A stretch of 64,000 nucleotides of DNA from a virus, in IMG/VR virus record IMGVR_UViG_3300045988_069050, positions 1 to 64,000 of that record, one strand, 5' to 3'. Under the pieces are notes generated by a model. That model worked only from the letters and a program-made list of their open reading frames with translations, did not search any database and was not told the origin of the DNA. Made by a program: the position numbers and the translations under genes. This document shows, one piece after another, positions 1 through 64,000 of this stretch. Every line of letters starts with the position of its first letter. Position 1 is the stretch's first letter.

Positions 1-40
1 CTGCCTGTCTCGTGGGCTCGGAGATGTGTATAAGAGACAG
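1..40. other. Illumina Nextera/Tn5 transposase adapter (GTCTCGTGGGCTCGGAGATGTGTATAAGAGACAG) left at contig 5' end
   Basis: Positions 7-40 exactly match the Nextera read-2 adapter with mosaic end; not biological sequence. Confidence 0.9.
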
Positions 41-282
41 ATTATACATATTTTATATATTAAGGGGAAAGCCGGTACAGGTACTTTATATAAATAGCCC
101 CCTGGGGTTATTATAAATTCCGACTTTTATATTTGGAGGGCAATTACCTAGATTCCAAAAATTCATAGAGTGAGTGTAGTGGCGGTCCACAACCCCTTTA
201 GTCCCCCCCCTGTATATTGATATAAAACTAAAACAAAAACAAAAATCAATTTCCAGTATTAACATTTTAAAATTTTAAGATT

Positions 283-729
283 ATGACACTCGAAGAATTG
301 AAAGACCAGAACGTAAGCGCAGTAGAAAGAGCTAAGGCAGTAGTATCAGCATTGGGACTGAAAGGTGATGAACGCTCAGTTGTTGTCGGCTTGTCAAAGG
401 GCGATAAGTTTAAGTTGGTAGCAATGAACAAGGTAGATTTGCCTGCAAATGCCAACCAACCAAACCAAAGCAACTTTACACCGATTACATTTAGCACTGA
501 CACAGGTGCAACCATTGGTGCAAAACACTTTGCGGGCGTAGAAATCGACGACGATGCTCCGGCAATCGGTTCAACTCCGTTGGAAAATGCCGCTTTCCTT
601 GTTTATTGCATTGACCACAATGTAACATTTAAGGTAGACAAAAAGGTAACGGAAGACATCGAAGCTACCACTGACCGCCAAGCCTACAAGAAAAATACTT
701 ACAAGCTGGTAGTGGAAGACTATGATTAA
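283..729 (+). CDS. hypothetical protein (148 aa)
   Basis: ATG-initiated ORF, + strand, no recognisable motif. Confidence 0.55.
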   Translation: MTLEELKDQNVSAVERAKAVVSALGLKGDERSVVVGLSKGDKFKLVAMNKVDLPANANQPNQSNFTPITFSTDTGATIGAKHFAGVEIDDDAPAIGSTPLENAAFLVYCIDHNVTFKVDKKVTEDIEATTDRQAYKKNTYKLVVEDYD

Positions 730-1814
730 AAGATTGGGGAGAAATCCCCTTTCTTTTACATACAAATAATCTTTGTAGAAATGGACATAAGAAAAAAGTT
801 TAAGACTATAAAGTGTTTGTATAATTGGGGCATAATCTATGACCCAAAGACTAATGAAAAGTTAAATTTCAAATCCAAACGTGTTTATTGCGTAACTTCT
901 TGGGCTTGGATTATGACCTATCAAAAGTCAGAAGAAGATATTCCTGAGATAATTAGGATAGTCTTTGTAGATTAACTCTAAGGTACTATGAGTTTTAAAT
1001 AAAGTGCCCACATGAACCCCATCATCGGAACGTTGGTTAACGGGGAAAACAACATCACAACAAATCAAATCAAAGTTTTTGTTTAGTTTTAGGATTGTAT
1101 CTGGCAGCTTGGAAAGACAAGCAAAATCTTTATACCTATCTGCTAATAGGTTTAGTGTTCAACGCGAAAATTCGGTAAAGGAAGGAGAGAAATTGTCCAC
1201 TAAAAAGACCCTCAATTTCCGGACTTTTTCCGATTTTCAAAAAAATCCGCCAGAGTAGGAGTTATATAGCTCACACTCTCTATAGACATTATTTAGTATT
1301 TAGCCTATAAAAAGGCAACAAAAAGCGAGGCTACGCAGAAGAGCCTAACACCAAAAATAACTGCTACAAATTCTATGTGCATATTCGCAAACTTGAGCAC
1401 TATAGGATTTAGGTTGAGCTATAAGGATTGGTCACTTATAGCAATATTATGAGTACTGCTGATATGTCAGTGACCGTACATATCACATATAAAATATGTT
1501 ATACAATTATGTTAGAAGTTGCCAGGTCTAAGAAGCCTGATTAAAATCTCTAGATAGTAAGAGAGAACCTCATAAGGGTTCATTTTCCATCTCGAATCTA
1601 TTCGCAAGTTTTGAGATTAGCTACCTCAGAATTTAGTGAACGTTGATAACGTGGTATGTCTGGAAAACATACTAAATAATCCCCTATCTTATACTAGTTA
1701 CCAAGATAGGGCATACTCTCAAGATAAGAACAACCTTTACGTGGTTTGAGAGATAAGTAAGCTATTTAAGCTGAAACTAATAGTTCTAGTAATAACAATT
1801 AAATTTGACAAATC

Positions 1815-1979
1815 ATGGAAGTAACAAAATACGTTGTAACTAACAATCTCTCTGTATTATATAATACTAGAGAAGAAGCAGAAACTGCATTTGAAGCAGA
1901 ACTAGCTAAACTGGAATCGGACTTCGCAAAGGGTGCATTCAAGCTCGTATACACAGTTGCTCCTTACATAGTAAAATAA
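1815..1979 (+). CDS. small hypothetical protein (54 aa)
   Basis: Short ATG ORF in otherwise ORF-poor region; read manually. Confidence 0.3.
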   Translation: MEVTKYVVTNNLSVLYNTREEAETAFEAELAKLESDFAKGAFKLVYTVAPYIVK

Positions 1980-2019
1980 CAATCTAAAACCTCGCGATGC
2001 AGGTCAATCGTATATAATC

Positions 2020-2181
2020 ATGGATACAATAATTTGGTCAGACGGACATACAACTACAATCAGCAGCGAAGAAGCTTTCAGAAGACAATATGAAGTTTAT
2101 ACTGACAATGGTTCTGAATGGCGAATGAGAATTGGTGATGCAGAATTTGCCTGGCATGGTAACTGTTGGATGCAGGTATAA
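2020..2181 (+). CDS. small hypothetical protein (53 aa)
   Basis: Short ATG ORF read manually. Confidence 0.3.
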   Translation: MDTIIWSDGHTTTISSEEAFRRQYEVYTDNGSEWRMRIGDAEFAWHGNCWMQV

Positions 2182-2628
2182 ATAAACAGAAGGCCAGTGC
2201 TGTAAAGACTGGCATATAACATTGATCGAGCTCCTGTCAAGTGCCACGGATGACAGATTTGAGTCCTAATACAGTGGTTTACGCTGTTCCTTGAGAAAGA
2301 ACAGTATAACTGAGTCTCAAAAGATTGTGTATATTCTAATATTTAGAAGATTGTGCTATACACTCTATAATCCGAAGTATTCGCACAGTACAAACTTGGA
2401 TAGACAAAGTACAAGTCTATACCTAAAGTTCTAAGTTATCTCTCACAGAGAGGATTATAAGAACTTTTATAAAAAACTCAATAACTTCCCAAGACATTGA
2501 GGGCACCAGTTTCTTATGAATAAATACTCTGAAAAGCCTATATATGGGCAGGACAGAGCCTCGAAAGTCTTAGACCAGAGAGATAGTAAGTTTTAGGTGT
2601 AAAATGCGATTAATAAAAGAAAAAGATT

Positions 2629-3222
2629 ATGGAACAGTATTTAGATGCAAAAATTAAGAGATTTACTCAAAAGCAATTATTCAAGAAAATAACTAAAGTT
2701 AAAACTATGCTAGGTTTGGGAGGATTACATCCTGAGAAATACCTAGAAGTTGTACCCAAACATAAAAATTGTGTCCTAGTTGACTTCAATCCAGCAGATG
2801 CATTAGTAAGAAGAAATTCTCTTATTGGAGAGTTTGATTTACTTACTAATTCTCCAGCGGAGAGAAGTCCGCTTAACTTCGTTGATTGTGATTTCTGCAA
2901 GTCCATTATAAATAATGGAGCAGATTTACTATATATTTATACGAAGATGCAGCTTTCTCCAATTAGAAACAAGTATATCACATTTACTTTTAGTTGTAGA
3001 ACTGCGGGAGACGAGAGAACGATTGAGTGGTTGGCAAAGAATTTCCCAGAACTTGATATTCCAAGAAATTACGTGTTTATAAATGATACAAGATGTAAGG
3101 AGATTGGATATCGTCAATATGTTAAACGTATGTATGATCCAACTAGAGACAGATTCTTGGACATATACAAATACAGAGATTCTGGAGATAACATGATTAC
3201 CGGACTAATTAAAATCCTCTGA
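2629..3222 (+). CDS. hypothetical protein (197 aa)
   Basis: Long + strand ORF followed by 7-bp hairpin (3251-3270). Confidence 0.6.
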   Translation: MEQYLDAKIKRFTQKQLFKKITKVKTMLGLGGLHPEKYLEVVPKHKNCVLVDFNPADALVRRNSLIGEFDLLTNSPAERSPLNFVDCDFCKSIINNGADLLYIYTKMQLSPIRNKYITFTFSCRTAGDERTIEWLAKNFPELDIPRNYVFINDTRCKEIGYRQYVKRMYDPTRDRFLDIYKYRDSGDNMITGLIKIL

Positions 3223-3287
3223 TGAGTCTTTGAAAATTAAGACGAAACTACCCATCTTTGGGTAGTCAGGATTAAAAAGAAAAAGAA

Positions 3288-3488
3288 ATGAGAAAGTACA
3301 ACAGATTAAATTGCGATTCAACTGTTCGCGCAAGATTTATAGATACTTGGGGACGAGTAATAACTTTAGTCGGAACCCATGCCTTCGAATATGCCATTCA
3401 CATAGAAGGAGTAAGAACAGTTACTGAAACATTCGAGAATGGAACATTAGCAAGAAAAAGATTTAACGAATTAAAAAAGAAACCATGA
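3288..3488 (+). CDS. small hypothetical protein
   Basis: ORF; stop/start overlap ATGA with next ORF (translational coupling). Confidence 0.45.
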   Translation: MRKYNRLNCDSTVRARFIDTWGRVITLVGTHAFEYAIHIEGVRTVTETFENGTLARKRFNELKKKP

Positions 3489-3718
3489 GAAAGAGATTTA
3501 AGATGAGCAGAATTGCTTCATCAGACAACTATGAGTTGTCAAGAAAGATTCACGCAATGTACCTCCAAAGATTTCACGAGGAGAACATAGAAGTGATTAC
3601 AGAGATTTCATCTACATTAGTAATTAAAGAACAAAAGTATATTCGGGTATTTGGGAAGTTAATTCCTGTTTCCGAAGAAGAATTGAGAATACATAACACT
3701 TTAATATCTGTGAAATGA
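3485..3718 (+). CDS. small hypothetical protein
   Basis: ORF, ATGA overlaps with neighbours. Confidence 0.45.
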   Translation: MRKRFKMSRIASSDNYELSRKIHAMYLQRFHEENIEVITEISSTLVIKEQKYIRVFGKLIPVSEEELRIHNTLISVK

Positions 3719-3957
3719 TGGAAGATTTGTTAACAATAGTAAGATGGGCAATAACATTGCCTGTTTGGTTGCTAGAACATATACTTAAGGCTATAACCTT
3801 AATAGTTCTGGTATTGGTAATCATCGTCATGGCGGTATTATATCCGCTATTTCGGTCTATCTGGCGTAAGACAGGACAGTCTGTGATTTTTAAGTATGCA
3901 ACAAAATGGAGAGGAAACTATCCGCTAACCAAAAAAGTATTTGACTTATGGCAATGA
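3715..3957 (+). CDS. small membrane protein (hydrophobic helix ITLIVLVLVIIVMAVLYPLF)
   Basis: ORF with predicted TM segments. Confidence 0.45.
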   Translation: MMEDLLTIVRWAITLPVWLLEHILKAITLIVLVLVIIVMAVLYPLFRSIWRKTGQSVIFKYATKWRGNYPLTKKVFDLWQ

Positions 3958-4234
3958 TGAGAAGAATTACCGAAATAAACGGTGAGATAATTATGGTAGA
4001 AACTATGATTATCGTAGGAGAGATAGTATTGATTACAGTACAAATAAATGGAGAACTAGTTCGCTATGAAATATTATCTGTTAGACAGTTATGGGAAGGT
4101 CGTTAGGGCCTTCTCAAGCTGGTCTGAGGCTAACAAATTTCGTATAACTAGAAATAGACCAGATTGGAGGATTGTATGACATACATCGTTGTATTTATAA
4201 TATTAATCATCATGTGGAAAATGATTGAAGACGA

Positions 4235-5194
4235 ATGAAAACAGTATTAACCCATACAGGAAAAATCTATGTTGATACAGAACATAGACTAGAGTTCTTA
4301 ACTGTAGGAGACTATGGTAAGGAGAACAACATCAAGGCTGATTTCTTAGGTCTAACTAAGGAAATCAATGGAGTAGAGAATACAGCAGTAGACCTAAGCA
4401 AGAAATGGGTAGCAACTATTTCAACTCAGAAAGGCTGTCCTATGCATTGTAAATTCTGTGATGTTCCCAAGTTTGGATTCTATGGAAATGCTTCTATAGA
4501 AGATATGGATAGACAAATCCGAACTATTATAGAAGGCGAAAGTGTCAGAGAAACAGACAGGTTTAATGTGCACTTTGCTAGAATGGGAGAACCAACATGG
4601 AATGATAATGTATTAGCATTTGGGCTTGCTCTCAGAGGTGTGGTTAAGTCTGCAGGGTTAATAGCTAAAACTGTTCATCCAGTAGTTTCTACGATGCTTC
4701 CGAAAGCAAATAATAAGCTTGGAAACTTCTTACAGGTTTGGTGTAGCATAAAAAATGAGTTCTACAATGGAGAAGCAGGCTTACAGTTTTCAATCAATTC
4801 TACAGACGATGAACAGAGAAACGAGCTGTTTGACTCTAAGAGTTTGTCACTAGCACAAATTTCTCAGTTGGCTAATGAGTTACCAATGCCAGTAGGCAGA
4901 AAGTATACTCTAAATTTTCCAGTAACCTCACAAACTATTCTCGATGCGAAGGAATTGTCAAAGCTATTTGATAGGGAGAAATTTATTGTTAAAATCACTC
5001 CTATACATGAAACAGCTTCTGCTATAGAGAATGGTTTCCAGGTAACTGGATACTCTGATTATGACGTTTATCGTCGCTTTGAACAACCTTTATTGAAAGA
5101 AGGTTGGGATGTTATAGTGTTTGTTCCATCTAAGGAGGAAGATTCTGACCGAATTACTTGTGGGAACGCACTAATCTCTGAAGAAAAGATTTAA
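4235..5194 (+). CDS. radical SAM enzyme (CxxxCxxC: GCPMHCKFCD), RlmN/Cfr-like CKFC signature; function unknown
   Basis: [4Fe-4S] cluster-binding motif CPMHCKFC seen directly in translation; 319 aa. Confidence 0.8.
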   Translation: MKTVLTHTGKIYVDTEHRLEFLTVGDYGKENNIKADFLGLTKEINGVENTAVDLSKKWVATISTQKGCPMHCKFCDVPKFGFYGNASIEDMDRQIRTIIEGESVRETDRFNVHFARMGEPTWNDNVLAFGLALRGVVKSAGLIAKTVHPVVSTMLPKANNKLGNFLQVWCSIKNEFYNGEAGLQFSINSTDDEQRNELFDSKSLSLAQISQLANELPMPVGRKYTLNFPVTSQTILDAKELSKLFDREKFIVKITPIHETASAIENGFQVTGYSDYDVYRRFEQPLLKEGWDVIVFVPSKEEDSDRITCGNALISEEKI

Positions 5195-5246
5195 CAATTC
5201 TTAACTAAGGAGAACGTAGTTCGCTGTATATAATAGCGAACACGAT

Positions 5247-5320
5247 GTCCCGTTAGCTCAGTTGGATAGAGCAACAGCCTTCTAAGCTGTGGGTCGTAGG
5301 TTCGAATCCTACACGGGATA
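5247..5320 (+). tRNA. tRNA-Arg(TCT)
   Basis: Cloverleaf by eye: acceptor gtcccgt/acgggat, anticodon stem acagc/gctgt loop cttctaa, T-loop ttcgaat. Confidence 0.8.
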
Positions 5321-5342
5321 CTAACAATTAAAAAACAAAACT

Positions 5343-5555
5343 ATGATACTATTTATTTATATCTTAGGAGTACTAATGGCATGGTTTCTAATGTATTTAG
5401 AAGAGAAATATCGTTATAAGAAGGAAAAGACCTATAAATTTACTTTAGGTAATCTATTGTCAAGCATATTCTTTTCTTTATTTTCATGGATTGTAGTAGC
5501 AGCGTGCCTAATATCCTTGTCGGATAAAATAATCTTAGTAGATAAATCCGACTAA
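5343..5555 (+). CDS. small 2-TM membrane protein (70 aa)
   Basis: ORF between tRNA-Arg and tRNA-Lys; hydrophobic. Confidence 0.4.
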   Translation: MILFIYILGVLMAWFLMYLEEKYRYKKEKTYKFTLGNLLSSIFFSLFSWIVVAACLISLSDKIILVDKSD

Positions 5556-5560
5556 TTAAT

Positions 5561-5634
5561 GACTCCGTAGCTCAGTTGGTTAGAGCACGATACTTTTAAT
5601 ATCGGGGTCCCGAGTTCGAATCTCGGCGGAGTCA
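5561..5634 (+). tRNA. tRNA-Lys(TTT)
   Basis: acceptor gactccg/cggagtc, anticodon stem cgata/tatcg loop cttttaa. Confidence 0.85.
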
Positions 5635-5688
5635 CTCTTTTTCTTTTATTCCGCTAGTAAACATTTGTTGTGAAACACGTGTTTGCAT

Positions 5689-5761
5689 CTGGGTATAGTC
5701 GAGTTGGTAAGATGCTACATTTGGGATGTAGAGACCGCAGGTTCGAGTCCTGCTATCCAGA
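5689..5761 (+). tRNA. tRNA-Pro(TGG)
   Basis: C1:G72 acceptor ctgggta/tatccag, anticodon stem ctaca/tgtag loop tttggga. Confidence 0.7.
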
Positions 5762-5966
5762 CAAGAAGTAATCAACATTCACTATTAGTACAGCAATTAG
5801 GACTGTAGGGTGCCTTTTAGATGAATCCCTGATTACTCCGATTAACAGAGGCAATGTCCTTAATATCGTTACCACGCACTGCGGCTATTAGCTGTTAGAT
5901 GATTTGGGGTGCCAAATGGAAGAACGGTAACAGCTATGTTAATTAGAACGAATCTGTTAATTGTAT

Positions 5967-6049
5967 GGGAGTGCGCCAACGTTGGAGAGTTGGGCTTGAC
6001 TGTAAATCAAGTGCCTATGGCTTAGAAGGTTCGAATCCTTCCACTCCCA
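5967..6049 (+). tRNA. tRNA-Tyr(GTA), long variable arm
   Basis: acceptor gggagtg/cactccc, anticodon stem cttga/tcaag loop ctgtaaa. Confidence 0.75.
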
Positions 6050-6747
6050 CAAATTTAATGAATATGTTAATAGGATTTTTAGTATTTATTACTCTAGAAA
6101 TAGCTATAATAGCTACTATAGGGTTTACTTATTTTCACGAAGATGATAAGAATTTCAAGAATTATCGCAAAGGAAAGAATAGCTGATTTGTTAGACTTAA
6201 ATTTCGTGTCTAAGATAGAAATTAAGACAGGGAAAACAAGGATTTAATAATCCTGCTATTTGTAGAGTAGAAATCTATTTACTACTTGAAAACGACAAAG
6301 AGTACTTTAATTCCAAAATGGCTGATATTATGTCATGGGCACAAAAGAACAAATGTAACATTGCTTTTTACTACTGCTAGTTATGGCTCTCAAAGACGGA
6401 TTTATTAAAGAATCTGCTTTTTGATGACTTTAACTATCCAGTTCCTAAAAAGTATAAGGCATTATGTGATATTTATTTCAGCAAGTTACTTTAATCTATT
6501 TAATAGAAGAAAGCTATAATGGAAGATTAGTACGAAGGATTATCTGACGAAGAACTTAAAGAGATTTTCGAAGATATGGAAGCAGACTATTGGATAGACT
6601 ACTATCAGTCTCTCTGTGAGTAAAACTCTGTTAGCGAGATGCGCAGAGTTTAGACCTAGGATATGGATTTTAGAAATATGTATACCCACTGCATATAGGT
6701 TAGTCATGTTTAAACGAGGAAACCAGGGTTCTCTACTAGGTCGATTC

Positions 6748-6831
6748 GGGATTGTAACCGGTAATTGGTAGCCGCGCAGACTGTAAATCTGCTCTCTTTT
6801 GAGACTGGAGGTTCGAGTCCTCCCAATCCCA
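6748..6831 (+). tRNA. tRNA-Tyr(GTA) second copy, long variable arm
   Basis: acceptor gggattg/caatccc, anticodon stem gcaga/tctgc loop ctgtaaa. Confidence 0.7.
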
Positions 6832-6852
6832 CACATTTTAATTAATTAGATT

Positions 6853-7047
6853 ATGACAAAAGAAGAAGCAATTAGAGCTATGTCTGAAGGAAAGAAAGTA
6901 AGGCATAGATACTTTAGTAAAGACGAATGGGTAACTATAAATTCCAGCGGACTATATGAGTTCGAAGATGGTGTAAAAGTTGACTCATCGTTATTTTGGA
7001 TGGACAGACAGGATTCCTATTGGAATGATGGATGGAGCTTAGTTTAA
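6853..7047 (+). CDS. small hypothetical protein
   Basis: ORF directly after tRNA, preceded by TTTTAATTAATTAGATTATG motif. Confidence 0.45.
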   Translation: MTKEEAIRAMSEGKKVRHRYFSKDEWVTINSSGLYEFEDGVKVDSSLFWMDRQDSYWNDGWSLV

Positions 7048-7074
7048 CTTTAAATAAGAATAAAATGACAACGT

Positions 7075-7326
7075 ATGAGTACGGAAAAGGATACTTGCCA
7101 GAAATCTGGTACTAGTGTAATATTCCAAAAAGAAATTACGCAGTGTAGGGAATGTCCTCATTGTAGAATCGCTCCTGACCCAGACCCCGATGACTGGTTC
7201 AATGACGATGATGAAAAAGCGCTTTGTAAAGAAGCAGGGAATAAACTAATTGAGGGAATGTTAAGACCTTACGAAAGGGTATTAATTCCGGATTGGTGTC
7301 CATTAAAAACTAATAAACAAAAATGA
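7075..7326 (+). CDS. small Cys-rich protein (CRECPHC)
   Basis: ORF with putative zinc-binding cysteines. Confidence 0.5.
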   Translation: MSTEKDTCQKSGTSVIFQKEITQCRECPHCRIAPDPDPDDWFNDDDEKALCKEAGNKLIEGMLRPYERVLIPDWCPLKTNKQK

Positions 7327-7775
7327 ATAGAATTAAGACAAAAGCCTATCTTGAGGTAACTTTAGAGCAGGCACGCGAATGGTATGAAAGCGGTAATGAA
7401 GACTTGAAGAAATTAGCTCTTACTACATTTAGTGAAGAAATGCTAATTCCTTCTTTTCTAGAAGTATTAGAATCAGAAAAGTGGACTGTATCAGCATTAC
7501 CTAGAAGTACATCGGAACAATTTGCTTCCCTAGCCCTTCTACAACTAACTGCTAACTATCTAAATAAAGGATGGAGCAAAACAGAGGGCAATACTGGTTA
7601 TTTTCTTGGAAAAGGTTCTTCTTTATCTGGAAAGACGGAAACCGATATAAAAGGAGTATACGTTGGTATGCATCAAAATGTAAAATATCCAGGTGTTGTT
7701 TATTTTAGAACCGTAGCTGATGTACAGAAAGCGGTGAAGATACTAGGAAATAAGTTGCTTCCACTATTCGAATAA
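7323..7775 (+). CDS. hypothetical protein (150 aa)
   Basis: ORF, ATGA overlap with upstream. Confidence 0.55.
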   Translation: MNRIKTKAYLEVTLEQAREWYESGNEDLKKLALTTFSEEMLIPSFLEVLESEKWTVSALPRSTSEQFASLALLQLTANYLNKGWSKTEGNTGYFLGKGSSLSGKTETDIKGVYVGMHQNVKYPGVVYFRTVADVQKAVKILGNKLLPLFE

Positions 7776-7782
7776 TTTGATG

Positions 7783-7855
7783 GTGTTATTAGTTCAGTTG
7801 GCAGAACGCTACATTGTGGCTGTAGAGGTCAGCGGTTCAAATCCGCTATAACACC
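7783..7855 (+). tRNA. tRNA-His(GTG) with G-1
   Basis: G-1 plus acceptor gtgttat/ataacac, discriminator C, anticodon stem ctaca/tgtag loop ttgtggc. Confidence 0.8.
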
Positions 7856-7885
7856 CAAATCATGTTTTATTAAATACTATAACAA

Positions 7886-8446
7886 ATGAAAAGAACTATT
7901 GAAATTGAATGTCCAGATGGCTACAAGCCTATCTACAATGCCAAAACAGGTAATGTTGAAATTGTTCCAGAGAATATTATGGGACGAATAAAGACCTATG
8001 AGGACGCTAGAGACTATCTTGGGTACTTATTTAATAGTGAAATCCATTACACTGAATCTGTAAAGGCTCTAGCTAAGTTGCAAACAATTCTGGATGCGCT
8101 GAACGAAAAGCACAAGTTCAATCTGCTGACTGGAACTGTATGGTATCCTTGGGTTCGGTTCTTTAGAATGAAATCAGTGCCGAAAGATGCAGAGGTCATT
8201 GGACACTTCCGTTATCAGGGCGAGAAATTCGCGTTGGTGGGCGGCGGCGCGGGTTCTGGCGGCTATGCGGGTCTCGGCTATTTCTATTCTGACTATGGCG
8301 TCAGCTATGCCGATTCCGATGTCGGGATGCTTGCGTGCAAATCTGAAGAGATTGCCAAATATGTGTCAACTCAGTTTGGAAAGCTAGTGTTTGATGCTTG
8401 TTTTGCAAGACATTTTGAAGGTAAAGAATTTGAGTGGCTTGACTGA
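7886..8446 (+). CDS. hypothetical protein with Gly/Tyr-rich segment; contains GC-rich island 8215-8340
   Basis: ORF; local GC about 60% vs about 35% background. Confidence 0.6.
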   Translation: MKRTIEIECPDGYKPIYNAKTGNVEIVPENIMGRIKTYEDARDYLGYLFNSEIHYTESVKALAKLQTILDALNEKHKFNLLTGTVWYPWVRFFRMKSVPKDAEVIGHFRYQGEKFALVGGGAGSGGYAGLGYFYSDYGVSYADSDVGMLACKSEEIAKYVSTQFGKLVFDACFARHFEGKEFEWLD

Positions 8447-8925
8447 TGAAGAAGTTTTTTGTACTTACGCTTGCTATGCTCTGGATGAGCGTAGCAGCAT
8501 TTTCTCAGATAACTATATCTCAGGAAGATTATGATAAGTTACCCAATGAGACTAGAACTCAAATTGAGAAGATAACAACAGAGAAGGCTATAAAGGGTGA
8601 AATCAAGGAAGTTTCTGAGTATGCAAATCTCGGTAAGGAGATTGGAGTAGCCGTTAATGAAACTTTGAAGGCAGTTGAAGATTCAGCCATAAGAATAGCA
8701 GAATCCAACCTGGGACAAACAGCAATAACTATCGTAGTATGGAAACTTCTCTATAAGGAGATAGCTGGAATTGTAGTAGGCACCATACTATTAGGAATAT
8801 CAGTATTTATGCTACTAACTGGTAGAGGAAAACTATCCAAAAACGATGAAGATGCTGGAGGTTGGATAAGTGTGGTAGGAGGAGCTGTATTCTTTATATC
8901 TTCAATGATTTGTATATTTGGCTGA
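8446..8925 (+). CDS. secreted/membrane protein (N-terminal signal MKKFFVLTLAMLWMSVAAFSQ, C-terminal TM)
   Basis: Signal-peptide-like N-terminus and hydrophobic C-terminus. Confidence 0.6.
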   Translation: MKKFFVLTLAMLWMSVAAFSQITISQEDYDKLPNETRTQIEKITTEKAIKGEIKEVSEYANLGKEIGVAVNETLKAVEDSAIRIAESNLGQTAITIVVWKLLYKEIAGIVVGTILLGISVFMLLTGRGKLSKNDEDAGGWISVVGGAVFFISSMICIFG

Positions 8926-9089
8926 GGAGCAATCCAGGCTATAGGCTGGTGTATTCTAGCTATATTCTGTGTATTATTGCTTCTTGGATGTATATTAGGC
9001 TAACTAATTGGTTAGCCCTCTGGAAGGGTGGCAGAGTCAGGTTTAATGCAACGGTTAGATGAATAGTTAGAAACTTTAATGTTATGTAA

Positions 9090-9482
9090 ATGAACGCTTG
9101 GGAAAGCGACTACAAATCACATCAAGGCAATTTAGGGTTAGGCAGGGCTATAGCTTATTATACAACTAATTGTATTCCTGTCCTGATTCCTTTAAATGAT
9201 ACTCAAAAGTATGATATAGCAATAGATAAAGATGGGTTGAAGAGAGTTTCTGTTAAAACTACTCAATGCCTATCAAAGAGTGGCAACTATGAAGTTCTAT
9301 TAAAGAATTGTGGTGGCTCTTCTGGACAATCAAAGATTAGACACTTTGATAATTCTACATGCGATATATTATTTATTGTAGTAGTCAACGGTGATATGTA
9401 TGAGATTCCTTCAAGTGAGATTATAGTTAAAAGTACTCTAACTCTCACGGATAAATGGGACAAATATAAAGTTTCATTGTAA
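9090..9482 (+). CDS. hypothetical protein, possible PD-(D/E)xK nuclease fold (DIAIDKDG...KRVSVKT)
   Basis: Motif pattern only. Confidence 0.5.
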   Translation: MNAWESDYKSHQGNLGLGRAIAYYTTNCIPVLIPLNDTQKYDIAIDKDGLKRVSVKTTQCLSKSGNYEVLLKNCGGSSGQSKIRHFDNSTCDILFIVVVNGDMYEIPSSEIIVKSTLTLTDKWDKYKVSL

Positions 9483-9483
9483 T

Positions 9484-9575
9484 GGAAGTATAAGCCTAAT
9501 TGCTAAGGCAGTAGTCTTGAAAACTACCAGTAATCGTGTAAAAGCGATGTGTGGGTTGGAGTCCCACTGCTTCCT
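9484..9575 (+). tRNA. tRNA-Ser(TGA), type II
   Basis: acceptor ggaagta/tgcttcc, anticodon stem gtagt/actac loop cttgaaa, long variable arm. Confidence 0.7.
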
Positions 9576-9627
9576 CAAAACCGTCGGGCGGTAAAACGTC
9601 CCCAGGGTTCGAATCCCTGTCCTTCCG
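9576..9627 (+). pseudogene. tRNA 3'-half remnant (T-arm cagggttcgaatccctg + acceptor tccttccg) without matching 5' half
   Basis: Canonical T-arm and acceptor 3' strand immediately after tRNA-Ser; 3' end nearly identical to tRNA-Ser(GCT) 3' end (..tccgcaattaac). Confidence 0.4.
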
Positions 9628-9636
9628 CAATTAACT

Positions 9637-18824: not shown

Positions 18825-18906
18825 TCCGATTTAGCTCAGTATGGTAGAGCGCCCATACCAATAAAGCATTAGTGGGAGGTCAGAGGTTCAAATCCTTTAA
18901 TCGGAA
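18825..18906 (+). tRNA. atypical tRNA-like gene: normal acceptor, D and T arms but 15-nt anticodon loop (accaataaagcatta); identity unclear
   Basis: acceptor tccgatt/aatcgga, D-arm gctc..gagc, T-arm agagg ttcaaat ccttt; anticodon stem cccat/gtggg encloses 15 nt. Confidence 0.4.
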
Positions 18907-18992
18907 CGACGAAACAAGGCTCCACAGCAGTTACAAGTTGTAACTGGTCTTATCTCCGAATAACTAGTCTTACGGGGTGGAGAAGTAGTCAC

Positions 18993-19067
18993 CTCGGTGT
19001 ACCAGAGTGGTTTAATGGCTCAGACTGCAAATCTGCTGATTCGTCAGTTCGAATCTGACCACCGAGT
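18993..19067 (+). tRNA. tRNA-Cys(GCA) second copy (C1:G72)
   Basis: acceptor ctcggtg/caccgag, anticodon loop ctgcaaa, T-arm gtcag ttcgaat ctgac. Confidence 0.6.
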
Positions 19068-19204
19068 CTCGACGTGCAAGTCTTTTAACTACAATAGTTA
19101 ACGTGTCTGGTTACGTTATCACCCAGTCGTCACCTACGGTTAGAAGGGCGTCCCTTATCGTGAAAGGCATCTCTGAGTAGCGGATGTAAATTAGCTACTA
19201 ATAT

Positions 19205-19284
19205 CGTGGAGTAGAGAAGTTGGTCATCTCGCTAGGCTCATAACCTAGAAATCGTCATAAACGGTTCGAATCCTACCTCCGCAA
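19205..19284 (+). pseudogene. tRNA-like(CAT) with degenerate T-stem (probable pseudo-tRNA)
   Basis: Perfect anticodon stem ctagg/cctag loop ctcataa and D-arm, but T-loop ggttcgaatcc is flanked by only 2 pairing bases; 3' end ..tacctccgca resembles Ser tRNA 3' ends. Confidence 0.4.
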
Positions 19285-19344
19285 CTAAACTCCTTTTGTG
19301 GCTCTGTTATTAGATTAATTATTAACAATTTTAAACTTTAATGT

Positions 19345-19464
19345 TATGAAGAAAGTAATTAATGTTGTAAAGAAAGCTGCTAAATGGTATTTTGAACAGA
19401 GTTCTAAGAACTACACTTGGTTAGTGTCTGGAACAATACCTCCTCCATACAGAGGACAAGAGTA
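19345..19464 (+). CDS. small hypothetical protein (39 aa)
   Basis: Manually read ORF. Confidence 0.3.
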
Positions 19465-19525
19465 AAAATATCATTAAAAGGTAAGTACCAATGGGGTACT
19501 TACAGATGTCTGGGAGGAAATAATA

Positions 19526-19611
19526 TGTATGGTTAGCCAAGTGGCCGACGGCAGCGGGCTGTTAACCCGTCGTGAGAAATCCCATCGCAGGTTCGAATCC
19601 TGCACCATACG
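19526..19611 (+). tRNA. type-II tRNA-like, anticodon GTT (Asn) with 16-nt variable arm (unusual)
   Basis: acceptor gtatggt/accatac, anticodon stem gcggg/cccgt loop ctgttaa, T-arm gcagg ttcgaat cctgc. Confidence 0.5.
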
Positions 19612-19771
19612 CCTTTTTGCTGAACCCTCCTTAGTTTTTAACTAAGCAATAGTAATCCAGCAAACTCTAGACCGATGTGAGGAAGAGAGTCGTCTAGACG
19701 GTAGCTAGCACTGTAGTACGCAATGGTGGAATAGAAACGGCTAGCATCCACCAACTTTTAATTAATTAGAT

Positions 19772-20137
19772 ATGATAGTACAACCTATTGGAAAGTTTAA
19801 ACTTACTTATGCAAATGGTATAAGTCAAGTTAAGCTGTTAATAACTCAGGAAGACTACAAGTCTATTGTCAAACCTATATTAGATAATATAGCTGAGTTA
19901 GAGGCACAGCGAAGTGGGATTAATAAAAAGAGTAAAAGGTATAAGGAAATTTCGGAAAAACTTAGAGAACTGAAAAAACCTATATCGGAACTTGGAGAGT
20001 TTTTCACAAGCACGTCTCCTCTTGGATTAGCACTATGGAGTAGTCGCTTCCCAAACTTGATACTTCCGCCTCAACAAGGCGGTGGACATTTTGTTAGATT
20101 TGAAAAATTAGATTTGTATGAAAATAAGGAAGGTTAA
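19772..20137 (+). CDS. hypothetical protein (121 aa)
   Basis: ORF preceded by TTTTAATTAATTAGATATG motif. Confidence 0.55.
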   Translation: MIVQPIGKFKLTYANGISQVKLLITQEDYKSIVKPILDNIAELEAQRSGINKKSKRYKEISEKLRELKKPISELGEFFTSTSPLGLALWSSRFPNLILPPQQGGGHFVRFEKLDLYENKEG

Positions 20138-20306
20138 CTCCACTATCAAAAGACGAGTTCTTAGGGAAGTGTCTAGAGAGTGCAGAAAGAGGAATATGAT
20201 GGACAAGAAAGGTGAAATTCCAAATGATATTAAAGACATATGGGAAGCGATTAAAGTATTAACAAAGAGAAATAAACAATTTGCTGTTAGATATGCATCA
20301 ATGTGA
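20118..20306 (+). CDS. small basic protein
   Basis: ORF. Confidence 0.35.
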   Translation: MKIRKVNSTIKRRVLREVSRECRKRNMMDKKGEIPNDIKDIWEAIKVLTKRNKQFAVRYASM

Positions 20307-20374
20307 TTATTGTTGTTGGTATAATCCTGCCAGTGGGTGCTGTGATTGTCCATACGTAATGAGACGGAAAGCGT

Positions 20375-20572
20375 GTGAGAAGGCTCGTAAACAGAAAGAA
20401 GAAAATGAAAAGCCTAGAAAGTTATAGCATATTTACTAAGCCTAAACTATCTAATCCTGTATCATGGGAGGATATGAAAGAATTTAATACCCATATGAAG
20501 GAAGTAGTTAGAGACTATAAGATTAGGCAAGCTAAAGCTAGAGAAAGCGCTAAGAAAGTAATTATTAAGTAA
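20375..20572 (+). CDS. small basic protein
   Basis: ORF. Confidence 0.4.
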   Translation: MRRLVNRKKKMKSLESYSIFTKPKLSNPVSWEDMKEFNTHMKEVVRDYKIRQAKARESAKKVIIK

Positions 20573-20836
20573 ATACTAACCTGGCAAGGTAAAAATCCAG
20601 TCGGGGTCTGTTAGCATTTATGCTAATAAGTCGAAGCCAGTCCCTGCGTAGTTATAATAGGCAAGCTGAACTTGAGAATTGTTAAACGGATGGTTGCCGT
20701 TAAAAGATATATAGTTACAAACTTATGTATCCAGAATATAACTAATTAAAGACTTATCTGGTGATGTTAGGTTATGGAATCCTAACAGTGGAAATTTATG
20801 AGTTATGTCACCAATTAAAAAGAAAATCTCAAACAT

Positions 20837-20909
20837 GGGCCGTTAGCTCAAATGGCTAGAGCGCTGGTTTTGCACACCGGAAGATAGGGTTCGAGTCCCT
20901 GCGTGTCCA
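20837..20909 (+). tRNA. tRNA-Ala(TGC)-like with poorly paired acceptor stem (possible pseudogene)
   Basis: D-arm, anticodon stem ctggt/accgg loop tttgcac and T-arm are canonical; acceptor pairs only 4 of 7, including a G3:U70-like pair. Confidence 0.35.
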
Positions 20910-20927
20910 CAACAAAATTAAATAATT

Positions 20928-21074
20928 ATGAAAGTATACGTAGTCGTAGTGAACCATCATCCAGCTAATGCGCCTCAGAACTATAAAACTGAGTGTCAGA
21001 TATTTCTGGATAAAAAGGAAGCCGAAGGCTATAAGAAAGCCAAGGAAGAAGAATATCCCATACGTTGGGGATGA
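20928..21074 (+). CDS. small hypothetical protein (48 aa)
   Basis: Manually read ORF. Confidence 0.3.
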   Translation: MKVYVVVVNHHPANAPQNYKTECQIFLDKKEAEGYKKAKEEEYPIRWG

Positions 21075-21110
21075 AGGCTATTATGATGACCGTTCAGATG
21101 TTCCAGAACT

Positions 21111-21407
21111 ATGAGCGTAATACAACAGGTCTACTTAGCTGAATCAGGCAGTTCTATTTACATAAAGGGGATTAAACCTGATAAAGAGAATGAATATTCT
21201 GGTGAGATTACTCTAAACGGTAATCCCACTAGATTAGAGAGAAAAGAACGTTACCATATAAGTAACGGTATGCTTGTTACAGATAGTTATCATATCCCTA
21301 TGGAGTTCATTATTAGCTTCTTGCAGGCTAACGGATGTGTTCAAGAAGGAGAAGATGGCAAGTCGTATGTTGTTTTAAGAGAAGTAGAATTTAAATTGAA
21401 TAACTAA
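21111..21407 (+). CDS. hypothetical protein (98 aa)
   Basis: ORF. Confidence 0.5.
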   Translation: MSVIQQVYLAESGSSIYIKGIKPDKENEYSGEITLNGNPTRLERKERYHISNGMLVTDSYHIPMEFIISFLQANGCVQEGEDGKSYVVLREVEFKLNN

Positions 21408-21988
21408 TGTTATCAGTATTATATAGCGAATATGAGCTGTGGGGTTGTCCTAATTGTGGGTGCGATTCCGTTATAAGTAGTGGAATTTCTGGAGGAGGTC
21501 TAACATCTGGAACTTGTAGACATTGCAAGTTAAAATTTGAAGTTAGAAGCGAAAATCCAATGGGAATAGTCAAATATGGCTGCCATCCAGAAAATCCCTC
21601 AGACCCGAAATCTAAATGGGTTATGGAAAGCGCAATCAGAATTGAACATCCTAGAAAAGGTATTCCTGCATGGAATTGGGAACCAGTTGACGAACGTCCA
21701 GAAGAAGGAGAATATTGGAACTCTCGTGGTCCTGGCTATCCAGATGTTTCTGGCTTTGTAAAGACCAAAGCTGCTGGTGAGCGTATTCTAGCTATGGTGC
21801 ATGAAGTGTTAGGAACTGACAAGTGTAAGACTTATCTAGATTTCAGACCAAGTGAACCAACGTGGATTCAATTCAAATTTCATAAAGACGAGTTTGATAT
21901 AGAGAAACTAGATTCTCTTACTCGTGATAGTGGAATAATTACTAAAGACATAATCAAACAATGTATTTATGGCAAAAGTAGTAAATAG
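21407..21988 (+). CDS. hypothetical protein with N-terminal zinc ribbon (CPNCGC...CRHCK)
   Basis: ORF with Cys pairs. Confidence 0.6.
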   Translation: MLSVLYSEYELWGCPNCGCDSVISSGISGGGLTSGTCRHCKLKFEVRSENPMGIVKYGCHPENPSDPKSKWVMESAIRIEHPRKGIPAWNWEPVDERPEEGEYWNSRGPGYPDVSGFVKTKAAGERILAMVHEVLGTDKCKTYLDFRPSEPTWIQFKFHKDEFDIEKLDSLTRDSGIITKDIIKQCIYGKSSK

Positions 21989-22220
21989 GGCCTCTGATAT
22001 AATCCAACTTAAAGACCTAAAGGATGGGGAATTTGCAGAAGTGATAGAATGGTTTGAGGATGGAACAGTATCTAACGGAGATATAATTCAAAGATGTGGA
22101 CTTGCACTATTTATATTAGGAAGTTGTTCTTACTATCCTGAGATATTTAGTAAGGGTGCTAGAGACTATACTAATACTAAGTTACGGACACTACCTGAGG
22201 GTACAACTATAATGTTATAA
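21969..22220 (+). CDS. hypothetical protein (83 aa)
   Basis: ORF. Confidence 0.45.
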   Translation: MAKVVNRASDIIQLKDLKDGEFAEVIEWFEDGTVSNGDIIQRCGLALFILGSCSYYPEIFSKGARDYTNTKLRTLPEGTTIML

Positions 22221-22260
22221 TTTCTTTTTCCAGTTTTCTAATTAAAGATAAACTGGGTAT

Positions 22261-22822
22261 GGGCCTACTTGGATTTGACAGGCGATTACAAATTATAAGG
22301 ACGTGTAGAGCGCAATCTCTTTAAACGAAGAAAAAACAATAAATGCTACTTATAGCGAAGTAAGAATGGCAGCCTAAGCTGCTGGCTTGTTGGTAGACAC
22401 TATTAACTAAGTCGGGTTACGGGAGAGACCTAGAAACAGAAGAGGTTGAGTATATTGATATAATGGAGAGCTAGGCTCTAATCCTAGTAATATGCTCTTA
22501 ATCAGAACACTCTAAGAGTTAGTAAGACTGAATCTCCTACGTCATAAAACAGATGGAAGATGTGTTCCGTGAGATGTGACGAATCTCTAAAGTATCATCC
22601 CGTTCTCCAACGTAAATGGAGTGGTGGAACGTTGACTTCGGTCAGCCCTATAGTTTGGTAGCTTGTAGATAAGCATCTAGAGAAATACTTAGTATGGACT
22701 CTTGTAAGACTTATAAAACTACCTAAATGCTAGAACTCCCTAGCTGATATAATAAAAATGAGACGCACGTTATCCTTGTAACGAGGGTTGTTTGGACACG
22801 GGTTCGACTCCCGTTAGGTCCA
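22261..22822 (+). ncRNA. ssrA: tmRNA (ssrA)-like RNA; tag reading frame 22345-22377 encodes ATYSEVRMAA
   Basis: 5' GGGCCTACTTGGATTTGACAGG matches tmRNA 5' consensus GGGGCUGAUUCUGGAUUCGACGGG. 3' GGACACGGGTTCGACTCCCGTTAGGTCCA matches E. coli ssrA 3' GGACGCGGGUUCAACUCCCGCCAGCUCCA. Acceptor 7 bp with G3:U70. A-rich run before resume codon GCT; stop TAA lies in loop of hairpin gcagc-ctaa-gctgc. No ORF of 60 aa or more in about 940 bp. Confidence 0.75.
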
Positions 22823-22828
22823 CATAAT

Positions 22829-22902
22829 AGGGCTATAGCTCAACTGGTTAGAGCACCACACTGATAATGTGGAGGTTATCAGTTCAAGTCTGATTAGCCC
22901 TA
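22829..22902 (+). tRNA. tRNA-Ile(GAT)
   Basis: acceptor agggcta/tagccct, anticodon stem ccaca/tgtgg loop ctgataa. Confidence 0.75.
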
Positions 22903-22979
22903 CAAAACCGCCAGCTCACGCGGTATATAAGAAAGGATTGCCGGACTCGCAGGTGTAACGAGATAAATACCTGCATTTT

Positions 22980-23052
22980 CGAGGCTGTGGTGTAATGGCT
23001 TGCATATCACACTGTCACTGTGAAGGTTGGGGTTCGAATCCCCCAGTCTCGG
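22980..23052 (+). tRNA. tRNA-Asp(GTC)
   Basis: anticodon stem tcaca/tgtga loop ctgtcac, T-loop ttcgaat; acceptor register cgaggct/agtctcg. Confidence 0.65.
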
Positions 23053-23059
23053 CATTTAT

Positions 23060-23132
23060 TCCCCTGTAGTTTAGTTGGTTAGAACACGTGATTTGTAATC
23101 TCGAGACCTCGGTTCGAATCCGAGTGGGGGAT
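23060..23132 (+). tRNA. tRNA-Thr(TGT)
   Basis: acceptor tcccctg/tggggga, anticodon loop tttgtaa, T-arm ctcgg ttcgaat ccgag. Confidence 0.6.
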
Positions 23133-23159
23133 CTTAACCATTAAATCAGATTAATTTTT

Positions 23160-23834
23160 ATGACTAGATTAGAAAAGTATTTAGTAGCAACTGCTACTGA
23201 GATTATCGAAGCGGAAACAACTGTTTCTCGCTACTTTGTCATTGGAAACGTCAAAGTTAGAGTATCAGACCATTTAAGTAAAATGAGTGATGCAGACTTA
23301 CAAGTGATTATTCCATTGAACGGAGGGACTAAGTATATAGTTACTGTTAAGGATAGTCCTGGAAAATTTCTTGTATGGAATGCAACTCAAATAAAAGACT
23401 TTATTCCTTCATTGCAGATTATTAAGGGCTTGAAGGAAGGAGTACAACTTAAGCCAAAACCTAAAGACTCTGCAGTTCAGAAGATTCAGCTAGCATTAAA
23501 TAATAGTAATACCGATGGAGGTTCGTTAACGTTCGATGGTACTATTATCGAGTCTAGATTGAAAGAAAAGCAACTTACCTCCAAACAGCGGGAAGTTTTC
23601 AGGAGAACTAAATCTACTTGGGATATTTCTCAGATTGGAACATTACCCAGTATGATTAAAGTAGATTTGGGATTGTCAAATGGTTCTGTAAACGAAGATG
23701 TGCAGATATTTCTAACTTGTACATCTTTAACCTACAAAGAAATTCTGAACATTTATAAAATAATAGTTGTTGATAACCATATGGTTCCAACTATTAAACT
23801 GTTGCAAGAAGCTTATAGCTTAATTGTGCAGTAG
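23160..23834 (+). CDS. hypothetical protein (224 aa)
   Basis: ORF. Confidence 0.6.
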   Translation: MTRLEKYLVATATEIIEAETTVSRYFVIGNVKVRVSDHLSKMSDADLQVIIPLNGGTKYIVTVKDSPGKFLVWNATQIKDFIPSLQIIKGLKEGVQLKPKPKDSAVQKIQLALNNSNTDGGSLTFDGTIIESRLKEKQLTSKQREVFRRTKSTWDISQIGTLPSMIKVDLGLSNGSVNEDVQIFLTCTSLTYKEILNIYKIIVVDNHMVPTIKLLQEAYSLIVQ

Positions 23835-23837
23835 GAT

Positions 23838-23909
23838 AGCGCCATCATCTAATGGTTAGGATTCAGGCTTTTCACGCCTGCCATACGGGTTCGAATCCCG
23901 TTGGCGTTA
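23838..23909 (+). tRNA. tRNA-Glu(TTC)
   Basis: acceptor agcgcca/tggcgtt, anticodon stem caggc/gcctg loop ttttcac. Confidence 0.75.
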
Positions 23910-23916
23910 CTATGTA

Positions 23917-23948
23917 CCCCAGCAGCGGAAGTTGTTGGGGTATTTTTT
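23917..23948 (+). terminator. rho-independent terminator (8-bp stem ccccagca/tgttgggg + TATTTTTT)
   Basis: Hairpin plus T-run directly after tRNA-Glu. Confidence 0.6.
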
Positions 23949-23966
23949 GTTTAATATAATTAATAA

Positions 23967-24287
23967 TTGATGAGAAAAACATTTGAGTTTGTAAAGGTTG
24001 GAGGAGTCTGGTTCTATTGGTGGCCAGATTATGACGGAACACCAGAGGAACTAGCAATGGTTGGTGGTGCAGATGAACTTCTTGATTCTCTAGATAATAA
24101 GTTTGTTAGATTGCAGATGGTTGACCCAGCTGCAGCTAAGATAACGTTGTCTAAAATTGAGGAGGATGAATGTGGAGCAACTTACTTATGCAAAAGTAAG
24201 AATTACAATGACAGGGTATGGATTTGTGCTGTAACTCTATCAGTATTCGGGGAATATCCTCAAAATATTTACCTAAAAGATATGTAA
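23967..24287 (+). CDS. hypothetical protein (106 aa)
   Basis: ORF. Confidence 0.5.
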   Translation: MMRKTFEFVKVGGVWFYWWPDYDGTPEELAMVGGADELLDSLDNKFVRLQMVDPAAAKITLSKIEEDECGATYLCKSKNYNDRVWICAVTLSVFGEYPQNIYLKDM

Positions 24288-24290
24288 AAA

Positions 24291-24716
24291 ATGAAAACGT
24301 TAAATGAGATTTTAGACAATTACAAAGACTATGCCGTAGTTCTCGATGACCGTTTCGGTTCTAGATTAGCAAAGTTTTTAACAGAAGAGCAGTTAGAAAA
24401 AATAGGCTTCAAGTACGATGGTGATGAGCCTTATCCAGAGCCTAAGGAATGGACTAGAGAGAATATCCTAGAGCAACTTAAGTCTGACGTGGAGTTTGGT
24501 TTTGAGAAGGCTCTAGACCAGAGAGGCATTTCAGCTAGCCTAATGTTCTACGTGGTACTAAGGTGGAATCAAGTTCTAGAAGAGGGCTTAGAGAATTATC
24601 CTGAAGAGAATTATGCTATGTATGGGTTGCCTTTGTTTAAGGCTACTGCTGTAAAGTATGGATGGGAGAATCCTATAGGCGACGATAATGGGGACGAAGA
24701 GTTCTACAATGAGTAG
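24291..24716 (+). CDS. hypothetical acidic protein (141 aa)
   Basis: ORF. Confidence 0.55.
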   Translation: MKTLNEILDNYKDYAVVLDDRFGSRLAKFLTEEQLEKIGFKYDGDEPYPEPKEWTRENILEQLKSDVEFGFEKALDQRGISASLMFYVVLRWNQVLEEGLENYPEENYAMYGLPLFKATAVKYGWENPIGDDNGDEEFYNE

Positions 24717-24912
24717 CGCTATGAAGGAATCTTCTATACTTAAAGCAATTTCTGACGCTATTGAAGAATACGAGGAAAATCAACAAAGACGAATAGACCT
24801 GTTAGAGAGTAAAATTCTGCTATTTGAGAGAGAAAGGGAGGCTTTTATTCGGCATTTGAGAGAAGGAAACATTCAATTATTAAAGGATTATCTAGGAATT
24901 AAAGATGAGTAA
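24688..24912 (+). CDS. small coiled-coil protein
   Basis: ORF. Confidence 0.4.
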   Translation: MGTKSSTMSSAMKESSILKAISDAIEEYEENQQRRIDLLESKILLFEREREAFIRHLREGNIQLLKDYLGIKDE

Positions 24913-25228
24913 GTACTATTTAATTAAGGAATGTAATAATATTCCTTTTATCTTAGGACAGTTCGATAGTATTGAAGAGGCTGAGGCCGCTCTTCCTTCT
25001 ACAAATAAGAAGGGAGCTAAGCACTTTGTCGTTTGTTCTACAGAGCAATTAAAGTCAGCAAGGGCGGCTATATCCTACTTACAAGAAGAACTTAGAAAGA
25101 GTCGAGAGGAGGTACGGCAATGGAGGGATTTAGAACTTAAAACAAGGCTAGATTTCTCAAACCAAATCTGTGAATTATCGAAGATAGCTAATCTAACTGT
25201 AGAGGACCTAACTAAAGTATTGTTATGA
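24905..25228 (+). CDS. hypothetical protein (107 aa)
   Basis: ORF. Confidence 0.5.
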   Translation: MSKYYLIKECNNIPFILGQFDSIEEAEAALPSTNKKGAKHFVVCSTEQLKSARAAISYLQEELRKSREEVRQWRDLELKTRLDFSNQICELSKIANLTVEDLTKVLL

Positions 25229-25527
25229 TAGTAAGTTCTCCTTTTGATAAAGATTTGCTTGGACATGAGATAAGGGGTGTAAATACATCTTACTACGGAC
25301 TTTCTGCATTGCAGGCTGTAATAAATCATGACGGAATCCGTCAAGATATTGCAAAATATATGTATAGAGACTGCATTGTAGATGGAGGACGAAAAGGAGT
25401 AATCATAGGATTTGAGGATAATAATCAATTCTTTGATTACTACTATATAGTCTATGTGCCAGAGCTAAATACTACTGTATATCAATTAGCTAATGATGCG
25501 AGATTTATTAATTCAATTGAGATATGA
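25225..25527 (+). CDS. hypothetical protein (100 aa)
   Basis: ORF. Confidence 0.5.
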   Translation: MIVSSPFDKDLLGHEIRGVNTSYYGLSALQAVINHDGIRQDIAKYMYRDCIVDGGRKGVIIGFEDNNQFFDYYYIVYVPELNTTVYQLANDARFINSIEI

Positions 25528-25681
25528 AAGTATATTATATTTCAATTCCCACGGCATATGACGGGCAAGTCCCTATAAACTATGAGAAGATCTCTCCTCT
25601 TTTTCTAGAGAAGAAAGACGCTATAGAATGGGCGGTAACTCAAAATTACTGGGATATTAGATTAATAGAAGAAGAAGTTTT

Positions 25682-26176
25682 ATGAAAAAGAAAGTTTTAA
25701 TTATCCTTATGATTAGTATTGTATTCGGATTTGCAACTGGTTATTCTTTGCATCATCTGATACATTTCAATCAGAAACAGGAGGAAATGGTATTGCTGCC
25801 AGAGCATCCATTCTACTTATTGGATGAAGTAAACGAAGAAGTATTGTACAATACTTTGAAGCATTACGATTTTCCAAATCCAGCAATTATAACAGCTCAG
25901 GCTGTTCTGGAATCTGGCAATTTTAAATCGAAACTTTGTAAGGATAATAACAATCTGTTCGGGTTGTATAACTCCAGAACAATGTCTTACTTCAAGTTCG
26001 ATAGTTGGATAAGCTGCGTGTTCGCTTATAAGCAATTTATCCTTAGTAAGTATAACCCAGAAGAGGATTATTACAAATTCCTAGACAGAATTGGCTACGC
26101 TGAGGATTCCTTGTATGAAAGTAAAGTTAAGGAATTGGAATTAGATATACTTAATAAATATGGAAGCTCAAATTGA
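25682..26176 (+). CDS. membrane-anchored glucosaminidase-family peptidoglycan hydrolase (AQAVLESGNFKS...NNLFGL)
   Basis: N-terminal TM plus mannosyl-glycoprotein endo-beta-N-acetylglucosaminidase-like motifs. Confidence 0.7.
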   Translation: MKKKVLIILMISIVFGFATGYSLHHLIHFNQKQEEMVLLPEHPFYLLDEVNEEVLYNTLKHYDFPNPAIITAQAVLESGNFKSKLCKDNNNLFGLYNSRTMSYFKFDSWISCVFAYKQFILSKYNPEEDYYKFLDRIGYAEDSLYESKVKELELDILNKYGSSN

Positions 26177-26426
26177 AGAAGCTATCAAATTTAGAAAGAA
26201 AGCTAATTTCAAGATATTAACTAGATTAAGTCAAATCATTGACCAATATCCTTATCTAAGATTTCACCAAATTCTTATTATATATAAGATTAGTGAGCTG
26301 GGAGTGGATAAGTTCAATGAGGAGAGTGTAGAAACTTTGAAGAAGCTAGAGCATGAAATGGTGGAAAAAGGAATTAGTAAGATTACTAGTAATAGTTCTG
26401 ATGGGAACAATACTATTAGTAACTAG
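26160..26426 (+). CDS. hypothetical protein (88 aa)
   Basis: ORF. Confidence 0.45.
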   Translation: MEAQIEEAIKFRKKANFKILTRLSQIIDQYPYLRFHQILIIYKISELGVDKFNEESVETLKKLEHEMVEKGISKITSNSSDGNNTISN

Positions 26427-26507
26427 GGAAGTAACGGGTTTTGAGACCGCAGTTATGACTGGTCTAACTATTATATTATGCAATCAAATATTTAACGAAT
26501 AAAGATT

Positions 26508-28523
26508 ATGAATTTTAAAGATTTCAAGAAAGATGTAGAGTCTGCTTTCAATGCTATGATTGCAGATAATTTATTTGTAGTTAATGTAGACAAAGACCTT
26601 TTGTGGATGAGTTATCTTCTCTCCTTTGAGGACGAAACAATTCGGCAAGATCACAATTGTAATGCTTGTAAGTCTTTCATACGTCACTATGGTAAGGTAG
26701 TCGCTATAGACCCTCAAACCTACAAGGTGAAAACCTTCTGGGATGATGTTCACACTCCTGGCTATGAAAAGACCGCATCTGATTTAGCTAAGCTCGTTAA
26801 GGAAGCTGGAATAGGAGATATATTCATTCAGGATGTTAATGAGTTTCACGGTTGTGACCATAATGTGCAACTTCTTCCTGATGGAACTACTAGAACTTGG
26901 ACTCACTTGTACGTGACTATTCCTAACAAGTTTAAATTCAACAAGAGAGTACATCATTTCGATTCTGCCGCAGGTTATCGCGGAGATGTTAGAGCTAGAG
27001 CTGGTGTCTTTGAACGCTCTCTTTCCGAGCTTAAACTAAGTGCGGTAGAAACCGTAATTGAGTTGATAGAGGATAATAATCTCTATCGCGGAGAAGAGTT
27101 CCTAAAGACTCTGCAAGAGTTCAGAAGAACTATGCTTGAGGCCGATAATCTCTCACCAGAGGTTCGCACTAACTATTGTTGGTTTAACTTCAAATCTCCA
27201 ATAGCTAAAATTAGAAATACGGCTATGGGAACTCTACTGATTGACTTAAGTAATGGTGTAGACCTGGAAAGAGCTGTTAAGTCTTATGAGAACATTATGG
27301 CTCCATCTAACTATAAGAGACCTACTGCTCTTATTACTAAGAAACAAATTGAGGCTGCTCAGAAGAAGGTTGAAGAACTTGGGTTAACTGATGCCCTTCC
27401 TCGCCGTCATGCTCGTGTAGAAGATATTTCTGTAAACGACGTTCTGTTCGTAAATAGAGACACTCGTGCACGTATGAAAGGAGGTATATTTGACTCTTTA
27501 AAAGAGACCTCAACGGTTAATCCTAAAGAGTATACCAAAGCTACTGAAATTTCAATTTCGGAGTTTGTAACTAATGTATTGCCACACTCTAAGGATGTGC
27601 AAATTCTTGTTGAGAATAAGCATATTCCTAATTTTGTTACCCTAACTGCTCCAGAGAACCCTGATGCAGGTCAGCTGTTCAAATGGAAGAATAACTTCGC
27701 TTGGGTGTATAATGGCTCTATGGCGGATTCATTCAAGGAGAAAGTAAAAGCAGCAGGTGGTAACGTAAATGGATTCCTAAGATGTTCTCTACACTGGTTT
27801 AACTATGATGACCTTGACCTCCATGTAACAGAACCTGGTGGTAATGAAATCTATTACGGGCATAAGAGAGGATTAACTGGTGGTACACTAGATGTAGATA
27901 TGAACGCTGGTTCTGGTAAAACCAGAGATGCAGTCGAGAATATTATCTGGACTGACCAATCTAAACTCAGAGCAGGTCGATATGAAGTGCGTGTGCATAA
28001 CTTCTGCAAAAGAGAACATATAGACTTTGGATTCGAGGTAGAAATCGAAATCAATGGAGAACTTCATAAGTTCAACTATGATAAGATGGTGTCAGACAGA
28101 GAATATATTGCGGTAGCAATTATCAAGGTAGATTCTATTGGTAATATAACCCTAAGTCCGGTAATTGCCGAAGGTGCAACTTCATACAAGTCTATGAACG
28201 AGTGGGGCATTGATACTATGCGTTTCCAAACTGTTTCTTGCATCATGTATTCTCCAAATTATTGGGAAGGTAATGAAATAGGAAACAAGCACCTATTCTT
28301 CATGATTGATGGATGTAAAAATCCTGACCCAGTTCGAGGATTCTTCAATGAATATCTGAGACCCGATCTCGAAAAAGATCATAAGAGAGTATTCGAAGCT
28401 ATTGGCTCTAGAGCTAAAGCAGAATACAACGATAACCAGTTGAGTGGACTAGGATTCTCTAGTACGTCTCACGACGAGGTTGTAGTTAAAGTTGATAATA
28501 AACCATTTAAAATTAAATTCTAA
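26508..28523 (+). CDS. large hypothetical protein (671 aa)
   Basis: Uninterrupted 2-kb ORF; no motif I can name. Confidence 0.8.
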   Translation: MNFKDFKKDVESAFNAMIADNLFVVNVDKDLLWMSYLLSFEDETIRQDHNCNACKSFIRHYGKVVAIDPQTYKVKTFWDDVHTPGYEKTASDLAKLVKEAGIGDIFIQDVNEFHGCDHNVQLLPDGTTRTWTHLYVTIPNKFKFNKRVHHFDSAAGYRGDVRARAGVFERSLSELKLSAVETVIELIEDNNLYRGEEFLKTLQEFRRTMLEADNLSPEVRTNYCWFNFKSPIAKIRNTAMGTLLIDLSNGVDLERAVKSYENIMAPSNYKRPTALITKKQIEAAQKKVEELGLTDALPRRHARVEDISVNDVLFVNRDTRARMKGGIFDSLKETSTVNPKEYTKATEISISEFVTNVLPHSKDVQILVENKHIPNFVTLTAPENPDAGQLFKWKNNFAWVYNGSMADSFKEKVKAAGGNVNGFLRCSLHWFNYDDLDLHVTEPGGNEIYYGHKRGLTGGTLDVDMNAGSGKTRDAVENIIWTDQSKLRAGRYEVRVHNFCKREHIDFGFEVEIEINGELHKFNYDKMVSDREYIAVAIIKVDSIGNITLSPVIAEGATSYKSMNEWGIDTMRFQTVSCIMYSPNYWEGNEIGNKHLFFMIDGCKNPDPVRGFFNEYLRPDLEKDHKRVFEAIGSRAKAEYNDNQLSGLGFSSTSHDEVVVKVDNKPFKIKF

Positions 28524-28525
28524 TT

Positions 28526-28900
28526 ATGTACAAACAAGCGTCTAAAATGAAGTTGCGCTTTGCAACTAGTAAAGGTAATTTGAGTGTGGAAGATTTGTGG
28601 GACTTAAGTCTGCCTGCATTGGACAGACTGGCAGTGTCCTATGACGAAGAATTAGCCAAGAGTCCTAGAAAATCTTTCATAACTAATGATACTCCTAGCA
28701 ATAGCGAACTGGAGTTAAAGTTCAACATTGTGAAAGATGTTATCACTGATAAGCTGAAAGACAAGGCCGCTAGAGAAGCAGCTAAAGATAAGGCAGCTGA
28801 GAAGGCACGCCTGACTGAACTGCTGGCTAAGAAACAGTCTGAGAAAATGGAAAGTATGTCCGAAGATGAAATCAGACAACGACTTGCAGAACTCGGATAA
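28526..28900 (+). CDS. hypothetical K/E-rich protein (124 aa)
   Basis: ORF. Confidence 0.55.
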   Translation: MYKQASKMKLRFATSKGNLSVEDLWDLSLPALDRLAVSYDEELAKSPRKSFITNDTPSNSELELKFNIVKDVITDKLKDKAAREAAKDKAAEKARLTELLAKKQSEKMESMSEDEIRQRLAELG

Positions 28901-29275
28901 TTGTGTCGTATTTGAAAACAGTTAGTCCACAAATCTTAGATAAACTAAGGGAAAGTGGATTGACTGTTTTGTACGTGTTTGTGAATTTCCTGGTACAGCC
29001 TGGTTTAGTATTCAGACCAAATATGCCTACATCGGATATTCACGGGTGAGGTGTATGATTTTCGAAGAGATAGGACTTTTTTTGGAACAGAGGCTGTTCT
29101 CAAAATACTTCGAAGCTAACACTCCGAATTATGTAGATTGCGGAACTGATGTCGATAAATTTATTAACATTTGTTTGCAGTTTAAATAAGTTAACGGTTT
29201 TTAACTTTGAATTTAACACTTGTACTGTTATTATAGTAAGTTGATTAGCGGTACGTGAGTATAGCTAATTACTAT

Positions 29276-29361
29276 GCCCGAATGGTGGAATTGGTAGACA
29301 CGTCAGATTTAAGCTCTGATGCCCAGTAATGGGCGTGTGGGTTCGAGTCCCACTTCGGGTA
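29276..29361 (+). tRNA. tRNA-Leu(TAA), type II
   Basis: acceptor gcccgaa/ttcgggt, anticodon stem tcaga/tctga loop tttaagc. Confidence 0.8.
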
Positions 29362-29380
29362 CTAATTTAATATCAATAAT

Positions 29381-29552
29381 ATGGAAAGATATATAGAAGA
29401 ACTTATTGAAATATATAGAAAAAATACTCTAAAGTCAGATGAAGAATTAGAATCTCTGAAGAGTTTACTTAGAAATGTTCATCGTGATGGATTTATAGCA
29501 GGAGAAGAATCAATAATTAATGTTGTGGATAAACTAACAAAACGTAACTAAT
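29381..29552 (+). CDS. small hypothetical protein (57 aa)
   Basis: Manually read ORF after tRNA-Leu. Confidence 0.35.
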
Positions 29553-30464
29553 ATGAACAGTGTATTTTTTGGAAATGAAGGGTTGACTTCTACGTCAGCA
29601 AACTTCTATGCGAACATCGCACAAGAAATGATTCAAGCAGCACAGGAACGCTTGAATAATGTGAAATTCTTTCAAGTATCTGTAGCCTCTATCGGTGGAG
29701 GAGAAAAGCAGTTAATGACAGTAGGACAAAAGTCCCTTGACTTTATAAAAGATGATTTGGAAAAGGTCGCTGCCATGAATAGTTTTTGTGCTTGGGTACG
29801 AGAAGCTATTAAAGAGAAAGAAGGAATGATTGGCAAAGTATCTGCTACTATGCTTGATGATTGGGCAGAAAGTCAGGGAATAGGACTGCCAGAGCAGCCT
29901 AAGTATCCAGAAGCTCTACCTTCTCCGACTGAAGAGACTATCATAAAGTCGTGGGATATTAACAAGAGAAATAAATTCCTAAGATTAGAGGCGTTTGCTT
30001 CTACCTATGGAAAGTATATTCATCCAAAAGGAGCCTTTAGTAAAGCACGAAAAGAAGTTCATGCAGCTGAGAATTGTCCTATCTATAAGGAAGGCTCTGG
30101 AAGAGATTTAATTCTCTACTACCAAGACCCTACCATCGAAGTAGAAAAAGTGGACAATATGTTCATGTCTCTTCAAGACACCTATCGTTCTTACGAGAAG
30201 GAGTTAAATGCTCTTAAAGCTGAGCTTAAGGAGGAGGTTAATAAACTTTCTAACACTCAAGAACAAGAGTATCGTGAGAAAATGGCTGAATTTAAAGCAA
30301 AATACGACAAATATACCTCCGAATTAGGAGAGTTGAGAAGTCGTTTCAATAGTTGGAAAACTTCTGAAATGGAACGTATTTCCAAACTAAAAATCGCTTT
30401 GCCTAAGAATCTTTTAGATATTTTCGAAGAGATTAGGAGACAAGGCGACTCTTCCTCTAAGTAA
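29553..30464 (+). CDS. hypothetical protein (303 aa)
   Basis: ORF. Confidence 0.7.
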   Translation: MNSVFFGNEGLTSTSANFYANIAQEMIQAAQERLNNVKFFQVSVASIGGGEKQLMTVGQKSLDFIKDDLEKVAAMNSFCAWVREAIKEKEGMIGKVSATMLDDWAESQGIGLPEQPKYPEALPSPTEETIIKSWDINKRNKFLRLEAFASTYGKYIHPKGAFSKARKEVHAAENCPIYKEGSGRDLILYYQDPTIEVEKVDNMFMSLQDTYRSYEKELNALKAELKEEVNKLSNTQEQEYREKMAEFKAKYDKYTSELGELRSRFNSWKTSEMERISKLKIALPKNLLDIFEEIRRQGDSSSK

Positions 30465-30846
30465 TTAGAGGACTTCCGTAGGAAGCTAACATAACATACT
30501 TAACAGGAATAATTATGAACAGTATATTCTTAAATCCGCATGGATTTAATCTTTATTCGCTGGCTACACAAAAATTTACAACCTACTCTCTAATTGAGAG
30601 TCTTTGTCTTAGTCTTTGTTAGTGTAGCTAGGTCTTTGACTACGGCTTCATCTTTGCCTGCGCGTTAGCTTCCTACATAGCTCGTCAACCACGTGTTGAA
30701 GGAGTTACGGAATCCCTTCGGGATTCTAGCCTTTTGCTTCAGTTACAAGTAATCTTTAAACTTGGTGACTATTATCCCAAATTCTCAACAAGATGAAGAG
30801 GGAGGTTGACCAACCTAATAATGGTACAAGCTCTTCGGAGTGATAG

Positions 30847-30898
30847 GAGTGGGGAAAGTATCTGGTGAAGCACAGATACTGGAACCACTCTTTTTTTT
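30847..30898 (+). terminator. nested hairpin (outer gagtgg/ccactc, inner agtatctg/cagatact) followed by T9
   Basis: Inverted repeats and T-run at the end of a 470-bp ORF-free region. Confidence 0.5.
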
Positions 30899-30938
30899 GA
30901 TAGATAAAATGATTATTAACTAATTTAAATTAAGAAAA

Positions 30939-31113
30939 ATGAAGAAAGTACTATTGCTTTTCGGAATGGTTGCACTGATGTCTGCTTGTGCAGGTAATAC
31001 AAAGACTCAGGCTCCAGAAAACGATTCTATCGCAATCGTTAAAGAAGTTGCTGACACAATGAGTGTAGACACTCTAGGTGTGGATAGTCTTGTAATTGAT
31101 AGTATTCAGTAAT
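30939..31113 (+). CDS. small lipoprotein (MKKVLLLFGMVALMSAC...)
   Basis: Lipobox-like signal. Confidence 0.5.
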
Positions 31114-31114
31114 A

Positions 31115-31437
31115 TGGATTTTATCGCAACCAGAGTCAATGAACTCTTAAGTAGGGTATCTCCTATTAAGCGATGGCTTATTTCTGATGTTGCGAATGAA
31201 TACTATCGAGCAGGATATCAAGATGGTCAGAAACTAGTCTACAGAAATGTGTTAAAGGGAAGCGCATTGAGAGAGTTTATCGAAATTCTAAATCATTGCG
31301 GAATTAAACTTAGTTACAACTTACGTAAGGGTGGGCTACTGGTCAGTGTAAGAACTGATAAGTTGTCCAACTTACAGAATCTTGTTAATTGTTACAAAAA
31401 TGAGCAAAACAAAGAGAACAGTCCTGACAAGGGATGA
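31115..31437 (+). CDS. hypothetical protein
   Basis: ORF; start set to first ATG after upstream stop. Confidence 0.5.
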
Positions 31438-31780
31438 TTGTCCCCCATTGGAGGAACAATACAAAAGCATTATGGAGAACTTTGATTTTGATAAGGTTCT
31501 GGAGTATATGCAGTGGGACAAGAGTCATAGAGAATATGATGACGAGGGTCGCTGTATAGGCAAAAGTACATGGAAAATGTATGTAGGTCCGAACGAACAC
31601 AGAGTTCCCACTCTTTACGAACTATCCAGAAATGCTAGCGTACTACTAAGAGAAGTAATGAAGCTGTACAATGACAACAAAAGTCCTTATCTTTCTATAG
31701 CTACTGGACCATTCAAGGTTATTTGCAGATATGGGATGCTGGAACTTATAGCTTGCCTAGAAACTTGGAGTTATGATTGA
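31382..31780 (+). CDS. hypothetical protein (start uncertain, 31382 or 31400)
   Basis: ORF. Confidence 0.5.
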   Translation: MLIVTKMSKTKRTVLTRDDCPPLEEQYKSIMENFDFDKVLEYMQWDKSHREYDDEGRCIGKSTWKMYVGPNEHRVPTLYELSRNASVLLREVMKLYNDNKSPYLSIATGPFKVICRYGMLELIACLETWSYD

Positions 31781-32186
31781 ATTTAATCAGATTTTTTGTG
31801 AGGATTTGAAAGATGATTTCGAGGAAGCTGGTAGGCATGAGAGAAATTTCGAGTTAGACGAGTTTATTCAGAAGGATTTAAGTAGAGCATTTGCGTTTGG
31901 TTATTGTCATTTAGACTGGATAAAGGAGAAAATGTGGTTTCCTGTTCCTATTAGGAAGGCTTTACGGCATTTAGGGGACGACCTAGAAGATTTTGCTCCT
32001 CAGCTTAAATGGCTTAACGAAAAATATGGTGCTATAGGAAAGAGAGTTAGAATTGTTGATTATGCAAACTATATTTTAGATAATATATTTTGTGACAATC
32101 AAGACGATTTGCTAAAGATAGCAATATTACTCGGAACTAACATGAGAGTAAATACTGCTGATGAGCAGGCTAGAAGTGTTCACTGA
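31773..32186 (+). CDS. hypothetical protein (137 aa)
   Basis: ORF. Confidence 0.5.
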   Translation: MIEFNQIFCEDLKDDFEEAGRHERNFELDEFIQKDLSRAFAFGYCHLDWIKEKMWFPVPIRKALRHLGDDLEDFAPQLKWLNEKYGAIGKRVRIVDYANYILDNIFCDNQDDLLKIAILLGTNMRVNTADEQARSVH

Positions 32187-32604
32187 TGGAGCTTTTAGCT
32201 CGTCTAGAGACACAGGAGGAGTAGGAGTTGTATTCGTAATTGATGGGGAAAAAGCCTATGAATTTAGTAAGATGATTCCTAATACTACTAATAATAAATG
32301 TGAGTTGTTAGCAGTAATTTATGCTCTAAATGCAGTAAGTCGTAAAATCGAATCTCTGACTATTTACTCAGATTCTCAGTACGTCATAGGATGTGCTACT
32401 AAAGGATGGAAAAGAAAGAAGAACGTAGAGTTATGGAATTTATACGACAAGGTCTTAAATAAGGCAAAGCAATTTTGTCCTAATATAGATTTTTGTTGGG
32501 TGAAAGGACATACTTCAAGTTCAGACTTCTTTTCTCAGATGAATAATCTCGCAGATAAATTAGCAGTTGAAGCAAGTCAGGAATATGAAACTAAGAAAGA
32601 ATAA
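32161..32604 (+). CDS. rnhA: ribonuclease H (RNase HI-like)
   Basis: TDGAF...ELLAVIYAL...YSDSQYVI...WVKGH...ADKLA motifs of RNase H. Confidence 0.85.
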   Translation: MSRLEVFTDGAFSSSRDTGGVGVVFVIDGEKAYEFSKMIPNTTNNKCELLAVIYALNAVSRKIESLTIYSDSQYVIGCATKGWKRKKNVELWNLYDKVLNKAKQFCPNIDFCWVKGHTSSSDFFSQMNNLADKLAVEASQEYETKKE

Positions 32605-33001
32605 GAATAAGAAACTTATCAAAGAAGCTATGAAGTTTTATCCATTCGATTATGGATTTGTTCTCTCTTTAGAGAAACAAGCCCTAATTAGAATGTATGA
32701 ATACTTTAAGGTATCTAGAATTGCGGAAGGCAATGAACGTGTCGAAAAAGAGCTAAATCTAGCACTAAAGCTATTAGATATTGTGCTAGAAATAGATTCT
32801 GCGTATCACCATGACTTTAGACCTGGGTCAAAGGGATTTGTAGATAGACACATAAATACTAAAAATTGGAATCGATTCCACCCTAAGGCTGCTGATCTCG
32901 ATTGGAATACTCCAATCCTTAAAGATTATCTGAGAAGAGAAAAAGCCTGGTACTTATACAACAAACTAAAGTTTGAACGTATGAGGTCTTGGTGGGATTA
33001 A
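32567..33001 (+). CDS. hypothetical protein (144 aa)
   Basis: ORF. Confidence 0.5.
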   Translation: MKQVRNMKLRKNKNKKLIKEAMKFYPFDYGFVLSLEKQALIRMYEYFKVSRIAEGNERVEKELNLALKLLDIVLEIDSAYHHDFRPGSKGFVDRHINTKNWNRFHPKAADLDWNTPILKDYLRREKAWYLYNKLKFERMRSWWD

Positions 33002-33017
33002 TTTAATTAATAGAATT

Positions 33018-34034
33018 ATGAAGAAAATTTTTAGTATTATTTGTTTGTGTTTAATGTGCGTGTTTGCTAGCGCACAAGTTGTTGAAACTGGAAGTTTGAA
33101 AGATAACTGGTATGTTTCTGGTAATGTAGGTACCACAATTTGGGACAACTCAAGAAGTTGGGCTGAACCTCATGATGTATTAGTAAATATTGCGGTGGGT
33201 AAAGAAATTACTCCTATCTTCGGACTAGAGTTAGATATGATGGCAGGTATGAATCAAGGCAGTAAAACGTTCTTCGATTCCCATAACCTTACAGCTAATG
33301 TAACTACTAATCTAACTAATCTTATTTGTGGATACGAAGGCTCTAGACGTTTATTTGAGCCTGTATTACTGATAGGTGCTGGTTGGTATCATACTTATGG
33401 TGATGTTTATAATAATGTATCTGCAAGAGGTGCAATTAGATGCAACTTTAATATTACTGATAGTTGGGCACTAAATGTTACTCCAGAGTATATGCTACTT
33501 CCAAAGACTACTCCTCTAAATCATGAAGTAAATGTTTATATAGGAGCCACTTACCGGTTTAAGTCTAATAAAGGAAACTTTCCTATGATGAAACTATATA
33601 GTGACGCTGAAGTAGAAAGTCTTAATGCTGCTATTAACGAGTTGAGGGTTAAGAATAGCGAATTGGAATCTCGTAAACCAGTAGAAATAATTAAGACTGA
33701 TACTATAGTAGTTACTAAGGTAGAACTTCTTACACCTAAAATTCAGTTTTTACAGAACTCTTCTGAAATCTCTACAACTTCTAATGTTGCAGTATCGGAG
33801 TTAGCAGCTTATATTTCAAATAGTGGTAAGTCATATATGATTGAAGGATATGCTTCTGAAGAAGGTCCAGTAGATTTTAATGACAACTTAGCTGTAGCTA
33901 GAGCAGAATCTATGAAGAAGGCCCTTATCAGTTATGGCGCTCCAGAGGATAAGCTTATAGTTAAAGGCTGCGGAAGCACTACTGAGTTTGGAGATAGAGA
34001 ATTTAACAGAATCGTAATCGTAACAGAACAATGA
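33018..34034 (+). CDS. OmpA-family outer-membrane protein (signal peptide, beta-barrel-like N-domain, C-terminal OmpA peptidoglycan-binding domain)
   Basis: Signal MKKIFSIICLCLMCVFASAQ; C-terminal IEGYASEEGPVDFNDNLAVARAESMKKAL matches OmpA_C. Confidence 0.8.
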   Translation: MKKIFSIICLCLMCVFASAQVVETGSLKDNWYVSGNVGTTIWDNSRSWAEPHDVLVNIAVGKEITPIFGLELDMMAGMNQGSKTFFDSHNLTANVTTNLTNLICGYEGSRRLFEPVLLIGAGWYHTYGDVYNNVSARGAIRCNFNITDSWALNVTPEYMLLPKTTPLNHEVNVYIGATYRFKSNKGNFPMMKLYSDAEVESLNAAINELRVKNSELESRKPVEIIKTDTIVVTKVELLTPKIQFLQNSSEISTTSNVAVSELAAYISNSGKSYMIEGYASEEGPVDFNDNLAVARAESMKKALISYGAPEDKLIVKGCGSTTEFGDREFNRIVIVTEQ

Positions 34035-34299
34035 AATACAAGAAAAAAGTAAAATGGTTAAAGGATAAACAGGCATGGTGGGATAAGCAGGGAAAAGATT
34101 TCCAAGCTGCAACCACTAGACCTGGTTCCGTTAAAACTCGATAATCTATGTTAGCTATTATACTAGCAATAGTCTTGATAATCGCCTTTATTTATTACGA
34201 CCCATATGTAGATATTACAGAGGATAATGTCTTATTATGGTATAATGGTAAGGGATATAGGGAATACATTATTCTGTGGTCCAGAAATACTAATTAAGT

Positions 34300-34614
34300 A
34301 TGGACGTAAAGATTATGTTGATAAGTGATTGTATAGGAGTTGTGCTCTATGCGCTCCTATACTATACACTTTATCATACCTATGAACTAGATTATTTAGG
34401 TTCTGGAAGGTGGAGAAGGTGGAGAAGAATATCTGTGCCTGGTTGGGCTGTAGTTATAGCCCTAGTGAGCCTATGTCTTCCTCCTGTAGCTGTCTCGCTT
34501 TCTATAGTAAGCTGGATTATATATATGCTTAAGTTTCTCGGCGATAAATATTACGAGGTAGACGTTTCTTTTATTAAGTTTTTATCAAACTCAATACATG
34601 ACACGAATATTTAA
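34300..34614 (+). CDS. membrane protein (104 aa)
   Basis: Hydrophobic ORF. Confidence 0.45.
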   Translation: MDVKIMLISDCIGVVLYALLYYTLYHTYELDYLGSGRWRRWRRISVPGWAVVIALVSLCLPPVAVSLSIVSWIIYMLKFLGDKYYEVDVSFIKFLSNSIHDTNI

Positions 34615-35110
34615 ACATCTAATTAGGATTATTAAGCATAAATACTGGGTAGCACGCTATTGTTTCCAGTTAGGTCTTTATTGGCAGGGAATAGTACATG
34701 ACTGGTCTAAGTTTAGCTATACTGAATTTAGTAGGTCAATAAAGTATTGGGACGATACTATTAGTCCTCTAGCTAATGAGAAAAACATACACGGATATTC
34801 TGAAACCTTCCTACATCATCGAGGAAGAAATCCACATCACTATGAATATTGGGTTCATAGTTTAGATGAAGGAGGAGTTCCAGCGAAAATGCCAAGAAAA
34901 TATGCTTTGGAATTAGTCTGTGATTATCTGGCTGCTGGGAGAACCTATAATAAAGATTTTACCTATGGGAGTGAGTACAACTGGTGGATTAAATTTCTAA
35001 GTTCACCTAGAGCTATACATCCCGAAACCAAGGACTTCGTAACTAAATGCTTTAGGCATTTGAGTGCCGGAGGTAATATTAAATATTTATTGAAAATTGA
35101 CTATGAGTAA
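34598..35110 (+). CDS. hypothetical protein (170 aa), His-rich motif HHRGRNPHHYEYW
   Basis: ORF. Confidence 0.55.
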   Translation: MTRIFKHLIRIIKHKYWVARYCFQLGLYWQGIVHDWSKFSYTEFSRSIKYWDDTISPLANEKNIHGYSETFLHHRGRNPHHYEYWVHSLDEGGVPAKMPRKYALELVCDYLAAGRTYNKDFTYGSEYNWWIKFLSSPRAIHPETKDFVTKCFRHLSAGGNIKYLLKIDYE

Positions 35111-35921
35111 GATAATAGGGCAAGACAAGTTAATTAAGGAAGTTAATAGAATATTTCAGGTATTTGTAAATAGTAATTGCAAGATAAGACCGCACTTTAT
35201 TCTTACAGGTGAGAGCGGGTCTGGTAAGAGCTTTACTATTAAACAGTTATGTGATATGAATGAACTTAGCTTTCTAGAAGTTAATGCAGCTCAAATAACT
35301 AAAGAGGGTATTTCTGGAAATAGTTTAAGCAAAATTCTATCTCCACTTGTTAACTATAGTCACACACCTATTGTAGTCTTCGTAGACGAGTTTGATAAAC
35401 TTTTCATCAACGGAAACACTAATAGCCAACTGGCTAATGAATCTACTGCCAGTGTACAGAACGAGTTTCTCAAACTTTTAGAGTCTGATACTACTAGTGT
35501 TTTTGGCGATTATGGGAAGTACATATCAGTCCCTATTGATAATGTACTATTTGTGTTTGCTGGAGCATTCAATAATGAGCCTCACATTACATTAGATAGA
35601 CTAAGAGACTTTGGAGTTAAAACAGAGTTTCTTGGAAGAGTAGGATTAATCTACAATACTAAACCTCTCACTCTAGAGGATTTGTATTCTATCTTGGAGT
35701 GTTCAGACTTGTTGCAGAATTATCTTGACTTATTCTTTAATGTAAATAGAGAACAAGTCATTAGTGATTTGAAAGGGTATCTCGAAAGTTCTTTTCGCAA
35801 TAATACTCTTGGAGCAAGAACAATTAATACTCTTATTCACCAATACTTTATCAAAGGTGGAAAACTCGAAACTGAAGAAGTAAAAGAAATAACTTTTAAC
35901 AAAAAATTAGAATGGAAATAA
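35097..35921 (+). CDS. ClpX-like AAA+ ATPase (no zinc-finger N-domain)
   Basis: GESGSGKS Walker A, VVFVDEFDK Walker B, VQNEFLKLLE and VLFVFAGAF / TEFLGRV..LEDLYSIL segments resembling ClpX/HslU. Confidence 0.75.
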   Translation: MTMSKIIGQDKLIKEVNRIFQVFVNSNCKIRPHFILTGESGSGKSFTIKQLCDMNELSFLEVNAAQITKEGISGNSLSKILSPLVNYSHTPIVVFVDEFDKLFINGNTNSQLANESTASVQNEFLKLLESDTTSVFGDYGKYISVPIDNVLFVFAGAFNNEPHITLDRLRDFGVKTEFLGRVGLIYNTKPLTLEDLYSILECSDLLQNYLDLFFNVNREQVISDLKGYLESSFRNNTLGARTINTLIHQYFIKGGKLETEEVKEITFNKKLEWK

Positions 35922-37462
35922 TTAATGCTACAGATGGTTACAAGTTGGGCCATCACAGAATGTACCCCGAAGGTACTGAACAAGTTTATAGTAACTGGAC
36001 TCCTAGAAGTAATAAATACTTCCCAGAAGCAACCGAAGGTTCAGTAGTATTTGGTATTCAATACCTAATCAAAGAATATCTCATTAAACAGTTTGAGAAA
36101 AACTTCTTTAATCTACCAAAGAAGGAAGCTGTGGAGATGTTCTATCGTAGAGTAAACAACTTTGTTGGTATTGAATCCGTTGGGTACAGACATATTGAAG
36201 CTTTATATGACCTTGGGTATCTACCAATTCGCATAAAGGCTCTTCCTGAAGGTTCTGTGTGCCCTATTCGGGTTCCCATGATGACCATTACAAATACTCT
36301 ACCCGAGTTCTTTTGGTTAACTAACTACTTAGAGACTATTATCAGCTGTACCTTGTGGATGCCATGCACATCTGCTACTAGAGCTAGGCTTTATAAGAAA
36401 GAGCTACATCGTCATGCTTGCAAGACTGGTTTTCCAACAGATGTAAATCTTGGTTTTTGTTGTCATGATTTCTCAATGCGAGGTATGGCGGGAATGGAAG
36501 CCGCAATTATATCTGGTATGGCGCATATGACTTCTTTTGTGGGAAGTGAAACTATTCCAGCTATTGCTGCTTTGGAAGAATATTATGGAGCTAATTCAGA
36601 CGAGGAATTGATTGCTGCTACAGTTCCAGCAACAGAACACTCTGTAATGTGTGCTGGAGGAGAGGAAGATGAGCTGGGCACTTTCAAACGTCTAATTAAT
36701 GATTTGTATCCTTCTGGGTTTGTTTCTATTGTATCTGATACTTGGGATTTCTGGAATGTAATTGAAAATTTCTTGCCCAAGCTGAAGAAAGACATTATGG
36801 CTCGTGATGGTAGAGTAGTAATCCGTCCTGATAGTGGAGACCCAGTAGATATAATCTGCGGGTTGAGAACTAATCCTCACTTCAATACCAGAATGAAAGA
36901 AGGTAAGTATTATTGCTGCTATGCTCCGTTTAACGACGATGCAGAGTATGTTGAAGTGTCCGAAGGTCAATATTATGGGGCATATTATATGCTTGGTAAA
37001 ATCTTCGGATGGAATACTACTTCAAAGGATTACCGTTATCCTAGCACTAAGGTTGGTCTGCTTTATGGAGATTCTATTACTCTGGAACGTCAAAAGCAAA
37101 TCTACTTGAGATTAGAAAACGCTCATATGGCGGCTTGTAATCTCGTTCTGGGAGTAGGTTCATATTCCTATCAGTATGCAAGTAGAGATAGTCTTGGGTT
37201 TGCTATTAAGGCTACTGCTTGCGTAGTAAATGGCGAATTGAAAGAAATCTTCAAACATCCTAAAACTGATGATGGTACTAAGAACTCTTTGAAAGGTTTG
37301 ATTGCTGTCTATAAATGTCTGGATGGGAAGTATACTGCTACCGACCAGGTCTCAATCGAGGAGGAAAAAGAGGGATGCTTAGAGACTGTCTTTGAAGATG
37401 GTATCTTGAAGAAAGAATATTCTCTTGAAGAAATCAGACAAAGAATTGACCATGGACTTTAA
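35912..37462 (+). CDS. nadV: nicotinamide phosphoribosyltransferase family protein (NAMPT/NadV-like; alternatively Namat-like)
   Basis: 516 aa; N-terminal DGYKLGHH and overall NAPRTase/NAMPT family pattern. Confidence 0.85.
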   Translation: MEIINATDGYKLGHHRMYPEGTEQVYSNWTPRSNKYFPEATEGSVVFGIQYLIKEYLIKQFEKNFFNLPKKEAVEMFYRRVNNFVGIESVGYRHIEALYDLGYLPIRIKALPEGSVCPIRVPMMTITNTLPEFFWLTNYLETIISCTLWMPCTSATRARLYKKELHRHACKTGFPTDVNLGFCCHDFSMRGMAGMEAAIISGMAHMTSFVGSETIPAIAALEEYYGANSDEELIAATVPATEHSVMCAGGEEDELGTFKRLINDLYPSGFVSIVSDTWDFWNVIENFLPKLKKDIMARDGRVVIRPDSGDPVDIICGLRTNPHFNTRMKEGKYYCCYAPFNDDAEYVEVSEGQYYGAYYMLGKIFGWNTTSKDYRYPSTKVGLLYGDSITLERQKQIYLRLENAHMAACNLVLGVGSYSYQYASRDSLGFAIKATACVVNGELKEIFKHPKTDDGTKNSLKGLIAVYKCLDGKYTATDQVSIEEEKEGCLETVFEDGILKKEYSLEEIRQRIDHGL

Positions 37463-37889
37463 TCATCCTTTTGGGAAAGAAGCTTGCAAGAAACGACTAT
37501 TAGAAGAGTATCATAAATACGGAAAGCTAATAGTCGCTTTCGATTTTGATAATACTATTTTCGATTACCATAATACTGGCGGAGATTATAGTTGCGTTAT
37601 AGAACTACTTAAAGAATGCTCACTTCTAGGTTTTGAAATGATTTTATTCACCACTGATGAAGATGATTATAAAATTATGGCAAAGCAGACAATTTGTATG
37701 CGATTAGGAATAGCAAATATTACTTCTAATACTTTATCTGCTCCAAACATTAGTAGTTCTATATTCTCTAAATCTAAGAAACCTTATTACAATATCCTCC
37801 TAGATGATAGGGCAGGTCTGGAAGAAAGTTATGAAATCTTAAAATATGTAGTAGATGAAATTAAACTTAATCAACAAGGAAATCAGTGA
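37425..37889 (+). CDS. HAD-superfamily phosphatase (motif I FDFDNTIF)
   Basis: DxDxT motif. Confidence 0.65.
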   Translation: MKKSDKELTMDFNHPFGKEACKKRLLEEYHKYGKLIVAFDFDNTIFDYHNTGGDYSCVIELLKECSLLGFEMILFTTDEDDYKIMAKQTICMRLGIANITSNTLSAPNISSSIFSKSKKPYYNILLDDRAGLEESYEILKYVVDEIKLNQQGNQ

Positions 37890-38664
37890 AATTAAGTACG
37901 ATGTTACTAGATTTCCTGATGGAGAGCCTCAGTTTTTCCTTACTGAGGAATTAAACAGAAAGGAATCTATTGATGTCATTTGTAGAATATCTAATACTGA
38001 GGATTTATTCCTCTTAGTGCAAGTAGGAGATATTTTAGATAGACAAGAAGTAGAATGGGATTTACACATTACTTATTTAATGTCTATGCGTATGGATAGA
38101 GTAATGAGTTTTAATCGTCCATTCTCCTTGAAAGTAGTATGTAATATGTTAAATAGCTTAGGCTATAGAAACATATATGTTCTTGAGGCACATTCTAGTA
38201 GAACTTTTCATCTTCTTGGTGACAGATGTTTACCTTGGGAATTTGGACACCACTCTTGGATTCCAGCCCAAAGTAATATCGTGTTCCCAGACCATGGGGC
38301 GAAGGACAGATATGGAAGTAACTATTCTCACTATGGTTATTTAGTCTTCAAAAAGGAAAGAAATCTAGAGACTGGAAGAATTGAGTCCTTTGAAATAGAG
38401 GAGTCTAAGAATTGCTACTATTCTACATTTGTGTTCATTGATGACTTGTGTGATGCCGGAGGAACTTTCCTAGGAGAGCTTAAGGTTCTCAAAGAGAGAT
38501 ATCCAAATAGCAAGTTTATCATAATCGTATGTCACGCAGTTAATGATAAAGGTCTGATTAATATGTGTAATAATTTTGACCAGGTTATTGTATCTAATTC
38601 TCATAGGGATATTAATTATCGTCCCAGCAACGAGAACTTAACTGTAATAGACGTTTGTAAATAA
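37855..38664 (+). CDS. ribose-phosphate pyrophosphokinase family protein (PrsA-like; possibly ADPR-pyrophosphokinase Adps-like)
   Basis: RFPDGEPQ N-terminal motif and VFIDDLCDAGGT PRPP-binding-type loop. Confidence 0.75.
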   Translation: MKLNLINKEISEIKYDVTRFPDGEPQFFLTEELNRKESIDVICRISNTEDLFLLVQVGDILDRQEVEWDLHITYLMSMRMDRVMSFNRPFSLKVVCNMLNSLGYRNIYVLEAHSSRTFHLLGDRCLPWEFGHHSWIPAQSNIVFPDHGAKDRYGSNYSHYGYLVFKKERNLETGRIESFEIEESKNCYYSTFVFIDDLCDAGGTFLGELKVLKERYPNSKFIIIVCHAVNDKGLINMCNNFDQVIVSNSHRDINYRPSNENLTVIDVCK

Positions 38665-38674
38665 CAAAATAAAA

Positions 38675-38977
38675 ATGGTAATTGAAGGTCCTTTTTACAG
38701 ACTTACTCCCATTAGTGAATCTTCTCCGAGGTTTGACTTGGAATTGTTGTATGATATTGGTGGGAAAAATCCGAGAAAAGAATTTAAAGTGGAAGGCTAT
38801 GGCTATCCCCTAGAAGCTGCTATAGAGCGATGTCGCCATTATGCAGTAAGAAAAAAGTTCGGAAAAGATGAAGTTATAACTTTAGGTAGGTACTTAGATG
38901 AGTTTAAAAAGGCAAAGGAGGAAATTAAACTCGAAGTCTCAGGAGATTCAGGAGATTCTAGCGGAGAGGCTGAATAA
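38675..38977 (+). CDS. hypothetical protein (100 aa)
   Basis: ORF. Confidence 0.5.
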   Translation: MVIEGPFYRLTPISESSPRFDLELLYDIGGKNPRKEFKVEGYGYPLEAAIERCRHYAVRKKFGKDEVITLGRYLDEFKKAKEEIKLEVSGDSGDSSGEAE

Positions 38978-39371
38978 GCTTTGTAGATTCTTAGATGAGG
39001 AATATGACGTTAATTGTGGAGGGTGTTGCTATATAGCATACTGTCTAGCTAGGCTACTAAGTAGAGATAAATTCAAGTTCAAAGTCATTATTTACGAGGA
39101 TTATGAACTAGAAGAAAAGTTTAGCGAAGTAGCGAGAAGTCATTATCATTATGCGATTTCTATTGGAAAGTACACCATAAACGCAGCAGATTGTGATGAT
39201 GACGATAGCTTTTGCAGAAATGTGTATACTGGCGTAAAAGCTTCCGAACTACTATCTCACTATCAGAAATGTAGCTGGAATGACTGTTATAATACTCAAA
39301 AGAATCAATTCATTTTTAAGACTATAAAGGTGTTTTATGACGACCTCACGGAGGACTTACGAGAAGGATAA
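38898..39371 (+). CDS. hypothetical Cys-rich protein (157 aa)
   Basis: ORF. Confidence 0.5.
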   Translation: MSLKRQRRKLNSKSQEIQEILAERLNKLCRFLDEEYDVNCGGCCYIAYCLARLLSRDKFKFKVIIYEDYELEEKFSEVARSHYHYAISIGKYTINAADCDDDDSFCRNVYTGVKASELLSHYQKCSWNDCYNTQKNQFIFKTIKVFYDDLTEDLREG

Positions 39372-39621
39372 ACAAATTGTGCATACGCACGATAAGTTTA
39401 TCTACTGTAGTTCAGTATATCAAATATGGAGCTGGGGAGCTGCTCTAATGGAAGAAAAATACTACTCTTCTAATAAACCTATTGTATTGAAAAAGAATCA
39501 ACTATGTTGTAAGAGGAAGAAGTACTCTTTGCATAGATTCTTTGAATTACAATTTGCTCCCGAAGAATATTTAATTAATAACGGTTTTAAAATTGTAGAA
39601 AATGAAACAGGATGTGATTGA
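39337..39621 (+). CDS. hypothetical protein (94 aa)
   Basis: ORF. Confidence 0.4.
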   Translation: MTTSRRTYEKDKQIVHTHDKFIYCSSVYQIWSWGAALMEEKYYSSNKPIVLKKNQLCCKRKKYSLHRFFELQFAPEEYLINNGFKIVENETGCD

Positions 39622-40186
39622 GTACATGGTAGACTCATTTGTAGACTTTAAGGGTGAAGAACGTAAAATTGTAGCTTGTGCTTTAAGTCAGGCTGCTGAA
39701 GTAAGTGAGGATGATTGTGTCTTAGCAGTAGGTTGGGTAGCTCCCGATGAATACATATGCACAAATGATCCGGACTATGCTAGAATCTGTAGAGTAGTAA
39801 CCGTTGGTATTGCAGTATGTAATCCTAGTGATACCTTCGATTTGGCTAAGGGACAGAAGAAGGCTTACGATAAGGCTCTTCATGATCCAAAGTGTCCAGC
39901 TATTTATACTACATCTAGAGGTGTAGCAGGTAAAGTGCTGGTAAAAGCATTCTTGGAACAGGAGCTTACTTTCTTGAAAGAAAATCCAGAGCGTATCATT
40001 AAGGGGTATAACCAAATGAAAGCTCGATTCGAAAGAAAAGAAGCCCTCAAGAACGAAATCAAAAATCTCTCTGATAAAGAGAAGCAAGCTTTGAATCTAG
40101 CTAAAGAAGGTATAGATGTAGTTAAATGCGCTGAACTGGTAACTAAAGCCAAGGCAATAGGCGTTGAGCTAAATGAACAGGACTAA
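39602..40186 (+). CDS. hypothetical protein (194 aa)
   Basis: ORF. Confidence 0.6.
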   Translation: MKQDVIEYMVDSFVDFKGEERKIVACALSQAAEVSEDDCVLAVGWVAPDEYICTNDPDYARICRVVTVGIAVCNPSDTFDLAKGQKKAYDKALHDPKCPAIYTTSRGVAGKVLVKAFLEQELTFLKENPERIIKGYNQMKARFERKEALKNEIKNLSDKEKQALNLAKEGIDVVKCAELVTKAKAIGVELNEQD

Positions 40187-40478
40187 GTTTTGCTATATCT
40201 TAATAGCCTTGATGGGATTGTTAATTATTTATTTGCTAATACCTAAGAAGGAAACCGCAGTTTCTCCGCCTAATGTGCAGGAAATAGTAAGGGATTCTAT
40301 AATTAGAGATAGCATCTATATAGTTAACGATTCCATCGTGGAGAAAATTAAGTATATAGACAAAGAGTATGATGAGAAAGTATCTACTATTATGTCTAGT
40401 TCTGATAGCATCAATTTGTGCTTTTTCTCAGAATACATCGACCGTTACAATAACCAGCGAGCAACTAAAAACAACTAA
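40173..40478 (+). CDS. membrane-anchored protein (101 aa)
   Basis: N-terminal TM. Confidence 0.45.
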   Translation: MNRTKFCYILIALMGLLIIYLLIPKKETAVSPPNVQEIVRDSIIRDSIYIVNDSIVEKIKYIDKEYDEKVSTIMSSSDSINLCFFSEYIDRYNNQRATKNN

Positions 40479-40743
40479 TCTGATATTTGCCGAGCATCAG
40501 AAGTTGTCTGAAACTGTTCCGTTATTGAATAAGCGAATAACTAATCTAGAACTAATAAATAAGAGTTGGGAAAAAACGGATTCTCTTCGTAGAGTTCAGT
40601 TACTGTATTATGGAAACATAATTGAAGATAAAAATAGATCTATTGAAGGTCTTAATAAGTCTTTAAAAAAGAAGCAGAATGTCATTAAATATGGCGCTGC
40701 TGGTTCATGTGTATTAATATTATTATGCCTATTACTGAAGTAA
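40369..40743 (+). CDS. secreted protein with C-terminal TM (signal MMRKYLLLCLVLIASICAFSQ)
   Basis: Signal peptide and coiled-coil. Confidence 0.5.
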   Translation: MMRKYLLLCLVLIASICAFSQNTSTVTITSEQLKTTNLIFAEHQKLSETVPLLNKRITNLELINKSWEKTDSLRRVQLLYYGNIIEDKNRSIEGLNKSLKKKQNVIKYGAAGSCVLILLCLLLK

Positions 40744-40897
40744 TGTTTAAGGACAAAGATGGTTTTCACTACAAACATCCTGAACGTAGCTGCACTAGGT
40801 GTAAGAATTACCCTTGCTTGCCTAACATGGATAAGCTGCAAGGAGACTTCGCTTCTTATGGTTGTAGGAAGTTCGAGGATATTAATACATTTGAAGT

Positions 40898-41221
40898 GTG
40901 GAAACCAAAGAAGTAACTTACCATGTCAAATTTGTTGCTGAATGTGAGGACGGGATGGGATACGCTAATTATGTCTTTGAAAGGCTAGAATATGATAATC
41001 TAGATTACAAGGATATAATGTGTGTTCGATTCCCGAATTGGAACCAGTGTTCTATGAAATTAGGAGATGTCGGCTATGTTTCACTAAGATACGTAGAAGA
41101 AGGCATCGATAGATGGTACGATGGTAAAGATTTTGTTCCATACAAGGATAGTAATATAATTTTCTTGAAATTTATTCATGAAAAGCCTATCATTGAAGAT
41201 GGACAAATATTATTAGATTAA
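40898..41221 (+). CDS. hypothetical protein (107 aa)
   Basis: ORF. Confidence 0.5.
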   Translation: METKEVTYHVKFVAECEDGMGYANYVFERLEYDNLDYKDIMCVRFPNWNQCSMKLGDVGYVSLRYVEEGIDRWYDGKDFVPYKDSNIIFLKFIHEKPIIEDGQILLD

Positions 41222-41266
41222 CATTAAAAAGGAGATAAACTATGAAGTATTTTTAAAGAATAATTT

Positions 41267-42130
41267 ATGACTGTATTAGGAGATAAGCTGAGAGAGGCTT
41301 TGAGCGATAAAGCAAACGACGTTAATAGCTATGTATGGAAAGGACCTAAGGTAAATGGGGTCCAGGAGGAAATTAAATTGGTAGACGCAGGTTATGACCA
41401 GCTGAGACGATTCTACAATCATTGTGAACAAATGTTGTACAACTCTGATACCAAGAATCCGGGTCGTGTAACATTACTCGGAATTGTGTCCGACCAAATA
41501 CAAAGATGTCGTGCAGAGCTTCTTATTAGATGGCTTAGAGCTGAAAAGCAATACACAAACACACGTTGTTTGGAAGACTTGAAAGCTGTTATCAAAAACA
41601 ATAAGGAAGTGTTAACTAATGAGGCTATTAAGGTCTATCCAATTGGAGAGATTCTTAATGGAATCCCTGTAGAGTTTAGAGAAGTACCGGTAAGTTTAGT
41701 TATGGATGCTTGTTTAGATTCCTTGGGATTGTTTGACAACTCTCATTTGACGCTTAACTTCATTGTAAAAATGGGACTGTGGTTTACACAGCAAGAAATG
41801 CAGAAAGACTTGTATCGTAAAGACCCAGTGACAGGTAAAGCTGTTAACAGACTGTTAGTAGTAAGTAAGGAACTTCGTTTGAATCCTTCTATAGCTCTGA
41901 AAATCTGTGATACTGGATTAAGTTATGCTGAGTTTAGATCTATGTGTAGATTGAAACGAGATAAATATGCTAACTTAACTAGTGATCAGCTCAGACTGCT
42001 ATCAAACAAAGTTCTTTATCGCTTCCAAAATCAATGCGAGAACCAGGCTAAACAATGGAAGGATAAGATGGAAGAAATCAAGAAAGTTGCAGAACTTAAA
42101 GGATGGGACATCACTAGGAATATAGATTGA
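41267..42130 (+). CDS. hypothetical protein (287 aa)
   Basis: ORF. Confidence 0.7.
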   Translation: MTVLGDKLREALSDKANDVNSYVWKGPKVNGVQEEIKLVDAGYDQLRRFYNHCEQMLYNSDTKNPGRVTLLGIVSDQIQRCRAELLIRWLRAEKQYTNTRCLEDLKAVIKNNKEVLTNEAIKVYPIGEILNGIPVEFREVPVSLVMDACLDSLGLFDNSHLTLNFIVKMGLWFTQQEMQKDLYRKDPVTGKAVNRLLVVSKELRLNPSIALKICDTGLSYAEFRSMCRLKRDKYANLTSDQLRLLSNKVLYRFQNQCENQAKQWKDKMEEIKKVAELKGWDITRNID

Positions 42131-43404
42131 TGAAAGACCTCTTTACTCCTGTTACTCGTGATGAGCGACAGGAGCAATGTAAGAGAGCCTGGTTATTACA
42201 TAAAGGAAGAGGCACCATAGAAGCCTGTACAGGCTTTGGTAAAACACGATGTGCTATTAATTGTTTAAAGGCTGTTCTATCTAAATATCCTACTATTAGA
42301 GCATTGGTAGTAGTCCCCACGGAACTTTTAAAGAATCAGTGGATAGATATATTAGATAAGGAAGGTCTAGGGTTAAATACAGAGGTGCAAGTTGTAAATA
42401 CTACAGCAAAGAATGGATACGAATGTGACTTTTTAATCATTGATGAAATCCATAGAACTGCTGCTGAGACTTTACAATTTGTATTTAGTAAGGTTAAATA
42501 CAAGTTAATTCTTGGACTAACTGCTACTCTGGAAAGACTTGACGGTAGACATACTATAGTCGAGAAATATTGCCCTGTAGTTGATAGCGTAACTATTGAA
42601 GTAGCCAAAGCCAATGGTTGGGTATCTGATTTTACTGAATATCAAGTAATTATCACAGCAGAAGACATCGAAAGCTATCGAGAGCAAAATAGGGAATTTA
42701 TAAGACATTTTGAATTCTTTAACTTTGATTTTGGACTCGCAATGAGTATGGTTGGTAAAGACGGCCTCAGAAATAGGCTTAATTACAGAAACCAGATTTG
42801 TAGTAGTTCGGATAAAGCTGAGCTGTCTAATGCTTTGAAGCAGATTACCTTTCATTCTACAGCTTTTATGAGAGCTTTACAAGCTAGAAAAAAGTTTATC
42901 CATAATCATCCGGCTAAATTAGAAGTGGCTAGGGAGATTATTGCTCACAGAGCAGACAAGAAAATTATTACATTCTCTGCTAACACTGCAATGGCAGAGA
43001 AGATAGGAGTAGGATATGTTTACACTGGCAAAGAAAGTAAAAAACAAAACAGAATTACACTTGAGGAGTTCGCCCTACTAGACAAGGGCGTGATTAATAG
43101 CTGTAAATTGGCTATTGAAGGTTTTGATTGTCCCGGTCTATCGGTCGGGATAATGCTTGGAGTTGACTCTAGTAGCACAAAAAGCACTCAAGCCGCTGGT
43201 AGGGTCATTAGAAAAGAAGGTTCTAAATACTCTGAAATATTCACATTAGTGCTAGAAGATACCGTTGAACAAGAATGGTTTAAGAAGTCTCATCAAAAGA
43301 GCGAGTATGTTACTATTGATGTAGATAACTTACGAAAGTTACTTAATGGAGAGCCTTGGGAACCTTACAAGAAAAAATTGCAGAATTTTACCTATCGTTT
43401 TTAA
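42127..43404 (+). CDS. superfamily-2 DNA helicase (DEIH box)
   Basis: TGFGKT Walker A, IIDEIH Walker B, LGLTAT motif III. Confidence 0.85.
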   Translation: MMKDLFTPVTRDERQEQCKRAWLLHKGRGTIEACTGFGKTRCAINCLKAVLSKYPTIRALVVVPTELLKNQWIDILDKEGLGLNTEVQVVNTTAKNGYECDFLIIDEIHRTAAETLQFVFSKVKYKLILGLTATLERLDGRHTIVEKYCPVVDSVTIEVAKANGWVSDFTEYQVIITAEDIESYREQNREFIRHFEFFNFDFGLAMSMVGKDGLRNRLNYRNQICSSSDKAELSNALKQITFHSTAFMRALQARKKFIHNHPAKLEVAREIIAHRADKKIITFSANTAMAEKIGVGYVYTGKESKKQNRITLEEFALLDKGVINSCKLAIEGFDCPGLSVGIMLGVDSSSTKSTQAAGRVIRKEGSKYSEIFTLVLEDTVEQEWFKKSHQKSEYVTIDVDNLRKLLNGEPWEPYKKKLQNFTYRF

Positions 43405-43406
43405 TT

Positions 43407-43574
43407 ATGGAAACTTATTACACTAAAAAAGAGTTTAATGAGATGAAGTCTGCTTTGACTAAGAAGTGCAAAGCATTGGAAACTAAAGTTAGTAAGCTTA
43501 CCGCTGAATTGAAGGAATTAAAGAAGGACTATGCAGTACTTCTTGAAACTGCCAGCGAAAAAGTTGAGGACTAA
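43407..43574 (+). CDS. small coiled-coil protein (55 aa)
   Basis: First ATG after the helicase stop. Confidence 0.4.
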   Translation: METYYTKKEFNEMKSALTKKCKALETKVSKLTAELKELKKDYAVLLETASEKVED

Positions 43575-43661
43575 AGTTTATCACGTAACCAAGTTTTAAC
43601 GCTTTAACAAGTAAACTAGACTTGGTGTATAGATTAGTAGAAAATCTATTAATTTGTACAC

Positions 43662-44267
43662 GTGAAAAATCTTGAACTGAAACAGCAACTTTTGTTTTGT
43701 GAAAAATATAGCATAAACCCAAGTGAGCTGTTGTTGTTAGAAATTCTTCTTATCGCCCAAGAGGGTGATGAACCCGAAATTGTCCACGAGTATTTCTCTT
43801 CTAGAGTATGCGCTCGTGGTTTTACAATAGAACTATTAACTGGACTTCGCGATGCTGGAGTTATTCATAAATCCTATAAGATTCCTGAGAAAGGGTCTGT
43901 ATTTAACCCACTAGATGTTCCTCTAAATAAGTTAGTTGTGAAAGACTTTTATAAGTGTTCATTCGACTTAGGTAAGGAATTGTGGGATACTTATCCATTA
44001 TTTGGAATAGTTAATAATACACAAGTGGGTCTGAAAAGCGTATCTAAGAAATTTGATACAATTGAAGACTTCTATAGGTTTTATGGTAAAACTATCAGAT
44101 GGAAGCCAGAAACTCATAACCATATTATAGAGTTAGTTAAGTGGGCTAATGAACACAATATATTGTGTACCACAATAGCTAATTTTGTAATAGACCATAA
44201 GTGGGAAGAACTAGAGGCATTAAAGAATGAAGGCGGAGTTAATTATGATTCTATGAGATTACTATGA
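43662..44267 (+). CDS. hypothetical protein (201 aa), possibly a helicase-loader/accessory protein by position
   Basis: ORF immediately upstream of the DnaB-like helicase. Confidence 0.55.
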   Translation: MKNLELKQQLLFCEKYSINPSELLLLEILLIAQEGDEPEIVHEYFSSRVCARGFTIELLTGLRDAGVIHKSYKIPEKGSVFNPLDVPLNKLVVKDFYKCSFDLGKELWDTYPLFGIVNNTQVGLKSVSKKFDTIEDFYRFYGKTIRWKPETHNHIIELVKWANEHNILCTTIANFVIDHKWEELEALKNEGGVNYDSMRLL

Positions 44268-45358
44268 TTTCTGATAAACTTCTCAATGAAATTGATAGAG
44301 GTAGACAGGGACTAAATCATGGTATTTCTATGAAACTTCCTAAGCTAGAGAGTATTATTGATGGAGTTACTAGGGAAACCTATACTTTAATTCTATCAAA
44401 CTCTGGTGCAGGTAAGACTTCGTTTGCCTTATATGCTTATGTATATCGACCACTAATGGAACATCTTGATGATGATGATTTTAAGGTATTATATTTCAGT
44501 CTTGAAATGGGAGAAGTAGCTTTGTATATTAAGCTGTTATCCATATATATATTTGAGACCTATGGAATCCAACTATCTTTTAAGAAGATATTGTCAAGAG
44601 AAAAAGAATATATTTTATCTGATGAGCATTATGACTTAGTTAAGCAATGTATGCCTTGGATAGATAAGATTAGTAAGAAGTTAGAAATCTATGACAAGAA
44701 GGTAACTCCGAAGAAGGTATATGCCATCTTGAAAACTAGGTTGGAGGAAATGGGAACCTTTTCTGAAAGTGAAACCCGCCTCGTCTATACTCCAAATAAT
44801 CCTAATCTTATTTATAATGTAGTTGTAGACCATATTGGTCTTGTTGGTACAAAGCCTGATATTGATTTGTTGTCTAGCTATCTTCTTTTTCTTAGAGATA
44901 AGTGTTTTATTAGTCCTGTAGTAATACAGCAAGCTAATAGAGAGCAGGGAAATATTGAGAGGTTTAAACAAGGCAAAAGTGCGTTTACTATTCACGATGC
45001 TAAGGATTCAGGTAATACTGTGCAAGATTGTAATATCATGATTGCATTGTATAATCCTCACAGAGATGGATTGAAGACTTATAAACATTACAATATTGAG
45101 TATCTAGGCTCTTATTATAGGAGTATTATGGTACTTAAGAACCGATATGGGGATTGCGATGTTGAGGTTGGAGTAAACTTCTTTGGATGGATTAATATGT
45201 TCTACGAGCTGCCGAAGCCCGATGAAATTTATGATTATGAGAGATATACAAGTCCAAACTATATATTAGAAGATAATAGTTCTATTGTAGAACAGGAGCT
45301 AGATGATATTACAGAATTAGATAATTCAAATTCGAATTTTAATTTTGCATTAGAATAA
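44264..45358 (+). CDS. DnaB-like replicative helicase (C-terminal RecA-like domain)
   Basis: LSNSGAGKTSF Walker A, SLEMGE, VVDHIGLVG, QQANRE motifs. Confidence 0.8.
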   Translation: MISDKLLNEIDRGRQGLNHGISMKLPKLESIIDGVTRETYTLILSNSGAGKTSFALYAYVYRPLMEHLDDDDFKVLYFSLEMGEVALYIKLLSIYIFETYGIQLSFKKILSREKEYILSDEHYDLVKQCMPWIDKISKKLEIYDKKVTPKKVYAILKTRLEEMGTFSESETRLVYTPNNPNLIYNVVVDHIGLVGTKPDIDLLSSYLLFLRDKCFISPVVIQQANREQGNIERFKQGKSAFTIHDAKDSGNTVQDCNIMIALYNPHRDGLKTYKHYNIEYLGSYYRSIMVLKNRYGDCDVEVGVNFFGWINMFYELPKPDEIYDYERYTSPNYILEDNSSIVEQELDDITELDNSNSNFNFALE

Positions 45359-46053
45359 TGGCTGCTGAAACAATTGCTATCGTAGGTGAATCAGGTACTG
45401 GAAAAAGTACAAGTTTAAGAAATCTTAATCCCGAAACTACTTTTATTATAAGTACTACGGGTAAACCCCTTCCCTTCCGTGCATGGAAGAAGAAGTATAT
45501 TCCCATCAAAATCGAAGGAAAGAACGTGAGTGGTAACTACTATGTAAGTTCAAAGTGGGACCAAATACTGAAAATTCTTCAAATTATTGATAAGATGATG
45601 CCACACATCAAGCAGGTAATCATTGATGACTTCCAATATGTTCTCTCTTATGAGTTCGTTGATAGAGCAACTGAAGTTGGTTATACTAAGTTTAGTGAAT
45701 TAGCTCAACACGCTATGGAAATTCTGAGATATTCAGAAAAGATGAGAGAGGATTGCAAAATGATCTTCTTGACTCACTCAGAAAATGTTGGAGACAACGT
45801 TAATCCTAAGTATGTTATCAAGACTGTTGGTAAGTTGCTGTCTGAAAAAGTAACCTTGGAAGGTTTGTTTACATATATCTTCTTTACTAAAGTAAACGAA
45901 GGAGACTCCGGTAGAATGGAGTATAAGCTTATCACTAACAATGATGGTAGCTGTGTAGCAAAGACTTCTTTGGGAATGTTTGAAGACTTAGAAATTGATA
46001 ATGATTTGGATGAGATTATTAAAGTTATTGACGCTTATAACGAAGGGGAATAA
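45358..46053 (+). CDS. phage AAA-domain ATPase (Sak4/RecA-like)
   Basis: GESGTGKST P-loop, size and position between helicase and primase. Confidence 0.75.
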   Translation: MAAETIAIVGESGTGKSTSLRNLNPETTFIISTTGKPLPFRAWKKKYIPIKIEGKNVSGNYYVSSKWDQILKILQIIDKMMPHIKQVIIDDFQYVLSYEFVDRATEVGYTKFSELAQHAMEILRYSEKMREDCKMIFLTHSENVGDNVNPKYVIKTVGKLLSEKVTLEGLFTYIFFTKVNEGDSGRMEYKLITNNDGSCVAKTSLGMFEDLEIDNDLDEIIKVIDAYNEGE

Positions 46054-46628
46054 TGAAATTAGACATACTGTTTCACTATGATGTGAATGAGCAAACGGGT
46101 GAAATCACCTATATTGGTAAAGAAGAAATCCATGTTGACACCGTAGCTACTAAGAAAGCTGCAAGTAGTAAATCTTCATCTGCTAAGGTAGATGAAAATC
46201 CTGAACCTATTATTACGCTTGATTCTAACAAGTTGATTTTAACCCAAGGGGCAGTAGACTTGTTACAAGTCTGTGCAGATTGTCGTGTAGACATCAAGTA
46301 TAAGAAAAAGGATAAGAAGGCAGTTCCTATTATTGGAACCGATGCTGCTTTCGGTACTAAGGCTGGAAACAAGCTGACTAAAAGTAATACTGTAAGTTAT
46401 AGAGGAGCTGCTAACGAAAAGCTTTCTGCTTACGGTACTGTCTTTAAGTTGGAACCTACAGAGGATAAAGGAATTTATTATCTGATAGGAGACAAGGTAC
46501 AGGAGTCAAATCCTGTGCCGGAAGAGATAATTGATATCGAAAAAGAACTCGATATAGAAGCATTAGATAATTTAAACATAGACGAAGATGACAAAAACTT
46601 AGAAAAATTTGATTTTAATTTGAATTAA
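46053..46628 (+). CDS. hypothetical protein with acidic C-terminus
   Basis: ORF. Confidence 0.55.
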   Translation: MKLDILFHYDVNEQTGEITYIGKEEIHVDTVATKKAASSKSSSAKVDENPEPIITLDSNKLILTQGAVDLLQVCADCRVDIKYKKKDKKAVPIIGTDAAFGTKAGNKLTKSNTVSYRGAANEKLSAYGTVFKLEPTEDKGIYYLIGDKVQESNPVPEEIIDIEKELDIEALDNLNIDEDDKNLEKFDFNLN

Positions 46629-46630
46629 TT

Positions 46631-47326
46631 ATGGCATTTAATTTTGGTATATCAGCAGACTCAGCAGTAAGAAACACACGTCGTCCTTTAACCCCTTGGA
46701 ATATCCATGATGTAAAATTCATGGGTTGCGAAATCAAGGAATTTGATGGGAAGAAGGACCCAACAGCCCACTATAAAGTTTTGTCTATCAATTTTGAGAA
46801 CGAAGATGGTTACTTCTCAGTAACTCAATTCTTCCCGAAAGCTGGTGATGATGAGAGACGAGAATTTGATAGTAAGAATGGTGGAAAGGTAGTGATGCCC
46901 TCCAACTTCGAAACTTTGATGGCTGTAGTTAAACAGACTGCGCAGGTTCTTAACCCTGCAGGATTCGAAAAGATGCAAGCAGCTAGCTCTAAGTTTAAGA
47001 GCTTCGACGATGTAGCTAAGGCTTTGATTACAATCACTGAGAAGGTGAAGGGAACAGAGACTAAGTTGAAGTTGATTGGTAGAAACCGTGACGGTAAGGT
47101 AGTTGCTGATATACCGCGTATTGTTGGTATTAACAAACAGGGTGAGTCGTTCATTTCTGATAACTATATTGGCGATAAGCTGTTCTTCTCTGACTATGAG
47201 GAAGGAGAACGTCAGAAATATCTGAAGGCTAAGCCTACTGAAATGAAGTCAGAAGATCCAATTGCAGATGTAGCAGGAGTAGACCAAGCTCCAGCAGATG
47301 ATTTGGACATCACTGACTTACTCTAA
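46631..47326 (+). CDS. putative single-stranded DNA-binding protein (acidic C-terminal tail DDLDITDLL)
   Basis: Position in the replication module and acidic tail; weak. Confidence 0.5.
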   Translation: MAFNFGISADSAVRNTRRPLTPWNIHDVKFMGCEIKEFDGKKDPTAHYKVLSINFENEDGYFSVTQFFPKAGDDERREFDSKNGGKVVMPSNFETLMAVVKQTAQVLNPAGFEKMQAASSKFKSFDDVAKALITITEKVKGTETKLKLIGRNRDGKVVADIPRIVGINKQGESFISDNYIGDKLFFSDYEEGERQKYLKAKPTEMKSEDPIADVAGVDQAPADDLDITDLL

Positions 47327-47360
47327 TGATTTGTTAGTAGAGTAATTCATAAATTCCTTA

Positions 47361-48374
47361 GTGACCATGTTTGATTATACTTTTGAACCAAAAATTACTA
47401 AGGAATTTCTTCTATCTAAAAACAATGAGGAGACTTACATGACTTATTATCTGGGCATCCCAGTTAAGAAAGGATTGTTCAAGTCTCCTTTGCGTAGTGA
47501 CAGTCATGTCACTTGCAGTTTCTTTAGAGGAAAATCTGGAAACTTGTATTTTAAAGACTTTGCTTCTGGAAAATGTCTCACATTCGAAGGAGTAGTTATG
47601 GAAAAGTATAATTGTAACTACCACACTGCTTTAAGGATTATAGCTAAAGACTTTGGATATACGAAAGATTCTTCCGTAAAGAAAGTTGCAGTGAAAATCC
47701 AGCCTAAGTTTGAAGAAGAGAAACAAACTTTTATTCAGATAGAGGCTAAGGATTTTTCAGAACCTGAGTTGAAGTGGTGGGGAAGTTTTGGTATAACTAA
47801 AGACATCCTATATAAGTTCAAAGTATACAGTTGTAGTACTGTATTTTTGAATGGGAACATATATGCACAATCTGCCCAGCATAGTCCTATATATGGCTAC
47901 TATTTTGGAAAGAAAGAGAACATCGAGCAATGGCGAATTTATATGCCAAAACGAAAGGAGTTTAGATTCATAGGAAATGTTTCAACCAAGACTATTCAAG
48001 GCTATAAGCAATTAGCTAAGAGTGGAAAACTAGTTGTTATAACTAAATCTATGAAAGATGTAATGTGTTTATATTCTTTAGGAATACCAGCTATAGCTCC
48101 CAACTCTGAAACTCAGTTTGTTTCTGATAAGATTTTAGAAGAATTAAAGCAGAGATTCAAATACGTTGTGTTGCTATATGATAATGATTTGACTGGAGTA
48201 CGTTTTACTAATAAGATTAGGAAAGAGCATCCAGAACTAATTGTATCAATGATTCCCAGAAGCACAGGAGCTAAGGATATAAGTGATTATTACCATATGT
48301 ATGGAAGAAAAGGTACACAAGAATTTATTACTAATTACATAAAGAAACTTAAGAAGAATGAAAAAGTAGACTAA
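47361..48374 (+). CDS. DnaG-like DNA primase (zinc-binding N-terminus, Toprim domain with LLYDND)
   Basis: Cys/His cluster near the N-terminus; Toprim E...DxD motif. Confidence 0.75.
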   Translation: MTMFDYTFEPKITKEFLLSKNNEETYMTYYLGIPVKKGLFKSPLRSDSHVTCSFFRGKSGNLYFKDFASGKCLTFEGVVMEKYNCNYHTALRIIAKDFGYTKDSSVKKVAVKIQPKFEEEKQTFIQIEAKDFSEPELKWWGSFGITKDILYKFKVYSCSTVFLNGNIYAQSAQHSPIYGYYFGKKENIEQWRIYMPKRKEFRFIGNVSTKTIQGYKQLAKSGKLVVITKSMKDVMCLYSLGIPAIAPNSETQFVSDKILEELKQRFKYVVLLYDNDLTGVRFTNKIRKEHPELIVSMIPRSTGAKDISDYYHMYGRKGTQEFITNYIKKLKKNEKVD

Positions 48375-48564
48375 TACAAGTGTTACAGCCATCTTTAAGG
48401 ACGGTAGTAGAAAAACTTTTGAATCTGTTGAATTAGCCTCTGAAGGAACTGGTTTGGAGATAAACTCAATCAAAGCTAGAGCTAATAAGCCTGGCTCTGG
48501 AGCAAAATCAAAAGACGGAATTACCTTTGAATGGGCAGACCCCGCAGTTAGAAGAAGTAAGTAG

Positions 48565-48948
48565 GCAAAGAAGAGTAAACAAAAAGGCTCTCAGTATGAG
48601 TTAGAAATAATTCACAAACTTAGAGATATAGGATACGAAGGATGTGTGTCTAGCAGAAGTCAAAACAAATTGGCTGATGCTGACAAAATAGACATTGTTG
48701 ACATGAACAATGAACTTCCGGTTAATATCCAAGCTAAATTTACTCAGAATATGCCTAACTATTTTGATATTAGAGATGCTTGCAGTGATAAGTCAAAGCC
48801 GTTCTGTATATGCTGGAAAAAGGCAGGAAAGAATGGAGAGTCAGCTAGAGGGCAAGTTGCTGTAATCCCAATCAGCTTTTTTTATGAGCTACTAGAAATG
48901 TGCAAGAATGGAGGAATGGAAGGTATATCCAGAGTTTCCGACGTATGA
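48565..48948 (+). pseudogene. Hjc-like Holliday-junction resolvase / PD-(D/E)xK nuclease lacking a canonical start codon; preceded in-frame by TAG (48562-48564) and 64 open codons (48370-48561)
   Basis: KGSQYELEIIHKLRDIGYEGCVSSRSQ...DKIDIVD matches the archaeal/phage Hjc N-terminal pattern. No ATG/GTG/TTG between the TAG and the catalytic KGSQYE. Confidence 0.5.
48855..48900 (+). repeat. direct repeat copy A (AGTTGCTGTAATcCCaAT...TTTTTATGAgcTaCTAGAAATG) flanking the HNH gene
   Basis: About 46-bp imperfect direct repeat with 49376-49423; both encode VAVIPI(S/E)(F/Y)FYELL. Confidence 0.7.
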
Positions 48949-49375
48949 AGTGTCTAATAATGGACAAGTACGAAATAGGAAAAGAGGAAATATATTAAAG
49001 CCTCATGAGGATAAGGATGGATATTTAGGAGTATGCCTATGCTTTGAGGGTAGGAAGTACCATAGAAGAATAAATAGGATAGTTGCTATTACTTTTATTC
49101 CTAATCCCGACAATCTGGAGATAGCTGACCATATTGATAAGGATAGAAAGAATAATTGTGTTTCTAATCTTAGATGGGTTGATACTATTGGAAATAATAG
49201 AAATAAAATTTCTAACTCCAAAGTTGATATTTGTGACAAAGATGGGAACATATTGAAGTCTTTTGATTCTATATCTGAGGCAGCAGAATATTATAATGTA
49301 CCAGATGATAAGATGTGCGCAGCGGTAGTAGTTAATAAGAAAATTGGAGGTTATGTTAAATACTCTGAGAAATAA
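48908..49375 (+). mobile_element. freestanding HNH homing endonuclease (NUMOD4-like N-terminus + HNH_3 NLRWV motif)
   Basis: MEEWKVYPEFPTYEVSNNGQVRN ... DHIDKDRKNNCVSNLRWV; bracketed by direct repeats. Confidence 0.8.
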
Positions 49376-49423
49376 AGTTGCTGTAATACCTATAGAATAT
49401 TTTTATGAATTGCTTAGAAAATG
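49376..49423 (+). repeat. direct repeat copy B flanking the HNH gene (carries the ancestral C-terminus ..ELLRK* and the start of the downstream gene)
   Basis: See copy A. Confidence 0.7.
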
Positions 49424-49669
49424 AAAAAGTTAGTAGTTAAAGGTCCGGTTCCTACGATTAAAAATTGTATAGTTAATGACTTTGATGATGAATATGCTCT
49501 TTATTTAAGGACAGCTAAAAAGAATTGGAGAACAATGGAAGCATTCTCTCTTGAGTTTGATTCCACTTTATCTGATTTGAAGAAAAGTCATTTCATCTAC
49601 GTAGATAGAGAAGACCTAGAGCTATTAATAAAGAAGCGATTGAACGTTATTGAAGTAATCGAGTTATGA
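49421..49669 (+). CDS. hypothetical protein (82 aa)
   Basis: ORF. Confidence 0.5.
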   Translation: MKKLVVKGPVPTIKNCIVNDFDDEYALYLRTAKKNWRTMEAFSLEFDSTLSDLKKSHFIYVDREDLELLIKKRLNVIEVIEL

Positions 49670-49887
49670 ACATATATTTATTTCCATGGCATACAGACGA
49701 AGTCTGTACTATTAGCAAAGTAGTAGCAAGAAGCTATGAGGATTGCGAAGAGAAGATAAAGAGTATGTATATAAATAAATACGACGATTTAGATGATCTT
49801 CTGGATTATGATGATTTCTGTATAGAACTTGCTGAAAAACATGGAATATATTTAGGAGACGTATCTGAGATAAATGAATTTATGTAA
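49666..49887 (+). CDS. hypothetical acidic protein (73 aa)
   Basis: ORF. Confidence 0.45.
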   Translation: MNIYLFPWHTDEVCTISKVVARSYEDCEEKIKSMYINKYDDLDDLLDYDDFCIELAEKHGIYLGDVSEINEFM

Positions 49888-50392
49888 TCCATTAAGGATA
49901 GCGTTAGACTTGGATGACACAATCTTCGATTTCTGGGGAGCATATAAAACACTATTCCCTAGAGAATCAGATTTAGTCGAGCACGTAATTACACGAAACG
50001 TAGTAAGTCTTCGCTACAACAAGGAGTTTTGGGAAAATTTACCCTTGCTAGAAAAGCCGAATTTCGAGCCGCATATTTATGCGACTAAAAGAATTAACAG
50101 TAAAACTTATACTCGAAATTGTCTAGCTAAATACAATTTACCCATAAGACCTATTTATCAAATGTATTATCAGCACGGAAACAAGGCTGACTTGATAAAA
50201 GGCAAATGCGATGTATTAATCGACGACAGTATTAGTAATGTGACTATGGCAATAAACTCTGGACTTCCAGCATTGCTAATAGATAGGCCACATAACCAGA
50301 ATGGAGATCCTTTATTCCGCATTTATAGTTTAGATATTGACGAAATTAGATTTGCATATGAATTAGAATTAGCAACTTTAGGATGGAATTAA
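49874..50392 (+). CDS. HAD-family 5'(3')-deoxyribonucleotidase-like phosphatase (LDLDDTIF)
   Basis: DxDxT motif I. Confidence 0.7.
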   Translation: MNLCNPLRIALDLDDTIFDFWGAYKTLFPRESDLVEHVITRNVVSLRYNKEFWENLPLLEKPNFEPHIYATKRINSKTYTRNCLAKYNLPIRPIYQMYYQHGNKADLIKGKCDVLIDDSISNVTMAINSGLPALLIDRPHNQNGDPLFRIYSLDIDEIRFAYELELATLGWN

Positions 50393-51432
50393 AAGATATC
50401 AAGCTTAGGCCGCTGCTAGACACACTAAGATTGGAGAAGATAAGTGATAAGGTATATTTTTCTGAACAGTACAGTGGATACGTTAGTAATTCCCGTTTAG
50501 GATTAATTAATCCTCGGCAGGATGGTAATCCAGATAAATTCTTTACTGGGTTTAAAAATACTTTCTCTTCTGCTCTGGAACTTGGAAGCGCTGTACACGA
50601 GTTAGTGCTACAGCCAGATAGTTTTGAACTGTCAGAAGACATTGGTAAACCTACTGCAAAGTTAGGAGCAATGGCTAATGAACTCTATCCCGTTTTTCTG
50701 AAAGGAGAAGTAACATTTGACGATGTAAAGAAAGCATCAGACAAGGTCGAATATTACAAGGGAAAGCTTACCAAGGAACTAGCTAAATCTGTGATTGAAG
50801 CTTCTACTAACTATTGGAAGAATAGACAGCTAAAAGAATTTGATTTAACACAAGATAAGGAAATTATATATCTTGACAACAAATCACTAGAAATCGTAAA
50901 GTCTTGTGTATCAGCATTAAATAGCAATAAGCAAGTGCAGAAACTTTTACATCCTGAAGGGATAACTAAAACACCTATTTCTGAAAATGAGCAAGCTATT
51001 TTATTGGACGTGGAGGCGACCTGCCCTAATGGAAAAAAGTTTATCTTACACCTGAAGTCCAAACTAGATAATTATACAATAGATACAGAAACTAACACTA
51101 TTGTAGTGAATGATATTAAGACGATTGGAAAAATCGTTAGTGAAATTGACACCAATATCAATAAGTATCACTATAGTAGGGAGTTTGCGATGTATTTATA
51201 CCTTCTGAAGTTGTGTGCTGAAAAGTTCTATAACTTGGAGAATCCAAAATTGCAAGCTAATTACTTAGTAGTTTCTACCATTCCGAACTTTTATAGTAAG
51301 GTTAGGCCAGTTACTTATTTGGAATTGCGACAAGGATTTCATGAGTTCAAGACTCTTTTGAAGTATGTAGCCTATCAGATAGGTTATAGAGACTATTCTC
51401 TTGATGAACGACCTTCAAAATATCAGCTTTGA
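50383..51432 (+). CDS. hypothetical protein (349 aa), possible PD-(D/E)xK nuclease
   Basis: Long ORF; weak D...E.K pattern (LLDVE...LHLKSK). Confidence 0.65.
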   Translation: MELKDIKLRPLLDTLRLEKISDKVYFSEQYSGYVSNSRLGLINPRQDGNPDKFFTGFKNTFSSALELGSAVHELVLQPDSFELSEDIGKPTAKLGAMANELYPVFLKGEVTFDDVKKASDKVEYYKGKLTKELAKSVIEASTNYWKNRQLKEFDLTQDKEIIYLDNKSLEIVKSCVSALNSNKQVQKLLHPEGITKTPISENEQAILLDVEATCPNGKKFILHLKSKLDNYTIDTETNTIVVNDIKTIGKIVSEIDTNINKYHYSREFAMYLYLLKLCAEKFYNLENPKLQANYLVVSTIPNFYSKVRPVTYLELRQGFHEFKTLLKYVAYQIGYRDYSLDERPSKYQL

Positions 51433-51754
51433 ACAATTGTCATCAATTTACTCAAAATACTTTACCTTAAACTACCTAGGGAGCAATATGGGTGATAAAC
51501 TAGCCTGTATTGCTCTTACTTGTTATATAACTAATGAGTTAAAGAAAAAAGGTCAAAAGGTAACGTGTTATGATGTTTTATTGAAAGTCGGAAAAGATTT
51601 TAGGGAAGGAGAAAAAAATACCTTTCTGAAGTCTTTAGGGGCTATCTGTGAGGATTTAATGTACGGGTGTACCACTTTTCTTGACTTTGGTATTAAGCCG
51701 AAAGATATGCCCAAACAGCTCCAGATTTTGCTCGACAATTATGTACCATTTTAA
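51401..51754 (+). CDS. hypothetical protein (117 aa)
   Basis: ORF. Confidence 0.5.
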   Translation: MMNDLQNISFEQLSSIYSKYFTLNYLGSNMGDKLACIALTCYITNELKKKGQKVTCYDVLLKVGKDFREGEKNTFLKSLGAICEDLMYGCTTFLDFGIKPKDMPKQLQILLDNYVPF

Positions 51755-51935
51755 GAGATTTTTAGTTAAGAGGATTTTAACGTCCTTTAACATAAAATTA
51801 ACATTTGAAGATTAGGGTTTCTATGTATGATGTAGTATAATTGATTACATCAGTAAGGGAAACAATACTGATTAGATACGGAAAAATAATTTCAGATTAT
51901 ATGTTAATGATTTATGTTTAAAAATTTTATTTATT

Positions 51936-52493
51936 ATGAGTACAACGATTTTGAATTTTAAGAAAGTAGAAGTAGTAGCAGAAAGCAAAGAAGCAGCAAT
52001 CGCACAAGTTGAAAGCACATTATTCCATGTAAATGGTGATGCAACTCAGGCTTACAAAAATTGGAAAGCTAAACAGACCAAGGGTATTACTGAGCGTGAT
52101 GTAAAAGAGTTTATGCTTGAATATCTCGCTAAGAAAGGCAAGAACTGCCCCGGTGCTGGTTATCTGATTACTATTGAATCGTCTGTTGCAGACACTCGTG
52201 AGCGTCCGTACAAGATTGACGATGTTAAAGGTGATGGAAAGCGTAAGTTTAAGACTTTCTACAAGTGGATTGACAAAGAAACTAAGACTGTTGTTTGCCA
52301 AGTTGATACTAACAAAGCTGACGCTAAGAACGCAATCAAAGAATTGTATAAGAGCGGTAAGTATAAAGGAAATGCTGAGTTGGTGAAAACTAAGGATGTT
52401 GTTGAAGGACAGGCAGTAGTAGCAACTGCACAATATACTCCTTCTAAGAATACCAAGAATGGTACTTGGTTAGCTTTCGGTATCGAAGCCTAA
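51936..52493 (+). CDS. K-rich hypothetical protein (185 aa), likely highly expressed
   Basis: Preceded by about 180-bp very AT-rich region, followed by a strong terminator. Confidence 0.7.
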   Translation: MSTTILNFKKVEVVAESKEAAIAQVESTLFHVNGDATQAYKNWKAKQTKGITERDVKEFMLEYLAKKGKNCPGAGYLITIESSVADTRERPYKIDDVKGDGKRKFKTFYKWIDKETKTVVCQVDTNKADAKNAIKELYKSGKYKGNAELVKTKDVVEGQAVVATAQYTPSKNTKNGTWLAFGIEA

Positions 52494-52517
52494 TTTCTTG
52501 AAAGATATACGTTTAAA

Positions 52518-52551
52518 AGGAAGATTGCCTAAGGGTGGTCTTCCTTTTTTA
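52518..52551 (+). terminator. rho-independent terminator (aggaaga/tcttcct stem + TTTTTTA)
   Basis: Hairpin and T-run seen directly. Confidence 0.75.
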
Positions 52552-52626
52552 TTTTGAGATAAGCAATATTTAATAGATATTAAACGTAATTTAATTATGG
52601 AAGTGTAACAACTAATTAACAATTAA

Positions 52627-53217
52627 ATGGAATTTACTCCTATAACAGGACTTCAGATTAGAATTAATTTCTATACAAACAGAGGTTGTGTGCTTGAAGA
52701 TGTAATAGAAAATCATTTCTATAACTATTTTAGCTTAGTTAATCCTCTAATAATCGGAAGAAAAGAATCCATCGCGGGAAAACCTACAGATGGAATAGTT
52801 AGGTTCTATGACGAAAACCGGAATGTCAAGTTCTGGATTCTTCAAGAAACTAAAAGAGATATAGGTATTAACTCTGTTTTCGTACATAGGTCTTTATTAC
52901 AGGCTATGATGTATTTAGGAAACGTGTATTATGATACTAGTACTCATTTAGGAGTAGATAATTTCAATGGAGTATTTCTCGATTCGGCAAGGTATTTTTG
53001 CTACATTCCGAGAAGAGAAATAGATACTCTAATGGAAAAATTTGAACCTTTATGGCGCAAATATTTTCGAGTTTCACCTTCCAAAGCATACAAAGAACCA
53101 GAATTAGAGAGTTTTGCAGAATTAGCTATGTATTCTCTAAGGCATAGGGTTAAAGCATTGGATGAACACTTTAGATTAGACCTCCTATTAAAGGAGATTT
53201 ACTATAATAATGTTTAA
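52627..53217 (+). CDS. hypothetical protein (196 aa)
   Basis: ORF. Confidence 0.6.
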   Translation: MEFTPITGLQIRINFYTNRGCVLEDVIENHFYNYFSLVNPLIIGRKESIAGKPTDGIVRFYDENRNVKFWILQETKRDIGINSVFVHRSLLQAMMYLGNVYYDTSTHLGVDNFNGVFLDSARYFCYIPRREIDTLMEKFEPLWRKYFRVSPSKAYKEPELESFAELAMYSLRHRVKALDEHFRLDLLLKEIYYNNV

Positions 53218-53219
53218 AT

Positions 53220-53987
53220 ATGGAATTGACGATTGAACAATTGATGCAAGGGAAAGCAACTAGAATTAAGGATAAAGAGTATTTTACTACTGAAGCCTAT
53301 GTAACTCCGTTTATAGACAGAGTATCTAAAATGACTGATAATTTTATCATTAATGCTAAGCCTGCTGACCAAATATCGCTTACTAAAGATGGGGAGATTA
53401 ATTTTGATGATGTAATATACAATAGAGTTTGGATTCAAGGTGTTTTGCCGGACGAATATGCTTGGGATAATCATAAAAGAGTAATTAGTATGATTTATGC
53501 CCTTGATACTCGTAAACCATTAGTTAAGTTCTATGTAGGAGCTTTAAATATGGCTTGTCTAAACTTGTGTGTATTTAATCCAGAAATGTTAAATGTTTCT
53601 GAGCTAGAGCCAGAATCTGCTATTAACTATAGCTTCTTAAGAAATGCTATGTCGATGACAGATGAAACCAACTTAATGCTTAAGAAACTTTCAGAGATGG
53701 AGTATAAGAAAGATGATATATATGCTGACCTAGGTCACTGGGTTGACAACTGCATCAATTCTAAAATCAACATGGGATTTGGTTCTGTAAAATTAGCTGA
53801 ATCTGCTCCGATTGATGTTTATAAAGATTTGTTTTATGATGAAAAATCTAAGTATTATACAACAGACAATGTTGTAGATGGATTTACCGTGTATAACGCA
53901 TTTACTGACTTGATTACCCAGGATAAGAGAGACTTAGTAAATAAATTCGAGAAGACATTGTTAATTAAGGACGTAATGGGTATTTAA
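53220..53987 (+). CDS. hypothetical protein (255 aa)
   Basis: ORF. Confidence 0.65.
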   Translation: MELTIEQLMQGKATRIKDKEYFTTEAYVTPFIDRVSKMTDNFIINAKPADQISLTKDGEINFDDVIYNRVWIQGVLPDEYAWDNHKRVISMIYALDTRKPLVKFYVGALNMACLNLCVFNPEMLNVSELEPESAINYSFLRNAMSMTDETNLMLKKLSEMEYKKDDIYADLGHWVDNCINSKINMGFGSVKLAESAPIDVYKDLFYDEKSKYYTTDNVVDGFTVYNAFTDLITQDKRDLVNKFEKTLLIKDVMGI

Positions 53988-53988
53988 T

Positions 53989-56157
53989 ATGCAAGTAGTA
54001 AAGAGAGACGGAAGTTTACAGGAATTTGACGGTAATAAGATAGTAGAAGCAATATCTAAAGCATTTAATGCTTGCTGTCCTGAAGAAAATAAAGAAGTCA
54101 TTACAGCTATGGTGGCTGATATGCATTTATGGGACGGCATTACTATAGAAGAGATTCAGGACGTAGTAATAGAAACCTTGAGGGACTATGGTTACGATGA
54201 TGTAGCCTCAGCATATTCTCAGTATAGAAGCGAACAATCTAGACTTAGAGAAATCATAGCTAAGATTAGTTATCAAGATAACTATATTAATAGTTCCGAA
54301 AATGCAGCTACTTCATCTGAAACAGATGGAAATGCTAATGTTGTATCTAAGAACGTTGCTACATTAGAGAGTGAGGATAGAAAGCGCGAGAACAGAGAAA
54401 TTCAGCGCTATCGTATGAAGAAGAAATTAAAACTTCTTTATCCCGAACTCTCTTCTCAATATTCTAGAGACCTAGACAGTCATATTATTTATACTCACGA
54501 TGAGGCTTCTACGTCAGTACTTAAACAGTATTGTATGGCAGTCTCGTTATATCCTCTAATGTTAGAGGGAGTAGGTAATATTGATGGAGTTACTCCTGGC
54601 CCTCCTAACGATTTGCAGTCATTTAGTGGACAGGTTACTAACTTAGTATTTCTATTGTCTTCTCAATGTAAAGGAGCAGTTGCTGTAGGTAGCTATTTTA
54701 TTGCACTTAACTATTATATTATTGCTGAATACGGAGAAAAGTGGTATGAGAAGCTCGATTGTATATGTACTTCGGAACATTCTCTTATTAAGAGAACTAT
54801 CGAAGACTCCATCCTTAAAGCTTTTAAACAGTTTGTTTGGGGAATTAATCAACCTGCTGGAAACAGAAGTTATCAATCTCCCTTTACTAATGTTTCGTAC
54901 TACGATAAGACCTATTTTGAATCTCTATTTGGAGAATTTTACTATCCAGACGGAACTAAGCCAGAATGGGTAGCAATTGATACTTTACAGAGATTGTTCA
55001 TGTCTTGGTTTAATAAACTTCGCTTGAAACAAGTTCTGACATTTCCAGTAGAAACCTTTGCTATGGTGCATGACGGTAAAGACATTATAGATAAGAACTA
55101 TAAAGACTTATGTGCAGAAATGTATTCTCAAGGTCATAGTTTCTTTACCTATATCTCAGACAGTGCAGATAGTCTTGCATCTTGTTGTCGTCTTCGTAAT
55201 GAATTAGCTGAAAATACATTTAGTCCTACCTCTGGTATGACTGGTGTAAAGACAGGTTCTTGTAATGTTATTACTCTGAATATTAACAGAATTGTCCAAG
55301 ATTGGGCTAGACAAGAAACTACTTGGTGGAGTGAAGATGGAGACAAAAATCTCTTGCATTGTAAAGATAATGTTGCCCTACTCAAAAAATATCTAATAGA
55401 TATTCTAGAGAGAGTATACAAGTATCACATTACCTATAAGACCATGCTCTATGAGTGGGAGGATAAGAAGATGTTTGCTTCTTCAAATGGAGGTTATATA
55501 AACATCAAAGACCTATATAGTACTATTGGGCTAAATGGTCTAAATGAAGCTGCTGAGTTCTTAGGAATGAAGGTATCTAATAATCCAGAATATTTTGAGT
55601 TTTTACAGCTCATACTTGGAACAATAAAAGAGCAGAATAAACTTCATTCTATCCATGACAAAAAGCGCCCCTTCTTATTTAATTCTGAAGTCGTTCCAGC
55701 AGAGGGACTTGGTGGTAAGAATTATAAATGGGATAAAGCAGATGGCTATTGGGTTCCTGAAGATAGGAATCTATACAATAGTTACTTCTATAATGCCCAT
55801 GATGATACATCAGTGTTGGATAAGTTTATACTTCATGGAAGGCAGACTTATCAGTATACAGATGGAGGTAGTGCAGCTCACATTAACTTGGAGGAACATC
55901 TGTCTAAGGAGCAATACTTGAAGCTTATAGACTTTGCTATTCAGCAAGGAACTAATTACTTCACGTTCAATATTCCTAATAGTAAGTGCGAGGATTGTAA
56001 ACATATTGTGAAAGCTCCCATTAAGGTATGTCCTAAATGTGGAAGTGAACATATTACTCAATATACCAGAATTATTGGCTATCTAAGACCTATCACTGCT
56101 TTTGGTAAGGATAGAAGAATAGAAGCTGAAAGAAGAACATATTCAAAAAATGTATAA
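53989..56157 (+). CDS. nrdD: anaerobic ribonucleoside-triphosphate reductase (class III)
   Basis: N-terminal ATP-cone (VVKRDGSLQEFDGNKI), C-terminal Cys4 zinc site and glycyl-radical region RIIGYLRP. Confidence 0.9.
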   Translation: MQVVKRDGSLQEFDGNKIVEAISKAFNACCPEENKEVITAMVADMHLWDGITIEEIQDVVIETLRDYGYDDVASAYSQYRSEQSRLREIIAKISYQDNYINSSENAATSSETDGNANVVSKNVATLESEDRKRENREIQRYRMKKKLKLLYPELSSQYSRDLDSHIIYTHDEASTSVLKQYCMAVSLYPLMLEGVGNIDGVTPGPPNDLQSFSGQVTNLVFLLSSQCKGAVAVGSYFIALNYYIIAEYGEKWYEKLDCICTSEHSLIKRTIEDSILKAFKQFVWGINQPAGNRSYQSPFTNVSYYDKTYFESLFGEFYYPDGTKPEWVAIDTLQRLFMSWFNKLRLKQVLTFPVETFAMVHDGKDIIDKNYKDLCAEMYSQGHSFFTYISDSADSLASCCRLRNELAENTFSPTSGMTGVKTGSCNVITLNINRIVQDWARQETTWWSEDGDKNLLHCKDNVALLKKYLIDILERVYKYHITYKTMLYEWEDKKMFASSNGGYINIKDLYSTIGLNGLNEAAEFLGMKVSNNPEYFEFLQLILGTIKEQNKLHSIHDKKRPFLFNSEVVPAEGLGGKNYKWDKADGYWVPEDRNLYNSYFYNAHDDTSVLDKFILHGRQTYQYTDGGSAAHINLEEHLSKEQYLKLIDFAIQQGTNYFTFNIPNSKCEDCKHIVKAPIKVCPKCGSEHITQYTRIIGYLRPITAFGKDRRIEAERRTYSKNV

Positions 56158-56494
56158 AATAGAAGAGTTTGTAGGAACAGCTGCTGAGCTGGAGAAGTTC
56201 CTTAATGAAATGCAAGTTATTAAACATTTTAATCTATCTCATATAGTATCTAGACAAGCTAAAACTTTTGCAGGACCTGGATGCTCAGTTGATAGAACCG
56301 TTTATACCTTAGTATTTTATGGGAATGACGAAGAAAAGAAGAGACAAATATATCTTGAATATGCTAAAGAAAACTTATGTAAAGATTGCTTGACTTGTGC
56401 AGACTTCGGGTATTATTGTAGAGGAAATAAAGAAAGATGTAATGCGTGGAAATACGATGAAAAAGCACATTATAGAATTGATAAAGTTGTATGA
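56150..56494 (+). CDS. Cys-rich hypothetical protein (114 aa)
   Basis: ORF. Confidence 0.5.
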   Translation: MYKIEEFVGTAAELEKFLNEMQVIKHFNLSHIVSRQAKTFAGPGCSVDRTVYTLVFYGNDEEKKRQIYLEYAKENLCKDCLTCADFGYYCRGNKERCNAWKYDEKAHYRIDKVV

Positions 56495-57156
56495 GTAAAG
56501 TTTTAATTATTCCAGATGTTCACGGTAGACCATTCTGGAGAAAAGCAAAAGAGAAGATTAATAGTGTGGATAAGGTAGTCTTTTTAGGGGACTACCTCGA
56601 CCCATATGGTTATGAAGGTATTACTAGAGAGAATGCGATAGAGGAGTTTAAAGAGATTATCCAATTCAAAGTTGATAATCCCGATAAGGTAATACTACTC
56701 CTTGGAAATCACGACTGTGCTTATTGCTATGATTTCGGAAGTGCTTCTAGGTATGATTACGCTAATGCAGAGCTAATTAAGGAAATGTTTGAGAATTTCA
56801 AGTCTCTATTCCAACTCAAATACTTCTCGGAAGGTATTCTATATACTCATGCTGGAGTTACTAATGATTGGTTAAAGAGTATGGATTTTACTATTACTGA
56901 CCTAATTACTAAGCCTGAGGACTTTCTAGTTGGCTTCCTATGGGAAGTATCTCGTATGAGAGGAGGGTGGTCTAATACAGGCAGTATGGTATGGAGCGAT
57001 GTCAGAGAAGGAGATAGAGAGTCTACATATTATCAAATATTTGGGCATACTCAATTGGAATCAGAACCCATTATTACTGACAAGTTTGCTTGCTTAGACG
57101 TAAGAAGACCTTTTATATTAGATACAGAAACTAAAAAGATTGAGGAGTATGCTTAA
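56491..57156 (+). CDS. calcineurin-like metallophosphoesterase (DVHG...GDYLD...GNHD)
   Basis: Metallophosphatase motifs I-III. Confidence 0.8.
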   Translation: MSKVLIIPDVHGRPFWRKAKEKINSVDKVVFLGDYLDPYGYEGITRENAIEEFKEIIQFKVDNPDKVILLLGNHDCAYCYDFGSASRYDYANAELIKEMFENFKSLFQLKYFSEGILYTHAGVTNDWLKSMDFTITDLITKPEDFLVGFLWEVSRMRGGWSNTGSMVWSDVREGDRESTYYQIFGHTQLESEPIITDKFACLDVRRPFILDTETKKIEEYA

Positions 57157-57643
57157 ATATGTTGATGCCAGAGTAGTCTTTCAGGAAATTCCGGATGAGA
57201 TTACATTAGCTATAAATATATCTAACTGTCCTTGTCATTGTAAAGGATGTCATAGTCAATACCTAGCCGAAGATATAGGTAAACCATTAATTGAATATCC
57301 GCAGGGGTTCTCTGATGATTACATTATTCATCTAGACGAACTAATTACAGATGGTATTTCGTGTATAGCATTTATGGGAGGGGATTCTGACCCTCACTTA
57401 GTAAATGTGTTAGCTAGTTTTGTTAAAGATTATTATCCGAATTTAAAAGTGGCATGGTACTCAGGTAGACAAGAACTATCGGAGCACGTGAATATGAAGC
57501 ATTTCGATTATATCAAGCTAGGTCCATATATTGAAGAAAACGGGCCTTTAAATAGTAAGACAACTAATCAAGTTATGCTTCATATAGATAATAGCTGTGG
57601 AAAACCCATAGTTAAAGACATAACATCACGTTTTTGGAAATGA
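57140..57643 (+). CDS. nrdG: anaerobic RNR activating enzyme (radical SAM, CPCHCKGC)
   Basis: CxxxCxxC near the N-terminus, about 167 aa, adjacent to nrdD. Confidence 0.8.
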   Translation: MRSMLKYVDARVVFQEIPDEITLAINISNCPCHCKGCHSQYLAEDIGKPLIEYPQGFSDDYIIHLDELITDGISCIAFMGGDSDPHLVNVLASFVKDYYPNLKVAWYSGRQELSEHVNMKHFDYIKLGPYIEENGPLNSKTTNQVMLHIDNSCGKPIVKDITSRFWK

Positions 57644-57939
57644 TTCTTAAGGTTGCGTATGATGATAACAGTCAACATCTGGTTGACGAATTAAAAAAGG
57701 TTCTTCCTAAATATCCTTTAGTAGAATTACAAACTTACCATGAAGGCTTGTTTAAGGAACGTAAAAACGCCTTCAAGCTCAAGGGAGGTTTTAGCGCTAG
57801 ACATACTCCATTTGCTGTATTAATTGATAATGATGCAGCTCCAGTAATGGCATTCTACAGTGAAGCTAATACTTGTACCATAGAAGAGATAATGAAAGCA
57901 TTAAATAATCCCGTAGTATATGGTAGAATTGAAGGTTAA
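57634..57939 (+). CDS. hypothetical protein (101 aa)
   Basis: ORF. Confidence 0.45.
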   Translation: MEMILKVAYDDNSQHLVDELKKVLPKYPLVELQTYHEGLFKERKNAFKLKGGFSARHTPFAVLIDNDAAPVMAFYSEANTCTIEEIMKALNNPVVYGRIEG

Positions 57940-58261
57940 AGATATTATTGAGAAGAAGAAACTTCTGATAAAAGGACTTGAAGAGAATATCTTCAAGGAC
58001 TTTACTGAAGAAGAAGAAAATCTCTTGCACTCCAAGCACGGAATGATTAAAGTTAGTCATAGGTCAGGTGCTGGTAAAGTGTATGAAGGGATAACTGGAG
58101 CGTTTAAGGTTGGGCTTCCTCTAATTATTGATAGTGAGCCGACTAAGATAATACAGAGAATTACCATGATAGATTGGGACTCTAGTATGTTCCAGGATGC
58201 AGATGGAGAGTGGTTTATATTTGAATTTACTCCAATAAGACTCTACGAATTAAGTGTATGA
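57920..58261 (+). CDS. hypothetical protein (113 aa)
   Basis: ORF. Confidence 0.45.
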   Translation: MVELKVKDIIEKKKLLIKGLEENIFKDFTEEEENLLHSKHGMIKVSHRSGAGKVYEGITGAFKVGLPLIIDSEPTKIIQRITMIDWDSSMFQDADGEWFIFEFTPIRLYELSV

Positions 58262-58563
58262 TAAGAAAATTTACTAACATCGTTTGTGTATATTACAACG
58301 ACAAAAATTATATTCCAGCTAAGTATAATTGTCCAGACTTAGAGATTGATGATGTAATTCTCAACCTGACTACAAACAAGGAACAGAATTATGAAAAGAT
58401 TTCTGAGATTATTGTTGATTATGCCTTTGCTTTGTTCTGTAACAAATCTGATTTAAAAGATTTTTCACAAGACCATAAGAAATATAAGAGACAGAACTGG
58501 AAATTGCTTGATTTTAGGGAAATAATTAAAACAACAGAGATAAAACCAAAAGATCAGAAATGA
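58258..58563 (+). CDS. hypothetical protein (101 aa)
   Basis: ORF. Confidence 0.45.
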   Translation: MIRKFTNIVCVYYNDKNYIPAKYNCPDLEIDDVILNLTTNKEQNYEKISEIIVDYAFALFCNKSDLKDFSQDHKKYKRQNWKLLDFREIIKTTEIKPKDQK

Positions 58564-59114
58564 AATATGGAGTTATTTTAGCTAGGTTTCAGCCCATTCA
58601 CAATGGGCACCTAGCTTTAATTAAAAAAGCTTGTTCAGAGAACGATAAGGTTCTTTTGTTAGTTGGTAGTGCTGATAAAGTAAACAAGCGTAATCCTATT
58701 CCTATAAAGGTTAGGATAAAATTACTAGAAACTGCCTTAGAGGACGAAGGTTTACTTAGTAGATGTATCATTCACCCTCTTAATGATTTGACTGATGAGT
58801 CTGATAACTCTCAGGATTGGGGATTCTATTTATATGCTAACATAGTTAGTATTATAAAAGAGTCCCATTTTAATATCTACTATAGCGATGGATACGAAAT
58901 TATTACAACATGGTTTCCAAAGTTTATGCTGAAGGGTTATATATCAATGACTCTCATGGCAAGAGAACAGGTAGAAGAAGGTATATCGGCTACTGTTGTA
59001 AGAGATGCCCTAAGATCTAATTTAAGCCTAGAAGGACTAGTTCCTAAGTGTGTTATAGATGCAAGATTTTATTTAACTGAATTTATTTTATTACATGAAA
59101 GTACTCATAATTAA
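58560..59114 (+). CDS. nicotinamide-nucleotide adenylyltransferase-like nucleotidyltransferase ([10 protein letters not shown])
   Basis: (H/T)xGH nucleotidyltransferase motif in the RFQP.H.GH context typical of NadM/NadR-type NMNAT. Confidence 0.75.
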
Positions 59115-59676
59115 TAAATCAAGACATCAACTTCCTCAGTATGAAACTCCCTTATCAGCAGGTATGGATATTAGAGGAGACTTTAGTAGAATTAAGTTAG
59201 TAGACAATAAGCCTGAGAAATTCTTTTTCGATGCTGATGTTGTAGCTATTAGTAAAATTGAAGATCCAAATGGTCCATTTGTGGTAGACAAGGAAGGAAA
59301 TCTTACTGATAGAAGAGTTCCTAGTATTCCCGTTGCTTCTACTATTGAAATAAAGCCCGGAGGTAGATGTTTGATTCCGACTGGATTGTTTATAGCTTTA
59401 CCTAAGGGTTACGAGGCGCAAGTTCGACCACGAAGCGGTCTTGCATTAAAATTGGGACTTACTGTCCTTAATTCACCTGGAACCATTGACGCCGACTACA
59501 GAGGAGAGATTGGAGTTGTATTAGTGAACACTTCTAATGTCCCAGTTAGAATTACTGATGGAGAAAGAATTGCCCAAATAGTTATTGCTAAGCATGAAAC
59601 TATAGAATGGGAAGTTGTTGAAGAATTACCTTCCACTGAACGAGGAGAAGGGGGATTTGGACATACCGGAGTATGA
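59095..59676 (+). CDS. dut: dUTP diphosphatase
   Basis: dUTPase motifs [35 protein letters not shown]. Confidence 0.9.
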
Positions 59677-59918
59677 TATGGATATTAATGGTATTGGGGT
59701 TATGTAATTTAGCCCTAATACTTTGTCTCATGCGGAGAGTTGAGGACATTAGTAATCAAATCAAAACTAATTATCACTTTATTGATGATACAAGAGACAA
59801 AGTCAAGTATCTAACTTCTCTAATGGATATACGAGTGAATATTCCAGAAGAAATCGAGAAGCAATTTGGTAAGATGAAAAAGGAAATTGTTGTTAAAAAT
59901 GTATTAAAAGTACCATGA
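59673..59918 (+). CDS. small membrane protein
   Basis: ORF with N-terminal TM. Confidence 0.4.
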
Positions 59919-60235
59919 CTAAAGAGGAATTGAGGTCTAAAATATTAGAACTCGAAGAAGCTATGAGAGAAGAAGACAGCAAGTCTACCACAGCTAAACT
60001 AAGTGATGAATGGGATGAATTAATGAGTAAGTTGGAAGATGTTATCTATGACGAACTCGAAGGTGTTGCAGTTAAGATAGTCACTGAAAGAATTGTTGAT
60101 AAATACGATGTAGACACTGATATATTAATTGCAGAGTATATGGAAAGTGGAGACCTAGAGGAATCATTTAAGATAGCAGCCGAGGAGTGCGATTGCGGTT
60201 GGAAGACAGATATTACAAAAAGAATATTAAAATAA
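59915..60235 (+). CDS. hypothetical acidic protein
   Basis: ORF. Confidence 0.45.
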   Translation: MTKEELRSKILELEEAMREEDSKSTTAKLSDEWDELMSKLEDVIYDELEGVAVKIVTERIVDKYDVDTDILIAEYMESGDLEESFKIAAEECDCGWKTDITKRILK

Positions 60236-60243
60236 TTACTACT

Positions 60244-60555
60244 ATGACTAAAGAAGGATTTGTAAAGCTTATTGAAAATGCCCAGAACTATTCTAAGGAA
60301 TTGGATAGATGGTCTGATTTTGGAATTGATTTGTTTGAACTTCCTATATCCGAACTCGGTTGGGGATTCTTAAATACAGTACTTCCGGAATTGTTCTCTG
60401 ATGAAGGAGTGGACTGGGTTAATTGGTGGTTGTTTGAGAAGCCTGGACTATTCAAAAATAGTCTTCCTAATGAAGCTTATGATGAAGACGGAAATATAAT
60501 TCCTACTGATACGATTGATGATTTGTGGAACTTAGTTAAGGACTACCAGAAATGA
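60244..60555 (+). CDS. hypothetical protein (start set to first ATG after upstream stop)
   Basis: ORF. Confidence 0.45.
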   Translation: MTKEGFVKLIENAQNYSKELDRWSDFGIDLFELPISELGWGFLNTVLPELFSDEGVDWVNWWLFEKPGLFKNSLPNEAYDEDGNIIPTDTIDDLWNLVKDYQK

Positions 60556-60782
60556 CACTAGAAGAACTTAAAAAGAAAGTAGTCACTATTACAGTACACA
60601 AAAATATTGTATTAGGGGAAGATTTACATGAAGATGATCTGCTAGAGTTTCTCGAACTGCAAGAGGAGGAGGCTTGTTCTGATGAAAGATTATTACAAGC
60701 AATAAAAAATGCCTACTACGGAACTCTTAGTGATATTGAAGATATTATCTACGATAACCTCAATGTAACTATTCATGATTAA
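60552..60782 (+). CDS. hypothetical acidic protein
   Basis: ORF. Confidence 0.4.
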   Translation: MTLEELKKKVVTITVHKNIVLGEDLHEDDLLEFLELQEEEACSDERLLQAIKNAYYGTLSDIEDIIYDNLNVTIHD

Positions 60783-61974
60783 ATATTTGTTAAGCAAAGC
60801 CTCAACTGGCAAGTTTAGAGTTGTATATTTATCTACTACAGAGCAGTGGGATGAAGAAAAAGCTGGATTTGTAATTAATAGAGTTACAGGACAGCTACAT
60901 GGAAAGATGACAGAGCAACCAGAAATAGTCATTACTAAAGGAAAAGCTGGTAGAACGCATAGAGAACAACTTGAGTTGCAGTTTAAGTCTGAGCTTAAGA
61001 AATATTTAGATAAGGGTTACAAGGAGCTAGAGAACGATCCCGAAACTTATAGCGAAACTCAATTGGAAGAATTTTATGGAGACATTAAAACCGACCAGAA
61101 TGGATTTGCAAAGCACATGCTTGCAAAATCTGCAGATAAAGTTAAGGAATCCTCAATCAATAAGGTTAAGTATTGGTATGCTAGCAGAAAAATTGATGGA
61201 GTTAGGTGTTCCTTCTACTATAAGGACGGTGAGATTCTATCTGCTTCCAGAGGTGGGGGAAATTATGACTATTCAACAAGCCATATCCGAAACAATGAGA
61301 AATTGCTTGAGTTCTTCAGGAATCATCCCACTTACATTCTTGATGGAGAGTTGTATAGACATGGTAAAAGTCTCCAACAAATCAGTGGAGCAGCTCGTCT
61401 TGAGAAAAACGCAGTTGACTGCGACTGGCTTGAATATTATGTTTACGATATAATGATTCCTAGTATGAAGTTCTCTGATAGGCTTGAAATTCTTAAGCAG
61501 CTTCAGAAAGAACTTAATCTTGGATTTAATCCAGATAAAGATTGGGAAGAGGGTGAGTTACAATTGCAAATAGTCCCGCAGGAAAAGGTCTCTGGATACG
61601 AGAATATTATGAAACTGCACAACCAATATGTTTCAGAAGGTTGGGAAGGAGTAGTATGTAGAAATCCAGATAAAGAGTATGGCTTCGGTAAGCGTACTAA
61701 TGATATGCTAAAATTTAAATTCTACAAAGATGCAGAGTTTGAAATTACTGGTTTATCAGAAGGTCTTCGGGAAGAAGATATGTGTTTTACGCTAATAACA
61801 GAAGATGGTATAGAATTTAAAGCTAAACCAATGGGTTCTAGAGAACTTAAACAACAGTATAGGGAAAGACTTAAGGAGCTGATAGGAAAGATGGCTACTG
61901 TTAAGTATTTCTATCTATCTGATGAAGGTACTCCATTGCAACCTGTACTAAAATGTATTCGCGATTATGAGTAA
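60775..61974 (+). CDS. ATP-dependent DNA (or RNA) ligase
   Basis: Motif I ASRKIDGVR (KxDGxR), DGELY motif, LKFKFYKD motif V. Confidence 0.8.
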   Translation: MIKYLLSKASTGKFRVVYLSTTEQWDEEKAGFVINRVTGQLHGKMTEQPEIVITKGKAGRTHREQLELQFKSELKKYLDKGYKELENDPETYSETQLEEFYGDIKTDQNGFAKHMLAKSADKVKESSINKVKYWYASRKIDGVRCSFYYKDGEILSASRGGGNYDYSTSHIRNNEKLLEFFRNHPTYILDGELYRHGKSLQQISGAARLEKNAVDCDWLEYYVYDIMIPSMKFSDRLEILKQLQKELNLGFNPDKDWEEGELQLQIVPQEKVSGYENIMKLHNQYVSEGWEGVVCRNPDKEYGFGKRTNDMLKFKFYKDAEFEITGLSEGLREEDMCFTLITEDGIEFKAKPMGSRELKQQYRERLKELIGKMATVKYFYLSDEGTPLQPVLKCIRDYE

Positions 61975-62212
61975 GTACAAATTTGATGTATCGCTTGTTA
62001 CATCTGGTCTTAGTGAAGGAGTATTCGAACTGCAGCCTAGTGACTATCTATACTGTGAGGACGAAGATGAGTTATTTGATGAAGTTAACGACACATTGTG
62101 TGGTACACTTCGCAAACATATCAAGTTCTCTAGAGTATATACTTGCGAATCAGACTGGCGTTACCCAAAAGGATTTTTGGAAGAATGGAGGCGATTAAAG
62201 AATGAGCGCTGA
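61967..62212 (+). CDS. hypothetical protein
   Basis: ORF. Confidence 0.4.
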   Translation: MSKYKFDVSLVTSGLSEGVFELQPSDYLYCEDEDELFDEVNDTLCGTLRKHIKFSRVYTCESDWRYPKGFLEEWRRLKNER

Positions 62213-62402
62213 AGATATAATTATTTTAGTTATCGCTAATATAGTTGGCAACAGCTCAAATAGATTCGGGCAATCACACGAGCTGTATCTTCCAAAGTCT
62301 CTAGAGTCAGAAGTACATGATAAGTGGGACGACTGCTATCATCAAGGCAAATACTATATAGCTGGAAATACTTTTAAAATCAATTTTTATGAAGAAGATT
62401 AA
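62202..62402 (+). CDS. hypothetical protein
   Basis: ORF. Confidence 0.35.
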   Translation: MSAEDIIILVIANIVGNSSNRFGQSHELYLPKSLESEVHDKWDDCYHQGKYYIAGNTFKINFYEED

Positions 62403-63027
62403 GTATAGGCAATATTACTACGATGGGAACTTTTCTAGCCTAGAGTTAGAAGTTCCTGACGAATGCCGTATCTACGAGATAGGCTTTATGAATATATCCC
62501 ACAAGATTGAAGAAGGTGAGACTAAAGCTTATGTTTTTCTTTGTCCTTCAGAAATCGAGGATTCTAAACTGCTTTGTAATGTTTATCTATCTTACCTAGA
62601 CGATGTTTTTATAGAAAACTCAGAAATACCTATACAGAATGTAGAGGAAGCTCCTAGATTCGAAAACGCGTATATGGTAAGATACTACAAAGATGCTGTG
62701 GCAGAAAACAAAATATCAGCTATCCTGAGTAAAATAGGAAAGCTCAGTGAAGCTTCTGAACAGGATAGGAGTGACTTACAAGTATTATATAAGGAATCTA
62801 AGGGTATATCCGAAATATCTAAGCTTAGACGTATTACTTATAAAGGTATAGAGATAGGTAGTGTGTATTTCAAGAACTGGATAGATGGAACAGAAGTTGC
62901 TTCTATGGCTGTTAGTGAATTACCATATGGACGTATATGGTTTGAGGAGTTCTCTAATTCCAATGATATAGTTGCTAAGTTTAAGGAAGAAGCAGATAAA
63001 ATCTATAATTCTATAATAAATTATTAA
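62389..63027 (+). CDS. hypothetical protein (212 aa)
   Basis: ORF. Confidence 0.6.
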   Translation: MKKIKYRQYYYDGNFSSLELEVPDECRIYEIGFMNISHKIEEGETKAYVFLCPSEIEDSKLLCNVYLSYLDDVFIENSEIPIQNVEEAPRFENAYMVRYYKDAVAENKISAILSKIGKLSEASEQDRSDLQVLYKESKGISEISKLRRITYKGIEIGSVYFKNWIDGTEVASMAVSELPYGRIWFEEFSNSNDIVAKFKEEADKIYNSIINY

Positions 63028-63029
63028 TT

Positions 63030-63233
63030 ATGTATTTAAGTATTCGATTAGACGATGACAGCGTTGAACTAATGCAGTCTGACATCGAAGATATGTGGAA
63101 TTATCTGGAACAGGATACGGAAAATTTTGTGTATCATACAGCCTCGTACATAGAAGGTCTAGAGTTGGAGTATTATGCAGATGAGCTTAGGCCGCTATAT
63201 GAGACATTGAAAAACTTCTTTGAAAATGAGTGA
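63030..63233 (+). CDS. hypothetical acidic protein
   Basis: ORF. Confidence 0.4.
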   Translation: MYLSIRLDDDSVELMQSDIEDMWNYLEQDTENFVYHTASYIEGLELEYYADELRPLYETLKNFFENE

Positions 63234-63444
63234 TGTAGAAAAACGCTATATTTGGCTAGTTAATCATCTAATCTGGAATGGCTCTAAGCAGAAAAACGGG
63301 GTTTATTGGGTAAAGATAACCAAAGAGAATGCAGCCCTTCTTGAAGAGAAATATGAAGTGTGCGATACTCGCGCCTTGAAAGGAGGGCTTAAAGTAAATG
63401 TTATAAAAATGTGTGATAATTTTATTGTACTTGATACGCGATGA
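63220..63444 (+). CDS. hypothetical protein
   Basis: ORF. Confidence 0.4.
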   Translation: MKMSDVEKRYIWLVNHLIWNGSKQKNGVYWVKITKENAALLEEKYEVCDTRALKGGLKVNVIKMCDNFIVLDTR

Positions 63445-63932
63445 AATACGAAAAATTTGATATTCTAAAGAAAGCTAAATATTCTATCGTTCCGAATAAT
63501 AGAGAGCTGTATGTAGTTTATGTAGAATGTGACGCAAACGATGGTGATTACATGAGAGATACTATTGAATTTGATAAAGAATCGTTTGAAGAAGACGAAC
63601 TTCTCCTATTGGTTTTATCATATGTTAGTAAGTATTCCGGAAGATTTTCTGAGAAAGGATGGAACTCTGCAGGATATGGGCACCATGTAGATGAAAACAA
63701 AGATTTTCCTTGGTTGTCGGAGTATCTATCTGAAAATGATATTCTGATATTCGCTGGAATGTGTGATATCATGTGCCATAGCGTATCTCAGATACGTATA
63801 GAATATTATGACAACGATGGAAGAAAGAATAAGGTAGAGCTTCCTGATGTAGATAATCTTTTTGAAAACAAACAGGAGTTTGTGGATTATTTAAATAGTC
63901 TGTACAAACTGTATTATGATGAAATTGAATAA
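63441..63932 (+). CDS. hypothetical protein (163 aa)
   Basis: ORF. Confidence 0.55.
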   Translation: MKYEKFDILKKAKYSIVPNNRELYVVYVECDANDGDYMRDTIEFDKESFEEDELLLLVLSYVSKYSGRFSEKGWNSAGYGHHVDENKDFPWLSEYLSENDILIFAGMCDIMCHSVSQIRIEYYDNDGRKNKVELPDVDNLFENKQEFVDYLNSLYKLYYDEIE

Positions 63933-64000
63933 TGGAGGAAAGCTCCCAGACAAGTTTAAAATAGCTAATCAAGAAATAACCGTAATCATAGAAGATTCTC

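Follow-up and report, generated by a model that had tools for sequence, protein, structure and literature searches.

Insertion into a coding sequence carries a cost, and homing endonuclease genes (HEGs) are for this reason thought to be restricted to introns, inteins, and the gaps between genes. A locus in a phage of the human gut raises the question of how such a gene can nevertheless sit inside the end of another gene. There, an HNH gene lies between two imperfect copies of a gene junction. A sequence-only reading of this DNA had explained the two copies as the footprint of a freestanding HEG whose invasion duplicated the flank of its target site. Where does each copy come from, and what does each of them do?

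The window, that is, the whole stretch of DNA analysed, comprises 64,000 nt (positions 1 to 64,000 of IMG/VR record IMGVR_UViG_3300045988_069050). The phage genome is about 185 kb long and contains a primase gene and 26 tRNA genes. Its relatives are dozens of viral contigs in IMG/VR with lengths of 95-193 kb.

Arrangement of the Locus

The gene that ends at the left of the insertion is called X and the gene that follows on the right is called Y. The features of the locus, with the basis of each assignment in brackets, are as follows.

48358-48948, plus strand: gene X, a predicted resolvase-like nuclease (phrog_244 match; this extent needs TAG to be read as sense)
48854-48866, plus strand: r1, left copy of the 13-nt perfect repeat AAGTTGCTGTAAT, resident, the last host-derived stretch of X (matches r2; sequence through r1 is the same as in empty-site genomes)
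48855-48900, plus strand: copy A, 46 nt, consisting of r1 and the start of the surrogate end (local alignment, repeat search)
48867-48948, plus strand: putative surrogate 3' end of X carried by the cassette, encoding ..PISFFYELLEMCKNGGMEGISRVSDV and a stop (synonymous-biased differences, clustering)
48867-49387, plus strand: inserted cassette, 521 nt, consisting of the surrogate end, the HNH gene, and r2 (gapless empty-site alignment once removed)
48908-49375, plus strand: predicted HNH homing-endonuclease gene, I-HmuI-like, 155 aa, 468 nt (ORF list, profile matches)
49375-49387, plus strand: r2, right copy of the 13-nt perfect repeat (sequence identity to r1)
49376-49423, plus strand: copy B, 48 nt, displaced native 3' end of X, encoding ..VAVIPIEYFYELLRK and a stop (equals the single junction of near-isogenic HNH-less genomes)
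49421-49669, plus strand: gene Y, 82 aa, which would supply the right-hand homology (ORF list)

Owing to the 13-nt repeat, the cassette edges can slide by up to 13 nt. The positions and sequences that the sequence-only reading had given for the two copies and the HNH ORF proved correct when checked against the sequence, and the copies do bracket the intact ORF. Their first 13 nt are the same. In a repeat search the two shared an ungapped core of 34 nt in which 79% of positions agree, with starts 521 nt apart. When copy B was aligned locally with the 1,076 nt upstream, the top score was 36, compared with 19.4 +/- 2.5 (maximum 33) in 1,000 Markov shuffles.

As had been noticed from the sequence, copy A lets the upstream gene run on into the HNH gene. 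The X frame continues across copy A to a TGA at 48946-48948, which results in a 41-nt overlap with the HNH start. Copy B begins one base past the HNH stop codon. It keeps the ..VAVIPIEYFYELLRK end described earlier, and its TGA overlaps the ATG of Y at 49421. The window sequence has no in-frame start codon upstream of copy B. In the window, copy B has ceased to be translated and provides the leader and start region of Y.

The Genes on Either Side

X matches phrog_244, annotated as "RusA-like Holliday junction resolvase" (E=3.4e-10). Its core has a weak match to Hjc (E=0.37), and its N-terminus has a weak match to the NUMOD-like region of I-HmuI, a domain of the HEG type. These matches point to a resolvase-like nuclease in which an Hjc/RusA-like core follows an N-terminal domain of the HEG-type, NUMOD-like kind. 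Under translation table 11 the ORF of X is listed only as 48646-48948, and the longer reading from 48358 needs the TAG codons at 48367-69 and 48562-64 as sense. With the standard code, the nonsense codon at 48562 is private to the window, and any advantage of an intact X is therefore less certain in this genome. Profile searches gave no family match for Y.

GenBank MT836281 and the window are 85% identical across X, and 97.5% and 99.65% identical on either side. A co-conversion tract in X was considered and rejected: HNH-less genomes carry the window's own X allele, so the mosaic is independent of the cassette. Diversity left of the insertion peaks at -40 to -10, the highest value within +/-400 nt. 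This peak is only modestly above its surroundings (0.18 versus 0.15-0.16 elsewhere), and we do not rely on it as a diversity hotspot.

A Freestanding HNH Homing-Endonuclease Gene

The ORF between the copies had been identified as an HNH homing-endonuclease gene, and the profile searches agree. NUMOD4 (PF07463) matches residues 2-44 with 49 bits against a cutoff of 23.4, and phrog_59 ("HNH endonuclease") matches residues 1-147 with E=4e-36. HNH_3 scores 21.5 bits, which is under the Pfam cutoff of 24.8, and a weak C-terminal NUMOD1 match scores 14.5 bits, under its cutoff of 22.8. A phmmer comparison with I-HmuI (PDB 1U3E) gives E=2.6e-12. Equivalents of I-HmuI D74, H75, and N96, whose catalytic roles are described in PMC12724721, are conserved (iaDHiDkdrkNNcvsNLRWVdtigN in the window and vvDHkDgnkdNNlstNLRWVtqkiN in I-HmuI). 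The ORF is thus predicted to be a freestanding, I-HmuI-like HNH homing-endonuclease gene.

The insert holds an independent ORF, complete with start and stop codon, so that the gene is no part of an intein. Because no RNA family of Rfam matches within 48000-50000 at E<=1, the gene does not lie in a recognisable intron. No terminator-like sites were found for the HNH gene, and promoter-like sites at the gene are fewer than in shuffles. Since it thus lacks a signal of either kind and its start lies within the tail of X, the gene is probably expressed from the X transcript. The dN/dS ratio is 0.07-0.18 in all pairs of HNH variants, and therefore the protein is maintained. Both the HNH protein and the surrogate end are under purifying selection. 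Close homologues of the gene are found at this site only, and the 64-kb window holds no paralogous HNH gene elsewhere.

Relatives With an Empty Site

Eight IMG/VR contigs have the HNH gene at this site and about 40, likewise from related phages of the human gut, lack it, so that carriers make up about one in six of the related contigs. A relative without the HNH gene was predicted to have a single copy of the junction. MT836281, which comes from human faeces and is 95% identical overall, lacks the HNH ORF and has one junction, of the copy B type. Once positions 48867-49387 are removed, the window aligns with several HNH-less contigs over 8.3 kb with zero gaps and 99.1-99.7% identity. In these near-isogenic contigs the junction (...CAAGTTGCTGTAATACCTATAGAATATTTTTATGA...) is, letter for letter, the left flank of the window, one 13-mer, and the rest of copy B. 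The nearest SNPs between the window and HNH-less contigs are at least 59-69 nt distant from the junction on either side. More distant relatives (L090, L091, L041-44) are also without the cassette.

Both copies without the HNH gene or an HNH remnant were found in no relative among the contigs compared, which agrees with an insertion origin of the repeat. Presence or absence at this one locus is sporadic among close relatives, and the empty site is clean. The HNH gene is hence an insertion relative to the HNH-less genomes, as had been proposed. Because the empty-site alignment is gapless and the junction agrees letter for letter, copy B is the native end of X, and the insert consists of the distinctive part of copy A and the HNH gene. 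The earlier view of copy B as the ancestral gene end is borne out by its identity to the junction of the near-isogenic genomes. The suggestion that the insertion is not recent, which had been drawn from the divergence between the copies, does not hold, since empty-site genomes share 99-100% identity with both the flanks and copy B of the window. The 28% divergence of copies A and B was inherited with the cassette and not built up in place.

A Surrogate 3' End Carried by the Cassette

Copies A and B can be compared over 13 in-frame codons. Of the 39 nt, 11 differ, yet only 2 of the 13 amino acids change: eight codons are unlike, and in six of them the change is silent. So few amino acid changes have P~3e-5 under random substitution. 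Because the differences are mostly synonymous, the two copies must have diverged in separate lineages, each as a working coding sequence. Compared with native ends, the surrogate end has two 1-nt deletions through which the native stop codon is lost, and X reads ..VAVIPISFFYELL.. through it in phase. The surrogate tail retains the conserved C-terminal segment of X (..IPxxFFYELL); its two final residues differ from the native ones, and 14 aa are appended. Copy A falls 2 nt short of the native end, and by sequence arithmetic X would be in frame with the HNH ORF at the native length, which resembles those mobile ORFs of fungal mitochondria, discussed below, that share the phase of their host gene. 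This possibly hints at the ancestral state, with a one in three chance of coincidence.

A protein search, with genomic contexts fetched, retrieved HNH variants with 84, 82, 78, 61, and 59% amino acid identity to that of the window. Five diverged HNH lineages have a common order: X body, short resident segment, surrogate end, HNH gene, native E-Y end, next gene. An in-phase surrogate upstream of the HNH gene is present in L093, L123, L125, L127, and L124. Surrogate ends are of the S/R-F type (PISFFYELLEM.., PERFFYQLLKL.., PASFFYDILKI..), have lost the stop codon, and run 26-41 nt into the HNH start. The native ends downstream of the HNH gene are of the E-Y type (..P[IV]EYFY[EQ]L[LI].. and a stop).

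The ends were clustered by their variable 27 nt. One group comprises all seven surrogate ends. The other comprises every retained native end and, with two exceptions, the native single ends, irrespective of the lineage of the host. Distances average 0.21 among surrogate ends, 0.17 among native ends, and 0.38 between the two kinds. The exceptions are the native single ends of L066, taken up below, and L090. We read the placement of L090 with the surrogates as noise of the 27-nt comparison; its end is D-Y in protein. Between the surrogate ends of the window and L093 cassettes, six of eight codon differences are synonymous in the X frame. Given the clustering and the synonymous differences, the surrogate end is an old part of the cassette that selection keeps as the working C-terminus of X. 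It forms a sequence lineage of its own and moves together with the HNH gene.

This changes the explanation of the repeat. Target-site flank duplication had been proposed, but the differences of copy A are overwhelmingly synonymous, it clusters with other surrogates and not with its own copy B, and it moves with the HNH gene. The reading as a homing-endonuclease footprint stands for the insertion of the HNH gene and the ancestry of copy B; it fails for the origin of the repeat, since the distinctive part of copy A is cassette-borne. A peptide-pattern scan of viral contigs for a donor (an S-F end followed by an HNH gene, without copy B) returned known contigs and five chance matches in non-coding frames. 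The same search in one metagenome returned one L066-like contig, one window-like contig, and one chance match.

Movement, Variation, and Decay of the Cassette

Comparison of cassettes and flanks shows that the cassette moves independently of its surroundings. The window cassette is 99.8-100% identical in seven other contigs, one of which has flanks that are only 87-90% identical. In L095, the cassette is 99.8% identical to that of the window and the flanks are 90.3% and 86.9% identical. L093 has a cassette that is 81.6% identical and flanks that are 99.5% and 97.9% identical; the HNH genes of the window and L093 are separated by a dS of ~1. L134 holds a chimera of window- and L093-type cassettes, and across nine junction haplotypes the 13-mer alleles and copy B alleles occur in shuffled combinations.

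Several HNH copies are degenerate. The copy in L048 has two homopolymer insertions, the 3' third of the gene in L125 is frameshifted, and in P0002 the frameshifted gene runs on into copy B. In L129, an HNH gene with 47% identity lies behind a methyltransferase-like gene. Because it overlaps its upstream gene with no duplicated gene end around it, the surrogate-end design is specific to the X-associated HNH clade.

Two contigs without the HNH gene, L066 and L120, have an X that ends in PISFFYELLKK and a stop. Site by site, L066 follows copy A of L125 up to ..CCAATCAGTTTT and follows copy B after the common TTTTTATGAATTA. L125 belongs to the same broad lineage as L066, bears the HNH gene, and has retained an E-Y native end. 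All other native ends, distant ones included, are E/D-Y. Accordingly composed of two halves, the L066/L120 end is probably a scar from deletion by recombination between the copies, a reading favoured over that of an original donor allele; the flanks of L125 and L066 are only 86-90% identical, which limits this comparison. Import of copy A from an L066-like lineage was dropped in view of the E-Y native end of L125 and the E/D-Y type of all other native ends.

A Model for Homing Into a Gene End

In the model that we consider likely, the insert is a cassette that spreads by homing and brings along a substitute 3' end for X. The 521-nt cassette would have entered the ~185-kb genome of this human-gut phage 35 nt ahead of the X stop codon. 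Its surrogate end would be read in frame with the resident X body, so that the C-terminus of X is kept. Copy B would be displaced to the 3' side of the HNH gene, where it would provide both the start region of Y and the homology arm on the right. When a carrier and an HNH-less phage infect together, the enzyme would nick or cut the uninterrupted X end of the latter. The break would be repaired by copying the cassette, with the X body as left homology and copy B and Y as right homology. X would stay functional through the surrogate end, and Y would keep its native leader.

The carrier itself would be immune. Its left junction diverges right after the 13-mer and its right junction right before it, and an intact site would be rebuilt at neither. 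The native GAATAT (Glu-Tyr) codons are, in addition, swapped for Ser/Arg-Phe in every cassette lineage, which would also protect the carrier. Since copy B keeps the 13-mer and the whole native end, the recognition site would have to span the 13-mer and reach past both its ends, or else the enzyme would cut its own carrier. Protection of the endonuclease's own target, which the sequence-only reading had offered as one way to account for the diverged copies, is the reading that these comparisons favour. Freestanding endonucleases can cut hundreds of bases from their own gene (PMC2988022), and for that reason the target of this enzyme may lie away from the junction.

A more specific proposal is that the surrogate end is an immunity patch that co-evolves with the enzyme, and that the change from GAATAT to Ser/Arg-Phe codons marks the core of the recognition site. 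Even in cassettes with only 59% HNH identity, Ser/Arg-Phe takes the place of these two native codons and the rest of the peptide is kept. We put this forward tentatively, as something with a somewhat less than even chance of being right. If it is true, the S-F ends of L066 and L120 would be endonuclease-free, cleavage-resistant alleles, and the whole homing cycle of invasion, degeneration, loss, and resistance would be visible at one site.

Alternative Explanations

The simplest account of two homologous copies that bracket the HNH gene and share their first 13 nt is that the insertion duplicated ~46 bp of local target and that the copies have drifted apart since. We regard this as highly improbable. 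The copies differ by 28% while the flanks and copy B match empty-site genomes at 99-100%, synonymous changes account for six of the eight codons that differ (P=3e-5 if decay were random), and in the clustering copy A joins the surrogate ends of other cassettes, apart from its own copy B. The same surrogate end is, moreover, present in a background with 10-13% diverged flanks. A shorter duplication could be imagined if a staggered cut, as in transposition, duplicated an 8-13-nt segment r at each event and left a true target-site duplication. In support of this, r is lineage-specific and, in several genomes, the same on both sides: AAGTTGCTGTAAT twice in the window, AAGTAGCTGTAAT twice in L095, and TGCTATGATTCC twice in L124. 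The r1 and r2 alleles are, however, concordant in 5/9 junction haplotypes and discordant in 4/9, and the length and position of r vary between lineages. The insert holds the HNH ORF only, with no transposase or recombinase, and conversion tracts that stop at the edge of heterology account for the concordant pairs. Most of the 46-nt repeat is, in any case, not target-derived. A transposition-like event is thus very unlikely.

It could also be that the state with the HNH gene is ancestral and that repeated loss between the direct repeats, with no recent homing, produced the polymorphism. Recombination inside the perfect 13-mer would restore a clean empty site, L066 and L120, whose end is of the A type on the left and of the B type on the right, resemble a loss product, and L125, L048, and P0002 carry degenerate cassettes. 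Yet the more distant relatives L090, L091, and L041-44 are without the cassette, two cassette lineages with dS ~1 sit in near-isogenic genomes, and transfer is needed to place a 99.8%-identical cassette between flanks of 87-90% identity. Strong purifying selection on the HNH gene is also not expected of a relic that is merely being lost, and we give little credence to loss as the only process. The low dN/dS of 0.07-0.18 could instead mean that the gene is kept as useful to the phage and is no longer, or not only, selfish. It might, for example, cut co-infecting competitors, and advantages of endonucleases in phage competition are documented (PMC11620839). Against this stand the frequency of carriers, only about one in six related contigs, and the frameshifts in several HNH copies. 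Such a benefit is compatible with homing and no replacement for it; as an explanation in its own place it seems unlikely, if marginally less so than loss alone.

Comparison With Known Systems

The closest parallels to the homing cassette with a substitute gene end come from organelles. Mobile ORFs (mORFs) with a foreign C-terminus are known from fungal mitochondria, in atp6 of Allomyces macrogynus and in atp6, atp9, cox2, and nad3 of Glomus sp. (PMC3630166). In Endoconidiophora, partial C-terminal duplications of atp6 and cob adjoin freestanding HEGs (PMC6279837). The fungal and phage loci share the order of host gene body, in-phase surrogate C-terminus, endonuclease ORF, and displaced native C-terminus. 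In both, the DNA identity of the two ends is low (63.5% in Glomus atp6 and 72% here) and the protein is conserved, and the native end matches HEG-free relatives while the surrogate clusters elsewhere in trees. The enzymes differ, being LAGLIDADG or GIY-YIG in fungi and HNH here, and so do the genomes, an organelle and a dsDNA phage. The fungal surrogates measure 50-280 nt with ORFs of ~1 kb, whereas the phage has surrogates of ~35-80 nt and a 468-nt ORF. The atp6 and nad3 mORFs are in phase with the host gene, whereas the phage HNH gene is two bases out of phase. The phage locus goes beyond the fungal mORFs in its population-level evidence for repeated transfer, its several cassette lineages, and its candidate loss scar.

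With I-HmuI-like enzymes (1U3E; HNH genes of lactococcal Skunavirus, PMC12724721), the window gene shares an N-terminal NUMOD4/HNH catalytic half with the D-H...N residues kept, occurrence in some but not all related phages, and a location in a replication or early region. The C-terminal half, variable and DNA-binding in these enzymes, may have the same role here. I-HmuI itself is intron-encoded, whereas the window HNH gene is freestanding and its activity is predicted. The Skunavirus HNH genes are found at intergenic insertion locations (PMC12724721), unlike the window gene in a gene end. The seg and mob genes of T4, known for "intronless homing", are likewise freestanding genes between or at the ends of conserved genes, and 5/12 of the T4 freestanding endonucleases overlap the upstream gene as the window HNH gene does (PMC2988022). 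The two also share that no translation-initiation region of their own is evident and that transfer is expected via flanking homology with co-conversion (PMC2988022). In contrast to the window gene, those of the T4 type are intergenic or split the host gene into two polypeptides, as mobE does in nrdA of Aeh1 and mobA in gene 60/39 (PMC2988022).

A replacement gene end is described neither in the review of T4 endonucleases (PMC2988022) nor in the Skunavirus HNH paper (PMC12724721), and the word "duplicat" is absent from both. It is also not described in the ICP1 paper on nuclease genes at recombination boundaries. In the literature covered, which has most subscription journals outside it, the combination of homing endonuclease, phage, and partial duplication led only to organelle papers. 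Within that same coverage, the phage locus applies a principle already known to a new setting, that of an HNH enzyme in a dsDNA phage, and adds population-level evidence.

Integrative elements enter the 3' ends of tRNA and protein genes, with an attP that carries a replacement 3' end. The logic is the same in that the element's own copy restores the gene end and the displaced end is left downstream. Integrative elements differ in that they use integrases and identical cores, whereas the window cassette has no recombinase and its replacement is deliberately non-identical.

Implications

For annotation, a small ORF flanked by short, diverged copies of a gene end is a signature that can be recognised. 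Such loci can mislead in two ways, as the upstream gene appears to be extended and a "pseudo-end" goes unannotated. The natural variants of this site, which include empty sites, five cassette lineages, frameshifted copies, and the candidate scar, form a panel of substrates for mapping the specificity of the HNH enzyme. That the fungal type of arrangement occurs with another enzyme family in gut phages suggests convergent evolution. Besides introns or inteins and intergenic gaps, a phage HEG would have a third option, in which the element brings a re-coded spare copy of the gene end that it displaces and so sits inside a conserved gene. The spare gene end plausibly also shields the carrier from its own enzyme.

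The 5′ End of the Resolvase-Like Nuclease Gene

The upstream resolvase-like nuclease gene (X), whose 3′ end is interrupted by the HNH cassette, also shows discontinuities at its 5′ end. The window was compared with a related sequence, MT836281 (L001), over the following stretches:

Stretches compared at X
48331-48887, window
1448-2231, MT836281

On the left of X the two are 97.5% identical and on the right 99.65%, but across X itself only 85%. Between the primase gene and X, MT836281 carries about 227 additional nucleotides, including a 64-aa ORF, and the C-terminus of its primase is unlike that of the window. The 5′ end of X is, on these alignments, a second mosaic boundary.

The N-terminal ~60 aa of X (48376-48561) are similar to the DNA-binding tail of HNH endonucleases. 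In the distant relative L124 (1267-2526), the X core is preceded by a complete NUMOD4+HNH_3 domain, fused to it in frame to make a 419-aa protein; X of the window aligns colinearly with the last 180 aa of this protein (42% identity, E=2e-47). X may therefore retain at its 5′ end a remnant of an older, second endonuclease, or it may itself be a composite nuclease.

Variation at the Insertion Junction

Among relatives that lack the HNH gene, nucleotide diversity reaches a modest local peak at 48826-48856 (positions -40 to -10 relative to the insertion), where the encoded peptide reads ESARGQ, APSVGQ, EPCRGQ or ESCRGE and where 9 of the 31 SNPs of one related sequence (L064) are located. After the peak comes a conservation trough across copy B, the displaced native end of X. 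The variable stretch could encode a variable loop or form part of the endonuclease target. A mixed junction is present in L015/L065 (IMGVR_UViG_3300010163_000004), which is without the HNH gene. Its X ends with GTAATCCCAATTGAATAT, in which a beginning (ATC CCA) like that of copy A, at the left junction of the cassette, is followed by a remainder like that of copy B. This arrangement could be a second type of scar left by cassette loss, a partial conversion, or a natural allele.

Other Cassettes and HNH Gene Contexts

Some copies of the cassette are decaying or recombinant. Two homopolymer insertions in L048 (window-equivalent position ~49336) cut off the HNH protein at aa 142, the 3′ third of the L125 cassette (2501-2992) is frameshifted, and P0002 represents a frameshifted cassette copy with an ORF running into copy B. 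The cassette of L134 is a chimera of a window-type 5′ part and an L093-type 3′ part. Assembly errors may lie behind some of the changes in these four.

An HNH gene 47% identical to that of the window is found behind another gene in L129 (1336-2947, Logan SRR10209683). It is downstream of a 401-aa ORF whose last 41 nt overlap the start of the HNH gene, as X does in the window. This ORF is read as methyltransferase-like; it contains an SPPY motif, and no Pfam family is assigned to it in the stored annotation. No duplicated gene end surrounds the HNH gene at locus 1336-2947.

TAG Codons and tRNA Genes

The window encodes 26 tRNA genes on the plus strand between 5247 and 29362, a large set for a phage. 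Among them, tRNA-Tyr and tRNA-Met are each present three times and tRNA-Cys twice; one tRNA-Tyr has the unusual anticodon ATA.

TAG may encode Gln in the phage group of the window.

Candidate TAG/Gln positions in the window
48367-48369
48562-48564
48661-48663
48965-48967

At 48562 the window has an in-frame TAG where aligning relatives have CAA or CAG, the sole exception being the distant L092 (ACC). Conversely, CAA of the window corresponds to TAG in L063 at 48661 and in L039 and L093 at HNH codon 20 (48965), where the HNH gene of L125 also has an in-frame stop. Each of the 22 distinct relatives keeps TAG at codon 4 of X, downstream of the gene's sole start codon. In P0004 and P0009, the source gene callers rendered these TAGs as Q, and TAG terminates only 2 of 47 long plus-strand ORFs. 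Counting against this reading, the 26 tRNAs of the window include no suppressor tRNA, and TAG-bridged ORFs are not in excess across the whole window.

At 17151, two same-frame plus-strand ORFs (62 aa and 216 aa) are split by a single TAG. It is the only other plus-strand site where two same-frame ORFs of at least 50 aa flank one TAG, and is a candidate second read-through site.

Gut phages that use code 15 are known (PMC9523058). Under the standard code, X of the window would carry a private nonsense mutation.
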